Counted from the stretch's first letter, positions 1 through 53,407 are shown. The stretch: 53,407 nt of DNA from Alphaproteobacteria bacterium (GCA_017958225.1 JAGDDD010000041.1:1-53407), one strand, 5' to 3'. The notes: generated by a model from the letters alone, not told the origin. Made by a program: numbers and translations.

Positions 1-152
1 AAGTAAAGTGAAAAAATCTTGGGATGAGGTTTCAATCGGACTGTGTATAAGTGCTTGTTTTATAAAGAAATCGTATTTAAGAGTCCGATAATTGATGAAT
101 TTTAGCGTTTTTCGGACTGGTCATTATCGGACTTGCCGAATGGCTTGCAAAC

Positions 153-183
153 AAAAGAAAAAGCCCTCGTTTGAAAGAGGGCT
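153..183 (-). terminator. Probable intrinsic terminator
   Basis: Stem AGCCCTC/GAGGGCT (162-168/177-183) followed by a T-run on the minus strand. Confidence 0.7.
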
Positions 184-191
184 ATAATACC

Positions 192-325
192 TGGTGCCGC
201 TGGTGAGAAAGTTCGCTTGCGCTCATCCCTCACTTTGTTCGGGATCGCCTGCGGCGTCCATCTTCGCTTTGCTCCGATTCCGGCCTCACGTGCCCCCGTG
301 GTCCGTTTCCCCCGACGATAACCAT
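192..325 (-). repeat. tRNA-linked repeat: copy of the tRNA-Thr 3' end with a hairpin-rich insertion
   Basis: TGGTGCCGCTGGTGAGAA at 192-209 is identical to 358-375; internal hairpins ATCCC/GGGAT and CGCC/GGCG; CGGCCTCACG (281-290) resembles tRNA CGGACTCACG (377-386). Confidence 0.75.
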
Positions 326-355
326 AAAAAAAACACCCACAAGGGGTGCTTTTTT
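326..355 (-). terminator. Intrinsic terminator after tRNA-Thr
   Basis: CACCC/GGGTG stem flanked by A and T runs. Confidence 0.75.
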
Positions 356-357
356 AA

Positions 358-432
358 TGGTGCCGCTGGTGAGAATCGGACTCACGACCCCACCCTTACC
401 AAGGGTGTGCTCTACCACTGAGCCACAGCGGC
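358..432 (-). tRNA. tRNA-Thr(GGT)
   Basis: Cloverleaf GCCGCTG...CAGCGGCACCA; anticodon loop CTTGGTAA; encoded CCA. Confidence 0.95.
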
Positions 433-475
433 AACGTTTTCACTTTTTACACATTTTTCCGACAAATGTCAAGAA

Positions 476-2278
476 CTAATTATCACCAATGCGCAAGGCC
501 TGTATAAACGCCGATTGCGGAATCTCCACTTTGCCGAATTGGCGCATACGCTTTTTACCTTCTTTTTGCTTTTCAAGCAGTTTGCGTTTGCGGGTAATGT
601 CGCCCCCATAACATTTGGCGGTTACGTCTTTGCGGTAAGCGGACAAGTCCTCACGCGCGATAATCTTTCCGCCGATCGAAGCTTGAATAGGAATCTTGAA
701 TTGGTGCCGAGGGATCAGCTCTTTGAGCCGCGCACAAATCTGTCGCCCGCGCCGTTCCGCCTCTGTCTTATGTGTCAGGAAGGAGAGGGCATCTACGTTT
801 TCCCCATTGACCAAAATCGATACTTTGACCAGGTCGCCGGCCTCGTAATCGCCTAACTCGTAATCAAAACTGGCATAGCCGCGCGAAATAGATTTGAGGC
901 GGTCGTAAAAGTCAAACACGATTTCACTTAAGGGCAGGCGATACACCGCCATGGCACGATTGCCGATATAGGTCAGGTTCTCCTGCACGCCGCGCCGTTC
1001 CGAACACAGCGTTAAAATAGAGCCTAAATATTCATCGGGGGTCATAATCGTGGCTTTGACCCAAGGCTCTTCAATGGAAGAAATCAATGTCGTATCCGGC
1101 ATATCCGAGGGGTTGTGCAAATCGCGCACCTCGCCGTTTGTCAGGTGCAGTTTATACACGACCGTCGGCGCGGTGGTAATCAAATCTAAATTGAATTCGC
1201 GCTCCAGGCGTTCCTGAATAATTTCCATATGGAGCAGGCCTAAAAAGCCGCAGCGAAAGCCTTGCCCCAACGCCATAGACTTTTCCGGAATAAAGTGGAA
1301 ACTGGCGTCGTTGAGTTGCAGTTTGCCCAAAGATTCTTTCAGGTTTTCATAATCGCTGGCGTCCAAAGGAAAGAACGAGCAGAACACCACCGGAACGCTA
1401 GGCTTAAAGCCTTCTAACGCTTTGTCGGTCGGGCGCTTGTCGTCGGTCAGGGTGTCGCCGACTTTGGTGTCGCCTATGGTCTTGATACTGGCGGTAATAA
1501 AGCCGATTTCGCCCGCGTGGAGAACATCCGTTTCCTTCATTTTTGGCTCAAACACGCCCACGCGCTCCACCGTATGCACTGTGCCGGCGGACATCATGCG
1601 AATAGTCATGCCCTTTTTCAGCACGCCTTCTTTGATACGCAACAGCACGACCACGCCCAAATATGCGTCATACCAAGAGTCAATCAGCAAGGCCTTGAGA
1701 GGCTGCGTTTCGTCGCCGACAGGGGCGGGGATCCTATGCACAATCGCTTCCAAAACATCCTCGATGCCTATGCCGGTTTTGGCTGAGATACACACCGCAT
1801 CCGACGCATCTATGCCGATGACATCCTCGATTTGCTGTTTCACACGGGGCACATCCGCAGCGGGCAGGTCAATCTTGTTGATGACCGGCACCAATTCGTG
1901 ATTGACTTCCAAAGCCTTGTAAGTGTTGGCCAGGGTTTGCGCTTCCACGCCCTGCGACGCATCCACAATCAGCAAAGAGCCTTCGCAGGCGGATAGTGAA
2001 CGACTGACCTCGTACCCGAAGTCCACATGTCCCGGCGTGTCAATCAAATTGAGCTCGTAAGTATGGCCGTCTTTGGCTTTATACGACAGGCGCACCGTCT
2101 GTGATTTGATGGTAATGCCGCGCTCGCGTTCGATATCCATGTTGTCCAAGATTTGCTCTTTCATCTCGCGCTTGGGCACCAAACCGCAATATTCAATCAG
2201 GCGATCCGCCAAGGTCGATTTGCCGTGGTCAATGTGCGCAATAATGGAAAAGTTGCGAATTTTGCTGATATCGTGCAT
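476..2278 (-). CDS. lepA: Elongation factor 4 (LepA)
   Basis: [50 protein letters not shown]; start set at MHDISK. Confidence 0.98.
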
Positions 2279-2402
2279 CCTGTGTTCCTTTGACGAGCTA
2301 TTGTAAAGGAAAACACAATTAAAATCAAGCGGAAAGTAAAACAATGCATAGTTTGTCAAAATATATTTTGCATTTGTGGGCAAATGGGGGTATAACTAAA
2401 GT

Positions 2403-3155
2403 ATGAAGAGATTATTATGCCTTTTATGTTTGTTGTTGTGCGCTTGTCAGACGCCTAATCCGCTGAAGAATATGCGCTTTGAGCAAATCAATGCCGGCGG
2501 CTATACCCTGTTTTCGACTTATCGGATTGAACAACCGGGGGCGCCGTTGAAGGTGTATATTGAAGGCGACGGTCATGCCTTTGACGCGCACGGTATGCCG
2601 ACCAACGATCCGACGCCGACCAACACATTTATGCGGTCTTTGGCTGCGGCGGATACCTCGCCCAACGTTGTTTATTTGGCTCGCCCCTGTCAGTATATTT
2701 TCAGTCGCGCCTGCACGCAAAAAGATTGGACTACAGGGCGTTTTGCGCCTGCTTTGATTCAGTCTATGGACACAGCGGTCGGGGCTTTAATGCGCAAAGC
2801 CCGCACGCAACAGGTCATTTTAATCGGTTATTCTGGTGGAGCGATGATGGCCGCGCAAATTGCTGCCGCACATCCGGCCTCTGTCAAGAAACTAATCACT
2901 ATTGCCGGTGTGTTAAATCACACACAATGGACGGGTTACCATGGCGATGCTCCCTTGGTGGACTCGGTTGATTTAAGCATTACGCCTGCCTTTTTAACAA
3001 TCCCGCAAGTGCACTATGTAGGCGGGAAAGATCCCGTTGTGCCACCAGTTTTGGCGCAAAATATTCTGCCTTCATCTGTGTTGGTCGTTGTCAAAAAGGC
3101 CACGCATGATTCCGGCTTTGACAGCATTTACGAAGATATTTGGAGCGAACAATGA
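2403..3155 (+). CDS. Alpha/beta-hydrolase lipoprotein
   Basis: Lipobox LCAC, YIEGDG, nucleophile elbow GYSGG, D..VP and a terminal H. Confidence 0.85.
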   Translation: MKRLLCLLCLLLCACQTPNPLKNMRFEQINAGGYTLFSTYRIEQPGAPLKVYIEGDGHAFDAHGMPTNDPTPTNTFMRSLAAADTSPNVVYLARPCQYIFSRACTQKDWTTGRFAPALIQSMDTAVGALMRKARTQQVILIGYSGGAMMAAQIAAAHPASVKKLITIAGVLNHTQWTGYHGDAPLVDSVDLSITPAFLTIPQVHYVGGKDPVVPPVLAQNILPSSVLVVVKKATHDSGFDSIYEDIWSEQ

Positions 3156-4102
3156 AAAAGCACTCGGTGTGGGTTTTGACGGATGATCGTGCCGGTAATG
3201 TCAATCAGCTGTTGGGTGTGGCCGAAGCCTTGGGCTGGCCCTATGTGTGCAAGCCTGTGCGCTATACATCGTGGGTGAAATTGCCCAATCTGTTGCGCGG
3301 GGCATCTTTGGTCGGCGTTACCAAAGAGACCGCCAAAGACATCACAGCGCCTTTTCCCGATTTGGTATTAGGGGCCGGGCGGCGTATGTATCCTGTTTTG
3401 CGCTTTATCAAAAAGTGTTCGCCGAAAACGAAAATTGTGCAGTTGATGAACCCGGGCAGTGCCGGTTTTGCGGCAGCGGATTTGATTGTGTTGCCCTCGC
3501 ATGACGCCTATAAGGGCCACGCAAAAAATGTTGTGCGTGTGTTGGGCACAGCGCATCGGGTTACACCGGAGCGGTTGAAAAAAGAAAAGAAAAAGTGGAG
3601 CAAGTTTTTTGCGCCTTATGCCGAACCGTTTGTGTCTGTCATTGTCGGCGGCACAACCAAAAAGCAACCCTTTACGGCCGATATGGCTAAAGATTTGGCC
3701 TATAAATTGTTGCAGATGAAGGCCGGAGCCTTTTTGATTACGACTTCACGCCGCACACCTAAAGTTGTGGTGGATACGCTGAAAGAGGTTTTGCCCAAAA
3801 AGAAAACCTATCTTTATCAGTATGGAGACAAGGCGGAAAACCCATATTTCGGTTTGTTGGCCTGTGCGCAGCAAATTGTGGTGACCGGAGATTCCATGTC
3901 GATGTGCTCGGAAGCGTGTGGCGTTGGCGTGCCTGTGTTTATTTTTGCGCCTAAATCAGTGATGAGTGCGAAACACTTGCGTTTCCATCAGCAACTTTAT
4001 ACCAATGGTTATGCCACAGAACTCGGATCCGGACAGGTTGTGTTCGGGCATGTGCTCAATCCGGCGGCCGAGATTGCCGAACATATCAAGACTTTGTGGT
4101 AG
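3152..4102 (+). CDS. ELM1/GtrOC1 family putative glycosyltransferase
   Basis: WVLTDDRAGNVNQ, TTSRRTP, NPYFGLLA, VTGDSMSMCSEA motifs. Confidence 0.88.
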   Translation: MKKHSVWVLTDDRAGNVNQLLGVAEALGWPYVCKPVRYTSWVKLPNLLRGASLVGVTKETAKDITAPFPDLVLGAGRRMYPVLRFIKKCSPKTKIVQLMNPGSAGFAAADLIVLPSHDAYKGHAKNVVRVLGTAHRVTPERLKKEKKKWSKFFAPYAEPFVSVIVGGTTKKQPFTADMAKDLAYKLLQMKAGAFLITTSRRTPKVVVDTLKEVLPKKKTYLYQYGDKAENPYFGLLACAQQIVVTGDSMSMCSEACGVGVPVFIFAPKSVMSAKHLRFHQQLYTNGYATELGSGQVVFGHVLNPAAEIAEHIKTLW

Positions 4103-4790
4103 ATTTTTTTAAATCTTTTAGCGCAGATTTCAAAGCATCGTCCAAAAGTTTCTGCTGTTGCTTGGGCGATTCCGGCGTGACAATACCTGTAGATAAGATA
4201 ATTTTCCACGCTTCATCCACCTTTAATTGAACAGGGATGGTATCGGCCTCAGGCACAAACAGCAAAAAGCCCGAAGTCGGGTTGGGTGTCGTCGGCACAT
4301 AGACGCTGACAACGGCCTTTTTGATTTCATCTTGAATATGCGAGTAAGTCTTGCCCGTAATAAAAGCCAATGTCCAAAGGCCTTTGCGGGGATATTCGAT
4401 GAGAACGACTTTGTGGAAGGCAGACGACTGTGTGCCACCAATGACGGTTTCCAACACCTTTTTTAACGCCCCATATATGCCCGAGATAACAGGGATTTTC
4501 GAAATCGTTCGATTGACAAAAGTAATCAGCGCGTTGCCGATAAAGCCCGATGAGATAATGCCGACCAATAACAAAGCGACGCACAAGGTAACCGCGCTCA
4601 ATATAGGCACAATCAAAGGTTGGTAGGTTTCTGAAATGTATTGTTGAGGAATAAACTTGCCGACGCTGGCATCTAACATGGCGAACAGCTGCAAGGCTAA
4701 ATATATGGTAATGGCCAAAGGCGCCGATACCAAAATGCCGGTCAGGAAGTAAGTTTTCAAACTTTTTTTTGCTTTTTTTTCTGTTGCCAT
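4086..4790 (-). CDS. DUF502 family membrane protein
   Basis: FLTGILVSAPLAIT, VVLIEYPRKG, VYVPTTPNPTSGF. Confidence 0.92.
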   Translation of the reverse strand: MATEKKAKKSLKTYFLTGILVSAPLAITIYLALQLFAMLDASVGKFIPQQYISETYQPLIVPILSAVTLCVALLLVGIISSGFIGNALITFVNRTISKIPVISGIYGALKKVLETVIGGTQSSAFHKVVLIEYPRKGLWTLAFITGKTYSHIQDEIKKAVVSVYVPTTPNPTSGFLLFVPEADTIPVQLKVDEAWKIILSTGIVTPESPKQQQKLLDDALKSALKDLKKSTTKS

Positions 4791-4850
4791 GATGTCCTCT
4801 TTGAATTTGTGATGTCAGTTTAGCATTTTTATTTTCTGTCCGCAAGGCGT

Positions 4851-5786
4851 TTATAAGGTGCGTATCATATCCGCCCATTGTTGTAGGCGTTGCGGGTAGG
4901 TGTGCTCCTTTAATGTGCGTTCATAGCCGGCTTGTGCGATGGCGGTGTATTGAGAAGGATTGCGCGTGATTTTAGCCACCCAGTCGGCCAACTCTTCCGG
5001 ACTGTTATAGGCCAAAGCCTCTTTGCCCGGGATGTAGCATTTTTCCAAATCAGTGCAGGCGCTGGTTAAAATCACTTTCCGCGCCGCTCCTAATTCAAAA
5101 ACACGAAAGTTGAGGCCATCGACGTTGTTAGGCGAAAACGCCATATTCAACGGGCACAGCGATTTTTGAATAAAGGCGGCGGCCTGCGTTAAAGATAACT
5201 TTTTGTTATGGACAGCGTGTTGCGATAAAAGCTTCTTGTCCCAACCTTTGCCATAGATTTGACAAGGCGTCGGGCAGTGTTGCAGATAGCGCATGCGCTC
5301 TGGGTTGGCTTGCCCAACAAAGAAAGGCTCTTGATAGGCCGGTCGTTCTGTCGGGCGGAAAATATCGGCGTTGGCGCATAAAGGCAAATAAAAGGCCGGA
5401 CACAGTTTTTTTGCTTCCTGTAAAAAGCCTGTATCTGTGCAAAACAGGGCATCCAAATGGAGTGCCTTGAATTCGTCTATGGCTTTGAAAACGTCGGCAA
5501 CCCAACCAACAAACAGGGCGGAAGTCGCAGAACGGCAGGCCTGTAAAATCGATAACGGCAGCAGGAAGGGAGAAATACACAGCACCACATCCGGTTTGAA
5601 TTCGGCCACTTGTTTGGCCAGGGCGTCGGCTCTGTTTTCTTGTCGGGCCTTTTTGTTCAATAAGCAGGCAGATAAAGGAAAATGATTAGTAATAAACAGG
5701 CGACAGTCATTTGTTGCCCGCAACGTCTGATAGACCGTTTCCGGCCAATTCATTACATTATGTTTTCCGACAACCAGTATTTTCAT
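4851..5786 (-). CDS. CgeB/YkvP-like glycosyltransferase
   Basis: NFRVFE and IAQAGYERTLKEHTYPQR C-terminal signature. Confidence 0.8.
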   Translation of the reverse strand: MKILVVGKHNVMNWPETVYQTLRATNDCRLFITNHFPLSACLLNKKARQENRADALAKQVAEFKPDVVLCISPFLLPLSILQACRSATSALFVGWVADVFKAIDEFKALHLDALFCTDTGFLQEAKKLCPAFYLPLCANADIFRPTERPAYQEPFFVGQANPERMRYLQHCPTPCQIYGKGWDKKLLSQHAVHNKKLSLTQAAAFIQKSLCPLNMAFSPNNVDGLNFRVFELGAARKVILTSACTDLEKCYIPGKEALAYNSPEELADWVAKITRNPSQYTAIAQAGYERTLKEHTYPQRLQQWADMIRTL

Positions 5787-5892
5787 AAAGCACTCTCTTA
5801 CCTTTTATAACGCGCCCTTACCGGCGTGTCAAGAATAATGCTTGCAATGGGTTTTGTTTTTTCTATAATAGATAAAAACAGGAAGGGGACGT

Positions 5893-7380
5893 ATGCGTTT
5901 ATTTTATATTCTTGCTATTTGTTTGGTATCCGCCGTGTGTGTGGCTCAATCGCCGGAACAAAAGGCGACAGCTCACTCGACGGCGTTTGCAGAAGATGCA
6001 CGTCAAGCCGGCCAGACCATAGAGCGAACCTATTACAAAGGTGGTCAGATCAAAACGGAGCAGGCTTTTGTCAATGGCGTGGCGGTGACCTCTCCGGTAA
6101 CATACTACGAAAATGGGCAAGTCAAACAGGAAGCCATGCCTGTCGGCGATTTTTCCGGTCCTATTCATACGTATTATGAGACGGGGGCCCTGCGTACCAT
6201 GACGACCTATAAAAAAGGCAAAAAAGACGGGTATATGCGGGTTTATCACGATAACGGGCAACTCAAACAAGAGTTTTATTATACGGACGGGCGCATGACG
6301 CACGCAGGGCGGCAATACTTTGCCAGCGGAAAATTGGCAGCCGACGCGGAGCCTATGACCGGCTTGATGAATCGTTATGATGAAGAAACGGGCCGGATTA
6401 TTGAAAAAGTGCCCTTTATCGATGGTCGAAAAGAGGGCGTTCGCCTGTTTTATGATACGCAGGGTCATCAAACCGGCTTTCAAGCCTGTCAAAACAATGT
6501 GTGTGGGGCGCATACGGATTTGACACAGAAACCATGGTATCAATACAGTTTCCCGAATATTCACGCCTCGTTTTGGTTGGTGCGCTTGCCCAAGACGATG
6601 CTGCAAACCAGTCGCAACTTTGTGCAAGAAAGGAATCAATTTGGCCTGTTGCAAATGCAGCAAGTGACGGCCGATGATCCGCAGATTAGCATTTTATATG
6701 CATACAATGCCGATGACTTGCCCAGTAAAGTAACCATTAATTTCCCGTTGGAAGGCGTTAAGGCGCTTGTGGAAAAAGAGTATACATATTCACCGCGCAC
6801 GATTACATGGAAACTCAACGGTGTGCCTGTTTGGGTCAGAAAGTGGGACAACGTAGGCATACAAACGGACGAATCGTTAAACAAGGCCCGCATTACAGAA
6901 ACGGATGAGGGGGCTCATAAGACGCGCCGCATTTTGGTGCAATCGCCGGACATCACTTGTCCTCTGTATCTGTCTTTTACAGTCAATGCGCAAAAAATGT
7001 TCACCACGGAAGATATCGGCTTGATTTATTGGAATAAACAGAAATCCATCACTTTGCGCCGTTCTGTGTCGTGGGCCTTTCAGCCCGACGGGCGTGTATC
7101 CTTTATGTATTTCCAGGTGCCGGAGCAATATTTGCGGGTGCAGTATGCATATGGCGTTGCCTCTCGTCTGATTGGCGAAAGTTGGCTTGAAACCAATGCA
7201 CAAGGCCAACACAAACAGTTTGATATGTCCTATATGTTCAATCAGTTGGGCGCGATATCCGGTCAGACGCTGTCGGCATATAATAAAGATGACCCGTTCC
7301 ACCAGAACAGTTTGTGGGATATGATTCGTCAAAACTATGACGAGATGCCGATCGCCGCAGAAAGTGCAATTAAGCAATAA
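5893..7380 (+). CDS. Exported MORN-variant repeat (YwqK-like) protein with a C-terminal beta-repeat region
   Basis: Signal peptide; repeats YYKGGQIK, YYENGQVK, YYETGALR, YHDNGQLK. Confidence 0.75.
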   Translation: MRLFYILAICLVSAVCVAQSPEQKATAHSTAFAEDARQAGQTIERTYYKGGQIKTEQAFVNGVAVTSPVTYYENGQVKQEAMPVGDFSGPIHTYYETGALRTMTTYKKGKKDGYMRVYHDNGQLKQEFYYTDGRMTHAGRQYFASGKLAADAEPMTGLMNRYDEETGRIIEKVPFIDGRKEGVRLFYDTQGHQTGFQACQNNVCGAHTDLTQKPWYQYSFPNIHASFWLVRLPKTMLQTSRNFVQERNQFGLLQMQQVTADDPQISILYAYNADDLPSKVTINFPLEGVKALVEKEYTYSPRTITWKLNGVPVWVRKWDNVGIQTDESLNKARITETDEGAHKTRRILVQSPDITCPLYLSFTVNAQKMFTTEDIGLIYWNKQKSITLRRSVSWAFQPDGRVSFMYFQVPEQYLRVQYAYGVASRLIGESWLETNAQGQHKQFDMSYMFNQLGAISGQTLSAYNKDDPFHQNSLWDMIRQNYDEMPIAAESAIKQ

Positions 7381-7404
7381 AAAAAGCACCCGACAGGTGC
7401 TTTC
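7379..7404. terminator. Probable bidirectional terminator
   Basis: AAAGCACC/GGTGCTTT hairpin between the convergent CDS and tRNA-Phe. Confidence 0.7.
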
Positions 7405-7409
7405 TTAAA

Positions 7410-7485
7410 TGGTGCCCAGAGGCGGAATCGAACCACCGACACGAAGATTTTCAGTCTTCTGCTCTACCGACTGAGCTATCTGGGC
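7410..7485 (-). tRNA. tRNA-Phe(GAA)
   Basis: GCCCAGATAGCTCAGTCGGTAGAGCAGAAGACTGAAAATCTTC...GGCACCA, 76 nt. Confidence 0.96.
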
Positions 7486-7500
7486 AAAAAGTATTTTCCT

Positions 7501-8424
7501 TTATAAACGATTCTTGACCGCTTGTCCAGTATTTTTTTCATGAATAATCAATTTTATGCTTCCAGACAGGCTTTCGTTTTGTCCAAGACTGCGGATTCCG
7601 GTCCCTATAATGCCCATAGCCGCTTTGTTAAACGCGTTGTTTGTCATGGTCATCGGCACCAGTGAGAAGGTGTGGGAGTGTTCGGGAACATGCAAGGCCA
7701 CATGGTTGAAAATCGTGTCCGCTTGCATTTGAATTTCTATGCCGGATGAAGGATACTCAATACTGGCTTCCTGTCCAAAGCCGCCAAAACACGTGTGAGA
7801 TGGGGTGTTCGGCAAAGACTTCGTTTGCTCAAAGGTCCAACTGCTCGGCGTCTTGTAAGGTTGCGTAATCGGGTCGTCATTGTGCGACCAGACATTTTTC
7901 GTCTTGAAATTGAGTTTGACATGCGGAGATTTCACAAAAAACGGATGCACTCCCAAGCCGCAAGGCATAGGCAAGGTGCCCAAATTGGCAACACTGATGT
8001 CAATTACCAGCGCGTTGTCTTGCAGGGTATAGGTCAGCAACGCCTTGTAGGTAAAGGGCAGGCCTTTTGTTTTCTGTAAGTGCTCAAAAGACAAGGTAAC
8101 TTTGTTTTCCGCCGATTCAACGACTTGCCAGCGGGCTTTCCACCCATCGCCAAAAATAGGATCGGTGGTGTTCGGATGATTAGCCGGCACTTTGCGCAAA
8201 ACACCCCAGTAAGTGAATTGTCCGCCCTGGATGCTTTGTGTGTAGGGCAATTCCACAAACAAAGATGAGCCCAGCACATCTTTTCTTTTTTGCTTGGTGG
8301 GCGACATGGTGTGGAGCACTTCTTTGCCGGAAGCTGTCGTCAATTGAGTGATGGCACCGCCGAGTGAGGGCGCAATTGTCATTTTAAGAAAACGATTCGC
8401 TAATTTAATATTTTGTGACGACAT
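7501..8424 (-). CDS. Aldose 1-epimerase (galactose mutarotase-like) family protein
   Basis: GDGW, MPCGLGVHPFF, PF.Y motif; divergent (the usual HG appears as FG and the C-terminal EP as VP). Confidence 0.75.
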   Translation of the reverse strand: MSSQNIKLANRFLKMTIAPSLGGAITQLTTASGKEVLHTMSPTKQKRKDVLGSSLFVELPYTQSIQGGQFTYWGVLRKVPANHPNTTDPIFGDGWKARWQVVESAENKVTLSFEHLQKTKGLPFTYKALLTYTLQDNALVIDISVANLGTLPMPCGLGVHPFFVKSPHVKLNFKTKNVWSHNDDPITQPYKTPSSWTFEQTKSLPNTPSHTCFGGFGQEASIEYPSSGIEIQMQADTIFNHVALHVPEHSHTFSLVPMTMTNNAFNKAAMGIIGTGIRSLGQNESLSGSIKLIIHEKNTGQAVKNRL

Positions 8425-8434
8425 GGTGTTTCCT

Positions 8435-9439
8435 TTACTCTCGACTATAAACCGACAAAGATTTTTCAGCACGTTGCAGCATGGAGTCTATGGTATCGTC
8501 CTTGCTTTGCAGAACAGCCTTACCAAACAAGATTTTTTGTTTGCTGGACATTTCCTGTAATTTCAAATACAGGCGATCGGCCACAACCGACAGATTATCA
8601 TAAGGCGTTTCCGGCAACAACAGGGCAAACTCCACATCGTCAATACGCCCGAGGATATCCATTTCGCGTATGCAAAGTTGGCAAGCCTTGATGACCTGTT
8701 TAATGGCTTGCTCGCCCGTTTCAAAATCTTGATCTTGCCCCAACAAGCGCAGATAATCCAGTTTCAGCACCAGTAAGGACAAATGGCGGCCATAACGCAC
8801 AGCGCGTCGCACTTCTTGCTCGGCCACATTCATAAAGGCGGTGCGTTTCAACACGCCCGTCAGCACATCCACCGACGTTATGTGCTGTATTTTCTGTTCC
8901 AACTGCTTGCGTTTGGACACGTCAAAGCCGACCGCGCGTATTTCCGTCAATTCATTGTTGGGGCTATACATCAGCCGATACGTCCACGATACCCAGACAG
9001 GTGTGTTATCTTTGCGACGGTTGGGCAAATCTACATTGATGTATAACTTGGGATTGGCGACGATTTTTTGCACTAAGTCCGGCTCGTTGGCACGTTTGCG
9101 TTCGGGAATAGGCAGAATCGTTTCCTGAAGTGTGTGGCCGACCATCTCATCGTGGGTATAGCCAAAGAACGATTCGGCGTGGTCGTTGGTGTAAGTAATC
9201 ACACCCTTGGGATCAAAGGCCACAATCAGGCTGTCGCCGGTCGGAGCCGCCAGGTCGTCAATAATATCCTCGGAGGTCAAATGCTCGATGGTCTGCATCT
9301 TCTCGGCCAATTCCTGCCCGATATCTTTTAATGTCTTGCTCGTCTTTTTATAGCGCAGATATGTGTGCCACCAGCCCAGTATAACAAGCAGAACCAGGGC
9401 GCTCGACAGTATTAAAGGCAAATACGTTTCTATAAACAT
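8435..9439 (-). CDS. TM-PAS-GGDEF protein with a degenerate active site
   Basis: N-terminal TM; PAS ([17 protein letters not shown]); DVLTGVLKR; [14 protein letters not shown]; GGAG RBS. Confidence 0.85.
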
Positions 9440-9551
9440 TTTATTCTCCGACTTTTTATTGATTACAAAAGAACGAAGTTTTACGCAACAAGAAATTATT
9501 GACATTTTTCTTTTTTTGGTCCATTTTCTTACAAAGCGTTTGAAGGCCGAC

Positions 9552-10985
9552 ATGACACTGAAAGATGTAACAAAAACAATTGAAAAAGCCTATCCGTATG
9601 GGTTTGATACACCCGTAGCGACGGATACGGTGCCTGTGGGTTTGTCGGCTGATATTATTCGTCAGATTTCCGCCATTAAAGGCGAGCCACAATGGCTGTT
9701 AGATTTTCGTCTGAAAGCCTTTGAACATTGGCAGGGGATGAAGGAGCCTCATTGGGGAAAGGTTAAATACGCGCCGATTGATTATCAAAAGATTTGTTAT
9801 TATGCCGCCCCGAAAGCCGCGCCTAAATCGTTGGATGAAGTTGATCCAGCTGTTTTGGCCACCTATGAAAAGTTGGGGATTCCCGTGCGTGAGCAAAAAG
9901 CCTTGCAAGGTATTGTGGCGGTGGATGCGGTGTTTGACAGTGTGTCGGTCGCAACAACCTATCAAGAATCTTTGGCGCAAAAGGGCATTATCTTTTGTTC
10001 GTTTTCTCAAGCGGTCAAAAAATATCCGGACCTGGTCAAGCAATATTTGGGCTCGGTTGTGCCCTATACAGATAACTTTTTTGCCTGTTTAAACAGTGCG
10101 GTTTTTTCGGATGGCTCGTTTGTCTATATTCCCAAAGGCGTGCGCTGCCCGATGGAATTGTCCAGTTATTTTCGCATAAATGCGCGTAATTTCGGCCAGT
10201 TTGAGCGCACCCTGATTGTATGCGAAGAAGACGCCTATGTCAGTTATTTGGAAGGTTGCACCGCTCCGCAACGCGATGAAAATCAACTGCATGCGGCGAT
10301 TGTGGAAATTGTGGTAAAAGACAGGGGCGAGGTCAAGTATTCCACCGTGCAAAACTGGTATCCGGGCGATGAGACGGGCAAGGGCGGTATTTATAACTTT
10401 GTGACCAAAAGAGGTATTTGCCACACAGCGGCTAAACTGTCATGGACACAGGTAGAGACCGGCTCGGCGATTACATGGAAATATCCCAGCTGTATTTTAA
10501 AAGGCGATGATGCCGTCGGCGTCTTTTATTCTGTGGCACTAACCAATCATTATCAGCAGGCGGACACGGGCACCAAGATGATTCACCTGGGCAAGCGGAC
10601 GTCTTCTACCATTATTTCCAAAGGTATTTCGGCCGGCCATGCGCAACAGACTTATCGCGGGTTGGTGAAAATCGCGCCTCACGCCGAAGGCGCCCGCAAT
10701 TTTTCGCGTTGCGACAGTTTGCTCATCGGGCAACAATGTGGCGCGCATACGGTGCCTGTTTTACAAAATCAAAATCCGACAGCGCAGTTGGAGCACGAAG
10801 CTTCAACCAGTAAAATCAGCGAAGAACAACTGTTCTATTGTCAACAGCGCGGCTTGTCGGAAGAAGAGGCGGTGGCCTTGGTGGTCAATGGTTTCTGTAA
10901 AGAAGTTATGCAACAGTTGCCCTTGGAGTTTGCGATTGAAGCGTCGCGCCTTATTGGTGTCAATTTGGAAGGAAGTGTAGGATAA
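9552..10985 (+). CDS. sufB: Fe-S cluster assembly protein SufB
   Basis: [36 protein letters not shown]. Confidence 0.97.
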
Positions 10986-11719
10986 TGCTGGATATTGTTG
11001 ATTTATATGCCCGTGTGGAGCAAAAAGAAATCTTAAAGGGGCTGTCTTTACGTATTAAAGAAGGCGAAGTCCATGCGATTATGGGGCCCAACGGGTCGGG
11101 CAAAAGCACGTTAGCGCAGGTGTTGGCAGGGCATCCGGCCTATCAGGTCACGCAAGGGCAGGTGCAATTTTGTGGCAAAGATTTGCTGAAAATGTCCGTT
11201 TCGGAAAGAGCGTGCCAAGGTCTGTTTTTAGGCTTTCAATATCCGGTAGAATTATCGGGTGTGCCTTATGCGACCTTTTTGAAACAATCGTTGGCAGCTT
11301 ATCGAAAAGCCAGAGGACAAGAGCCGTTGGACGCACCGTCTTTTATTCGCTATTTGAAGTTGCGTGCGCAGGCGGTCGGCGTGTCGGATGAAATGTTAAA
11401 ACGCCCCGTCAATGTCGGTTTTTCCGGTGGCGAAAAGAAAAGGTTAGAGGTCTTGCAAATGGCGGTGTTAGAGCCGAAATTGTGCATCTTGGATGAGTTG
11501 GATTCGGGCTTGGATATTGACGCTTTGCGGCAATTGTCCGAAGCGGTCAATGTGATGCGCGATGCGCACAGAAGTTTCTTGCTGATTACGCACTATGATC
11601 GCTTGTTGCAATATATTCAGCCGGATGTTGTTCATGTGATGAAGGATGGCAAGATTATCGAATCCGGAGATAAAACCTTGGCTCAAAAATTGGAAGAAAA
11701 AGGGTATGCCGATTATTAA
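10985..11719 (+). CDS. sufC: Fe-S assembly ATPase SufC
   Basis: GPNGSGKST, GFSGGEKKR, LDELDSGLD. Confidence 0.97.
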   Translation: MLDIVDLYARVEQKEILKGLSLRIKEGEVHAIMGPNGSGKSTLAQVLAGHPAYQVTQGQVQFCGKDLLKMSVSERACQGLFLGFQYPVELSGVPYATFLKQSLAAYRKARGQEPLDAPSFIRYLKLRAQAVGVSDEMLKRPVNVGFSGGEKKRLEVLQMAVLEPKLCILDELDSGLDIDALRQLSEAVNVMRDAHRSFLLITHYDRLLQYIQPDVVHVMKDGKIIESGDKTLAQKLEEKGYADY

Positions 11720-12290
11720 AAAGTCTTTTGTCAATCTGGTGGAAGAAAGTCTGCATGTGCCTGCGCATACGCATATGCAGTTGTATTGCCTGCAAATGGG
11801 GAGCCGGGGACACTTGACCGTTTCATTGGACGGTGAGGGTGCGCGGGCCGATATACAGGTGGCTTATTTGTCGGATACGCAACATGCCAATGACTTTACA
11901 TGTGAAGTTTATCACAAGGCCTCTCAAACGATTTCTCATCAAAACATTGTCGGTGGGGCGGCACAGGCCGGACAGGCGCACATCAACAGTTTAATTCATA
12001 TTCAAGAAGGCGTGGCGCGTTGTGAAGGTTATCAGCAGCATAAAGGGCTTTTGCTGTCGCCGGACGCGTTGATTTCTTGCGTGCCGGAGCTCAACATTTA
12101 TGCGGAAGATGTGATTTGCACACATGGGTCGGCCATTGGCGCGTTGGATAAACTGGCCTTGTTTTATATGTGTTCGCGCGGTCTGTCCGAACAAGAGGCA
12201 AAAAAAATGTTGCTTTTAGGCTTTTTTGATATAGGCTTTGAAAAAGAGGCCTTACAACAAATAGAAAAGTGGGTAGAATCGTATGTATAA
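11706..12290 (+). CDS. sufD: SufD family protein (short, C-terminal part only)
   Basis: PELNIYAEDVICTHGSAIGALD..LFYMCSRG; located between sufC and sufS. Confidence 0.85.
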   Translation: MPIIKKSFVNLVEESLHVPAHTHMQLYCLQMGSRGHLTVSLDGEGARADIQVAYLSDTQHANDFTCEVYHKASQTISHQNIVGGAAQAGQAHINSLIHIQEGVARCEGYQQHKGLLLSPDALISCVPELNIYAEDVICTHGSAIGALDKLALFYMCSRGLSEQEAKKMLLLGFFDIGFEKEALQQIEKWVESYV

Positions 12291-13476
12291 AAGTGATTTC
12301 CCTATTTTTAAAACGCAGAAAAAACCATTTGTGTTCTTTGATACAGCCGCGTCGGCGCAAAAGCCTGCGGTGGTTATCAAGGCGATGTCCGAGATGTATA
12401 AAACCTGTTATGCCAATGTGCATCGCGGCCTGTATCGCCTGTCGGATGAAGCGTCGGCCGCCTTTGAGCAAGCCCGTCAAACGGTGGCGCAGTTCATCGG
12501 TGCGCAAAGCCAAGACATTATTTGGACGCGTGGCGCAACCGAATCTATCAATTTGGTGGCGCACAGTTTTGGACAGACACTGAAAGCCGGCGATGAGATC
12601 GTGTTGTCTGTAGCGGAACATCACTCCAATTTAGTGCCCTGGCAAGTGTTACGGGATCAAAAGGGTGTCGTTTTGAAGTTTGTGCCTGTTTTTCCGAATG
12701 GTTTGCCGGATATGAAAGTTTATGCGGGTAGCCTGACAAAGAAAACAAAACTGGTGGCGATGACCCATATGTCTAATGTGTTAGGCACAGTTTTCCCTGT
12801 GGAAGAGATGATTAAACAGGCCCACCAGGTCGGCGCCAAAGTGCTTATCGACGGCACGCAAAGTATTGTGCATAGGCCTGTCAATGTAGCGCGTATGGGC
12901 TGTGATTTCTTTGTCTTTTCCGGCCATAAGTTGTATGGGCCGACGGGCATTGGTGTGCTGTATGCACCGCATGCCTGGATGAATACCTTGCCGCCTTATC
13001 AGACCGGCGGGCAAATGATTAAAACGGTGACATTGGAAAAAACAACCTATGCCGAATCTCCTGCGCGATTTGAAGCCGGCACGCCGCCGATTGTGGAAGC
13101 GATCGGGCTGGCTAAGGCCATAGACTATGTCAAGTCTATTGGTTGGGATAAGATTCAAAAACACGAAGAGCGCATTTCTGCCTTGTTGATGCAGACTTTG
13201 GCCGATTGTCTTTTTGTGGAGCCTTTGGGTGCTTGGGCCGAAAAGAAAGGGCTTGTGGCCTTTAATATCAAAGGCGTGCATGCCTATGATGTCGGCACGT
13301 TTTTAGGCCTGTCGGGGCTGGCAGTGCGTGTCGGCTTGCACTGTGCAGAGCCTTTGGCGCAAGCGTTCCATGTGCCCGGTTCTGTGCGTATTTCGCTCGG
13401 TCTGTATAACGATGAAAAAGATATTCAAGCGTTAGCCGCTGCGTTGGCAAAATTGAAAAAGGTGTATGCTTTATGA
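12283..13476 (+). CDS. sufS: Cysteine desulfurase SufS
   Basis: DTAASAQKP, EHHSN, SGHKLYGPTG, RVGLHCA. Confidence 0.95.
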   Translation: MYKSDFPIFKTQKKPFVFFDTAASAQKPAVVIKAMSEMYKTCYANVHRGLYRLSDEASAAFEQARQTVAQFIGAQSQDIIWTRGATESINLVAHSFGQTLKAGDEIVLSVAEHHSNLVPWQVLRDQKGVVLKFVPVFPNGLPDMKVYAGSLTKKTKLVAMTHMSNVLGTVFPVEEMIKQAHQVGAKVLIDGTQSIVHRPVNVARMGCDFFVFSGHKLYGPTGIGVLYAPHAWMNTLPPYQTGGQMIKTVTLEKTTYAESPARFEAGTPPIVEAIGLAKAIDYVKSIGWDKIQKHEERISALLMQTLADCLFVEPLGAWAEKKGLVAFNIKGVHAYDVGTFLGLSGLAVRVGLHCAEPLAQAFHVPGSVRISLGLYNDEKDIQALAAALAKLKKVYAL

Positions 13477-13835
13477 CGGAAGAAGTCAAAGAGATTCAAG
13501 CTGAATTTGTCACGCCTTTGGCGAAGGGCGCGACGGTGGCTTCTCGTGAAACGCTAATAGAACGCATCAAGCAAATTCAAGATCCCGAATTGATGATAGA
13601 TATTTATAACTTGGGCTTGATTTATAAGTTAGATATTCACGACAATGGGGATGTGGATATTGATATGACTCTGACGTCGCCTATGTGCCCGTTGGCTGGG
13701 GAGATGCCCTATATGGTGGCGCATGCGGTGGGTACTGCCGAGGGCGTCGGTGTTGTGAAAGTGCGTTTGGTGTGGGAGCCGGCTTGGTCGTTGGACCGCC
13801 TAAGCGACGAAGTCAAATTAGCTTTGGGGATATAG
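13473..13835 (+). CDS. MIP18/DUF59 (SufT-like) Fe-S assembly protein
   Basis: DPEL..DIYNLGLIY, MTLTSPMCP, VWEPAW. Confidence 0.92.
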   Translation: MTEEVKEIQAEFVTPLAKGATVASRETLIERIKQIQDPELMIDIYNLGLIYKLDIHDNGDVDIDMTLTSPMCPLAGEMPYMVAHAVGTAEGVGVVKVRLVWEPAWSLDRLSDEVKLALGI

Positions 13836-13842
13836 CCGTTAT

Positions 13843-14100
13843 TTACAACTCTTTGAAATCAACATCTATGACTTTGTCTTGACCGCGTTTTTTGTGTGGC
13901 CGCATGGTCTTGGTTAAAGCGTCTTGCCAGGCTTTGAAAGTCTTTTTAAGTTGGTAGGAGTGCCAAGCGGATGATATGAAGAAGATGAGCAAAAGCACCA
14001 AAAAAATGGGCAAGGCTACATACCACACAATGCACAACAGCACAAAAATGCAGGCCAGTGTGACAGACAAAGAAAGTAAAAACAGTATGTTATTGAGCAT
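13843..14100 (-). CDS. Small hypothetical membrane protein
   Basis: Two hydrophobic segments, C-terminal VIDVDFKE; GAGG RBS. Confidence 0.65.
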   Translation of the reverse strand: MLNNILFLLSLSVTLACIFVLLCIVWYVALPIFLVLLLIFFISSAWHSYQLKKTFKAWQDALTKTMRPHKKRGQDKVIDVDFKEL

Positions 14101-14140
14101 GTTTTTTCCTCTATACGACAATATAGGTTATTCCATCAGA

Positions 14141-14455
14141 TTATTCAATAGGGCGTTTTGACGCCAGATAAGTTTCCAACAGATAGCGCAGTTTGGCACG
14201 ACCGGCCGGCGAATTGGAATGCACTTCAAAAGAGAAGTTTTCCGGTAAGAAGGCACCGTTCTTTTCCTTGTCCTGTTCAATCAGCCAATGCACAAAGGGC
14301 AGGGAATCTAACCCGTTGGCTAAATAAAAATCAAAAGAAATACACTCGGGGCATCCGTTGGTTTGCACCCAGCGAATCGCCTCGTCCGTTGTTCTGACGA
14401 CCGACCAGGTGGTGTCCGGCGCTTGACGCAGGTCATCCAAGAATAATTTTGCCAT
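14141..14455 (-). CDS. Cyclic-phosphate-processing receiver-like domain protein
   Basis: LFLDDLR, ISFDFYL, VHSNSPAG motifs. Confidence 0.75.
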   Translation of the reverse strand: MAKLFLDDLRQAPDTTWSVVRTTDEAIRWVQTNGCPECISFDFYLANGLDSLPFVHWLIEQDKEKNGAFLPENFSFEVHSNSPAGRAKLRYLLETYLASKRPIE

Positions 14456-15451
14456 TTATATACCTTCGTCTTTCAAGGGGCGCGTCAGCAATTCTTGCAT
14501 AGCGTCAGGAATAGAAAGGCCCTCAAACAAAATCTGATAAACTGCCGTGCAGATGGGCATTTCAATATTCAACTCTTTGGCGCGTTTTAACACAGCCGGC
14601 GCGGTATGAATACCTTCCACGGTCTTTGTGTTCTCGGCTAGCAATTCTTTGGCAGATAGGCGTTGTCCAACCTCAAAACCAAACGAAAAGTTACGCGATT
14701 GCGTGCAGGTGGCGGTCAAAATCAAATCGCCCAAGCCGCACATACCAATCATGGTGCGCAAATGTCCGTTTAACGCTTTGGCCAGACGAGTCATTTCGTT
14801 GAGGCCACGTGTAATCAAGGCAGCACGGGCATCATCACCGAATCCGGCACCTTCAACAATACCGGAAGCAATCGCCATGACGTTTTTCAAACTCCCCCCG
14901 ATTTGCGGAGAGATAATGTCCGCTGTTGTATAGGGGCGGAAAGTGCGTGTGCTCATCATTTTGGACAAGGTGTCCGCCGTTTCCTTTTCGGCGCAAGCAA
15001 TAGTAACGGCTGTCGGTTTGCCTAAGGCCACTTCGCGGGCAAAGGACGGACCGGCTAAAATCGCCAAGCGCACACCCGGCACAATCTGCTGGGCCACTTC
15101 GCTGAGCAACAGACCTGTATCTGTTTCAATACCTTTAGCGCATAAAATTAGGCAATTTTCCTTGCGGACAAAGGGCTTCATTTGCTCTAACACAGAACGC
15201 GTATGCTGGGCAGAGACGGTCATCAGCACAAACTCGGCCTGTTGTAAAACGTCTTGCAGGCTGTCCGTTGCTTTAATCGCTTCGGGCAAAGGAATCTCCG
15301 GCAAGAATCGTTCATTGATTCCCCGTTGATTGATGGACGCAACCACATCCGGTTCGCGTGCCCAACAAATAACGTGGTTGCCTGCGCGTGCAGCTGTCAA
15401 AGCCAGCGCTGTTCCCCAAATACCTGTTCCAATAACACCAATAGTTGCCAT
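14456..15451 (-). CDS. gpsA: NAD(P)H-dependent glycerol-3-phosphate dehydrogenase
   Basis: GTGIWGTALA, KGIE, GPSFA, KNVMAIA, GLGDL, SRN. Confidence 0.96.
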   Translation of the reverse strand: MATIGVIGTGIWGTALALTAARAGNHVICWAREPDVVASINQRGINERFLPEIPLPEAIKATDSLQDVLQQAEFVLMTVSAQHTRSVLEQMKPFVRKENCLILCAKGIETDTGLLLSEVAQQIVPGVRLAILAGPSFAREVALGKPTAVTIACAEKETADTLSKMMSTRTFRPYTTADIISPQIGGSLKNVMAIASGIVEGAGFGDDARAALITRGLNEMTRLAKALNGHLRTMIGMCGLGDLILTATCTQSRNFSFGFEVGQRLSAKELLAENTKTVEGIHTAPAVLKRAKELNIEMPICTAVYQILFEGLSIPDAMQELLTRPLKDEGI

Positions 15452-15560
15452 GGTTTTACCTCCTGATATGATACTAACATAATGCAAAAGAAAAAAAAAG
15501 ACAATACTTGCTAATTGTTCTTTTTTTGTTATTATATAGTTTCAAAATAGAGGAGTGTTT

Positions 15561-16391
15561 ATGTATTCTGGAATTGTGTTACCACCTTTTGATCCCGTCG
15601 TGTTTCAGATTGGCTCGCTGGCGGTCCGTTGGTATTCTTTGGCCTATATCGTCGGTTTTATCTTGGCGTTATGCTTGGTCAGGCAAATGACCAGGTGTCG
15701 CATGCCCTGTTTGAACAAGGCCTTGTTGGATGATTTGCTGTTTTATTCGGTGTTGGGTGTTGTTGTCGGTGGTCGGTTAGGCTATGTGCTCTTTTATAAT
15801 TTTTCCTACTACGCGCAAAACTTTTGGGAAATATTTAAAGTATGGCAGGGCGGTATGGCCTTTCATGGCGGCTTGCTCGGTATGATTGTGGTCACTGTGT
15901 GGTTTGCGCGCAAGCACCGGATTCCTGTGCTTATTTTGTCCGATATTTTGGTGACGGTGGCGCCGATAGGCTTGCTGTTAGGTCGCTTGGCGAACTTTAT
16001 TAATGGGGAATTGTTCGGGCGTGTGACCAACGCTGTTCCTTGGGCGATGATTTTTCCGACAGATCCGTTGCTGTTGCCGCGCCATCCCAGCCAATTGTAT
16101 GAAGCGTTGGGCGAGGGCGTGTTCTTGCTCCTGTTGCTTAATATTTTGTGGTGGAAAAGTAAGGGTTGTCAAAAACATCCCGGCATTATCACGGGTTTAT
16201 TTTTTATGGTGTATGCGGCGTTGCGTTTTGGTATAGAATATTTCCGTGCGCCCGATGCGCAAATCGGTTTTATTTATGCGTTATCTTTGGGCCAGTGGTT
16301 GTGCCTGCCGATGTTGGTCGGTGGTGCGATTATCCTTGCCTACGGTGTGCGCCGAACCATCAGTAAATCTTGGGAGGTCAAGGTCAGATGA
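15561..16391 (+). CDS. lgt: Prolipoprotein diacylglyceryl transferase
   Basis: GGRLGYVLFY, GGMAFHGG, GRLANFINGELFGR, HPSQLYE. Confidence 0.97.
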   Translation: MYSGIVLPPFDPVVFQIGSLAVRWYSLAYIVGFILALCLVRQMTRCRMPCLNKALLDDLLFYSVLGVVVGGRLGYVLFYNFSYYAQNFWEIFKVWQGGMAFHGGLLGMIVVTVWFARKHRIPVLILSDILVTVAPIGLLLGRLANFINGELFGRVTNAVPWAMIFPTDPLLLPRHPSQLYEALGEGVFLLLLLNILWWKSKGCQKHPGIITGLFFMVYAALRFGIEYFRAPDAQIGFIYALSLGQWLCLPMLVGGAIILAYGVRRTISKSWEVKVR

Positions 16392-16999
16392 ACGACAAAA
16401 AAACTTTTTGGGGACGTTGTATGCGCCTGTTGCGCTATAAGTTGGTTATTCCCCTCAAGCGCAGCCAGGAAAGCATAGATTATATTGCGCGTGGTGTGTC
16501 TGTCGGTTTGGCGTGGGCCATGACGCCATTGGTGGGCATCCAGATGACGACGGTGTTACTGACCTGGATTGTGGGCAAGTTCTTCAAATGGCGATTTTCG
16601 TTAGTGAGTGCGTGCGCCTGGACCTGGGTCACTAATGTTGTGACGATGTGGCCTATTTATTATGTCTTTTATGTAACGGGTAAGTTGTTGATGGGGCAGG
16701 TGCACAGTATCAATGCCTATACGACCTTTTTACAGGCAGCGAAAGAGGCCTTTTCGGAGAATACATCTTTCTGGGAAATCGGTCGCTCCATTATGATATT
16801 TATGAAACTGTTGTTGCAAGATTGGGGCATCGCTATGGCTGTGGGTTGTTTGCCCTGGTTAGTGGCGTCGGCCTGGTTAGGCTATGTGTTGAGTTATCGT
16901 TGGTTGTCGGCTCATCGCGCCAAGACCCAAAACAGAGAGGAAAGACGCGCTTATTGGCGGGCTCGTTTGGCGCGTAAGGGAAAACGTAAAGGTAAATAA
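16388..16999 (+). CDS. DUF2062 family membrane protein
   Basis: IARGVSVGL..TP..G.Q; WVTNVVT..PIY. Confidence 0.8.
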   Translation: MNDKKTFWGRCMRLLRYKLVIPLKRSQESIDYIARGVSVGLAWAMTPLVGIQMTTVLLTWIVGKFFKWRFSLVSACAWTWVTNVVTMWPIYYVFYVTGKLLMGQVHSINAYTTFLQAAKEAFSENTSFWEIGRSIMIFMKLLLQDWGIAMAVGCLPWLVASAWLGYVLSYRWLSAHRAKTQNREERRAYWRARLARKGKRKGK

Positions 17000-17626
17000 A
17001 TGGAGCAGAGTTCTCTTTTACAAGCTCTTCCCAGTATCACGCATGGTTTTTATGGGCGCGCTGATACGCCTTTAGTCAAAGAGCCCGTGATTGTTAAACA
17101 GATTCACTCGGCGCGTGTTTTAACAGTGACCGGACCATGCCCAGATGCGTGCGCAGATGCTTTGGTAACCAAGACGCCGGGCGTCAATTTAGCTATCAAA
17201 ACAGGCGATTGTGTGCCGGTGCTGTTTGCCGATCCTAAAAATCATATTATCGGCGCGGCACATGCCGGTTGGCGCGGTGCGCTGGCGGGCGTTGTGGAGA
17301 CAACATTGTTGGCGATGGTGCGTTTAGGCGCTGATATCGAAGAGGTCGTGGCGGCTATTGGCCCTTGTATTCACAAAGAACATTACCAAGTCTCACCCGA
17401 TTTTCAGGCACAATTTTCTGCAGATGTGCAAGGATTTTTCAGCACTTTTCCCGACGGCCTTCATTTTGATTTGCCCTCTTATGTGGCGCATCGTTTGAAA
17501 GAAGCGGGGGTCAAAGCGGTAGATGTGCTGCCGATCGATACCTACACGGATCGGCGTTTTTACAGTTATCGCGCACAGCCGCAAGAAAAAGGGCGGCAGT
17601 TATCGTGTATTTGTTTGTGTCCGTAA
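17000..17626 (+). CDS. pgeF: PgeF/YfiH (laccase-like, peptidoglycan editing) family protein
   Basis: QIHS, ADALVT, TGDCVPVL, HAGWRG, IGPCI, FYSYR. Confidence 0.92.
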   Translation: MEQSSLLQALPSITHGFYGRADTPLVKEPVIVKQIHSARVLTVTGPCPDACADALVTKTPGVNLAIKTGDCVPVLFADPKNHIIGAAHAGWRGALAGVVETTLLAMVRLGADIEEVVAAIGPCIHKEHYQVSPDFQAQFSADVQGFFSTFPDGLHFDLPSYVAHRLKEAGVKAVDVLPIDTYTDRRFYSYRAQPQEKGRQLSCICLCP

Positions 17627-17627
17627 A

Positions 17628-18650
17628 CTAGGGCTCAATAAAAGTCGCATCGCCATAGGAAAAGAAGCGATATTTATTTTGTATAGCGTGCGCATAAGCC
17701 GTCTTCATGCGCTCTGTTCCGGCAAAAGCACAAACCAACATAAACAAGGTTGATTGTGGCAAGTGAAAGTTTGTCCATAGCGCATCAACGCACTTAAACT
17801 GATACCCCGGTGTGATAAAAATAGACGTGTTTTGCGCAAACGGATGAACTGTGCCACTGGCGTCGGTCGCGCTTTCTAACAGGCGCAGGGTCGTTGTGCC
17901 TACCGCGACAATGCGTCGTTTTTGCTGCTTGGCTTGGGTCAGAGCGTCAGCGGTCTTTTGGTCAATAATGCCATATTCGGCGTGCATAATGTGGTCTTTC
18001 GTGTCGGCTACCTTGACTGGCAAGAAAGTGCCTCCACCGACATGCAGAGTAATAAAATGGCGCTCAATGCCTTTATTTTCCAAGGCAGACATCAAGTTCG
18101 GCGTGAAATGCAGGCCGGCGGTCGGTGCGGCGACAGCACCTTCATGTTGCGCATAAATGGTCTGATAGTCGGCTTTGTCCTTGTTCGTGCTGGCCCGTTT
18201 GATATACGGTGGCAAGGGCATAATGCCATATTTGTGAAAGGCTTCAAACAAGTCGGGGCCTGATTGGTTAAATATCAGCACCACAGGTCCGTTGGGCAAT
18301 TTTTCTTTGACGGTTGCGGTAAAATCTGTGGCAAATGTAATTGTGTCTCCTGGGTGCAATCGGCGGGCATTTTTAATCAAGCAAGACCAAGTGTCCAAGG
18401 CCAGTTGTTGAAGTAAGGTGGCCTCTATGGCCGCTTGTCCGCGTTGTCCGTATAAACGCGCCGGGATAACTTTTGTATCATTAAAAACCAGGACATCATC
18501 TTTGCGCAACAGGGCGGGCAAATCGGTGACAGTTCTGTCATACAAAGCGTTAGGGGTAATGTGCAAGAGTCGGGCAGAATCGCGCGGGTTTGCCGGTTCG
18601 TTGGCAATCAGTTCATGAGGCAGTTCAAAATCAAAAAGAGAAACTTGCAT
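17628..18650 (-). CDS. queA: S-adenosylmethionine:tRNA ribosyltransferase-isomerase
   Basis: NDTKVIPARL, PLPPYI, AAPTAGLHF, TNFHLP, FSYGD. Confidence 0.97.
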   Translation of the reverse strand: MQVSLFDFELPHELIANEPANPRDSARLLHITPNALYDRTVTDLPALLRKDDVLVFNDTKVIPARLYGQRGQAAIEATLLQQLALDTWSCLIKNARRLHPGDTITFATDFTATVKEKLPNGPVVLIFNQSGPDLFEAFHKYGIMPLPPYIKRASTNKDKADYQTIYAQHEGAVAAPTAGLHFTPNLMSALENKGIERHFITLHVGGGTFLPVKVADTKDHIMHAEYGIIDQKTADALTQAKQQKRRIVAVGTTTLRLLESATDASGTVHPFAQNTSIFITPGYQFKCVDALWTNFHLPQSTLFMLVCAFAGTERMKTAYAHAIQNKYRFFSYGDATFIEP

Positions 18651-18652
18651 CG

Positions 18653-19129
18653 TCAGTTTTCCAGCGGGATTTCCTCTTCATCTTCGTTAAAGGCCACATA
18701 GTTTTCCAGCAACTCAATCTGCTCGTTTAAGATATAACTGATCATTTTTTGAAAGGTGGGAAAAGATTTGATTTTCTCATCGGAAAATTCAGCCCGGATT
18801 TCATAGCGGTCTTTGGGGATGTTATAGATAAAGTTTTCTTCATCCGTTTTACCGACAATGATAGCATCTTTGTTGCCGGATAAGGCTTGATACAAATCGT
18901 TTTGTGTCAGCAAATCTGTGATACAATAGGCACCTTTTTGACGCGTTTTGGAGCCGAAAAACTCCAATCCGCCCCAATACAACCCATCGGCTGTTTTTAG
19001 CCATTGAATATAATCTTCAGGAATCTGGTAGCCCTGTGCATTGTTTTCTAACGCTTCTGTTTGTGTCAGGGGAGGTGCGATAAACGCTCCGCCCATTTCT
19101 TTTACTTGTTTTAATAGTTCTTTTAACAT
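18653..19129 (-). CDS. SMI1/KNR4 (SUKH, YrhA-like) family protein
   Basis: IPEDYIQWLKTADGLYWGGLEFFG pattern. Confidence 0.7.
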   Translation of the reverse strand: MLKELLKQVKEMGGAFIAPPLTQTEALENNAQGYQIPEDYIQWLKTADGLYWGGLEFFGSKTRQKGAYCITDLLTQNDLYQALSGNKDAIIVGKTDEENFIYNIPKDRYEIRAEFSDEKIKSFPTFQKMISYILNEQIELLENYVAFNEDEEEIPLEN

Positions 19130-19165
19130 TTTGTCCTCTGAAAGTTCGGTTGTAGAACATAAATG

Positions 19166-19180
19166 TTAATAAAAAGTTAA
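19166..19180 (-). promoter_or_regulatory. CtrA-box-like site TTAA-N7-TTAA(C)
   Basis: Minus strand reads TTAACTTTTTATTAAC, ~37 bp upstream of the SMI1 gene start. Confidence 0.45.
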
Positions 19181-19786
19181 TTATCGGGTGCTTGCCGTGT
19201 GTTTTGTTAGTTGCTGCGTGGCAAAGTCCCAGTTGATGAGATGCTCTATCAGATTTTTTAAATACTCGGCCCGACGATTTTGATAATCCAGATAATAGGC
19301 GTGCTCCCAGACATCTATGACCAGTAAATGCTTTAGCGATTGAGGCTGTAACGCGTTAGATGTGGGCACCACTTTCAAATTGAGTTCATCGTCCAAAACA
19401 AGCCAGGCCCAACCGCTGCCAAACTGATTGAGCGCCGCATGCATCAACTGTTCGTTTAAGTTCGCCATCGAGCCAAAAGATTCATTGATTTTTTGCAATA
19501 AAGCACCTGTCGGTTGTGTGGGTGTCGGGGTTAAACTTTTCCAATATAAGTCATGGTTATAGACTTGCGCTGCGTTGTTATAAAGCTTGCGTTGTGCTGG
19601 ATCGTCGGCAGTCTGCGCGATAATTTGTGCCAAGGACAGTTTATCCAGGGGCGTGTCTGCTATCAACTCATTGACGGTGCGCACATAGCCGGCATGGTGC
19701 TTGCCGTAATGAAAAGAGAGTGTTTGTTCCGAAATATAAGGTGCCAAAGCGTTGGCAGCATAAGGTAGCGGGGCTTGTGTAATCAT
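19181..19786 (-). CDS. sodB: Fe/Mn superoxide dismutase (Fe-type features)
   Basis: HYGKHH, NNAAQVYNH, FGSGWAWL, DVWEHAYY. Confidence 0.92.
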   Translation of the reverse strand: MITQAPLPYAANALAPYISEQTLSFHYGKHHAGYVRTVNELIADTPLDKLSLAQIIAQTADDPAQRKLYNNAAQVYNHDLYWKSLTPTPTQPTGALLQKINESFGSMANLNEQLMHAALNQFGSGWAWLVLDDELNLKVVPTSNALQPQSLKHLLVIDVWEHAYYLDYQNRRAEYLKNLIEHLINWDFATQQLTKHTASTR

Positions 19787-19916
19787 AATATCTCCTTGAC
19801 CGATGGGTTCGTGTAACAGCCATTATATAGGGCATTTTGCCTTAAAAAACAATTTATACGAAAAAAAAGATTGATAAAAGATTGTATTTTTGCTATAACT
19901 AATACAGATTTCTAGT

Positions 19917-20001
19917 GCGGTCGTGGCGGAATTGGTAGACGCGCAGCGTTGAGGTCGCTGTGGGGAGACCCGTGAAAGTTCAAATCTTTTCGATCGCACC
20001 A
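19917..20001 (+). tRNA. tRNA-Leu(GAG)
   Basis: GCGGTCGTGGCGGAATTGGTAGACGC...TTGAGGT...CGATCGCACCA; long variable arm. Confidence 0.95.
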
Positions 20002-20021
20002 ACATCTATGTAAGATATACA

Positions 20022-20708
20022 ATGACACAACAGGCACATATTTTAGTCGTAGATGACGATAATCGGTTGAGGGGGCTTTTACATCGTTACTTAACGGAAA
20101 ACGGCTTCCTTGTTTCGCAAGCCGCTTGCACTGCGCAGGCGCGCGAGTTGATGAGCACCTTTACCTTTGATCTCATGATTTTGGATGTCATGTTGCCCGA
20201 AGAAAACGGCTTTGACTTTGCCAAGGCTTTACGCCAACAGGGCGTTACCATGCCGATTTTGATGCTGACCGCTATGGGCGAATTGAGTGACCGTATTCAG
20301 GGCTTAGAGAGCGGCGTGGATGATTATTTACCCAAACCTTTTTCTTCTAAAGAACTGTTGTTGAGGATTCAAAGCATTTTGCGTCGTGTGGCGATGCGCG
20401 TTCCGGCGCACACTGAAACTATGCTGCATTTCGGCGATGTCGTCTATGATGTGGAACATCAGGTGATTATGCGCGACAGTCAAGTCGTGCCTTTGACGCA
20501 GGTTGAAAAGACTTTGTTGCGTCTTTTGATTGCTCATATGGGTAATGCTTTGCCACGGTCCGAATTGGCGGCCGGCTTGCAAACAGATAATGAACGCACG
20601 GTCGATGTGCAAGTGAATCGTTTGCGTAAAAAAATAGAGGTCGATCCGAAGGCACCTCGCTATTTACAAACCGTTCGGGGAAAAGGCTATATGTTGTTGC
20701 CCGATTGA
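20022..20708 (+). CDS. OmpR-family response regulator
   Basis: VVDDD, LDVMLP, DDYLPKPF, RTVDVQVNRLRKKIE, TVRGKGY. Confidence 0.95.
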   Translation: MTQQAHILVVDDDNRLRGLLHRYLTENGFLVSQAACTAQARELMSTFTFDLMILDVMLPEENGFDFAKALRQQGVTMPILMLTAMGELSDRIQGLESGVDDYLPKPFSSKELLLRIQSILRRVAMRVPAHTETMLHFGDVVYDVEHQVIMRDSQVVPLTQVEKTLLRLLIAHMGNALPRSELAAGLQTDNERTVDVQVNRLRKKIEVDPKAPRYLQTVRGKGYMLLPD

Positions 20709-20722
20709 AAAAGGCGTAAAGG

Positions 20723-22099
20723 ATGCAAGTTTTTCATATTTGTTGGCGCATTTTATCCGAAATCAACCATTTCCTACGTTTTACATGGGATAAGGTCCGC
20801 AAGAAGTTTTTACCGCAAAGTCTGTTTGCGCGCTTTGTCCTGATTATTTTGATTCCTTTGGTGGTGGTTCAGGTCATTGCCTTTATGATGTTCTATGATT
20901 ATCACTGGCATTTGGTCGGGCGGCGCCTGGCCAACGATGTCGCGGGCGATATTCGGGTGATTGCGGAGTTATACGAAGCCTATCCGCATACCTTGCAGAC
21001 AAAAGCCACTTTGGAAGTGGTGGCCTCTGTGTTGCGCCTGCCATCGAAGTTTTCGCGCGGACGGGAATTGCGCTTGGCGGACGTGCCCGAAAATACGCCG
21101 ATTGTCATGCCTTTGGTGACCGCGGTCAAATCTTTGGGTTATCCCTTTATTATTCAAGAGCATCTGTCCGACGATTATGTGCTTGTCTTTTTACAATTGG
21201 AAAAAGGCGTTGTGTCCGTTACCGTGCCGAAACGCCGGTTTTTTAGTTCATCCACTTACGCCTTTGTGGTGTGGATGATAGGTGTCTCTGTGCTGGTCTT
21301 TTGGATTTCCTTCCTGTTTATGAAGAATCAGGTGCGGTCCGTAACGCGTTTGTCGGTGGCGGCGAATCGCTTTGGTATGGGGCGTCCGGTGGATAGTTTT
21401 AAGCCAGAAGGTGCTACGGAAGTGCGGCGCGCCGGCCAGGCCTTTATGCAAATGAAGGAAAGATTGAGCCGCTATTTGTCCGAGCGGACAAGTATGTTAG
21501 CCGGCGTGTCTCATGACTTGAGAACGCCTTTGACGCGTATGAAACTGCAACTGTCCATGATGGATGATTTGGAAGGGCGCGACGACCTGTTGTCTGATAT
21601 TGACGAAATGCAGCGCATGTTGGAAGGTTATTTGGCGTTTGCGCGCGGGGAAGGCGAAGAAAAAAGTTGTATGAAGGAAGTGTCCGAACTGCTGGCATCT
21701 ATTGTGGAAAAACAAAGACGGTTGGGGCAAAAAATCGATTTCCATGCCGAGCAAAAACAGAATATGCTGCTGCGTCCGGATGCCTTTTCGCGTGCTATTT
21801 CTAATGTGTTGAACAACGCCAATCGTTACGCAAAAAGTGCGTGTATGACCATGAGTGTGCGCGATGGTTCTGTGCATATCATTGTGGATGATGACGGACC
21901 GGGTATTCCTGCAGAAAAACACAGTGATGTGTTCCGTGCGTTTTATCGCCTGGACGAATCCAGAAATACGCAAACCGGCGGCGTCGGTTTAGGGCTGACG
22001 GTCACGCGCGATATTGTGCTCTCGCATGGTGGCGATATTCAATTGGAAGAAAGCCCGATGGGCGGGCTGCGTGTCCACTTACAATTCCCGATAGATTAG
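20723..22099 (+). CDS. EnvZ-like sensor histidine kinase
   Basis: 2 TM, HAMP, SHDLRTPL, NA.RY, DDGPGI, GVGLGL. Confidence 0.95.
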   Translation: MQVFHICWRILSEINHFLRFTWDKVRKKFLPQSLFARFVLIILIPLVVVQVIAFMMFYDYHWHLVGRRLANDVAGDIRVIAELYEAYPHTLQTKATLEVVASVLRLPSKFSRGRELRLADVPENTPIVMPLVTAVKSLGYPFIIQEHLSDDYVLVFLQLEKGVVSVTVPKRRFFSSSTYAFVVWMIGVSVLVFWISFLFMKNQVRSVTRLSVAANRFGMGRPVDSFKPEGATEVRRAGQAFMQMKERLSRYLSERTSMLAGVSHDLRTPLTRMKLQLSMMDDLEGRDDLLSDIDEMQRMLEGYLAFARGEGEEKSCMKEVSELLASIVEKQRRLGQKIDFHAEQKQNMLLRPDAFSRAISNVLNNANRYAKSACMTMSVRDGSVHIIVDDDGPGIPAEKHSDVFRAFYRLDESRNTQTGGVGLGLTVTRDIVLSHGGDIQLEESPMGGLRVHLQFPID

Positions 22100-22563
22100 G
22101 CCTTGGCTTTGGCTTGCACTTCGGCCAACCGCTGTCTATACAGGCTGGCAAAGTCAATCGGGTTGATGGACAAGGCCGGCAGACCGGCTTCGCGTGTCAG
22201 ATTGGCTAATAACGCGCGCGCGTAAGGGAAAATTAAATGCGGCACTTCAATCAACACCAACGGCTGAATATGTTCGGCGGGGGCTTCCACTGTGGCCACG
22301 GCGCCATAGGTCAATTCGCAGATAAAAGCTGGCGATTTGTCCAATGTGGCTTCGGCTTTCAAGGTTAAATCAACCGCAAATTGATTTTTCTTGTCTTCCA
22401 CGGGAACGGCATTGACTTGAACAGCCAAATTGATGGCGGGCGCTTGTTTCAATTCCTGTAACAATTTCGGCATTTTCGGGGCTTCAAACGATAAATCTTT
22501 GACATATTGAGCCTCTATGCGAATAGCAATTGTCGGGGGTGTTTGTTTTTCTTTTTCGGTCAT
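22096..22563 (-). CDS. secB: Protein-export chaperone SecB
   Basis: QYVKDLSFEAP, IFPYAR, INPIDF..LY. Confidence 0.95.
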   Translation of the reverse strand: MTEKEKQTPPTIAIRIEAQYVKDLSFEAPKMPKLLQELKQAPAINLAVQVNAVPVEDKKNQFAVDLTLKAEATLDKSPAFICELTYGAVATVEAPAEHIQPLVLIEVPHLIFPYARALLANLTREAGLPALSINPIDFASLYRQRLAEVQAKAKA

Positions 22564-22701
22564 CAGATACTCCTATACTTGTGAAAACTGTTAAGTGAAT
22601 ATATTTATTATACAAAGAAAAGTAAAGTTGTCATTAAAAAAATCTATACAAAATACTCAAAAAGGCATATACTCATTTCATACACATAAGGAAAAAGAAA
22701 A

Positions 22702-23277
22702 ATGCATGCAGAATGGATTATTTTAACGGTTGTCGCTTGTGTCATTATTTCCAAGTTGATGTCGGTATTGGGCAAAGAGTCGGGGCCTATGGCGCAGGTA
22801 AAACCTGTCATGGCACGACCGGTGATGATATTAAACAAAAAGAACGTTGCGATCAAAGATGTGGCCGCTTTTGATGAGCAGGGCTTTTTGTTGTTCGCGC
22901 GTCTGGTGTTTGGCTCGGTGGTAGAAGCGTTTGCGTCCGGGCGTAAAGAGACTTTGCAAATGTGGTTGGCTAAACCCGTTTTGGACGCTTTTACCAAAGA
23001 CATCGATCGGCGCCAAAAATTAGGGCAAAAGGTTGAGTTTTCGTTGATTTCGATTCCCTCGGCCAAAATTATTGCCAAGAAAGACAATCCCTTGACAATT
23101 ACCGTGGCCTTTGATTCCGAACAGGTCAATGCGTTGAAAGACAAAGACGGTCGTGTGTTAGAGGGCGATCCTTTGATTATCAGCAAGTTAAAAGACGTGT
23201 GGACCTTTGAGGCGCGTAACAGCGTCAAGGCTATGTGGGTGGTCACGGAAACGCATAGTGAGGTTGCTTATGCATAA
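22702..23277 (+). CDS. Tim44/TimA family protein
   Basis: FDEQGFL, EAFASG, DVWTF; canonical position between secB and mltA. Confidence 0.88.
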   Translation: MHAEWIILTVVACVIISKLMSVLGKESGPMAQVKPVMARPVMILNKKNVAIKDVAAFDEQGFLLFARLVFGSVVEAFASGRKETLQMWLAKPVLDAFTKDIDRRQKLGQKVEFSLISIPSAKIIAKKDNPLTITVAFDSEQVNALKDKDGRVLEGDPLIISKLKDVWTFEARNSVKAMWVVTETHSEVAYA

Positions 23278-24367
23278 ATACTTCGCCTTGTTGGTGTTGG
23301 GCCTTTTGGCCGCGTGTGCTTCGCGCATATCTCCGACGGGCGTGTCTTATGAAAAGATTTCCTTTCGCCAGATAGATGGTTGGTATCAGGACGATTTTGC
23401 GCAAGCCTATCCGGCGCTGATTAAATCTTGCACCGCACCGGCTCCGGCCTGGCACAAGTTTTGTGAAAAACTACACGACATTAAAGAGCCGACATCCGCC
23501 TCGATTCGCAAGTTGATCGAATATTATTTAACGCCGTATCAAGTGTATGCCAATGGCCAAAAGGAAGGGCGTTTTACCGGTTATTACGAGGCCTTTTTAA
23601 AGGGCTCGCCCAAGCGAACATCGACTTACACAACGCCTATTTACGGGATTCCGGCAGATTTAGTCAAAGTTGATTTGTCTTTGTTCGGTGTTGAGGGGCA
23701 GCGTCCCTATTTGATGGGGCGTGTGCAAGACGGTCGCCTGGTGCCTTATTACACGCGTCAGCAGATAACCGACAATGCGGTTAAAGAGCAGGTGATTGCC
23801 TGGGTTGATCCGGTGGATGCGTTTATGCTCCATATACAAGGCTCCGGCCGCGTCCAAATGGACAATCAGATGTTGTATCTGAACTATGCCGCCGATAACG
23901 GACACAAGTTTGTGGGCATTGGGCAGTTGATGAAGCAACAGGGCCTGTTAGAGCCGGGTAAGGCGTCTATGCCCGATATTCGTCAATGGTTGAAACAGCA
24001 TCCGAAACAGGCGCAGGCATTGATGAATCAAAACCCCAGATATATCTTTTTCAAAAGTGTGCCGGAAGCGTCCGGGCCTATCGGGGCGGCCGGTGTATCT
24101 TTAACGCCTTTGCGCAGTATGGCGGTAGATTCGCGTTACATTGCGCTCAACACACCGATTTTCCTCAATACAACTGATCCTGACGGGCGGCCTTTGCGGC
24201 GTTTGGTGGTGGCGCAGGATGTCGGCAGCGCGATTACCGGCGAAATTCGCGGCGATTATTTTTGGGGTTATGGCGAAGAAGCCTTTGAGCAAGCTGGTCG
24301 CATGAACAGTGCGGGCAGTTATGTTATCTTCTGGCCAAAAGAGGCGGATTTACCGATACAACGCTGA
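23270..24367 (+). CDS. mltA: Murein transglycosylase A (lipoprotein)
   Basis: LAAC lipobox, FTGYYE, HIQGSG, AVD, QDVGSAI, D.FWG (3D domain). Confidence 0.93.
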   Translation: MHKYFALLVLGLLAACASRISPTGVSYEKISFRQIDGWYQDDFAQAYPALIKSCTAPAPAWHKFCEKLHDIKEPTSASIRKLIEYYLTPYQVYANGQKEGRFTGYYEAFLKGSPKRTSTYTTPIYGIPADLVKVDLSLFGVEGQRPYLMGRVQDGRLVPYYTRQQITDNAVKEQVIAWVDPVDAFMLHIQGSGRVQMDNQMLYLNYAADNGHKFVGIGQLMKQQGLLEPGKASMPDIRQWLKQHPKQAQALMNQNPRYIFFKSVPEASGPIGAAGVSLTPLRSMAVDSRYIALNTPIFLNTTDPDGRPLRRLVVAQDVGSAITGEIRGDYFWGYGEEAFEQAGRMNSAGSYVIFWPKEADLPIQR

Positions 24368-24744
24368 TGTTACCCGATATAAGCGACATTGAATTGTGGG
24401 AAAGAGTGAAACGGACGGTAACGCCGTTGTCTAAAGCGGTGCGCGCGTCTTTGCACAGAACTTGGTTTATGCCGGCGCAGCCTCGGCGATTAGATTTACA
24501 TGGCTATACCGTGCAAGAAGCCTATAAGCATACGTTGTCTGAAATACAGGCATCGGCGCGGCGTGGCGAAAAGCAATTGCTGATTATTACGGGCAAAGGC
24601 GTGGGCGGTAAAGGTGTCCTTAAGCGTGAATTGCCTTTGTGGCTGGAGACGGCGCGCTTGCCGGTGGCATCTGTTCAACAAGCGCCCGCGAAACAGGGTG
24701 GCGAAGGCGCCTATATTGTGAAATTAAAACGGAGAACAAAATGA
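24367..24744 (+). CDS. Smr domain protein
   Basis: LDLHG, IITGKG, GGEGA. Confidence 0.92.
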   Translation: MLPDISDIELWERVKRTVTPLSKAVRASLHRTWFMPAQPRRLDLHGYTVQEAYKHTLSEIQASARRGEKQLLIITGKGVGGKGVLKRELPLWLETARLPVASVQQAPAKQGGEGAYIVKLKRRTK

Positions 24745-25772
24745 TAGTGATGGGCATTGAAAGCAGTTGTGATGAAACAGCCTGCGGTATTGTCAATGAG
24801 AAAAAAGAGATTTTGGGCTCGGTTGTGTGGTCTCAATATGATGAGCATCGGCGCTTTGGCGGTGTCGTGCCGGAAATTGCGGCGCGTGCCCATTTGGAGC
24901 AAATCGATATTTTAATTACGGAGGCGATGCGCCAAGCCAATGTGGGCTTTCAAGATCTATCTGCCATAGCGGTGGCGGCCGGTCCAGGCCTTATTGGTGG
25001 TGTGTTGGTCGGGGCAATGACGGCCAAAGCGATTGCCTGGGCGCGTCAATTGCCCTTTATTGCGGTCAATCATTTGTCCGGCCATGCCTTGATGGCGCGC
25101 ATGACTGAAGACATTGAGTTCCCCTATCTTTTGTTGTTGGTGTCCGGCGGACATTGCCAGATTTTGGCGGTGGAATCGCCTAATGTTTATGTCAAACTGG
25201 GGGGCACAGTGGATGATTCGGCCGGCGAGGCCTTTGATAAAGTGGCCAAGATGTTGGACATCGGTTACCCCGGTGGGCCTGCGGTGGATCGCTTGGCGGC
25301 ACAGGGTAATCCGAAACGCTTTGTCTTGCCCAAGCCGATGAAGGGACGCCCGGGATGTGACTTTTCTTTTTCCGGACTGAAAACAGCGGTGCGTATGCTG
25401 ATTGATAAACAAGCCCCGTTGAGCCAACAGGACAAAGCGGATATTTGTGCCGCCTTTCAAGCAACTGTTATTTGTGTGATAGAAGATCGTTTGAAACATG
25501 CCATCAAGTTGTTTAAGCAACGCTATCCGCAAGGCAAACATTTGGTTGTGTCGGGTGGCGTGGCGGCGAATACTGCGTTGCGTGCCGCATTAAAGCAATT
25601 GGCCGCTCAACAAGGGATGATTTTCTCGGCGCCGCCGGTGTCTTTATGCACAGATAACGGGGTGATGATTGCGTGGGCAGGCTTGGAACGTTTCCGTTTA
25701 GGCCTGGTGGATACACTGGATTTCAAAGCGCGCCCGCGGTGGCCTCTTGACAGTTTAAGCGAAACTAATTAA
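24741..25772 (+). CDS. tsaD: tRNA threonylcarbamoyltransferase TsaD
   Basis: GIESSCDET, GGVVPE, VNHLSGH, SGGH, GEAFDK, DNGVMIA. Confidence 0.96.
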   Translation: MIVMGIESSCDETACGIVNEKKEILGSVVWSQYDEHRRFGGVVPEIAARAHLEQIDILITEAMRQANVGFQDLSAIAVAAGPGLIGGVLVGAMTAKAIAWARQLPFIAVNHLSGHALMARMTEDIEFPYLLLLVSGGHCQILAVESPNVYVKLGGTVDDSAGEAFDKVAKMLDIGYPGGPAVDRLAAQGNPKRFVLPKPMKGRPGCDFSFSGLKTAVRMLIDKQAPLSQQDKADICAAFQATVICVIEDRLKHAIKLFKQRYPQGKHLVVSGGVAANTALRAALKQLAAQQGMIFSAPPVSLCTDNGVMIAWAGLERFRLGLVDTLDFKARPRWPLDSLSETN

Positions 25773-25802
25773 GTTGTTAGTATCAAACAAAAGGAGAAAA
25801 CT

Positions 25803-26114
25803 ATGGATATAATCACTGATGAAAACTTTGCCAAAGAAGTCTTGCAATCTGATAAGCCTGTGGTGGTAGATTTTTTTGCAGAGTGGTGTGGCCCTTGTCG
25901 TCAAATGTTGCCAGTTGTGGCACAAATTGCCGAGGAACGCACAGATATTAAAATCTTTAAAATGAACGTGGACGAAGCGCCGAAAACGCCCGTGGAATAT
26001 GGTGTCCAAAGTATTCCGACATTTATTTTGTTTAAGCAGGGCCAGGCGGTGGATATGTTAGTCGGGAGCGCGACCAAGTCAGAAATCGTCCAATGGATTG
26101 ACAGCAAGATTTAA
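25803..26114 (+). CDS. trxA: Thioredoxin
   Basis: WCGPC, SIPT. Confidence 0.95.
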   Translation: MDIITDENFAKEVLQSDKPVVVDFFAEWCGPCRQMLPVVAQIAEERTDIKIFKMNVDEAPKTPVEYGVQSIPTFILFKQGQAVDMLVGSATKSEIVQWIDSKI

Positions 26115-27418
26115 TTTATCTCGCGCTTTAACATATTTTGTAATTGTTCTAATTTGTGGTATTTGACGCTGTCCGGCGGCAAGGTTTTTTGTGCACGCTC
26201 GCTTTTATCCAGGGCTTGTTGCGTATCTCCGATGGCAGCAAAGTATTCGGCCAAAGCATAGTCGGCTTCGGCGGTCTGTCCTGCGCGCCCGTATAAGATA
26301 CTTTGTAAGCGCCAGGCTTGCGGTAAATACGCGTCATGCGCCAAGATAAAATCAATTTGTTTTTGCGCCTTTTTGTCATTGTCGGGCCGGTTTGTTTCGA
26401 TCAAGGCGTGGGCTAAGGCACAACGAATCAGTGTATCTTTGGGGAGCAATTCCACCGCTTTTTGATAACTGATAATGGCTTGTTCAATCTGGCCCGTTTC
26501 AAACAGAATCTGGCCTTTTAATTCGTGGAAATACGGGTTGGACGGTGCGCGCTTGATTAAAATATCCAGCTCTGCCAGGGCTTTTTGTATCTCTGTTTGC
26601 TTAAAATAGGCAATGGCGCGGGCATAGTGTGAAGCATCTGTGTTGTCATGATATGTGCTAAATGTCCGATTGGGCTCGCTGACGAAGGCATATAACTTGG
26701 CTTTTGCCAACAGAAAAGCGATGTCGTCTTGTCGCGGATAGGCATTTTTATTGCGTTCTATAAAGGTGATTCTGTCTTTGGTTAAGGGGTGCGTGCGCAA
26801 ATACGAGATGTTGTCGTCAATCTCTATTCTTTCTTGCTGTTGAATAATCTTCATCATTTCCAAAAAACCGACGGACGAGATACGATTTTTGTTGAGCAGA
26901 GACAGGGCCGCCTGGTCCGCCGAACTTTCTTCTGATTGCTGATACGCGCTGAAAAAGCCTTGGGCGGTGTTCATGCCGCCTAACATGACCGCTAAACCGA
27001 CATCCGCCCGGCCGGACGCCATGGCCGCCAATATGCCCAGTAAGGTGGTGGCAACGGTTGTGCTTTGCATTTTGGCATAAGCGCCTTGTGAGCGCAAAAT
27101 ATGTCCGCCCATTAAATGCCCTGTTTCGTGGGCTAATACACCGGTTATTTGGTCGCTGTGTGTTGCGTTGAGCAAAAGCCCTGTATGGACAAACACCGTC
27201 GTTCCGCCGACCACAAAGGCATTTAAGGTATTGTCATTGATAAGGATAACGCGGGCGTTACTGGTGGACAGACCGGCCGTTTTGAAAAGCTGTCGCGTCT
27301 GGGTCAAAAGATAATTTTCTATTTCACTGTCACGAATAAGAGATAAGGGCTTGCCAAATGCTACATTTTGTGGCATAACAAATAAAAATAAACAGATAAG
27401 GAACCAAACAATGCGCAT
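26111..27418 (-). CDS. M48 family metalloprotease with TPRs (BepA-like)
   Basis: Signal peptide, LNAF, HETGH, E..AD, THP, TPR-like C-terminus; GGAG RBS. Confidence 0.92.
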   Translation of the reverse strand: MRIVWFLICLFLFVMPQNVAFGKPLSLIRDSEIENYLLTQTRQLFKTAGLSTSNARVILINDNTLNAFVVGGTTVFVHTGLLLNATHSDQITGVLAHETGHLMGGHILRSQGAYAKMQSTTVATTLLGILAAMASGRADVGLAVMLGGMNTAQGFFSAYQQSEESSADQAALSLLNKNRISSVGFLEMMKIIQQQERIEIDDNISYLRTHPLTKDRITFIERNKNAYPRQDDIAFLLAKAKLYAFVSEPNRTFSTYHDNTDASHYARAIAYFKQTEIQKALAELDILIKRAPSNPYFHELKGQILFETGQIEQAIISYQKAVELLPKDTLIRCALAHALIETNRPDNDKKAQKQIDFILAHDAYLPQAWRLQSILYGRAGQTAEADYALAEYFAAIGDTQQALDKSERAQKTLPPDSVKYHKLEQLQNMLKREIN

Positions 27419-28643
27419 TTTTTCTCCAAAAGCACTTCATTATATAAGGCTCGGCACTTTAAGTCAATTTGTAATTTTAAGCCTGTTGGCCGCTTGTCAT
27501 TATGCTCCGGCCGTGAAAGAGGCGGATGTGGTCGGCTTTACCGGCGCGACAAACGAGCGGACAGCCTTGGTCGGTGAAAGGGTGTTGCGTCAAGATGGCA
27601 ATGCGGCCGATGCGGCAGTGGCTATGCTGTTGCATCAAGCGGTGGTGTTGCCTTCGCGTGCCGGTTTGGGTAGCGGTGGTGTGTGTCAGGTGTTGGACCC
27701 GGAAAGCGGACAAGTCAAGACTCTGACTTTTGTGTCCAAAAAGGCATCGTCCAGCGTTGGTATTCCGGCTTTACCCAAAGGGGCATCTGCCTTGCACGCG
27801 CGCTATGGACAACTGCGGTGGAACGAGGTGGTGCGTCCGGCATATGAGGCCGCGCAAAAGCGCATAGAAGTCTCAGCCTTGTTGAAACAGGACATGGAAC
27901 AATACCCTAACAGTGTGTTTGATAAGTCTATCTTGAAACAAGACACTTTGGTCACGACGCTGCAAGAGATGATGCAAAAGGGGGCCGGCACGTTCTATAA
28001 GGGCGAGTTGGGCAAGGCGATTATCAGCGAACATGCGGATCATTTGAACGAGCAGCATTATCAAGGCTATTCGGTCGCCTGGACAGATTCGATTGCTGTT
28101 AAATCTGCAGAAGGTAAGGGGTATTTCCCCAACACACCTGCGGCAGGACGGGCAGCGCCTGATTTGTGGAAATGGGCGCGCGACAATACAGATGTTGAGC
28201 AAATTGACGATGTCGGCGAGATGCCTATGTTTGCCGATCAAGAAATTAAAAGTGCGTCTGTCGTTGCGGTCGATTCGTCCGGCATGGTTGTGGCTTGTTC
28301 TGTGTCTTTGGGCAGTGTTTTCGGTTCGCACGTCTTTTCGAAAGAGGGCGGTTTTTATTTATCTAGCCCGCTTACGTCCTTGCAAGACTATCTGTTTAGC
28401 GCCATTTGGACACAACCCGAATCGTCCAGGATGGTTTATGTGGCGACAGCGCTTGACAATCGTGCTGTGGCTCGGGGTGTGCGCGTGGCGCGTGAAGTTT
28501 TGCAAAAAGGCAACAGTATGCAAGATGCTATCGAATCTGCGTCCGACACACAAGAACGGGATGTCGCTTTGGTTTGCTTGCCGGATGGCCTGGCCGCACC
28601 TTCGACCTGTCAAACTCAGGCCATGCGCATGATTGTAAAATAG
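27411..28643 (+). CDS. Gamma-glutamyltransferase-like lipoprotein (divergent, shortened)
   Basis: LAAC lipobox, GNAADAAVA, GLGSGG, FYKG, VAVDSSG; start uncertain. Confidence 0.75.
   Translation: MRIFSPKALHYIRLGTLSQFVILSLLAACHYAPAVKEADVVGFTGATNERTALVGERVLRQDGNAADAAVAMLLHQAVVLPSRAGLGSGGVCQVLDPESGQVKTLTFVSKKASSSVGIPALPKGASALHARYGQLRWNEVVRPAYEAAQKRIEVSALLKQDMEQYPNSVFDKSILKQDTLVTTLQEMMQKGAGTFYKGELGKAIISEHADHLNEQHYQGYSVAWTDSIAVKSAEGKGYFPNTPAAGRAAPDLWKWARDNTDVEQIDDVGEMPMFADQEIKSASVVAVDSSGMVVACSVSLGSVFGSHVFSKEGGFYLSSPLTSLQDYLFSAIWTQPESSRMVYVATALDNRAVARGVRVAREVLQKGNSMQDAIESASDTQERDVALVCLPDGLAAPSTCQTQAMRMIVK
27439..27467 (-). promoter_or_regulatory. Sigma70-type promoter of the M48 gene
   Basis: TTGACT-17 bp-TATAAT on the minus strand. 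Confidence 0.7.
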
Positions 28644-28679
28644 TTGACTTTATCTGAAAAGAGTTTTACAAAAGAACTT

Positions 28680-29186
28680 ATGATACAAATGACCGACATA
28701 AAAAGATATTTACGCAAGGAAAAAGAACTGTGTGCGGGGCTGTGCGTCCTGTTGCTTTGTGTCTTGTTCATTTGCCTAATTTATAATCGTCGCGCTCTGC
28801 GGCCTGAGGCTGATTTCAGTTTGTTGGCTACCTTTAAAAAGGTGGATGGTATTCGTGAAGGAACGCCGGTGCGTATGGGTGGAATCTATGTCGGGTCCGT
28901 GCAATCTTTGTCGCTGGCAGATGATTATTATGTGCATGTCGTCTTGCGCTTTGACAAGGTCTATCCCGTGCCCGATGATACGGTGGCGATGATTGTGTCC
29001 AGCGGGTTTTTGGGTCCTAAATATATAGAATTGATGGTGGGCGGCAGTGATGATATGCTGGAAAGTGGTGATACCTTGGCCTATACACAAGATGTATTGC
29101 TCATCGATGAGTTATTCCAACGTGTTTTGAGCATGATGCGCGCGAAAAAACTGCCCAACAAGGGTGTAGAAGGAGAACAAAAATGA
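28680..29186 (+). CDS. MlaD/MCE family protein
   Basis: VDGIREGTPVRMGGIYVGSV, GFLGPKYIEL; start may be 28689. Confidence 0.88.
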   Translation: MIQMTDIKRYLRKEKELCAGLCVLLLCVLFICLIYNRRALRPEADFSLLATFKKVDGIREGTPVRMGGIYVGSVQSLSLADDYYVHVVLRFDKVYPVPDDTVAMIVSSGFLGPKYIELMVGGSDDMLESGDTLAYTQDVLLIDELFQRVLSMMRAKKLPNKGVEGEQK

Positions 29187-29638
29187 AGAAAAGTCCCATA
29201 GAAGCGATTTTGGGTTTTGCCGTCGTGGCCTTTACAATCTTTTTCTTGGCATTTGCTGCCTTTAAGATTGATGTGGGCAAGATTGACGGTTACCCTGTCA
29301 ATGCTAAGTTTTCCAAAGTTGGCGGGTTAGAGTTGGGCGCTGATGTCGTTATCAATGGTATCAAGGTCGGTTCTGTCGTCGATGTGTATTTGGATGACGA
29401 GTATTCGGCCAATATCAAGATGATGATTAAACACAATATCTCTTTGCCGATTGATTCTGTGGCTGTGATTGCGGACGCCGGCCTGATGGGCTCAAAATAT
29501 ATTCGTTTAGAGCCGGGTATGGATAAGCAAAAGATTCAAAAAAATGGTGGCGGTGTGCTGAAGACGAAAGATTATCGTTCCTTTGAAGACAACGTCAGTG
29601 AGTTTATCTTTTTGTCGGTCAAGGACGATCAGAAATAA
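29183..29638 (+). CDS. MlaD/MCE family protein
   Basis: GGLELGADVVINGIKVGSV, GLMGSKYIRLEPG. Confidence 0.9.
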   Translation: MKKSPIEAILGFAVVAFTIFFLAFAAFKIDVGKIDGYPVNAKFSKVGGLELGADVVINGIKVGSVVDVYLDDEYSANIKMMIKHNISLPIDSVAVIADAGLMGSKYIRLEPGMDKQKIQKNGGGVLKTKDYRSFEDNVSEFIFLSVKDDQK

Positions 29639-29646
29639 GAGGCAAT

Positions 29647-30111
29647 ATGTTTAAGTGGTTGACAGTCTTTTTGATGTGTGCCAGTGTGGCGCTGGCGACA
29701 GATTTGCCGCGTAAGGTCGCGGTTATCAGAGGTTTGGACAAGATTACGGGACGCACAAAAACTTTTGCTGTGCCTGTGGGCTCATCTGTTCAGTTCGGCA
29801 AGATTTTCATTGAGCCGAAATCTTGTTTTTCTCATCCGCCAGAAGAATCGCCCGAAGATTCCGCTTTTTTGTATATTTACGAAAAAACAGACACGGCGCG
29901 GGAAATGTTCCAAGGCTGGATGTTTTCTTCCGATCCGGCGTTATCTACGATGGAAGATCCGGTCTATGATGTGTGGTTATTAGCCTGTCAAAATGGTGAG
30001 AATATTGCTTCTCAGGAAAAGAACGCCGAAAAGTCGGTCGAACCCGCGCCAGAGCCTGAGACAACAGAGACGACGGAAGAGCACACTTCTCAAGAAGAAA
30101 TTACAGATTAA
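29647..30111 (+). CDS. DUF2155 family protein
   Basis: LDKITGR, FQGWMFSSDPALS.MEDPVYDVWL. Confidence 0.9.
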   Translation: MFKWLTVFLMCASVALATDLPRKVAVIRGLDKITGRTKTFAVPVGSSVQFGKIFIEPKSCFSHPPEESPEDSAFLYIYEKTDTAREMFQGWMFSSDPALSTMEDPVYDVWLLACQNGENIASQEKNAEKSVEPAPEPETTETTEEHTSQEEITD

Positions 30112-31204
30112 ACAAAAAGTGGACGATGTCACCGTCTTGCATTAGATAGCTTTTGCCTTCTGTGCGTAGTTTGCCTTGTTCGCGAGCGCCCGCTTCACCA
30201 CCGGCAGCAACATAATCGTTATAGGACACGACCTCTGCCCGAATAAAGCCTTTTTCAAAGTCTGTATGAATCACCCCTGCGGCAGCCGGTGCCAAAGTGC
30301 CACGTTTAATGGTCCATGCATGTGATTCTTTCGGGCCGCTGGTGAAATAGGTAATCAGGTCCAACAGTTTGTAGCCGGCTTTGATGACTTGATTGAGGCC
30401 GGTTTCTTTTAAGCCTAGGGCGCTCAAGAAGTCTTGTTTTTCTTTTTCGTCGGATAGTTGGCTGATTTCCGCTTCAATTTCGGCAGAAATAACGACCGCG
30501 GTCAGATTTTCTTTGCGCGCCCGTTCCATCACCTTTTCCGAATAGGCGTTACCGGTCGCGGCCGACGCTTCATCTACATTACAGACATACACAATCGGTT
30601 TGGCGGTCAGTAAGCACAGACTTTTAAACAGTTTTTCCTGTTCCGGATCGTCCGGTTGTGCTGTGCGCGCCAGTTTCCCGTCTTGTAAGGCCTTTAAGGC
30701 TGTTTGCATAACGGGGAGCAGGGCTTTGGATTCTTTGTCGCCGGCTTGTGCTTTCTTTTGAACGCCCACCAGTCGTTTTTCCAAGCTCTCCATATCGGCC
30801 AACATCAACTCTGTTTCAATGATTTCAGCGTCGCGTACCGGGTCAATCGAGCTTTCCACATGGGTAATGTTACTATCCTCAAAACAGCGCAAGACATGGA
30901 TAATGGCATCGACTTCGCGAATATTGGCTAAAAATTGGTTGCCCAGGCCTTCGCCTTTGGATGCTCCGCGCACCAGGCCGGCAATATCCACGAACTCAAG
31001 TTGCGTCGGGATGATTTTTACTGCGTTGTCAATTTTTTGCAGCACATCCAAGCGTTCGTCGGGAACGGCAATACGGCCGATATTGGGCTCAATTGTGCAG
31101 AACGGATAGTTGGCTGCTTGCGCCGCAACTGTAGAAGTTAAAGCATTAAACAAGGTGGATTTACCCACATTGGGCAACCCGACAATTCCACAATTAAATC
31201 CCAT
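30101..31204 (-). CDS. ychF: Ribosome-binding ATPase YchF
   Basis: [37 protein letters not shown]. Confidence 0.97.
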
Positions 31205-31763
31205 AGTTTTCTCTTTTCAACAGCATATGTGCGTCTTGCGGCTTTTGTAAGATTTCGGCAAAATGTTCGGCAATATACGCGGTCATTTTTTCCAAATCTT
31301 GTAATTCGTTGCGTGTAAAGTTAGACAAGACATAGTCGGCGACATCATATTCGGGGGCCGGATGGCCTATGCCAAAACGAAGACGCCAATAGGTATTGCC
31401 AATGGCCGAATCGATGCTCTTTAATCCGTTATGTCCAGCGGATCCGCCGCCTTGTTTGATTTTGATGGTGCCAAAGGGCAGGTCCAGATCGTCATGCAGG
31501 ACAAAGACATCTTCGGGTTTGATTTTATAGAAATGCGCGGCCTGTCCCACAGCTTGTCCCGACAGATTCATAAAAGTTGTGGGTTTTAAAATAAGGGCTT
31601 GTTCGTCGCCAATGGTGGCCGTTGTGACAAGGCCTTGAAACTTTTTTTGCTCCGATCCAACGCCATAGCGGCGAATCAGTTGATCCGCCGCTATAAAACC
31701 CGCATTGTGTCGGTTATGGGTGTATTCTGTGCCTATGTTGCCAAGGCCCACAATCAACCGCAT
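31194..31763 (-). CDS. pth: Peptidyl-tRNA hydrolase
   Basis: GLGN, RHNAG, FMNLSG, HDDLD, GHNGLKS. Confidence 0.97.
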   Translation of the reverse strand: MRLIVGLGNIGTEYTHNRHNAGFIAADQLIRRYGVGSEQKKFQGLVTTATIGDEQALILKPTTFMNLSGQAVGQAAHFYKIKPEDVFVLHDDLDLPFGTIKIKQGGGSAGHNGLKSIDSAIGNTYWRLRFGIGHPAPEYDVADYVLSNFTRNELQDLEKMTAYIAEHFAEILQKPQDAHMLLKRENYGI

Positions 31764-31766
31764 AAG

Positions 31767-32447
31767 TTATTTTCCTTCTGCTTTATTGGTATCGGCCGCA
31801 GCAGCAGGTGCCTCGGCTTTGGCTTCGCCACCTTCAGCGGTTTCTGCCGCAGGCGCTTCAGCAACCGGTGTTTCTTCTTCAACAATGGTTGTCTCTGTGA
31901 TGGTCAATAAAGTCAATTCATCATTGGTGGTCAATGTGACTTTTTCAGGCAACACAATATCTTTTGTCGTTAAAGCATCGCCAATATTCAATGCTGACAC
32001 ATCCAAAGTGAAACTTTCCGGAATGGCATCCGGTGAGCAGCTGACCAACAAAGAACGGTGGACCAGGTTGATGGTGCCGCCTTCGCGTAAGCCCGGGCAA
32101 GTTTCTTCGCCAACGATGTGCAAAGGAATCTCCATTTCCAGTTTCGCATTTTTGGAAATGCGTAAGAAATCTGCATGTAAGGGCATATCAGACACAGGGT
32201 GCAATTGAACATCTTGGCAAATGGTTCTTGTTTTTTCGCCATCAACGTCAATTTCAAATTGGTGTGTCCAAAATCCCGCTTTCGCAAGCTCGGCCTTTAA
32301 TGCTTTTTCTGTAATTGTAATAAGGACCGGAGCTTTCTTGTCGCCATAAATAACGGCAGGAATTGTTCCTGCTTTGCGCAGTGCTCTAGAGGCCCCCTTA
32401 CCAGCTTTTTCACGCTTTTGAGCGTTCAGTTGTATAATTTTTGCCAT
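31767..32447 (-). CDS. rplY: 50S ribosomal protein bL25/Ctc
   Basis: GKGASRALR, PAVIYG, QLHPV...HADF, plus C-terminal Ctc domain. Confidence 0.95.
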   Translation of the reverse strand: MAKIIQLNAQKREKAGKGASRALRKAGTIPAVIYGDKKAPVLITITEKALKAELAKAGFWTHQFEIDVDGEKTRTICQDVQLHPVSDMPLHADFLRISKNAKLEMEIPLHIVGEETCPGLREGGTINLVHRSLLVSCSPDAIPESFTLDVSALNIGDALTTKDIVLPEKVTLTTNDELTLLTITETTIVEEETPVAEAPAAETAEGGEAKAEAPAAAADTNKAEGK

Positions 32448-32476
32448 AATAATTTCCTTTTTTGTTATTGTTGCAA

Positions 32477-32509
32477 AATCCTTATTCCTCCAGGGGTGAT
32501 ATAAGGTTT
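32477..32509 (-). promoter_or_regulatory. Candidate rplY leader hairpin
   Basis: CCTTAT/ATAAGG stem enclosing CACCCCTGGAGG in an AT-rich 5' region. Confidence 0.45.
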
Positions 32510-32593
32510 CTTATAAATACCCGAAAAAGGAAGAAAATGCAAGTCTTTTTTATTATTTTTTCAAAAAATAAAGCAAATAGCCCGCAAAGTGCG

Positions 32594-33139
32594 TTAGAAC
32601 AGCCATCTCAATTTAAGCATTAAGGTGTGTGCATAATACTTTAATGTCTTGCCTTGGTGTTCGACGGCACGATTCGCTTGACTGTATCTGTATTCAACAT
32701 CGGCAACAAGCGGCAAGGTAAAGATGTCAGCTTCAATGCCCAAGATTCCTTGATACATCATGCCCATTTCCTGGTTCAAACGCATAATACCCAAGCCCAA
32801 GCCGGCATACGGTTCAAGCAACAGCAACGGAACGGGGATTCGCACATAACCGTTGGCCATCAAGGCATCCATATTCATATTGCCGATTTTAGCTTGCAAG
32901 TCGGCATGGTTATGGACATATTCCGCTTCCAGACGGACCAAATCTAACATAGGCAATTGGTAGCCGGCGGCCAGAGAATACAACATCGAATCGTCAATGT
33001 CGGCACGAATGCCGGCGCGGTTGGCCGATCCCGTGTTGTGGGTATAGCCCACGCCCGCAGAAACATAATATTCAGCCTTCGCTGCGCCGGTTTGACACAA
33101 CATCAAGGCCGCCAATAATAGTGTGATAATCTTACGCAT
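32594..33139 (-). CDS. Small outer-membrane beta-barrel protein
   Basis: Signal peptide, RLEAEY, PYAGLGLG, EYRY, C-terminal F. Confidence 0.85.
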   Translation of the reverse strand: MRKIITLLLAALMLCQTGAAKAEYYVSAGVGYTHNTGSANRAGIRADIDDSMLYSLAAGYQLPMLDLVRLEAEYVHNHADLQAKIGNMNMDALMANGYVRIPVPLLLLEPYAGLGLGIMRLNQEMGMMYQGILGIEADIFTLPLVADVEYRYSQANRAVEHQGKTLKYYAHTLMLKLRWLF

Positions 33140-33280
33140 GATTTAACTCCCTAACATATATTGCTATGGAAAAAAGTATATGCTATTGTAAAAAAATGGC
33201 AAGAGTTATTTTTTTTATAGACATTTTTTATAAAACACCTTAAACTGTTTTTCAATAGATAACAAAAAAGGGGATGAATC

Positions 33281-34393
33281 ATGTTGAAACGTTTGTTGTT
33301 AGTAACCGTTTTTTCCTTCACACTATCATCGATAGCCTGTGCAGATTATGCCAGTGCACTCAGCGCTGTGCGTCAAGGGAACTACTTTGCGGCTGTTCAG
33401 GAATTGGAAGCACCGGTGGCACAAGGCGATGCCAAGGCTCAATATTTGTTGGGTTATTTGACCTTCTACGGACACGGAACGAATCCAAACGATGAAAAGG
33501 CCTTTGAATTGTTCGAAAAGGCGGCAGCACAAGGTCATGCCCGCGCTCGTTCCTTTATGGCTTATATGTATGATGAAGGTCGTGGCGTTGCGCAAGATCG
33601 CAAGCAAGCCTTTGTTTTATATTCCAAATCAGCACAAGAGGGCGATGTCAGCGCCATTATCAATTTGGGCGCTATGTATGCGCAAGGCAAAGTCGTGCCG
33701 CAAGATTATACCAAAGCCTTCCAGTTGTTTAACAGTATCTCATCCGTTCAATCGTCTGTGTTGAAGTTATATTTGGCAACCTTCTATCATTATGGCACAG
33801 GCGTGGCCAAAGATATGAAAAAATCTATTGAATATTATAAGCAGGCGGCCAGTTTGGGCAATGTCGAGGCGCACTATGTGTTGGGTTATTTAGCCAATAC
33901 GCCGGAGGCCAAAGAGGCCGGTGTGACTTCACAATTTGATTTGTATCAGTATGCCGCTTTCCGCGGACATCCTTATGCGCAATTTAACTTAGGAACGATG
34001 TATGCGTCGGGTGCTTTGGGCTCGCCGGATCGTGTGAAAGCGTTTGCTTGGTTCAATCGTGCTGCCGAACAGGGCGTCGAGGCCGCAAAAGAAGCTATTC
34101 GCAAGTTGGAAGAGTCGATGTCTTTGGACGATGTGGCCAAAGCTAAAAACGAAATCTTGGATTTGCAAAAGGTCAATATGGAAACGGTGTCTTCGCCTGT
34201 TCCGCGTGTTGTGGAAGTCGTTACGACCACGACAGACGAGATTTTGGGACAAATCGAGACAGCACCTGTGGTCGGACAGACCAGCTTTATGTCTGGACAA
34301 TCTTCGGCCGGTTCCAGCACAAGCGTGAGCAGCCCTCGTGATACGTCACCAAGCGATGCGCCGCGTCGTCGCAGAGGGCGGAGACGGAGATAA
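33281..34393 (+). CDS. Exported Sel1-repeat protein
   Basis: Signal peptide; repeated AQ..LG.MY..G.GV..D...A...Y..AA..G. Confidence 0.9.
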   Translation: MLKRLLLVTVFSFTLSSIACADYASALSAVRQGNYFAAVQELEAPVAQGDAKAQYLLGYLTFYGHGTNPNDEKAFELFEKAAAQGHARARSFMAYMYDEGRGVAQDRKQAFVLYSKSAQEGDVSAIINLGAMYAQGKVVPQDYTKAFQLFNSISSVQSSVLKLYLATFYHYGTGVAKDMKKSIEYYKQAASLGNVEAHYVLGYLANTPEAKEAGVTSQFDLYQYAAFRGHPYAQFNLGTMYASGALGSPDRVKAFAWFNRAAEQGVEAAKEAIRKLEESMSLDDVAKAKNEILDLQKVNMETVSSPVPRVVEVVTTTTDEILGQIETAPVVGQTSFMSGQSSAGSSTSVSSPRDTSPSDAPRRRRGRRRR

Positions 34394-34396
34394 ACT

Positions 34397-34717
34397 ATGA
34401 AGCATTTTCTGATTACTTTGCGTGACACCTTCTCATTTCATTTTTGGGATGTCGTCGGTATCGGTGTAGCGGTTTATGTTATTCAGCAACGTCCGGACGT
34501 GACGGACCTGTTCAACGCGTTGTTGGAGTGGCCGATCTATTTCTTAATGCTGTTGGCAACAATTTTGGTGCGTGTTGCTCATTGGTTGGTGATGAAGCGG
34601 GCACTGAAGAGCGCGCTGAAGGGTGAGTTTATCGCTCTGGGTAAGGATATCGCGCGCGTCGTTTTGGTGTATTTACTGACAATCAGTACTTACTTCTTTT
34701 ATTTTGTGTTCTTTTAA
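34397..34717 (+). CDS. Hypothetical membrane protein
   Basis: Three hydrophobic stretches; GGAG RBS. Confidence 0.6.
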   Translation: MKHFLITLRDTFSFHFWDVVGIGVAVYVIQQRPDVTDLFNALLEWPIYFLMLLATILVRVAHWLVMKRALKSALKGEFIALGKDIARVVLVYLLTISTYFFYFVFF

Positions 34718-35486
34718 AGGGATGACCTTCTAGTTTCATCTCTGACTTGGGTCGCACGATGATCTGGGTCAGTTGCGGATGGTTTTTCTTGGCTTGGGCG
34801 ATCAGGGAGCCGGGCAGCGTGTCCAAATACTCCCGATAGGCTTTTAAGCCGCCATTATCCGTATAAGCCATTTCTATCTTGACAATCGGCAGTTTTGCCA
34901 GGTCATCCGCTCCGATATGCCCTTGGAGCAAGTCGCTCATCAGGTCATGGATAAAGCGGTCGGACACCGGATACAAAAAGACACGCATTTGCAGTTGCCC
35001 GACTTGTGCGGCATTGACGGTCATGTCTACAATTGCTTTTTGCTTGGTTTTGCTGACAATCAGTTTGCCGTTCATGCGCACCATCGGTTTGCCAATCAAC
35101 AACAGGGAGTGCAAGGGTCGTGCCAACAGGTGCGTAATCGGCTGATACGTCCGAAAGGCTTTCTCGACATCTGGCTGACGTTGTAGGGCGTGGAGCACAT
35201 CCAAATCCATGTTATGCAAAACGACAACCGCTTTGGTGGGGGTCATTTCGGCAACGGTAAGTTTTTCTATACTTAAATGCGGATAGGCATATAACTTGAC
35301 GCCCAACATTTGTCCTGTGGTGGAAAACAATTTATGGGAAGTGTCCGTGTAGGTCAGGTTATGTTCCCATCCGTTTTCCTGCAAGACATGCTCCAGTTGA
35401 TAGCGGGCATAGGTGTTGAGTTGCAGGCTGGCAAACACGATACATACGCAAATAATCAAGCCGCCAAAGACAAATACACTTTTCAT
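34683..35486 (-). CDS. Hypothetical protein (N-terminal membrane anchor)
   Basis: Long ORF translationally coupled to the upstream gene. Confidence 0.7.
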   Translation of the reverse strand: MKSVFVFGGLIICVCIVFASLQLNTYARYQLEHVLQENGWEHNLTYTDTSHKLFSTTGQMLGVKLYAYPHLSIEKLTVAEMTPTKAVVVLHNMDLDVLHALQRQPDVEKAFRTYQPITHLLARPLHSLLLIGKPMVRMNGKLIVSKTKQKAIVDMTVNAAQVGQLQMRVFLYPVSDRFIHDLMSDLLQGHIGADDLAKLPIVKIEMAYTDNGGLKAYREYLDTLPGSLIAQAKKNHPQLTQIIVRPKSEMKLEGHPFKRTQNKRSKY

Positions 35487-36610
35487 CGGGTCTGTCCTTT
35501 CAGTTGCTCGGTTGCAGACTCAAACAGGCGTAAATCTTGGCAATACTCTTGCCGGCAAGGTTTAATTTTCAGCGCGCGCACAGGGGCAGCTTCCTGTTGC
35601 AAGGAAATGCCGGCGCGGCGTTTTTCTTTTTCAGACATGGGCGTGATAACCCCTTTGATTAAAGCCCACCCTGTAGAACGTGCGGATGACAAGGCCATGG
35701 GGAATGGGTAATCTATCCAGGCATTTTGTGTATCCAGTTTTGCGATGTGAGCCACAAACGTGCCTTCCATGGCCTTATCGGTGACTTGCGCCGCTTTCAA
35801 CAGGTGAATAGGAAAATCTATGGCCTGTCCGTTGGCGTAACGCGGTTGGTCATCGGTGCTGACGGCCTCTTCGATAGATTGGGGCAGGGTATTGACCGCA
35901 TGTCGCGTGTCCTCTATCCAGGCACCTTGCGCATTTTTGTTGTAAAAGGCCTGAAAGAAAATATCTTCCTCATAATTTTGCGGATTATCGGAAGCGCTGA
36001 ACACAAAAGAGGAGACATCAGGGCAGACTGTGGCCGCAGAACTTTTCACGATGCTGACAATGTTTTTCAAGGTGGCCGGGTTTTTGAAAAGGTCTTTGTT
36101 TTCTGTCAATAAGAGCATTTGAAAGGGCTGGCACAAGTTAAAATCGGTGTATTTCCCGCCTTTAACCACACTAATCATTTTGCCTAAGAAAAAGATTTTA
36201 AGCGTCGGGTCGCTTTGCAGGAAATAAAACGCTTCCTGATAGTCTTTTCGAGGGCTGTAACGTTTCAGTATTTTGGCCTTTAAGGGCGTTTTGCCAATGT
36301 AATAGCCATCCATGAAATAGCCGGTCAGGCGCTTGATAATCTTGTCGTTGTCGTCCAACACCAACACATCGTGCCACCCGAACTTTAAGTTGTCTGCCGG
36401 CGTAGCCACAATGTGCGTGCCTTGCGGATTTTTCGTCAGTTGGGTCAAATGGTAGGTTTTGTTGTTATCGTATAAGGTGTGCTCATCCAGGCTGGCGGGC
36501 TTGATACGTTCTATCTGGTCTTGTGTTTCAGGCGACCAGTCTTGTATTGTAAAGGCGTGCGCTGTGCCCAGCAGGCAAATATAGACGAAACACCACAGGA
36601 TACGCCGCAT
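35483..36610 (-). CDS. Hypothetical exported protein
   Basis: Signal peptide ending AHA; 375 aa; coupled operon. Confidence 0.75.
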   Translation of the reverse strand: MRRILWCFVYICLLGTAHAFTIQDWSPETQDQIERIKPASLDEHTLYDNNKTYHLTQLTKNPQGTHIVATPADNLKFGWHDVLVLDDNDKIIKRLTGYFMDGYYIGKTPLKAKILKRYSPRKDYQEAFYFLQSDPTLKIFFLGKMISVVKGGKYTDFNLCQPFQMLLLTENKDLFKNPATLKNIVSIVKSSAATVCPDVSSFVFSASDNPQNYEEDIFFQAFYNKNAQGAWIEDTRHAVNTLPQSIEEAVSTDDQPRYANGQAIDFPIHLLKAAQVTDKAMEGTFVAHIAKLDTQNAWIDYPFPMALSSARSTGWALIKGVITPMSEKEKRRAGISLQQEAAPVRALKIKPCRQEYCQDLRLFESATEQLKGQTR

Positions 36611-37080
36611 TATTTAACCTCTTCGTTTGGGTATAGACCCCACAGGTTTTTGCGTTGCACCCAACCTTTTATGCCTTGCACTTGTATCAGACAGAAACTT
36701 TCCGCCTTTGGACAGGACAAAAGATTGACAATGAACTCGCCCTTCAAGACAGCAATCACAGGCGAGGAAAATGATTTCTTTTTATAGACGGAAACCGCCT
36801 GATCCGCTGTTGTCAGCGCTGTTCGGCGTGTGGATAGCATGGTTTTATGCACCCAACCTTGTGTCTCGTCTTTTTCTTTGATTTTATACCACACATCAAA
36901 TTCGTCGATGATTTCAACGGGTAGAGTCGGCTTTGTATAGACCCATTGGATCGGGAAACGTTCTCCGGGGCCTGTTCTTAAATTGATTTGGGTTGCCCGC
37001 AGACTGCCAAAATAAGGCAGTGTGGCTGCATATACCGGTAAGGACAGCCCAACAAACAAAATCCAAGCCCATTTTTTCAT
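36610..37080 (-). CDS. SH3 domain-containing protein
   Basis: INLRTGPG.RFPIQWVY, GWVHKTMLS, GWV...LWG. Confidence 0.9.
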   Translation of the reverse strand: MKKWAWILFVGLSLPVYAATLPYFGSLRATQINLRTGPGERFPIQWVYTKPTLPVEIIDEFDVWYKIKEKDETQGWVHKTMLSTRRTALTTADQAVSVYKKKSFSSPVIAVLKGEFIVNLLSCPKAESFCLIQVQGIKGWVQRKNLWGLYPNEEVK

Positions 37081-37091
37081 TCATCACTCCT

Positions 37092-37514
37092 TTAAGAAGA
37101 TTTTTTGGCGTTAGTTGGCACAGGCACTTCATCCAAAGTTACACGCAGCACGGGCGCAAACACCAATGATGCAATCTCTTGCCCGCGGCGGATCACCAAG
37201 GTACGATCCGTTGTGTTTTGGACAAGTACTTTCAATTCATCGCGTGAGGACGCATCATAGGTGGCCGGCGCATTGAGAACGATAAGGCCGGTGTCTTCAG
37301 ATACGGCGCGTGACGAGCGAATTTGTAACTCGGCCCCCAAGGGGAGTGCGAATATCAAGCCGGTGGGAATTAAAGCGCTTTCGCCGATGCCTAATTTAAC
37401 CGAGGCCGCGCAGGCAGCATAGACTGGTAAGGTGGTGCCTATGCCGTCAGTGTAAGCCGGCAAACGTAACCCAACAGCATGCGGTAAGCGAACGAAAGAG
37501 ATTTTCGGTAACAT
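37092..37514 (-). CDS. dUTPase-like protein, degenerate motifs
   Basis: LPAY, ALIPTGL, QIRSS, VLNAPATYD; lacks motif 5; AAGGAG RBS. Confidence 0.8.
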   Translation of the reverse strand: MLPKISFVRLPHAVGLRLPAYTDGIGTTLPVYAACAASVKLGIGESALIPTGLIFALPLGAELQIRSSRAVSEDTGLIVLNAPATYDASSRDELKVLVQNTTDRTLVIRRGQEIASLVFAPVLRVTLDEVPVPTNAKKSS

Positions 37515-37516
37515 AT

Positions 37517-37939
37517 CTACTCCTTTGTATGACTCCAAAGTTTTTCCAATTCATAAAAAGCGCGGGCTTGCGGGTGGAAAATATGCACAATAATGTCGTT
37601 GAGATCAATGACGATCCACTCGCCCGAACTTTGCCGCCCTTCAAGACGAGGCTTAAAGCCCAGTTTTTTCAACTCTTCTCCGACCTTGATGGCGGTGCTG
37701 ATGACATGGCGGGTCGAAGTGCCGGACGCAATGACTAATGCGTCGGCCAGGGTTGTTTTCCCAATCAACGAGATGGTCAGCACATCCTGCGCCTTGTTGT
37801 CTTCCAATAATTTAACGACCATTTTTGCCAGTTTTTGTGTGTCTTTGGGCAAAGTCGCCTCTTTTTTCACTGGCGCTTTTTTCATAACCGGTTTTTTCTT
37901 GGCCGGGGCCTTTTTTGTTGTCGTAGTTTTTTTAATCAT
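37517..37939 (-). CDS. rsfS: Ribosome silencing factor
   Basis: KAQDV, IASGTSTRHV, WIVID, VHIF...RAFYELEKLW. Confidence 0.95.
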   Translation of the reverse strand: MIKKTTTTKKAPAKKKPVMKKAPVKKEATLPKDTQKLAKMVVKLLEDNKAQDVLTISLIGKTTLADALVIASGTSTRHVISTAIKVGEELKKLGFKPRLEGRQSSGEWIVIDLNDIIVHIFHPQARAFYELEKLWSHTKE

Positions 37940-38934
37940 AGTTCTTCCTTCTTTTCCATCCAGTTATGGACCGCAAAGCGCAACAAGTCCTTGATACCTG
38001 TGCCGGCAACCGCCGAAATGGCAAAGACCGGCTTGCCAAAGCGTTCCAATTTTTTGACCAGTTTTTTTGTGTCGGCTTCGGGCAGGGCATCGCATTTGTT
38101 TAACACAATAATCTCCGGCTTGTTCTCCAACCCTTCGCCGTATATTTCCAACTCTTTGCGTATTGTTTTATAAGAGGCCAACACATCCTCGTCTGTGGCG
38201 GCAATCAAGTGAAAGAGCATAGCACAACGCGACAGATGTTTCAAAAACTTTGTGCCAAGTCCTACGCCTTGCGAAGCGCCTTCAATCAGGCCGGGGATGT
38301 CCGCAAACAACACCTCGCGGTCATCGACATAGGCCACGCCCAAATGCGGATGAAGCGTCGTAAAGGGATAGTTGGCAATCTTGGGACGCGCCTTGGTGGT
38401 GGCGGTCAAAAAGGTTGATTTTCCGGCGTTAGGCAGTCCTATCAAGCCAATATCGGCAATCAGTTTTAAGCGCAACCACACCCACAGTTCCTCGCCTTCT
38501 TCGCCTTTGTCGGCTTGTCGCGGCGCTTGACAGGTGGATGATTTATACGATTCATTACCGCGGCCACCCGCACCGCCATGCGCAATCAGGAAAGTTTGTC
38601 CGGCTTGAGTCAAATCGGCCAGGGACACGGTGCCGCTTTCATCCATGACTTCTGTGCCGACGGGAACGGAAATAACCAGGTCTTCGCCGGCGCCGCCTGT
38701 GCATTGAGAGCCGCCGCCGGGGCGTCCGTTTTCGGCTTTGAAATGTTGCTGATAGCGAAAGTCTATTAAAGTATTTAAGTTGGGAACGGCCTTTAAAATG
38801 ACATTACCGCCATGTCCGCCATTACCTCCGTCAGGCCCGCCAAACTCCAAGAACTTTTCATGGCGAAAAGAGCAGGCCCCGTTACCGCCGTTGCCCGCTT
38901 TGATATAGATTTTCGCCTGATCCAAGAACTTCAT
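37936..38934 (-). CDS. obgE: GTPase ObgE/CgtA
   Basis: GGPDGG, GLPNAGKST, YPFTT, DIPGL, NKCD. Confidence 0.97.
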   Translation of the reverse strand: MKFLDQAKIYIKAGNGGNGACSFRHEKFLEFGGPDGGNGGHGGNVILKAVPNLNTLIDFRYQQHFKAENGRPGGGSQCTGGAGEDLVISVPVGTEVMDESGTVSLADLTQAGQTFLIAHGGAGGRGNESYKSSTCQAPRQADKGEEGEELWVWLRLKLIADIGLIGLPNAGKSTFLTATTKARPKIANYPFTTLHPHLGVAYVDDREVLFADIPGLIEGASQGVGLGTKFLKHLSRCAMLFHLIAATDEDVLASYKTIRKELEIYGEGLENKPEIIVLNKCDALPEADTKKLVKKLERFGKPVFAISAVAGTGIKDLLRFAVHNWMEKKEEL

Positions 38935-38973
38935 AATTTCACCTTGCCCCCAAGTCTAGCCAATTTTTACACA

Positions 38974-38992
38974 AAAAGCAAGGTGTTTTTAT
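38974..38992. repeat. 19-bp direct repeat copy 1 (includes obgE -35 box)
   Basis: AAAAGCAAGGTGTTTTTAT, identical to 40388-40406. Confidence 0.8.
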
Positions 38993-39028
38993 TAGATGAA
39001 AGAGTCTTCTGCCAACAAGCGCTTTTAT

Positions 39029-40339
39029 TTATCGTGACGCCTCTTTTGTTGGTGTTTTTTTTGCTTTTCTTTGTTGGACTTTATTTTTGATGAAATTGAA
39101 AAGTTTACTATGCGTTTGAGGTAGGGCTGTTGTGGTCTTTATTGCTTGTCTTTTTATGTTGAGCGTATATTCATTTTCCAAGAAGTTCATTAATTGAAGG
39201 AGATTAGGAACTCTTGCAATGCCGTCTTTTCCTAGAGCGCTCGTTGCTACGGTGGCCTCATAAAATTGTTGAGGTGTTACCGAAGGATTGATTTGCCGGG
39301 CCAAAACAAACAAACCGGCAATATAAGGTGTTTTCCATGAGTAATCGGCACGAGCATAATGAACAAACTTATCTGATCCTATCTCTGATGCTGTGGTTAT
39401 ATGTCCAGCAGGAAATGCCAATAACCCCTTTTTGGCTTCTTTTTTTAGATGAGGTAATGCAATATTTACAAACCATCGGGGGAGAAAATAGTTTTTGCCT
39501 TCTTGAGTTGGTTGATTGTACTTCCTATCTAATGCAAATGTCCAAAATGATGTTCCTTCAAAACAAGATGCATTGAGTACAGCCAGTCCATTTTGTTGGG
39601 CATGTTCCATGGCCTTGGCCCATTCGCCCGTTTTGTCCCGTTTGTGCATTGCTCCCCAAGATATAGAGACAACTTGAATGGGTTTTTCACCTTTTTGAAC
39701 CAATTCTTTATTGATTTCAATAATCCGTTCCAGCGCGCGAGCATAATTGTGGGAAGATCCTTTTTTATCATAATCTTTTGAATTCATAGAGATAAACTTG
39801 TTGTTAGCATCAACGTGATTATTGGCGGCGAAATAATATAATTTAGCATCCGGGGCGACACCGCAGGTTTTGCCGACGGCCAAAGATGCCACGGCCGAGC
39901 CGTGCATAGATCCATGCATAGTTTCATGGTTCTCTTCATAGTGTGGCTGATCAAAACCAATTTCTTCATAATGCACCAAGTTGTCGTGATATTCCGTATG
40001 ATCAGATAGGAACTGATCTATAATGGCAATAGATAAACCCTTTCCGGTCAGTCCTTTTTTATGAAGAGCTTGCACATTCAATAGTCGCTTGCCTAATGCC
40101 ATAGTTTCTTTTGGGTCAAAATCCTTCGGCATTTTTGCTAGATCTGTTGGCCAAATTGTGTTTTCGTCAAATTCGATCAATTGAGGATCATAGGCGGACA
40201 AATCCAGTTGAGAGCAATCTACGCCCTTCAACCGTAAAGTAGCATAATCATCTTGAGATATTTGTTCGGGTGTTGGCAAATCATTAGCTTGCACATGTTT
40301 GTTGTTCCAAAAAGGATAAGGTGCTCTTAATTTCATCAT
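39029..40339 (-). CDS. S8 (subtilisin-like) serine peptidase
   Basis: IAIID, HGSAVAS, GVAPDA, VSISWG, SWKTPYIAG; AGGAG RBS. Confidence 0.85.
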   Translation of the reverse strand: MMKLRAPYPFWNNKHVQANDLPTPEQISQDDYATLRLKGVDCSQLDLSAYDPQLIEFDENTIWPTDLAKMPKDFDPKETMALGKRLLNVQALHKKGLTGKGLSIAIIDQFLSDHTEYHDNLVHYEEIGFDQPHYEENHETMHGSMHGSAVASLAVGKTCGVAPDAKLYYFAANNHVDANNKFISMNSKDYDKKGSSHNYARALERIIEINKELVQKGEKPIQVVSISWGAMHKRDKTGEWAKAMEHAQQNGLAVLNASCFEGTSFWTFALDRKYNQPTQEGKNYFLPRWFVNIALPHLKKEAKKGLLAFPAGHITTASEIGSDKFVHYARADYSWKTPYIAGLFVLARQINPSVTPQQFYEATVATSALGKDGIARVPNLLQLMNFLENEYTLNIKRQAIKTTTALPQTHSKLFNFIKNKVQQRKAKKTPTKEASR

Positions 40340-40387
40340 TTCTCTCCTGTCGAAATTATAAACCGCATTATACCACACTCTTGCGCC

Positions 40388-40406
40388 AAAAGCAAGGTGT
40401 TTTTAT
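40388..40406. repeat. 19-bp direct repeat copy 2 (includes S8 gene -35 box)
   Basis: AAAAGCAAGGTGTTTTTAT; minus strand TTGCTT-17-TATAAT. Confidence 0.8.
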
Positions 40407-40485
40407 GGGGGGGGGGACACCTGTGCAATTTTTTCTTGCGTGGGTGGGCAGATTTATATACACTGGAAAAAGAAGAGGAGGATGT

Positions 40486-41355
40486 ATGCCTAAAGTTTAT
40501 TTTACCCGCGATATCAGCCCGCAAGGCCTGTTAAAACTTTACCATCAAGTCAATCAAGACATTACCGGCAAGGTGGTTATCAAGTTCCATACCGGCGAAC
40601 CGCACGGACCCAACCTGTTGCCGCGCGATATGGTCAAAGCCTTGATAGATGATGTGCCGGGCAGTGTGTTGGCCGATACTAATGTATATTACGAAAGCCC
40701 ACGTCAAACGACAGCCGGCCATCGAGAGACGATACATATCAATGGTTGGGATAAGTTCGCCACTGTCGATATCTTGGATGAAGAGGGGGCTGTGATGCTG
40801 CCGGTGCATGGCGGCAAGCACTTTACGGCCATGTCCATGGGCTCACACATTAAAAATTATGATTCTATGATAGTCTTGACGCACTTTAAGGGTCATACGA
40901 TGGGCGGTTTTGGCGGCTCTATTAAAAATATTGCTATCGGTTGCGCGGACGGCAAAATCGGCAAGAAAATGCTGCACACTTATCCCGGACAAGACCAATG
41001 GTCCATCTGCAAAAAGCCTTTTATGGAAAATATGGTAGAGTCTGCCAAAGCCACGGTAGATTACTTTGCTCCGCACATCACTTTTTTGAACGTTCTGCGT
41101 CGTATGTCCGTTGATTGTGATTGTATGGGCGTTGATGCGGCCGAGCCGACGATACGCGATATCGGTATTTTGGCCTCTACGGATATTTTGGCGGTGGATC
41201 AAGCCTCAATTGATTTGGTCTATCAAGCGCCGGCAAAGGAACTGCACGATATTAAAAAGCGTATTGAATCGCGCGAGGGTTTGCATCAGTTGGTTTATGG
41301 TGCTAAAATCGGTTTAGGCTCACGCAAATACGAACTAATTGACATGGATAAATAA
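40486..41355 (+). CDS. DUF362 family Fe-S protein
   Basis: KFHTGE, THFKGH.MGGFGG.IKN..IGC, DCDC, DILAVDQA. Confidence 0.88.
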   Translation: MPKVYFTRDISPQGLLKLYHQVNQDITGKVVIKFHTGEPHGPNLLPRDMVKALIDDVPGSVLADTNVYYESPRQTTAGHRETIHINGWDKFATVDILDEEGAVMLPVHGGKHFTAMSMGSHIKNYDSMIVLTHFKGHTMGGFGGSIKNIAIGCADGKIGKKMLHTYPGQDQWSICKKPFMENMVESAKATVDYFAPHITFLNVLRRMSVDCDCMGVDAAEPTIRDIGILASTDILAVDQASIDLVYQAPAKELHDIKKRIESREGLHQLVYGAKIGLGSRKYELIDMDK

Positions 41356-41366
41356 AGGAGAGAACA

Positions 41367-42158
41367 ATGGCGAAAAAAGCACGAAAGGCAAAAAAGAAAA
41401 AAGAAACTCGGACGTCAAAGAAAACCAGCTTGCGCAAAAAGATTACGTGGGGTGTCGTCTTTGTCCTTTTGGCAGGTGCGTTGGCAATTTATTTTTTCGG
41501 CGGAGAGAATGGGCGTCCGATCGGTCAGTATAGGCGCTATACCGATGCAATTGATAATGAATCTTCTGGTACGCATGAGACATTTGATGGTATGTTCTAT
41601 AAGCCCATTATTTACCTGTATCCCAAAAGTGAGATGAAGGTCTCTGTTGAGTTGGGACGCCCGGACAAAGTAACCCACACCTATCCGAAATACAACGACG
41701 GATGGCAAGTGGTGGCGCAACCCAATGGCGATTTGACAGATCCTAAAACAGGGCGGTATTACTATGCTTTGTATTGGGAAGGCGAGAATACCAGGGCGCC
41801 TGCGCCTATGGAAGAGGGCTTTATTGTGCGTGGCGAAGATACCATCAACTTTTTGGAAACGCAGTTGGCAAAACTGGGCTTGAACGAGCGCGAGGCCGAA
41901 GAGTTTATCGTTTATTGGCTGCCCAAATTGGAAAGCAGCCCTTATAACTATATTCGCTTTCAGACAAGGCGAGAGCAGGATCGGCATATGCCCTTAATTA
42001 TCAAGCCTTTCCCCAAGACGATTATACGCGTTATGATGGAATACGCCAATTTGCAAAAGCCTATCAAGGTCACTGAGCAGGTGCTGCCGGAAACGCCGGC
42101 GCGTGACGGCTTTACGGTGGTGGAGTGGGGCGCAACCGAATTGCCCGCACAACAATAG
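41367..42158 (+). CDS. Uncharacterised KPxIYLYP-motif protein, N-terminal membrane anchor (paralog A)
   Basis: Basic N-terminus plus TM; KPIIYLYP, TYP, YALYWEG, FIVYWLP, GFTVVEWG. Confidence 0.85.
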   Translation: MAKKARKAKKKKETRTSKKTSLRKKITWGVVFVLLAGALAIYFFGGENGRPIGQYRRYTDAIDNESSGTHETFDGMFYKPIIYLYPKSEMKVSVELGRPDKVTHTYPKYNDGWQVVAQPNGDLTDPKTGRYYYALYWEGENTRAPAPMEEGFIVRGEDTINFLETQLAKLGLNEREAEEFIVYWLPKLESSPYNYIRFQTRREQDRHMPLIIKPFPKTIIRVMMEYANLQKPIKVTEQVLPETPARDGFTVVEWGATELPAQQ

Positions 42159-42166
42159 TTGATTTT
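42108..42166. repeat. 59-bp direct repeat copy 1
   Basis: 57/59 identical to 42923-42981. Confidence 0.9.
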
Positions 42167-42187
42167 GGGGCTGTCAGCGCCTATAAT
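42159..42187 (+). promoter_or_regulatory. Sigma70-type promoter
   Basis: TTGATT-17-TATAAT. Confidence 0.65.
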
Positions 42188-42220
42188 AAGCCTAGGCTAA
42201 CGTGAGATAAGGAGAGGACT

Positions 42221-42973
42221 ATGGCAAAACGCAAAGCAAAACCACCTTTGAAGAAAAAGATTATTATCGCTTTAGTGTTCTTGGGTGTGATTTGTGGCGG
42301 CCTGTGGTATTGGTTATACGATGGTTGCCCTACGGGGGAACATAAATGTTGTTATCTGTCGGCCAGTGGAGATGGAGGACACAGTTGCCATTGCACATCG
42401 TTGGAGTGTATGGATGCTAAACCCGTCATTTATCTGTATCCGACTGAAACGACAGATGTGTTTGTGCAACTCGGACGACCGGAAAATCTGACGCACACTT
42501 ATCCACAATACAACGGCGGTTGGCAAGTTACCGCTCAACCTAATGGCGATTTGACGGACGACAACACTGGACGGCACTATTATTCTTTGTATTGGGAAGG
42601 TGTGCATACGGGCATTCAATCACAACAGGATGGCTTTATTGTGGCCGGTCCGGATACCGTGCGCTTTTTGGAAGAAAAGTTGGCGTGGTTTGGCTTGACA
42701 GAGCGTGAAGCGCAAGAGTTTATTATTTATTGGCTGCCCAGGTTGGAGAGCAATGCGTATAACTTTATTCGTTTCCAAACGAGGGCGGAAATAGACGAGA
42801 ATATGCCGCTGATTATCACGCCTCAGCCGAATACGCTGATACGGGTTATGATGAGTTTTCGCCCTGCCGAACCGGGGGAACAGGTGCCGGCGCAAATCTT
42901 GCCGCCTATGCCTTTCCGCAATGGCTTTACGGTGGTGGAGTGGGGCGCGACCGAATTGCCCGCAAAACAATAG
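42221..42973 (+). CDS. Uncharacterised KPxIYLYP-motif protein with Cys-rich segment (paralog B)
   Basis: Basic N-terminus plus TM; 6-Cys segment; KPVIYLYP, YSLYWEG, FIIYWLP, GFTVVEWG. Confidence 0.85.
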   Translation: MAKRKAKPPLKKKIIIALVFLGVICGGLWYWLYDGCPTGEHKCCYLSASGDGGHSCHCTSLECMDAKPVIYLYPTETTDVFVQLGRPENLTHTYPQYNGGWQVTAQPNGDLTDDNTGRHYYSLYWEGVHTGIQSQQDGFIVAGPDTVRFLEEKLAWFGLTEREAQEFIIYWLPRLESNAYNFIRFQTRAEIDENMPLIITPQPNTLIRVMMSFRPAEPGEQVPAQILPPMPFRNGFTVVEWGATELPAKQ

Positions 42974-42981
42974 TTGATTTT
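42923..42981. repeat. 59-bp direct repeat copy 2
   Basis: 57/59 identical to 42108-42166. Confidence 0.9.
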
Positions 42982-43002
42982 AATACCATTTGGGTGTATA
43001 AT
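42974..43002 (+). promoter_or_regulatory. Sigma70-type promoter
   Basis: TTGATT-17-TATAAT. Confidence 0.65.
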
Positions 43003-43035
43003 ATGCCTATAATCATTTAAACAAAGGAGAAGAAA

Positions 43036-44166
43036 ATGGCAGATGAAACGTTTGCAGATTTGATGAGCCGCGCGACTTTTAAATATTCAAAAGCCGGCGA
43101 TTTACTTATTTGTGTAGATGGTGCTACCTTCAAGTTAAATCAAAAGAAAAATAAAACGCTGCTTGAGTTATCGGTGGAACAAGGTTGGGATATCGGGCAG
43201 AATGCGATGCCACCGGAAGTCGCTAAGTGGATTAATGACTTTTTAGCGGCCTATAAAGAGGGTAAATTGTGGGCAAATGCTCTTGTTTCTGCTATGGCGA
43301 AATTAAAACGTAATGCCGAAACAGGGAGCACGGAGACTTTTTATGAGGTGGCGCTTTCCGATCCACATGTTCTTGCTACATTAGATCCACGCATTCTTAC
43401 CACTTTACCTCCAAGTGATCTGGCCAGGTTGGATCCGACAGTCCTTGCTACTTTGGGTTCGCGCTCTGTGGGGCCGTCTGGGCCTCGTGACCTGGGACCG
43501 GTAAGCCGGTTCCTGTCTGTGAATGACAAAGGTCAGTTGGCTGTTAAAATGGTTTACCTGGGAACGGACGAAGATGGGGTTGTAAGATATGGCATGCCTG
43601 GCGATTATCTGGGTATCGAAAGCTCGTGGTATCCCGGCAAAGATAAACAGATTGGCTATGATGTAGATAACGTGTTGGGTTTGCCGGATGAATCTTCACA
43701 AAATGATCAGACTGTGATTGAATTGCCCTATACGGAAACACCCTCTGCGGAGAATAATCAATCTACCAATTCCAATACATCCACTCCGGGATCCCCGACA
43801 GGCACTGGTGGTAATGGCAAGATCAATCTTGTGGATAATAAAGCACAAGATATGACGAAACCAGAAAACAATTCTGGTGCGCGTATCGTATCGGGTCAGA
43901 CTGTGGCAAAACAGGCTCAAAAAGATGAGAAACATACGAAGAAGGGTAAGCGACTTCTTACTAGCGAACAGAGAAAGGCGCGTCGTCGGAAACCAAGACA
44001 GACAAGGAACAATCCTTCCAAGGATGATAAGGCTCAAAAAAGGTTGCTCGCCGTTCTCACGGCACACTATCGGAAAGAGGGAACAATCACCAGCAATCAA
44101 AGAGTGGTAGGTATGGCCAACAGGGGCGGGAAGCTTATACCAAAAGTAGCAAAAGTTACGCGCTGA
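43036..44166 (+). CDS. Hypothetical protein with 8-aa repeats and a basic C-terminus
   Basis: AAAGGAG RBS, own promoter and terminator; no family recognised. Confidence 0.8.
   Translation: MADETFADLMSRATFKYSKAGDLLICVDGATFKLNQKKNKTLLELSVEQGWDIGQNAMPPEVAKWINDFLAAYKEGKLWANALVSAMAKLKRNAETGSTETFYEVALSDPHVLATLDPRILTTLPPSDLARLDPTVLATLGSRSVGPSGPRDLGPVSRFLSVNDKGQLAVKMVYLGTDEDGVVRYGMPGDYLGIESSWYPGKDKQIGYDVDNVLGLPDESSQNDQTVIELPYTETPSAENNQSTNSNTSTPGSPTGTGGNGKINLVDNKAQDMTKPENNSGARIVSGQTVAKQAQKDEKHTKKGKRLLTSEQRKARRRKPRQTRNNPSKDDKAQKRLLAVLTAHYRKEGTITSNQRVVGMANRGGKLIPKVAKVTR
43360..43455 (+). repeat. 4 x 24-bp degenerate in-frame tandem repeat
   Basis: DPHVLATL/DPRILTTL/PPSDLARL/DPTVLATL. Confidence 0.8.
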
Positions 44167-44183
44167 TGGTCCTTGTCAATTAT

Positions 44184-44217
44184 AAAAAAACACCCTCACA
44201 ATGAGGGTGTTTTTTTT
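44184..44217. terminator. Bidirectional intrinsic terminator
   Basis: A7-CACCCTCA-caa-TGAGGGTG-T8. Confidence 0.9.
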
Positions 44218-44247
44218 ACGGGTAATATGAGCTAGTTTTAAATTATG

Positions 44248-44841
44248 TCACTCATATTCTTTAGGTGGTCGTTTCCCTGGGTTCGCGCGGTGTGCTGCAC
44301 GCAGGCGTTTTTTGTTTTGAGATTTTTGTTTGCAATAGTCTTTATAAGCGTCTTCAAGCACTTGTCTTGTTTCCAGCTTGCTAGCGGCCCTTCCGATCAA
44401 GAATTCGGCTTGGTCTTTGATTTGTGCCTTTTGTTCCTCTGGATTTTTATATCTTTTACGGTTCTGTTCGGCTATGTGGTAGGCACCTATTCTCCACCTT
44501 TCATACTGTGTTGGCTCCTTTTGTGCGTGAAAGGCTTTTTTAGCACCTCTTACACGGTTCTGTACATACCTGTCACGATTCTTTACTTCACGAGAATAAC
44601 GGTAATCTTCTATAATATCAATATCTTGTAAAAATTGTGTATCAGTTGCCTGTTGCGTCAAGTCTTCCACTAGTTCTGTGTAGGTTCCTTTCCCTGCCTT
44701 AGAGAGGATTTCAGCTCGTAACTCAATAGCTTTTTGTAGTTCTTCTTGTGTAAAAGTCACTTTTTGGGCTTTTTTGTCCATGTATTTTTGCACGGATGGT
44801 TTAGAATTTTGTTCGTTGTGTCTGACTGGTTTTACTGTCAT
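44248..44841 (-). CDS. Hypothetical basic protein, array member 4 (197 aa)
   Basis: Shared leader; FTQEELQKAIELRAEI; AYKDYCK. Confidence 0.8.
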   Translation of the reverse strand: MTVKPVRHNEQNSKPSVQKYMDKKAQKVTFTQEELQKAIELRAEILSKAGKGTYTELVEDLTQQATDTQFLQDIDIIEDYRYSREVKNRDRYVQNRVRGAKKAFHAQKEPTQYERWRIGAYHIAEQNRKRYKNPEEQKAQIKDQAEFLIGRAASKLETRQVLEDAYKDYCKQKSQNKKRLRAAHRANPGKRPPKEYE

Positions 44842-44845
44842 ATTG

Positions 44846-44864
44846 ATTTCTCCTATGTGTTGTT
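44846..44864 (-). repeat. Shared leader/RBS repeat AACAACACATAGGAGAAAT
   Basis: Identical to 45203-45221; variants at 46032-46050 and 45673-45691; all end 4 nt before the ATG. Confidence 0.85.
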
Positions 44865-44877
44865 AATTTTTTGAGGG

Positions 44878-45198
44878 TTAGTCTTTTACAAAGTTTTTAT
44901 TCATTGGGTTGGTTTTTGGGACGTAATGACCCACCCTATTTATCTGCACCTGATCAAAGAAGGGGCGTTCTTTTTTGGGCAGTTTAAGATACTCACTGTA
45001 AGTTTTTAAAAGATTCGCAGCAAATTTCTTGTCTTTTTGAGCTTTTTCAGTAAATTCCTTACCTTTCTTCTCGCAGATATCTTCGTATACATCTTGATGA
45101 AGTGCGGTATTCTCAAGGCTATCGATGGTGGCACGAGCGTAGATATGCGCGAGCCAGATAATAGCATCTTCCAGTTTAGTTGTCTTTTTGCCTCTCAT
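44878..45198 (-). CDS. Hypothetical protein, array member 3 (106 aa)
   Basis: Shared leader; LEDAIIWLAHI; KAQKDKKFA..LLKTYSEYLKLP. Confidence 0.8.
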   Translation of the reverse strand: MRGKKTTKLEDAIIWLAHIYARATIDSLENTALHQDVYEDICEKKGKEFTEKAQKDKKFAANLLKTYSEYLKLPKKERPFFDQVQINRVGHYVPKTNPMNKNFVKD

Positions 45199-45227
45199 GT
45201 CAATTTCTCCTATGTGTTGTTGATTGT

Positions 45228-45668
45228 TTAAGATTTTTGATGTCCGCCATCGTCAAGGTATTGCAATTGGGGCATTTGATGCTTCTTAAGGCGTCGCGGT
45301 TGCGTTTTCTTCACGCCTCGTGCCTGAGCCTTCTTCACGCCGCGCACTTGAGTTTTCTTTTGGCCTTGTTTTTGAGCCCGCTTCACACGCCGTTTTTGGG
45401 CCTTCTTTTTGCATCTTACGCGCCGTCCTTTGCCACGTCGCGTGGGGGAGCCCTGTTCATCCTCTTCTGAGAACTCTTGTTCTTCGGCGGCTTTTGCTAG
45501 CAAGATTAGGCGTATCTTTGTGTATTGTTTTTCCCATTCTTCCTGATACTTTCCCTTTTCCCAGTTCAGTTTATCTGCGCAGGCTTGATCGGCAAGCTCT
45601 TTGGCTCGCGCGTCAATAATTGTTTCTAACATAGGGTTATGTAATTCTTTCTTTGCCTTCTTTGGCAT
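45228..45668 (-). CDS. Hypothetical protein with a Lys/Arg repeat tail, array member 2 (146 aa)
   Basis: Degenerate leader; LETIIDARAKEL; LAKAAEEQEF; basic 8-aa repeats. Confidence 0.75.
   Translation of the reverse strand: MPKKAKKELHNPMLETIIDARAKELADQACADKLNWEKGKYQEEWEKQYTKIRLILLAKAAEEQEFSEEDEQGSPTRRGKGRRVRCKKKAQKRRVKRAQKQGQKKTQVRGVKKAQARGVKKTQPRRLKKHQMPQLQYLDDGGHQKS
45283..45402 (-). repeat. 5 x 24-bp degenerate tandem repeat
   Basis: Plus-strand units such as TTCTTCACGCCTCGTGCCTGAGCC and TTCTTCACGCCGCGCACTTGAGTT. Confidence 0.8.
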
Positions 45669-45724
45669 ATCAGTTTCCCTAATATCTTGTTTGGATTGGT
45701 CAGAAAACTCAAATAACGCGGGTT

Positions 45725-46027
45725 CTACATTGCATTTTGTGATTGTTGGTTTTGTCTTTTAAAATCGAACTTTTTCAAGTTTATAAGTCTCCGCTTATCC
45801 GCCTCACGTCCTTCGAGAGGGATTTTGCAGTGATCTCTATAAGCTTGTACCGCCCAATATGCGTAATCAGGATTTTTCTGTGCTTTGGACATTAAGGATC
45901 TAACTGTCCATGGGAACGCCTTCGCCTGTTTAGCTTTCTCTGCGGATGCCGCCCCAACATTAATCTCAGCTCGAAAACGAATGGCTTCCTTTAATTCTTC
46001 TTGTGTGTAGTTATCTTTTTTTGTCAT
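45725..46027 (-). CDS. Hypothetical protein, array member 1 (100 aa)
   Basis: Start at MTKKDN after the shared leader; YTQEELKEAIRFRAEI; KAQKNPDYA..AVQAYRDHCKIP. Confidence 0.8.
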   Translation of the reverse strand: MTKKDNYTQEELKEAIRFRAEINVGAASAEKAKQAKAFPWTVRSLMSKAQKNPDYAYWAVQAYRDHCKIPLEGREADKRRLINLKKFDFKRQNQQSQNAM

Positions 46028-46057
46028 GTCTGTTTCTCCTATATGTTGTTCTTTAAT

Positions 46058-46146
46058 TGGTGCGGAAAGCCGGAATCGAACCGGCACGGGAGCAAAGTCC
46101 CAACAGATTTTAAGTCTGTTGCGTCTACCTATTCCGCCATATCCGC
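46058..46146 (-). tRNA. tRNA-Leu(TAA)
   Basis: GCGGATATGGCGGAATAGGTAGACGC ACAGA-CTTAAAA-TCTGT ... GCCGGTTCGATTCCGGC...ACCA. Confidence 0.94.
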
Positions 46147-46244
46147 AACCACAATGCATATTTTACTCGTTTTTCGCAAAAAAGTAAAGTCTTTTTTGAA
46201 AAAACTTGCCTTTTTGTTTTTTATATGCTATTCCTGCAGTTAAG

Positions 46245-46697
46245 ATGAAGTTGAAAATCAAATATTTACCCAATTATTTGCCCGACTGGCCGCGTTTAGC
46301 GTTTGCTCATCCGGGCGATTCCGGACTGGATTTGCGTGCCGCCATAGCCGAGCCTTTGGTGTTAAAGGCCGGACAGCGTGCTTTGGTGCCCAATGGGGTC
46401 CAAATGGAGATGGAAGCGGATAGCAGTGACTATGAAGTGCAAATACGCCCGCGTTCCGGTTTGGCGGCTAAAGCCGGTTTGTTTGTGCTTAACACGCCGG
46501 GCACCATAGATTGGGGCTATCGCGGAGAATATAAGACCATTTTATTTAATTCCAGCACAGAAGATGTGACTATTCAGCCGGGGGATCGTATCTCTCAAGC
46601 GGTGGTTTGCCCGATTGTCCGCCCGCAAATCGAGGAAGTGACCGATATGTCTGCAACGCAACGCGGCGACAAGGGCTTTGGATCTTCGGGAGTGTAA
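46245..46697 (+). CDS. dut: dUTP diphosphatase
   Basis: SGLDL, RPRSGLA, GTIDWGYRGE, RISQ, RGDKGFGSSG (all five motifs). Confidence 0.96.
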   Translation: MKLKIKYLPNYLPDWPRLAFAHPGDSGLDLRAAIAEPLVLKAGQRALVPNGVQMEMEADSSDYEVQIRPRSGLAAKAGLFVLNTPGTIDWGYRGEYKTILFNSSTEDVTIQPGDRISQAVVCPIVRPQIEEVTDMSATQRGDKGFGSSGV

Positions 46698-46700
46698 AGC

Positions 46701-48377
46701 ATGCCGGCGTATCAATATATTTATGTAATGAACGATTTGTGCAAGACTTGGCCTGACGGGCGCGAGGTCTTGAAAAACATTTCTTTGTCGTTTCTGCCCG
46801 GGGCAAAAATCGGTGTGTTGGGTGTCAATGGCGCCGGTAAATCGACCTTGTTAAAGATCATGGCCGGTATAGATAAAGATTTCCGCGGTGAAGCGTGGGC
46901 GGCTGACGGTGTGCGCGTCGGTTACCTGGAGCAAGAGCCGAAATTGGACCCGACCAAAACCGTGGGCGAAAATGTCATGGATGGTGTTGCGCCTGTGCGC
47001 GATTTGCTCAAACGCTTTGAAGAAGTCTCCGCGGCTTTTGCCGATGAAAATGCGGATATGGATGCCTTGTTGGCAGAGCAGGCAGCCTTGCAAGAGAAAA
47101 TAGACGCGTGTAACGGTTGGGAGATTGAGAGAACGCTGGAGATTGCCATGGACGCACTGCGTTGTCCGCCGGCCGATTGGCCTGTGGATAAACTGTCGGG
47201 TGGGGAAAGACGCCGCGTGGCTTTGTGCCGCCTGTTGCTGTCTAAACCAGATTTGTTGTTGCTTGACGAGCCGACAAACCACCTGGACGCCGAATCGGTG
47301 GAGTGGTTGCAACAGCACCTGAAGGCCTATGAAGGCACCATTGTGATGGTGACGCATGACCGCTATTTTTTGGACAATGTGACCGGCTGGATTTTAGAAA
47401 TTGACCGCGGGCATGGGATACCTTACGAGGGCAACTATTCCAGTTGGTTGGAACAAAAGCACAAACGCTTGATGCAGGAAGAAAAAGACGCCTCGGCCTA
47501 TCAACGCGTGATACAACAGGAACTCAACTGGATACGTCAATCACCGCAGGCACGACACGCGAAATCTAAAGCGCGTATTAAAGCGTATGAAACGTTGGTG
47601 CAGAACGCCAAGCAAGAATCGGTGGCCTCGGCGCAAATCTTTATCCCTGTCGGGCAGCGGTTGGGCGATGTGGTGTTGCAGGCCGAGGGCTTGCGCAAAG
47701 CCTATGGCGACAAGTTGTTGTTTGAGCAACTCAATTTTAATTTGCCGGCCGGTGGTATTGTGGGTGTTATCGGGCCTAATGGCGCGGGTAAGACGACGCT
47801 GATGCGCATCATTGTCGGGCAGGAAAAGCCGGATGAGGGCACTTTGCGCGTTGGCGAAACGGTGCAACTGGGCTATGTGGATCAGACGCGGGATGCTTTG
47901 AACGATAACAATACCGTGTGGCAGGAAATCTCCGAAGGCAAAGATATTTTGACCTTGGGCAAGCGGGAAATCGCGTCGCGGGCTTATGTGGCGCAATTTA
48001 ATTTCAAAGGGCCGGATCAGCAAAAGAAAATAGGGCAGTTGTCCGGCGGTGAGCGCAACCGCGTTCATTTGGCCAAGATGTTGAAAAGTGGGGCCAATGT
48101 GCTTTTGCTCGACGAGCCGACCAATGATTTGGATGTGGATACCTTGCGTGCGCTGGAAGAGGCCCTGTCTGATTTTGCCGGCTGTGCCGTGATTACCTCG
48201 CACGATCGTTGGTTTTTGGACAGGTTGGCAACGCATATTTTGGCTTTTGAAGGCGACAGTCAGGTGGTGTGGTTCGAAGGCAACTATGCCGAATATGAGC
48301 AAGACAGAAAGCGGCGTTTGGGCGCTTTAGCCGATCAGCCGCACCGTATTCACTATAAACCGCTCTCCCGGTCATAG
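46701..48377 (+). CDS. ettA: Energy-dependent translational throttle protein EttA (ABC-F)
   Basis: Two ABC domains, [30 protein letters not shown]. Confidence 0.96.
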
Positions 48378-48524
48378 ATTTTGGCTTTTTTTATAAAAAA
48401 CACTTGCTTTTATTTTCGTTTTCTGTATAATCAGTCACATAGGTTCGAAAGGAACCGTTAAGAATCTATCTTTTCCTAAGAAAAATGAGTAAAAGATAGT
48501 AAATTTTATAAACATTGGTGATAA

Positions 48525-49010
48525 ATGAAACAGTCTTTTAAGTATCGCTCCGGCGGGCGTCATGGACGCTTTAACGGGTATCGTTCTAATAATACCATTA
48601 CACGCAACACTGTTTTTGACAGTTCGGGCCCTTGCGGTCGGTTGCGCGGAACAGCTCAACAACTGATGGAAAAATATATGTCTGCGGCTAAAGATATGAA
48701 GCATGCAGATCGTATTCAGGCTGAAATTATGTTCCAATACGCAGATCATTATGCGCGGTTGTTTGCTATGACCCTGAACACTCCGTCAGAAAACGCGCCG
48801 CGTCCTGTGGAAGCCCCCGCGGAAGAGGTTGTGTGCGAACAGCCGGCCCTTGAAGAAGAGGCTGCGCCTGTGGAAGCCGAACCTGCGGCCTCTAACGACT
48901 TGGCGTCCCTGCCTTTTATGGATGCGGTTGTTCCGGAAGAGCCGAAAACAACCAAACTGCACATAAAGCGCAAACAGAACAAAGATTCTGTTGAGCCGGC
49001 CGAAGCGTAA
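48525..49010 (+). CDS. DUF4167 family protein
   Basis: FDSSGP..RLRGTAQQLMEKY...D.I.AE..FQYADHY.R. Confidence 0.88.
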   Translation: MKQSFKYRSGGRHGRFNGYRSNNTITRNTVFDSSGPCGRLRGTAQQLMEKYMSAAKDMKHADRIQAEIMFQYADHYARLFAMTLNTPSENAPRPVEAPAEEVVCEQPALEEEAAPVEAEPAASNDLASLPFMDAVVPEEPKTTKLHIKRKQNKDSVEPAEA

Positions 49011-49025
49011 TCTTTCTTCATAATA

Positions 49026-49042
49026 TAAACTACTTATTAACC
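49026..49042 (+). promoter_or_regulatory. CtrA-box-like site upstream of fliL
   Basis: TAAA-N7-TTAACC, one mismatch to TTAA-N7-TTAAC. Confidence 0.4.
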
Positions 49043-49087
49043 AAACATCCGCTAGAACTATAAGCAGGGCATTATAGAGGTCAGCGT

Positions 49088-49591
49088 ATGCAAATAGATG
49101 ATGAGATAACAAAGGGAAAAACAGTCGGCTTTGTCCGTATGGTCATTGCTGCGTTGTTTGTTGTGTTTTCCATTTGGATTTTGGTGCATGTTGTTCAATC
49201 TTATCAGACGCCGACACAGGTTGAAGAAGCGCCCGTTGTATGTGATTTACAACCCACTGTTTGGAAGGGGGAATACCTTCTGCCGTTGCCCTCGGTGGCG
49301 GTCAATGTGTTGGCTGACAAAGAAGTGGGGCCTGTGCTGCGCCTCTCTGTTGCCCTGGTGGTGTCTCATCGCTCGGATGTTAAAGACGTCTATAATGCTT
49401 TACCGGCGGTTAAAGAAAGCATTTTGTTGTTTGCGCGCGGTTTGTCGGTGCAGGATATCCACAACCCGGAAGCCTTGTATCGCTTAAAACAAGCCATTTT
49501 GCAACGCGTTCAATGGGTGCTGGCGCCGGTGGTGGTGCAAGATGTACTGATCAGCGAATTGGTGCTGGAAGGTGCTGCGGAGGACAAGTGA
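49088..49591 (+). CDS. fliL: Flagellar basal-body protein FliL-like (divergent)
   Basis: N-terminal TM; LP...VN..; LYRLK..IL.RV...V.DVL; precedes fliM. Confidence 0.7.
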   Translation: MQIDDEITKGKTVGFVRMVIAALFVVFSIWILVHVVQSYQTPTQVEEAPVVCDLQPTVWKGEYLLPLPSVAVNVLADKEVGPVLRLSVALVVSHRSDVKDVYNALPAVKESILLFARGLSVQDIHNPEALYRLKQAILQRVQWVLAPVVVQDVLISELVLEGAAEDK

Positions 49592-50502
49592 TGGACGAAC
49601 AGGTTTCTTTAAGCACTGTCTTGTCAAACGAGGAAATTAAAGCCTTGTTGTCGCCGGCACAAGAGCGCGGTGCCTGGCATGCGTCCTTTATGAAAATGGA
49701 TGTGCCGTCTGCCCCTGTTACCTGTGGAACAAGTCAGATTTTTGCTCATGTTGCCCAAGCTTTGACTGCGGTGTTCAAAGACAAAACAGGCTCGCCCTTC
49801 GTCAGTTTTGCCACCCCTTGCGTTCAGGAAATGTTGTTAAACGAATACCAAAAGCAACTGATGTCCGATATGTGTATTTTGCCCTTTGTGTCGGACAAGG
49901 ATGCCGGTTTGTTGGTGTTGGACGCTGATTTGGCCTATGCCTTGTTGGATATGATGTTGGGTGGTCGGCGCGGTTTAGGCACGTTGCACAAAGATTCTTA
50001 TACGCACATTGAATCGACGGTGTTACAAGAGCAAATGAAAGCCATGTTGTCGGCGATTTCTGCGACGCTCAAAATGCCCTTACAAGCCGCATCCGCTTTG
50101 CTGGCCCCAGCAGAGGTTTTGACGCACTGTGCGCCGGAAAAGAAACTGATTGGCGAATATAGCGTGCGTTTGGACCAGACAGAAGGGCGCTTGATTTTGG
50201 TTTTGCCTATGTCGGCGCAGGTGGTCGGGGAACAGTTTGAACGCGATAACGCGCCCGCAACGCCGATGTCGGAAGCGATGGCACACCATCTGCAACGGGT
50301 CAATGTGGAAATGTCCGCTGTTTTAAGAAAGCAAAATGTGCCCTTTAAAAACCTGTTTAATTTGAAGAAAGGTCAGTTTCTTGCTTTGAACAAAAACAAG
50401 ACGGTGGTTGTCCAATGCGAGCAGGTTCCTTTGTTTGAAGGCAAATTGACCAGCCAAAAAGATGCCGTTGTCATAGATAAAGGAGTCGCAGGATGCAAGT
50501 AA
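49591..50502 (+). CDS. fliM: Flagellar motor switch protein FliM-like (divergent)
   Basis: VLSNEEIKALL (CheY-binding-like), LLDMMLGGRRG, YTHIE, SpoA-like C-terminus. Confidence 0.75.
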   Translation: MDEQVSLSTVLSNEEIKALLSPAQERGAWHASFMKMDVPSAPVTCGTSQIFAHVAQALTAVFKDKTGSPFVSFATPCVQEMLLNEYQKQLMSDMCILPFVSDKDAGLLVLDADLAYALLDMMLGGRRGLGTLHKDSYTHIESTVLQEQMKAMLSAISATLKMPLQAASALLAPAEVLTHCAPEKKLIGEYSVRLDQTEGRLILVLPMSAQVVGEQFERDNAPATPMSEAMAHHLQRVNVEMSAVLRKQNVPFKNLFNLKKGQFLALNKNKTVVVQCEQVPLFEGKLTSQKDAVVIDKGVAGCK

Positions 50503-50921
50503 CACAAGCGCTATATGTGATTCTTTTGGTTTTGTTGGCCATCGCCATTGTGTATGCGATGATTTTGAATTATCGGCTGTCTGTGTTTCAGGACACAAAA
50601 AGAGAAATACTGAAAACTGTGCAAAACTTCCGCCTGATTGTTGAAGATGCCGAACACTCTTTGACGCAAATGCAGAAAAACATTGATTTGACCGCAACGC
50701 AATTACAGCGGGAAATGAAAAAAGCCGTCTTGTTGCGTGACGATTTGGCCTTATTGTTGGACACAGCACGACAAGGCTCGTCTCCACGCCAGGAAACAGA
50801 AGATCAGCCTGTGTTTGAGCCTATGGCACGGCACACGCCGGAGCCGGCGGTTGATGTCTATCAATCTGAAGCCGAAAAGCAATTACAAGATGCCCTAAAA
50901 CGTTTGAAGAGGTCCGCATGA
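50493..50921 (+). CDS. DUF6468-like TM coiled-coil protein
   Basis: TM..LNYRL; LRDDLALL; C-terminal SEAEKQL; follows fliM. Confidence 0.65.
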   Translation: MQVTQALYVILLVLLAIAIVYAMILNYRLSVFQDTKREILKTVQNFRLIVEDAEHSLTQMQKNIDLTATQLQREMKKAVLLRDDLALLLDTARQGSSPRQETEDQPVFEPMARHTPEPAVDVYQSEAEKQLQDALKRLKRSA

Positions 50922-51319
50922 GACGCATCGTTGGACTGGCTTTGTTGATATTGGCGCTGCCGGCTTGGGCACAAGAGGTGCCTGTTTTGGAATTGGACAA
51001 GGGCGTTTCTAACGCGCAATTACAACTGCTTAACGATTTGGCGGCCCGTAAAAAATGGTTGGACCAGCAATCGGCACGCCCTGCGCCTTCTTTAGAGTTT
51101 GTGGATCCTGTCACACAAGAAGAGATTTCGCCCGTTGTGCAGATGTATTTATATATGTCGCCCGTTGATGCGGCGCGCTTGTTGTCAGCGATGCCGGAAG
51201 AGGAAGCGTTTGATATATTCCAGCGTATTCCTTCTTATCGTTCGGCGCTGATTTTAGCAAAATTGCCGGAAGATTTGGCGCACAAATGGACTTTGCGTTT
51301 GGCGGAGCACAATGACTAA
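50918..51319 (+). CDS. MotE/FlbB-like protein (short)
   Basis: Signal peptide; MY..MSP.DAARLL...SALILAKLP...A..WT. Confidence 0.65.
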   Translation: MRRIVGLALLILALPAWAQEVPVLELDKGVSNAQLQLLNDLAARKKWLDQQSARPAPSLEFVDPVTQEEISPVVQMYLYMSPVDAARLLSAMPEEEAFDIFQRIPSYRSALILAKLPEDLAHKWTLRLAEHND

Positions 51320-52775
51320 ATGTCTTTGGATTTTGATGTGGTGTGTGTGGGCGACGATGGCTGTTGCCGGCACGATGCCGTCTCGCGCCGTATTCAGTTA
51401 CAATGGCGTCTTGTGGTTTGTGGCTGATGCCGAAGCCTTTACCCCTATGCAAGCCTTTGAAAAAGAGCAACAATTGGTGGCGGATGATGTTGTGATTTAT
51501 CGCCTGTCTCATCAGGGGGAGGCCGCGCGGTTTGTTTCTACACAGGCGCAAAATAAACCTCTTGTGCCCACTAAAAAAGATGATCGGCTTTTCTTGCCCG
51601 TCAGCGTGGATCCCGTCCAAGTCAAAGATCCTTTGACGCAAGAGCTGTTGGTTATTTTCCCTCAGGCCGATGTTTTTGTGCCACGGACCATGGGAACTTT
51701 GGAAGTGACTTTGCCGGCAACACGCATGGGTGTGGTGGTCGTTGTTAAAAAGGATTCTGTCCAATTTAACCAGGTGGCGGACGGGGTGGAAATTGTCTTT
51801 AATCGTCCCTTTGCGGTGACACAGGATGTGCCCTTTGTGCCCGCTTTCCGTAAGGGCGCTTTGGATTTTGCTCCCGAAAAGCAAAAAGAGCCTGCCTGGC
51901 TGGTGTTAGAGACGCAAAAGTTGCGCTCTTTGGTGGATGTTTTGTCTATGCGTCAGAGCAGCACCTTAAAATTAGAATTGGCGCGGTTGTATCTATCGCA
52001 AGGGTTTGTGCCCGAGGCCTTGTCCGTTTTGAACACTTTGCGCACGGATGATGCGTTGGCTTTGAAAGGGCTGGCCCTATGGTTGAACAAAGATCCGGAC
52101 GGTATGACGCTATGGCAAAATCCGTATTTGAAGACGGATGTGACGGTGGCGCTTTGGTTAAAAGCCATCAAGTCGCATTTTTCAGAAGAGGCTATTCAGG
52201 CCTTGCGGACGCACACGACGGATACTTTGTTAGCGCAAGCCTTGTTGGTCGCTTTGGAACAAGACCCGACTAATAAAACAGTGATACAGACTTTGTCAGC
52301 TTTGCCTTTGAATAAATATCAAGCGCAACATTTTGACGTGCTGCAGGGGAAAACAACACTGACACAGGACTTGTCGGCAGAACAATGCTGGTTGCGGCTG
52401 CGGCAGTTGAAAGATAATGTCAAGCGCAGAGCGCCGGCTGATGTTATTGCCGAAGTGGAAATGTTGCGCCTGGCGTATCCGGCTCCCGACTTTGTCAAAC
52501 AGGCCAATGCGCTTTTGTTGCCCTTGTATAGAAAGACGCAAGATTATGTGTCGGCTTTGTCCTTATGTCCGTCCAATGAACGGCAAGAGATTTTACAAGA
52601 GGGCATATCCGTTTTACAAAAGCCGTTTGACCGCTTGACTTTGTGGTATGCCTTTGACGCGTTGGAACACACTTTGCCGACCGACGTTGGTGTGCGGCAA
52701 AAGATTTTGGATGACTATTTATTATTAGATTTGCCGGACGAGGCTAATCGTTTTCAGAGCCGGCTACCTCAATAA
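51312..52775 (+). CDS. Exported hypothetical protein with TPR-like helices
   Basis: Signal peptide; LELARLYLSQGFVPEALSVL. Confidence 0.7.
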   Translation: MTKCLWILMWCVWATMAVAGTMPSRAVFSYNGVLWFVADAEAFTPMQAFEKEQQLVADDVVIYRLSHQGEAARFVSTQAQNKPLVPTKKDDRLFLPVSVDPVQVKDPLTQELLVIFPQADVFVPRTMGTLEVTLPATRMGVVVVVKKDSVQFNQVADGVEIVFNRPFAVTQDVPFVPAFRKGALDFAPEKQKEPAWLVLETQKLRSLVDVLSMRQSSTLKLELARLYLSQGFVPEALSVLNTLRTDDALALKGLALWLNKDPDGMTLWQNPYLKTDVTVALWLKAIKSHFSEEAIQALRTHTTDTLLAQALLVALEQDPTNKTVIQTLSALPLNKYQAQHFDVLQGKTTLTQDLSAEQCWLRLRQLKDNVKRRAPADVIAEVEMLRLAYPAPDFVKQANALLLPLYRKTQDYVSALSLCPSNERQEILQEGISVLQKPFDRLTLWYAFDALEHTLPTDVGVRQKILDDYLLLDLPDEANRFQSRLPQ

Positions 52776-53142
52776 CGACGAACGCTTGCGCGTAATCCCC
52801 ATCATCAGACAAGGAAAGGTGTATGTAGGGATTTTCTCCCTTTTCAGCCAACAATTTGGCGGCATCTGCGTGTAGTTGGACCATAGGGGCACCTTGTGCA
52901 TTGTTGGTGATTTCTATTTGTGTCCAGGCAACAGCACCTATGCCGGTGCCGAGCGCTTTTGCTACCGCTTCTTTGGCCGCAAAGCGTTTGGCATAAGTCT
53001 GAATCGTCAGGGCGGCACGCGCTTTAGCACAGGCTTGTTCTGCCGGCGTAAAAAGCCGCTGAATACCTTTGTCGCCCATTTTGGATAGGGCTTGTTCAAA
53101 GTGAGAGATACAGACGATATCTGTGCCGATACCTGCAATCAT
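52744..53142 (-). CDS. acpS: Holo-ACP synthase
   Basis: GIGTDIV, FAAKEAVAKALGTG, LSLSDD. Confidence 0.96.
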   Translation of the reverse strand: MIAGIGTDIVCISHFEQALSKMGDKGIQRLFTPAEQACAKARAALTIQTYAKRFAAKEAVAKALGTGIGAVAWTQIEITNNAQGAPMVQLHADAAKLLAEKGENPYIHLSLSDDGDYAQAFVVIEVAGSEND

Positions 53143-53407
53143 GCGTCGTTCCTCGGTTTAATAGACATGACATCCGGTTCGGATTTCAAAGCTAAAATAA
53201 TGTCTTCTAGATGTTGCTTATTCAAGACTTCTATTTCAATCGCCAGGTCCATATAGCCCGGGGAGACAGACACAGTTTCCAGGCGTGATATATTGCTTTT
53301 TTGCTTGGCTATGGCGGTGGATAGGTGAGCTAAAGCCGCCGGTTTGTTGGCTAAAACAACGGTTAAAGTGACCGGGAAGTGCTGTTTGCTGTCTGATTGC
53401 CTGTTCC
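53139..53407 (-). CDS. C-terminal ACT domain of a RelA/SpoT homolog (partial, cut by window end)
   Basis: Manual translation ...LTVVLANKPAALAHLSTAIAKQKSNI...IEVLNKQHLEDIILALKSEPDVMSIKPRNDA*; ATGA overlap with acpS. Confidence 0.8.
   Translation of the reverse strand, partial: NRQSDSKQHFPVTLTVVLANKPAALAHLSTAIAKQKSNISRLETVSVSPGYMDLAIEIEVLNKQHLEDIILALKSEPDVMSIKPRNDA

What the first reader, a model, noticed from the sequence alone, without database searches (positions are those of the whole stretch)
44248..46146. tRNA-Leu-driven array of four diverged small basic paralogs, each with the same leader: best candidate for a new system
Seen: four minus-strand genes start 30 nt after the tRNA CCA, with no terminator until 44217 and a TTTACT-17-TAAAAT promoter upstream of the tRNA. 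Each ATG is preceded in identical register by AACAACA(C/T)ATAGGAGAAA (two copies 19/19 identical, one 17/19, one 13/19). The proteins share a faint pattern, L..AI..RA.I ... KA.K...A.....Y.DY.K (TQEELKEAIRFRAEI vs TQEELQKAIELRAEI; KAQKNPDYA vs KAQKDKKFA; AYRDHCK vs AYKDYCK vs TYSEYLK). DNA similarity survives at 45966-46006 vs 44711-44751, and the 197-aa member may hold two copies of the module. The leaders are more conserved than the coding sequences. Inference: a rapidly diversifying, highly expressed cassette family (nucleic-acid binders, anti-phage/anti-toxin proteins or effectors) using a tRNA promoter. The leader may serve as a recombination or co-regulation site.
Basis: partly seen in the sequence, partly recalled or inferred. 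Interest (0 to 1): 0.75.

Follow-up and report, generated by a model that had tools for sequence, protein, structure and literature searches.

The report
Strain-variable orphan gene array behind tRNA-Leu
Four small, basic proteins found only in one gut bacterial species are encoded directly behind a leucine tRNA gene, each with nearly the same ribosome-binding leader, and strains differ in how many they carry; what the proteins do is unknown.

Summary
tRNA-Leu(UAA) at 46058-46146(-) is followed after 30 nt by four same-strand ORFs of 100, 146, 106 and 197 aa. The only terminator lies at 44184-44216. Three ORFs carry the same 18-nt leader, which occurs nowhere else in the 0.91-Mb genome; the fourth has a 14/18 copy in register.

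The ORFs look like real genes. The annotated frame is the only codon-positive frame, and allelic variants keep their frames open. Paralogy is only partly supported: ORF1-ORF3 and ORF1-ORF4 pass shuffle tests, and ORF2 joins mainly through its leader.

No homologue was found in any protein, family, phage, plasmid or structure search, or in the 36-79 family genomes searched per protein. In relatives, 29 of 30 copies of this tRNA carry their own terminator within 90 nt, so the array sits inside a tRNA transcription unit.

Strains differ. Two metagenome runs lack exactly one leader-to-leader unit (ORF3) and carry a diverged ORF4 core. A database protein shows an ORF3-type gene directly behind the tRNA.

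My reading: fast-evolving orphan genes, probably co-transcribed with the tRNA, reshuffled by recombination between leaders. Function is unknown; nucleic-acid binding is a guess. tRNA-mRNA linkage is common in this genome, and the leader recurs before unrelated genes elsewhere.

The parts
46160..46188 (-). sigma-70-like promoter TTTACT-17-TAAAAT upstream of the tRNA
   Evidence: 9 of 12 matches. The -10 element ends 13 nt before the tRNA 5' end. This is a consensus match only.
46058..46146 (-). tRNA-Leu, anticodon UAA, with encoded CCA
   Evidence: ARAGORN; Rfam RF00005 at 61 bits. It is 83-99% identical in 58 of 60 other family genomes.
46028..46057 (-). Leader 1: the 30-nt gap between the tRNA and ORF1, containing the 18-mer at 46033-46050
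   Evidence: Predicted unstructured, MFE 0 kcal/mol. No hairpin plus T-run in the first 90 nt after the tRNA.
45725..46027 (-). ORF1: 100 aa, pI 9.85
   Evidence: The only database match is itself (P0002). It shares the TQEEL..AI..RAEI motif with ORF4.
45669..45724 (-). Leader 2: a diverged leader copy (18-mer-like stretch at 45674-45691, 14/18) with a predicted hairpin over the Shine-Dalgarno sequence and the AUG
   Evidence: MFE -9.7 kcal/mol, z -3.0; 2 of 200 shuffles fold as well.
45228..45668 (-). ORF2: 146 aa, pI 10.2, with a conserved N-terminal part and a Lys/Arg/Gln-rich repetitive tail
   Evidence: Allelic variant P0004 is 73% identical: 55 of 60 residues in positions 5-64, and about 60% in the tail with 3 in-frame indels.
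45199..45227 (-). Leader 3, containing the 18-mer at 45204-45221
   Evidence: Predicted unstructured.
44878..45198 (-). ORF3: 106 aa, pI 9.4. Predicted three-helix bundle (residues 8-71) with a disordered tail
   Evidence: AlphaFold2 from a single sequence: pLDDT 73, pTM 0.62. Absent from the X4/X5 strain. A 96%-identical variant sits directly behind the tRNA in P0005.
44842..44877 (-). Leader 4, containing the 18-mer at 44847-44864
44248..44841 (-). ORF4: 197 aa, pI 9.7, predicted all-helical at low confidence
   Evidence: The only matches are itself, in 5.8 bn clusters and 1.84 bn representatives. Its interior, 44287-44739, is replaced by same-length sequence under 80% identical in X4/X5.
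44184..44216 (.). Bidirectional intrinsic terminator (15-nt arms, 3-nt loop, A-run and T-run), shared with the convergent 376-aa gene
   Evidence: inverted repeat I1, 100% complementary.: -12.1 kcal/mol, the only such site on the minus strand between 46057 and 44100.

Best explanation
This is a species-restricted, strain-variable tandem array of four genuine but orphan protein-coding genes. It sits between tRNA-Leu(UAA) and the first terminator downstream.

Shown: the four ORFs are in the coding frame and lie tightly packed on one strand. There is no terminator, and no room for a promoter, between the tRNA and ORF1. Each ORF is preceded in the same register by a copy of one leader made of an A/C-rich stretch, AGGAGA, an 8-nt spacer and ATG. 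Relatives end this tRNA with its own terminator. Natural strains differ by whole leader-to-leader units and by a replaced ORF4 core.

Inferred:
1. The array is transcribed from the tRNA promoter as a tRNA-mRNA co-transcript. The tRNA is cut out by the usual tRNA-processing nucleases.
2. The unstructured leaders give efficient translation of ORF1, ORF3 and ORF4. ORF2's diverged leader folds over its own start and probably lowers its translation.
3. The array grew by tandem duplication of a leader-plus-gene unit followed by very fast protein divergence. The leaders are kept alike by selection for translation, by gene conversion, or both.
4. The leader repeats are the substrates of homologous recombination that deletes, duplicates or reorders genes.

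Function (weakest step, about 35%): abundant small helical proteins with basic, partly disordered tails that bind nucleic acid (nucleoid, RNA or ribosome). Their fast turnover suggests a role in some genetic conflict rather than in housekeeping.
For: Anatomy.

Coding:
- The annotated frame scores +0.087 to +0.165 in all four ORFs, and all 20 alternative frames score negative. The 581 reference ORFs have mean 0.253, sd 0.066.
- Independent gene calls exist in the protein database: P0001, P0002, P0003.
- ORF2 variant P0004 keeps an open frame through 3 in-frame indels, with 55/60 identity in its N-terminal part against about 60% in the tail.
- ORF3 folds as a confident three-helix bundle from a single sequence (pTM 0.62).

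Leader:
- 3 exact copies against 0.09 expected.
- The only 3 hits in the genome at <=1 mismatch. At <=2 mismatches there are 4 hits, and at <=4 there are 31, which include ORF2's.
- 1 hit in 79 other family genomes, against 2 hits for the reversed control.
- Leaders 1, 3 and 4 have MFE 0 to -2 kcal/mol; leader 2 has -9.7.

Paralogy.

Placement inside the tRNA unit: 29 of 30 tRNA-Leu(UAA) copies in 29 relatives' loci have a hairpin plus T-run within 90 nt. G000 has none until 44190.

Lineage restriction:
- ORF4 matched nothing in 60 relatives, 36 of them in the family. Two E~0.004-0.008 hits contain stops and are not counted.
- ORF1 0/79. ORF2-type 0/79. ORF3-type matched only the translated tRNA part.

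Strain variation:
- Joint 44865->45223 skips 357 nt, which equals the D1 repeat spacing.
- Joint 44286->44740 is 'same length, diverged'. Each joint rests on one contig in X4 and one in X5, two runs of one study.
- P0005 reads tRNA, then leader, then an ORF3-type protein with 102/106 identity.

Relaxed or diversifying evolution: among the SNPs that one search listed, ettA has 7 synonymous and 0 nonsynonymous, ORF2 has 3 and 3, and ORF4 has 1 and 1.
Against: - There is no RNA evidence: no RNA run was listed, so co-transcription and expression level are inferences.
- The terminator motif (GCACCC...GGGTG plus T-run) is common behind tRNAs in this genome. The distal terminator therefore cannot be shown to be the tRNA's original one, and it also serves the convergent 376-aa gene.
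- Protein-level paralogy fails for 3 of 6 pairs. 'Duplication and divergence' of all four genes rests mainly on the leaders.
- The same 26-nt leader pattern stands in front of rplL, phage genes and other genes in 13 metagenome stretches and 2 viral contigs. Convergence on an optimal initiation region could explain part of the leader identity.
- The X4/X5 evidence comes from one contig per run, at 80% minimum likeness, in two runs of one study. The SNP counts use only the 40 of 481 differences that the tool displayed.
- Codon usage is in the low tail of the genome and GC is 0.38-0.45 against 0.473. This fits foreign origin as well as youth.
- Nucleic-acid binding has no direct support. The ORF4 model is poor (pLDDT 51) and no fold or family match exists.
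Confidence: 0.55

Rival explanations
1. The array is left-over cargo of a mobile element (phage, satellite or integrative element) that once integrated at the 3' side of tRNA-Leu(UAA). The repeated leader would be the element's own promoter-proximal or RBS module, as in phages that repeat one 5' region before successive early genes.
For: - In relative G010, a 586-aa tyrosine integrase (Phage_integrase, E 8e-13) lies about 420 nt beyond the same tRNA and its terminator.
- The sequence downstream of this tRNA differs between relatives, even where dut-tRNA synteny is kept (4 of 4 genus-g11 loci).
- The array has atypical GC and codon usage.
- A phage contig with a terminase (L133/L134) repeats a 72-nt promoter-plus-leader module before two genes. 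Its last 26 nt are identical to ORF3's leader.
Against: - There is no integrase in the window. The genome's only two tyrosine recombinases are on other contigs.
- No direct repeat of the tRNA 3' end exists anywhere in the genome.
- The array lies before the terminator rather than after it.
- No PHROG match reached E 0.02. There were no tblastn matches for ORF1, ORF3 or ORF4 in 50,697 phage records and no blastn match in plasmids.
- The phage contig is G+C-rich and shares no protein with the window.
Confidence: 0.2
2. The ORFs are young or de novo reading frames with little or no function. They are tolerated because they lie in DNA that is transcribed anyway by read-through from a strong tRNA promoter.
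For: - No homologue was found anywhere.
- Divergence is very fast, with presence/absence differences between strains.
- Nonsynonymous changes are as common as synonymous ones among the listed SNPs.
- The sequences are low-complexity, lysine-rich and A-rich.
- The ORF4 model is poor.
Against: - Strong Shine-Dalgarno sequences at optimal spacing are kept before three genes.
- 90% of the 1.84 kb is coding on one strand.
- ORF2's N-terminal part is 92% conserved beside a tail at about 60%, and the frame survives three indels.
- ORF3 has a confident fold and is 96% conserved in a different array position.
- A genome of about 1 Mb is under strong deletion pressure (general knowledge about reduced genomes).
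Confidence: 0.12
3. The proteins are exported conflict or host-interaction factors, for example substrates of the organism's type IV secretion machinery, recognised through their positively charged C-terminal tails. The array would then be a contingency locus under diversifying selection.
For: - The genome encodes a VirB4-type ATPase and two VirD4/TraG-type coupling proteins.
- All four proteins, and the neighbouring 376-aa protein, end in basic, probably disordered tails.
- The genes turn over and diverge at strain level.
- The neighbouring genes (the 376-aa gene and the 263/250-aa tandem paralogues) are also lineage-specific and variable.
Against: - There is no signal peptide and no similarity to any known effector.
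- The link between a basic C-terminus and type IV secretion is recalled, not tested.
- The secretion genes may belong to conjugative elements.
- The genes are not linked: the secretion genes are on contigs C10, C16 and C42.
Confidence: 0.1
4. The ORFs are not genes. They would be chance open frames in an A-rich spacer, and the repeats would be a non-coding element.
For: No homologues and no family matches.
Against: - Frame-specific codon signal in all four ORFs.
- Shine-Dalgarno plus ATG in register four times.
- Frames are preserved in diverged alleles, and the ORF4 core is replaced by sequence of the same length.
- Confident ORF3 fold.
Confidence: 0.03

Closest known systems
E. coli tyrT operon with its distal tpr gene (a small protamine-like protein) and the rtT repeats
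   Same: A tRNA transcription unit whose distal part carries repeated DNA and encodes a small, very basic protein that is 'part of tyrT transcript'. I saw this in a Table 2 passage of PMC3141248 and in a passage of bioRxiv 10.1101/2024.07.17.603846. The function of that protein is also still unclear.
   Different: From recall, not from any call: tpr is a single peptide of about 30 aa inside 178-bp repeats. Here there are four ORFs of 100-197 aa, each with its own strong Shine-Dalgarno leader. No sequence comparison with Tpr was made, and strain-level reshuffling of tpr is not known to me.
tRNA-mRNA operons such as thrU-tyrU-glyT-thrT-tufB of E. coli (recalled), and the tRNA-to-gene pairs in this same genome
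   Same: A protein gene starts a few nucleotides after a tRNA with no terminator between them. In this genome: tRNA-Leu(UAG)->trigger-factor-like gene at +27, tRNA-Leu(CAG)->exonuclease-like gene at +16, tRNA-Leu(GAG)->response regulator at +20, tRNA-Val->IF-1-like gene at +92 (the gene names are my reading of the printed N-termini).
   Different: Those partners are conserved housekeeping genes. Here the partners are orphans, the linkage is absent in all 29 relatives' loci examined, and the genes come as a variable tandem array.
Integron gene-cassette arrays
   Same: Promoterless small genes in one orientation are expressed from a single upstream promoter. Array content differs between strains by whole units, and many cassettes are orphans.
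   Different: There is no integron integrase and no attC-like inverted repeats between the genes. The repeated element lies at the 5' end of each gene and is a translation-initiation region. Rearrangement is best explained by homologous recombination, not site-specific recombination.
tRNA-linked genomic islets and integrated elements
   Same: Variable, compositionally atypical, lineage-specific DNA sits at the 3' side of a tRNA gene. A relative has an integrase at the same tRNA.
   Different: There is no integrase, no att repeat and no mobility genes. The DNA lies between the tRNA and the terminator.

Membership tests
tRNA-mRNA co-transcription unit (tyrT-tpr / tufB-operon type) | tRNA and ORF on the same strand with no terminator between them | tested here: met
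   The gap is 30 nt. There is no hairpin plus T-run until 44190, and no minus-strand terminator-like site in the scan.
tRNA-mRNA co-transcription unit (tyrT-tpr / tufB-operon type) | No independent promoter for the ORF | tested here: inconclusive
   A promoter for ORF1 would have to lie inside the tRNA gene. The scan lists none between 46146 and 46027, but it does list weak 9-of-12 sites inside ORF3 and ORF4. A consensus scan cannot exclude a promoter.
tRNA-mRNA co-transcription unit (tyrT-tpr / tufB-operon type) | A transcript spanning the tRNA and the ORF is observed | not testable with these tools
   No RNA run was listed for this stretch. All four runs laid were DNA contigs.
tRNA-mRNA co-transcription unit (tyrT-tpr / tufB-operon type) | Sequence homology of the product to E. 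coli Tpr | not tested
   No Tpr sequence was fetched. Pfam and NCBIfam gave no family for any of the four proteins.
Integron cassette array | IntI-type tyrosine recombinase next to the array | tested here: not met
   PF00589 matches only at C16:17130-17636 and C20:3836-4345, with none on contig C39. The genome is 85% complete.
Integron cassette array | attC imperfect inverted repeat at each cassette boundary | tested here: not met
   The only inverted repeats in 44100-46300 are the terminator, one 76% pair 250 nt apart, and one upstream of the tRNA.
tRNA-integrated mobile element or genomic island | Integrase gene at the tRNA-proximal end | tested here: not met
   The integrase is present in relative G010.
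tRNA-integrated mobile element or genomic island | Direct repeat of the tRNA 3' end (attR) at the far border | tested here: not met
   blastn-short of the tRNA plus flanks against the whole genome found no second copy of the 3' part. Only the leader repeats and other tRNAs matched.
tRNA-integrated mobile element or genomic island | Atypical composition and absence from relatives | tested here: met
   GC is 0.38-0.45 against a genome value of 0.473. Codon score is below or near the genome's 5th percentile for three ORFs. The genes are absent from the relatives searched.
Known anti-phage defence or toxin-antitoxin proteins (PADLOC models) | Match to a model of a known or candidate defence protein | tested here: not met
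   0 families at E <= 0.1 for all four proteins and three neighbours.
Histone-like or H1-like basic nucleoid proteins | Match to a curated family of such proteins | tested here: not met
   Pfam and NCBIfam: no family above cut-off for any of the four. Only composition is alike: pI 9.4-10.2 and the KKAQK/RGVKK repeats of ORF2.
Tandem paralogue family (all four genes homologous) | Pairwise similarity beyond composition | tested here: inconclusive
   3 of 6 pairs fall at or below 13/1000 shuffles and 3 of 6 do not. All four leaders align in register, with 20 invariant columns of 48.

The most novel reading that the evidence does not exclude
The locus is a contingency-type cassette array in a reduced-genome gut symbiont. 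One short leader would serve both as a high-efficiency translation start and as the homology patch for recombination that adds, drops and reorders fast-evolving small basic proteins. The whole set would be expressed by hitch-hiking on a tRNA promoter. The proteins would act in a genetic conflict, for example binding foreign nucleic acid or acting on a partner or host cell. That would make this a previously undescribed kind of variable defence or interaction module.
Probability: 0.15. Interest if true: 0.75.

Novelty: new variant of a known kind. Interest (0 to 1): 0.45.

Why it matters
Reduced genomes of about 1 Mb usually lose everything dispensable. It is therefore notable that this one keeps four orphan genes behind a tRNA promoter with strong ribosome-binding sites.

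The locus shows concretely how new genes can borrow the expression signals of a tRNA unit. It also shows how a repeated translation leader can make a gene array plastic between strains.

If the proteins turn out to bind nucleic acid or to act in phage, partner or host conflict, they would found a new protein family in an uncultured group of animal-gut Alphaproteobacteria. If not, the locus is still a clean natural example of rapid birth, divergence and loss of taxonomically restricted genes.

Tried and rejected
Homology and family searches that found nothing beyond the genes themselves or their allelic variants:
- Pfam, PHROGs, PADLOC, NCBIfam and PDB sequences for ORF4.
- The 5.8-bn cluster search for ORF4 and ORF1; phmmer of ORF4 against 1.84 bn representatives.
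- Metagenome contigs with ORF4 peptides: 594 pattern hits, none confirmed.
- tblastn of ORF4, ORF1 and ORF3 against phages; blastn of the array against plasmids. ORF2 was not searched against phages.
- ESM Atlas for ORF4 (best TM 0.36) and ORF2 (best score 0.77, below the lead threshold).

Structure:
- The ORF4 model was too poor to search (pLDDT 51).
- The ORF3 model found no Foldseek match at E <= 0.001 in PDB or BFVD. VIA-align gave at best Z 5.2, generic helical hairpins.

Ideas rejected:
- An internal duplication in ORF4 (E 0.61).
- Kinship between the basic C-terminus of the 376-aa neighbour and the four ORFs (67-460 of 500 shuffles score as high).
- ORFs rich in TTA codons that depend on the adjacent tRNA-Leu(UAA): TTA is 7 of 33 Leu codons (21%) against 18.5% genome-wide.
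- The leader as a family-wide element: 1 hit in 79 genomes against 2 control hits, and that hit precedes nothing related.

Expression and empty site:
- No RNA holder was listed for the stretch, so nothing can be said about expression.
- One X2 contig joins 44215 to 46056, which looks like an empty site (tRNA directly followed by the terminator). Only 30 nt lie on one side, and relatives carry similar terminators. It may come from another organism and is not used as evidence.

Calls that could not be used:
- The listing of cluster members could not be made because the database was switched off. Accessions and contig counts of the variants are therefore known only.
- A literature search with a badly formed term failed and was not repeated. 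I make no claim that such arrays are absent from print.
Full report
**Setting.** The window is contig C39 of a 914,852-bp, 42-contig assembly that is 85% complete with GC 47.3%. Its EttA-type ABC-F protein is 75-83% identical to those of many genomes labelled as uncultured Alphaproteobacteria from ruminant and other animal guts. Family relatives have genomes of 0.7-2 Mb. Reduced-genome gut Alphaproteobacteria of this general kind are described in PMC12306168 (abstract and passages seen). I did not test which named lineage this genome belongs to.

**What is there.**
- tRNA-Leu(UAA) lies at 46058-46146 on the minus strand (Rfam 61 bits).
- It is preceded by TTTACT-17-TAAAAT at 46188-46160.
- Thirty nucleotides after the CCA end, ORF1 starts (100 aa). 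ORF2 (146 aa), ORF3 (106 aa) and ORF4 (197 aa) follow after gaps of 56, 29 and 36 nt.
- Coding sequence fills 1659 of the 1841 nt between the tRNA and the terminator.
- The only hairpin plus T-run on that strand is the perfect 15-nt inverted repeat at 44184-44216. It also ends the convergent 376-aa gene.
- The proteins have pI 9.4-10.2, are strongly hydrophilic and have no hydrophobic N-terminus.

**The leader.**
- AACAACAYATAGGAGAAA occurs three times in the window against 0.09 expected.
- These are the only hits in the genome at <=1 mismatch. At <=2 mismatches there is one more hit, not before a gene. At <=4 mismatches there are 31 hits, including ORF2's copy in exact register.
- Aligned on the ATG, the four leaders share 20 invariant columns of 48.
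- Around ORF1, ORF3 and ORF4 the similarity runs for 46 nt at 72-80%.
- The core AGGAGAAA-N3-7-ATG is a common ribosome-binding site in this genome, with 21 cases. Only the upstream A/C-rich part and the exact spacing are array-specific.
- Leaders 1, 3 and 4 are predicted to be unstructured. Leader 2's substitutions create a hairpin that pairs part of its Shine-Dalgarno sequence with the AU of its AUG (-9.7 kcal/mol; 2 of 200 shuffles fold as well).
- In 79 other family genomes the 18-mer occurs once, before an unrelated 633-aa gene. The reversed control occurs twice.
- Across public metagenome contigs, the 26-nt pattern with ATG occurs in 13 stretches, and in 2 viral contigs. In the 14 of these 15 stretches whose contig continues past the ATG it stands at the start of an open frame unrelated to the window's genes. 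These include four ribosomal protein L7/L12-type genes, a repeated phage gene, and two successive genes of a terminase-bearing phage contig that repeats a 72-nt promoter-plus-leader module.

The leader is therefore unique and repeated within this genome. It is also a sequence that evolution reaches repeatedly as a strong initiation region.

**Are they genes, and are they paralogues?**
- A codon log-likelihood trained on 581 long ORFs of the genome is positive in the annotated frame of all four ORFs (0.087-0.165). It is negative in all five other frames of each. The values sit in the low tail of the genome (mean 0.253; 5th percentile 0.127), and leucine codon choice is atypical.
- The protein database holds independent calls of ORF1, ORF2 and ORF4, each matching only itself.
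- It also holds two informative variants. P0004 is an ORF2 allele: 55 of 60 residues are identical in the N-terminal part, and the basic tail is about 60% identical with three in-frame indels. P0005 contains an ORF3 allele with 102 of 106 residues identical.
- ORF3 alone gives a confident three-helix bundle (residues 8-71; pLDDT 73, pTM 0.62) with a disordered tail. ORF4 is predicted helical but at low confidence.
- Pairwise shuffle tests support ORF1-ORF3 (4/1000), ORF1-ORF4 (3/1000) and weakly ORF2-ORF3 (13/1000). The other three pairs fail.
- ORF1 and ORF4 share TQEEL.(E/K)AI..RAEI and 72% DNA identity over 58 nt.
- A two-module ORF4 is not supported.

**Comparative placement.**
- The same tRNA is found in 58 of 60 other family genomes.
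- In 29 loci holding 30 copies, 29 copies have a hairpin plus T-run starting 20-66 nt after the tRNA. The one miss has a visibly imperfect hairpin.
- None of these loci has a ribosome-binding site or an ORF in the position seen here.
- The divergent dut-tRNA pair is kept in four of four genus-g11 loci, but what follows the tRNA differs. In G010 it is a tyrosine integrase.
- None of the four proteins is found in the family genomes searched. ORF4: 0 of 60 relatives at a credible level. ORF1: 0/79. ORF2-type: 0/79. ORF3-type: only the translated tRNA part matches.
- The own genome has no further copy, no integrase on this contig and no repeat of the tRNA 3' end.
- Within this genome a tRNA followed closely by a gene is not unusual. 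Eleven of 39 tRNAs lack a nearby terminator by my rule, and four of the five tRNA-Leu genes have an ORF starting 16-30 nt downstream.

**Variation between strains.** Fourteen DNA runs from six studies of animal-gut metagenomes hold part of the stretch. I laid four of them.
- X1 and X2 carry pieces identical to the window.
- X4 and X5 (one study) carry a strain 1-3% different in the flanks. In it one contig per run joins 44865 to 45223, skipping 357 nt. That is exactly the spacing of the leader repeats, so ORF3 with one leader is absent.
- The same contigs replace 44287-44739, the ORF4 core, with sequence of the same length that is under 80% identical. The first 126 nt of that gene region differ at only 2 sites.
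- P0005 begins with the translated tRNA gene, continues through a leader of the same length as leader 1, and runs into the ORF3-type protein. In that strain an ORF3-type gene therefore occupies the first position.
- All three differences have their borders at leaders.
- Of the 40 differences the tool listed out of 481, I classified 31 positions taken from the X4/X5 rows. ettA has 7 synonymous and 0 nonsynonymous changes. ORF2 has 3 and 3, ORF4 has 1 and 1, and the 376-aa neighbour has 5 and 6. These numbers are small and selected by the tool.

**Interpretation.** The data fit an array of real, fast-evolving, taxonomically restricted genes that lies inside the tRNA-Leu(UAA) transcription unit and is reshaped by recombination between its repeated leaders. 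Co-transcription, high expression and processing are inferred from the anatomy and from established knowledge of tRNA operons, not observed.

The mosaic pattern deserves note: leaders and 5' ends are nearly identical beside strongly diverged cores, both between paralogues and between alleles. It suggests gene conversion or repeated recombination at the 5' ends, together with selection on the initiation region.

Function is open. Composition and the predicted helical-core-plus-basic-tail build favour nucleic-acid binding. The strain-level turnover, and the equally variable neighbours, hint at a conflict-related role. The genome's VirB4 and two VirD4-type proteins leave export possible. A remnant of a mobile element remains a serious rival.

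**Comparison with known systems.**
- The nearest textbook parallel is the E. coli tyrT operon, whose distal part encodes the small protamine-like Tpr.
- tRNA-mRNA operons in general are known and are frequent in this very genome.
- Integron arrays resemble it in logic, but their defining integrase and attC sites are absent.
- A tRNA-linked island resembles it in place and composition, but integrase and att repeats are absent.

I therefore rate it a new variant of known kinds, carrying a protein family with no detectable relatives.

Noticed in passing
window 41367-42158 and 42221-42973 (+): Two tandem paralogues (263 and 250 aa, 52% identical) have a basic N-terminus, one predicted membrane helix and a conserved C-terminal domain. 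No Pfam, PHROG, NCBIfam or PADLOC family matched. In runs X4 and X5, contigs join 41399 to 42281 (skipping 881 nt, with 39 other letters between), so copy number or arrangement varies between strains.
   Followed up: partly
window 43036-44166 (+): A 376-aa orphan protein lies convergent with the array and shares its terminator. It has a low-complexity Ser/Thr/Asn/Gly-rich centre and a basic C-terminus. Among the listed X4/X5 differences, 6 are nonsynonymous and 5 synonymous. It is not related to the four ORFs.
   Followed up: partly
G000 contigs C10:29461-29545, C42:66004-66090, C39:19917-20001: Three other tRNA-Leu genes are each followed within 16-27 nt by a same-strand protein gene (trigger-factor-like, 3'-5' exonuclease-like and response regulator, by their printed N-termini). 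tRNA-Val is followed at +92 by an IF-1-like gene and tRNA-Glu at +106 by an HU/IHF-like gene. tRNA-mRNA operons seem to be a habit of this compact genome.
   Followed up: partly
L015 (G031:C1:278997-282095): In one relative the tRNA-Leu(UAA) gene is present twice, 1.33 kb apart, each copy with a nearly identical terminator and downstream sequence.
   Followed up: no
L037 (G010:C15) 9358-11118(-); also L020, L021, L029 just after the tRNA terminator: A 586-aa tyrosine integrase (DUF6538 plus Phage_integrase) lies about 420 nt beyond tRNA-Leu(UAA) in relative G010. Short tandem motifs directly after the terminator in three relatives' loci look like recombinase-binding repeats. This tRNA is an integration site in the family.
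   Followed up: partly
L133/L134 (one metagenome contig of 14,859 nt), repeats at L134 3327-3398 and 4001-4072: A G+C-rich phage-like contig with a large-terminase-like ORF repeats a 72-nt promoter-plus-leader module (90% identical) before two successive small genes. The last 26 nt are identical to the ORF3 leader of the window. The contig also carries GGGTCGGG-type repeat clusters.
   Followed up: partly
G000 C16:31514-32041, C10:45151-46731, C42:66446-67843: A genome of about 0.9 Mb encodes a VirB4-type ATPase and two VirD4/TraG-type coupling proteins. One coupling-protein gene lies just upstream of tRNA-Leu(CAG).
   Followed up: no
window 39029-40378 (-) and 40321-41355 (+): A subtilase-family protein (GC about 0.39-0.42) and a DUF362 protein lie between obg and the orphan genes. 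Together with the orphans they form a roughly 7-kb stretch not seen next to dut or ettA in the relatives' loci examined.
   Followed up: no
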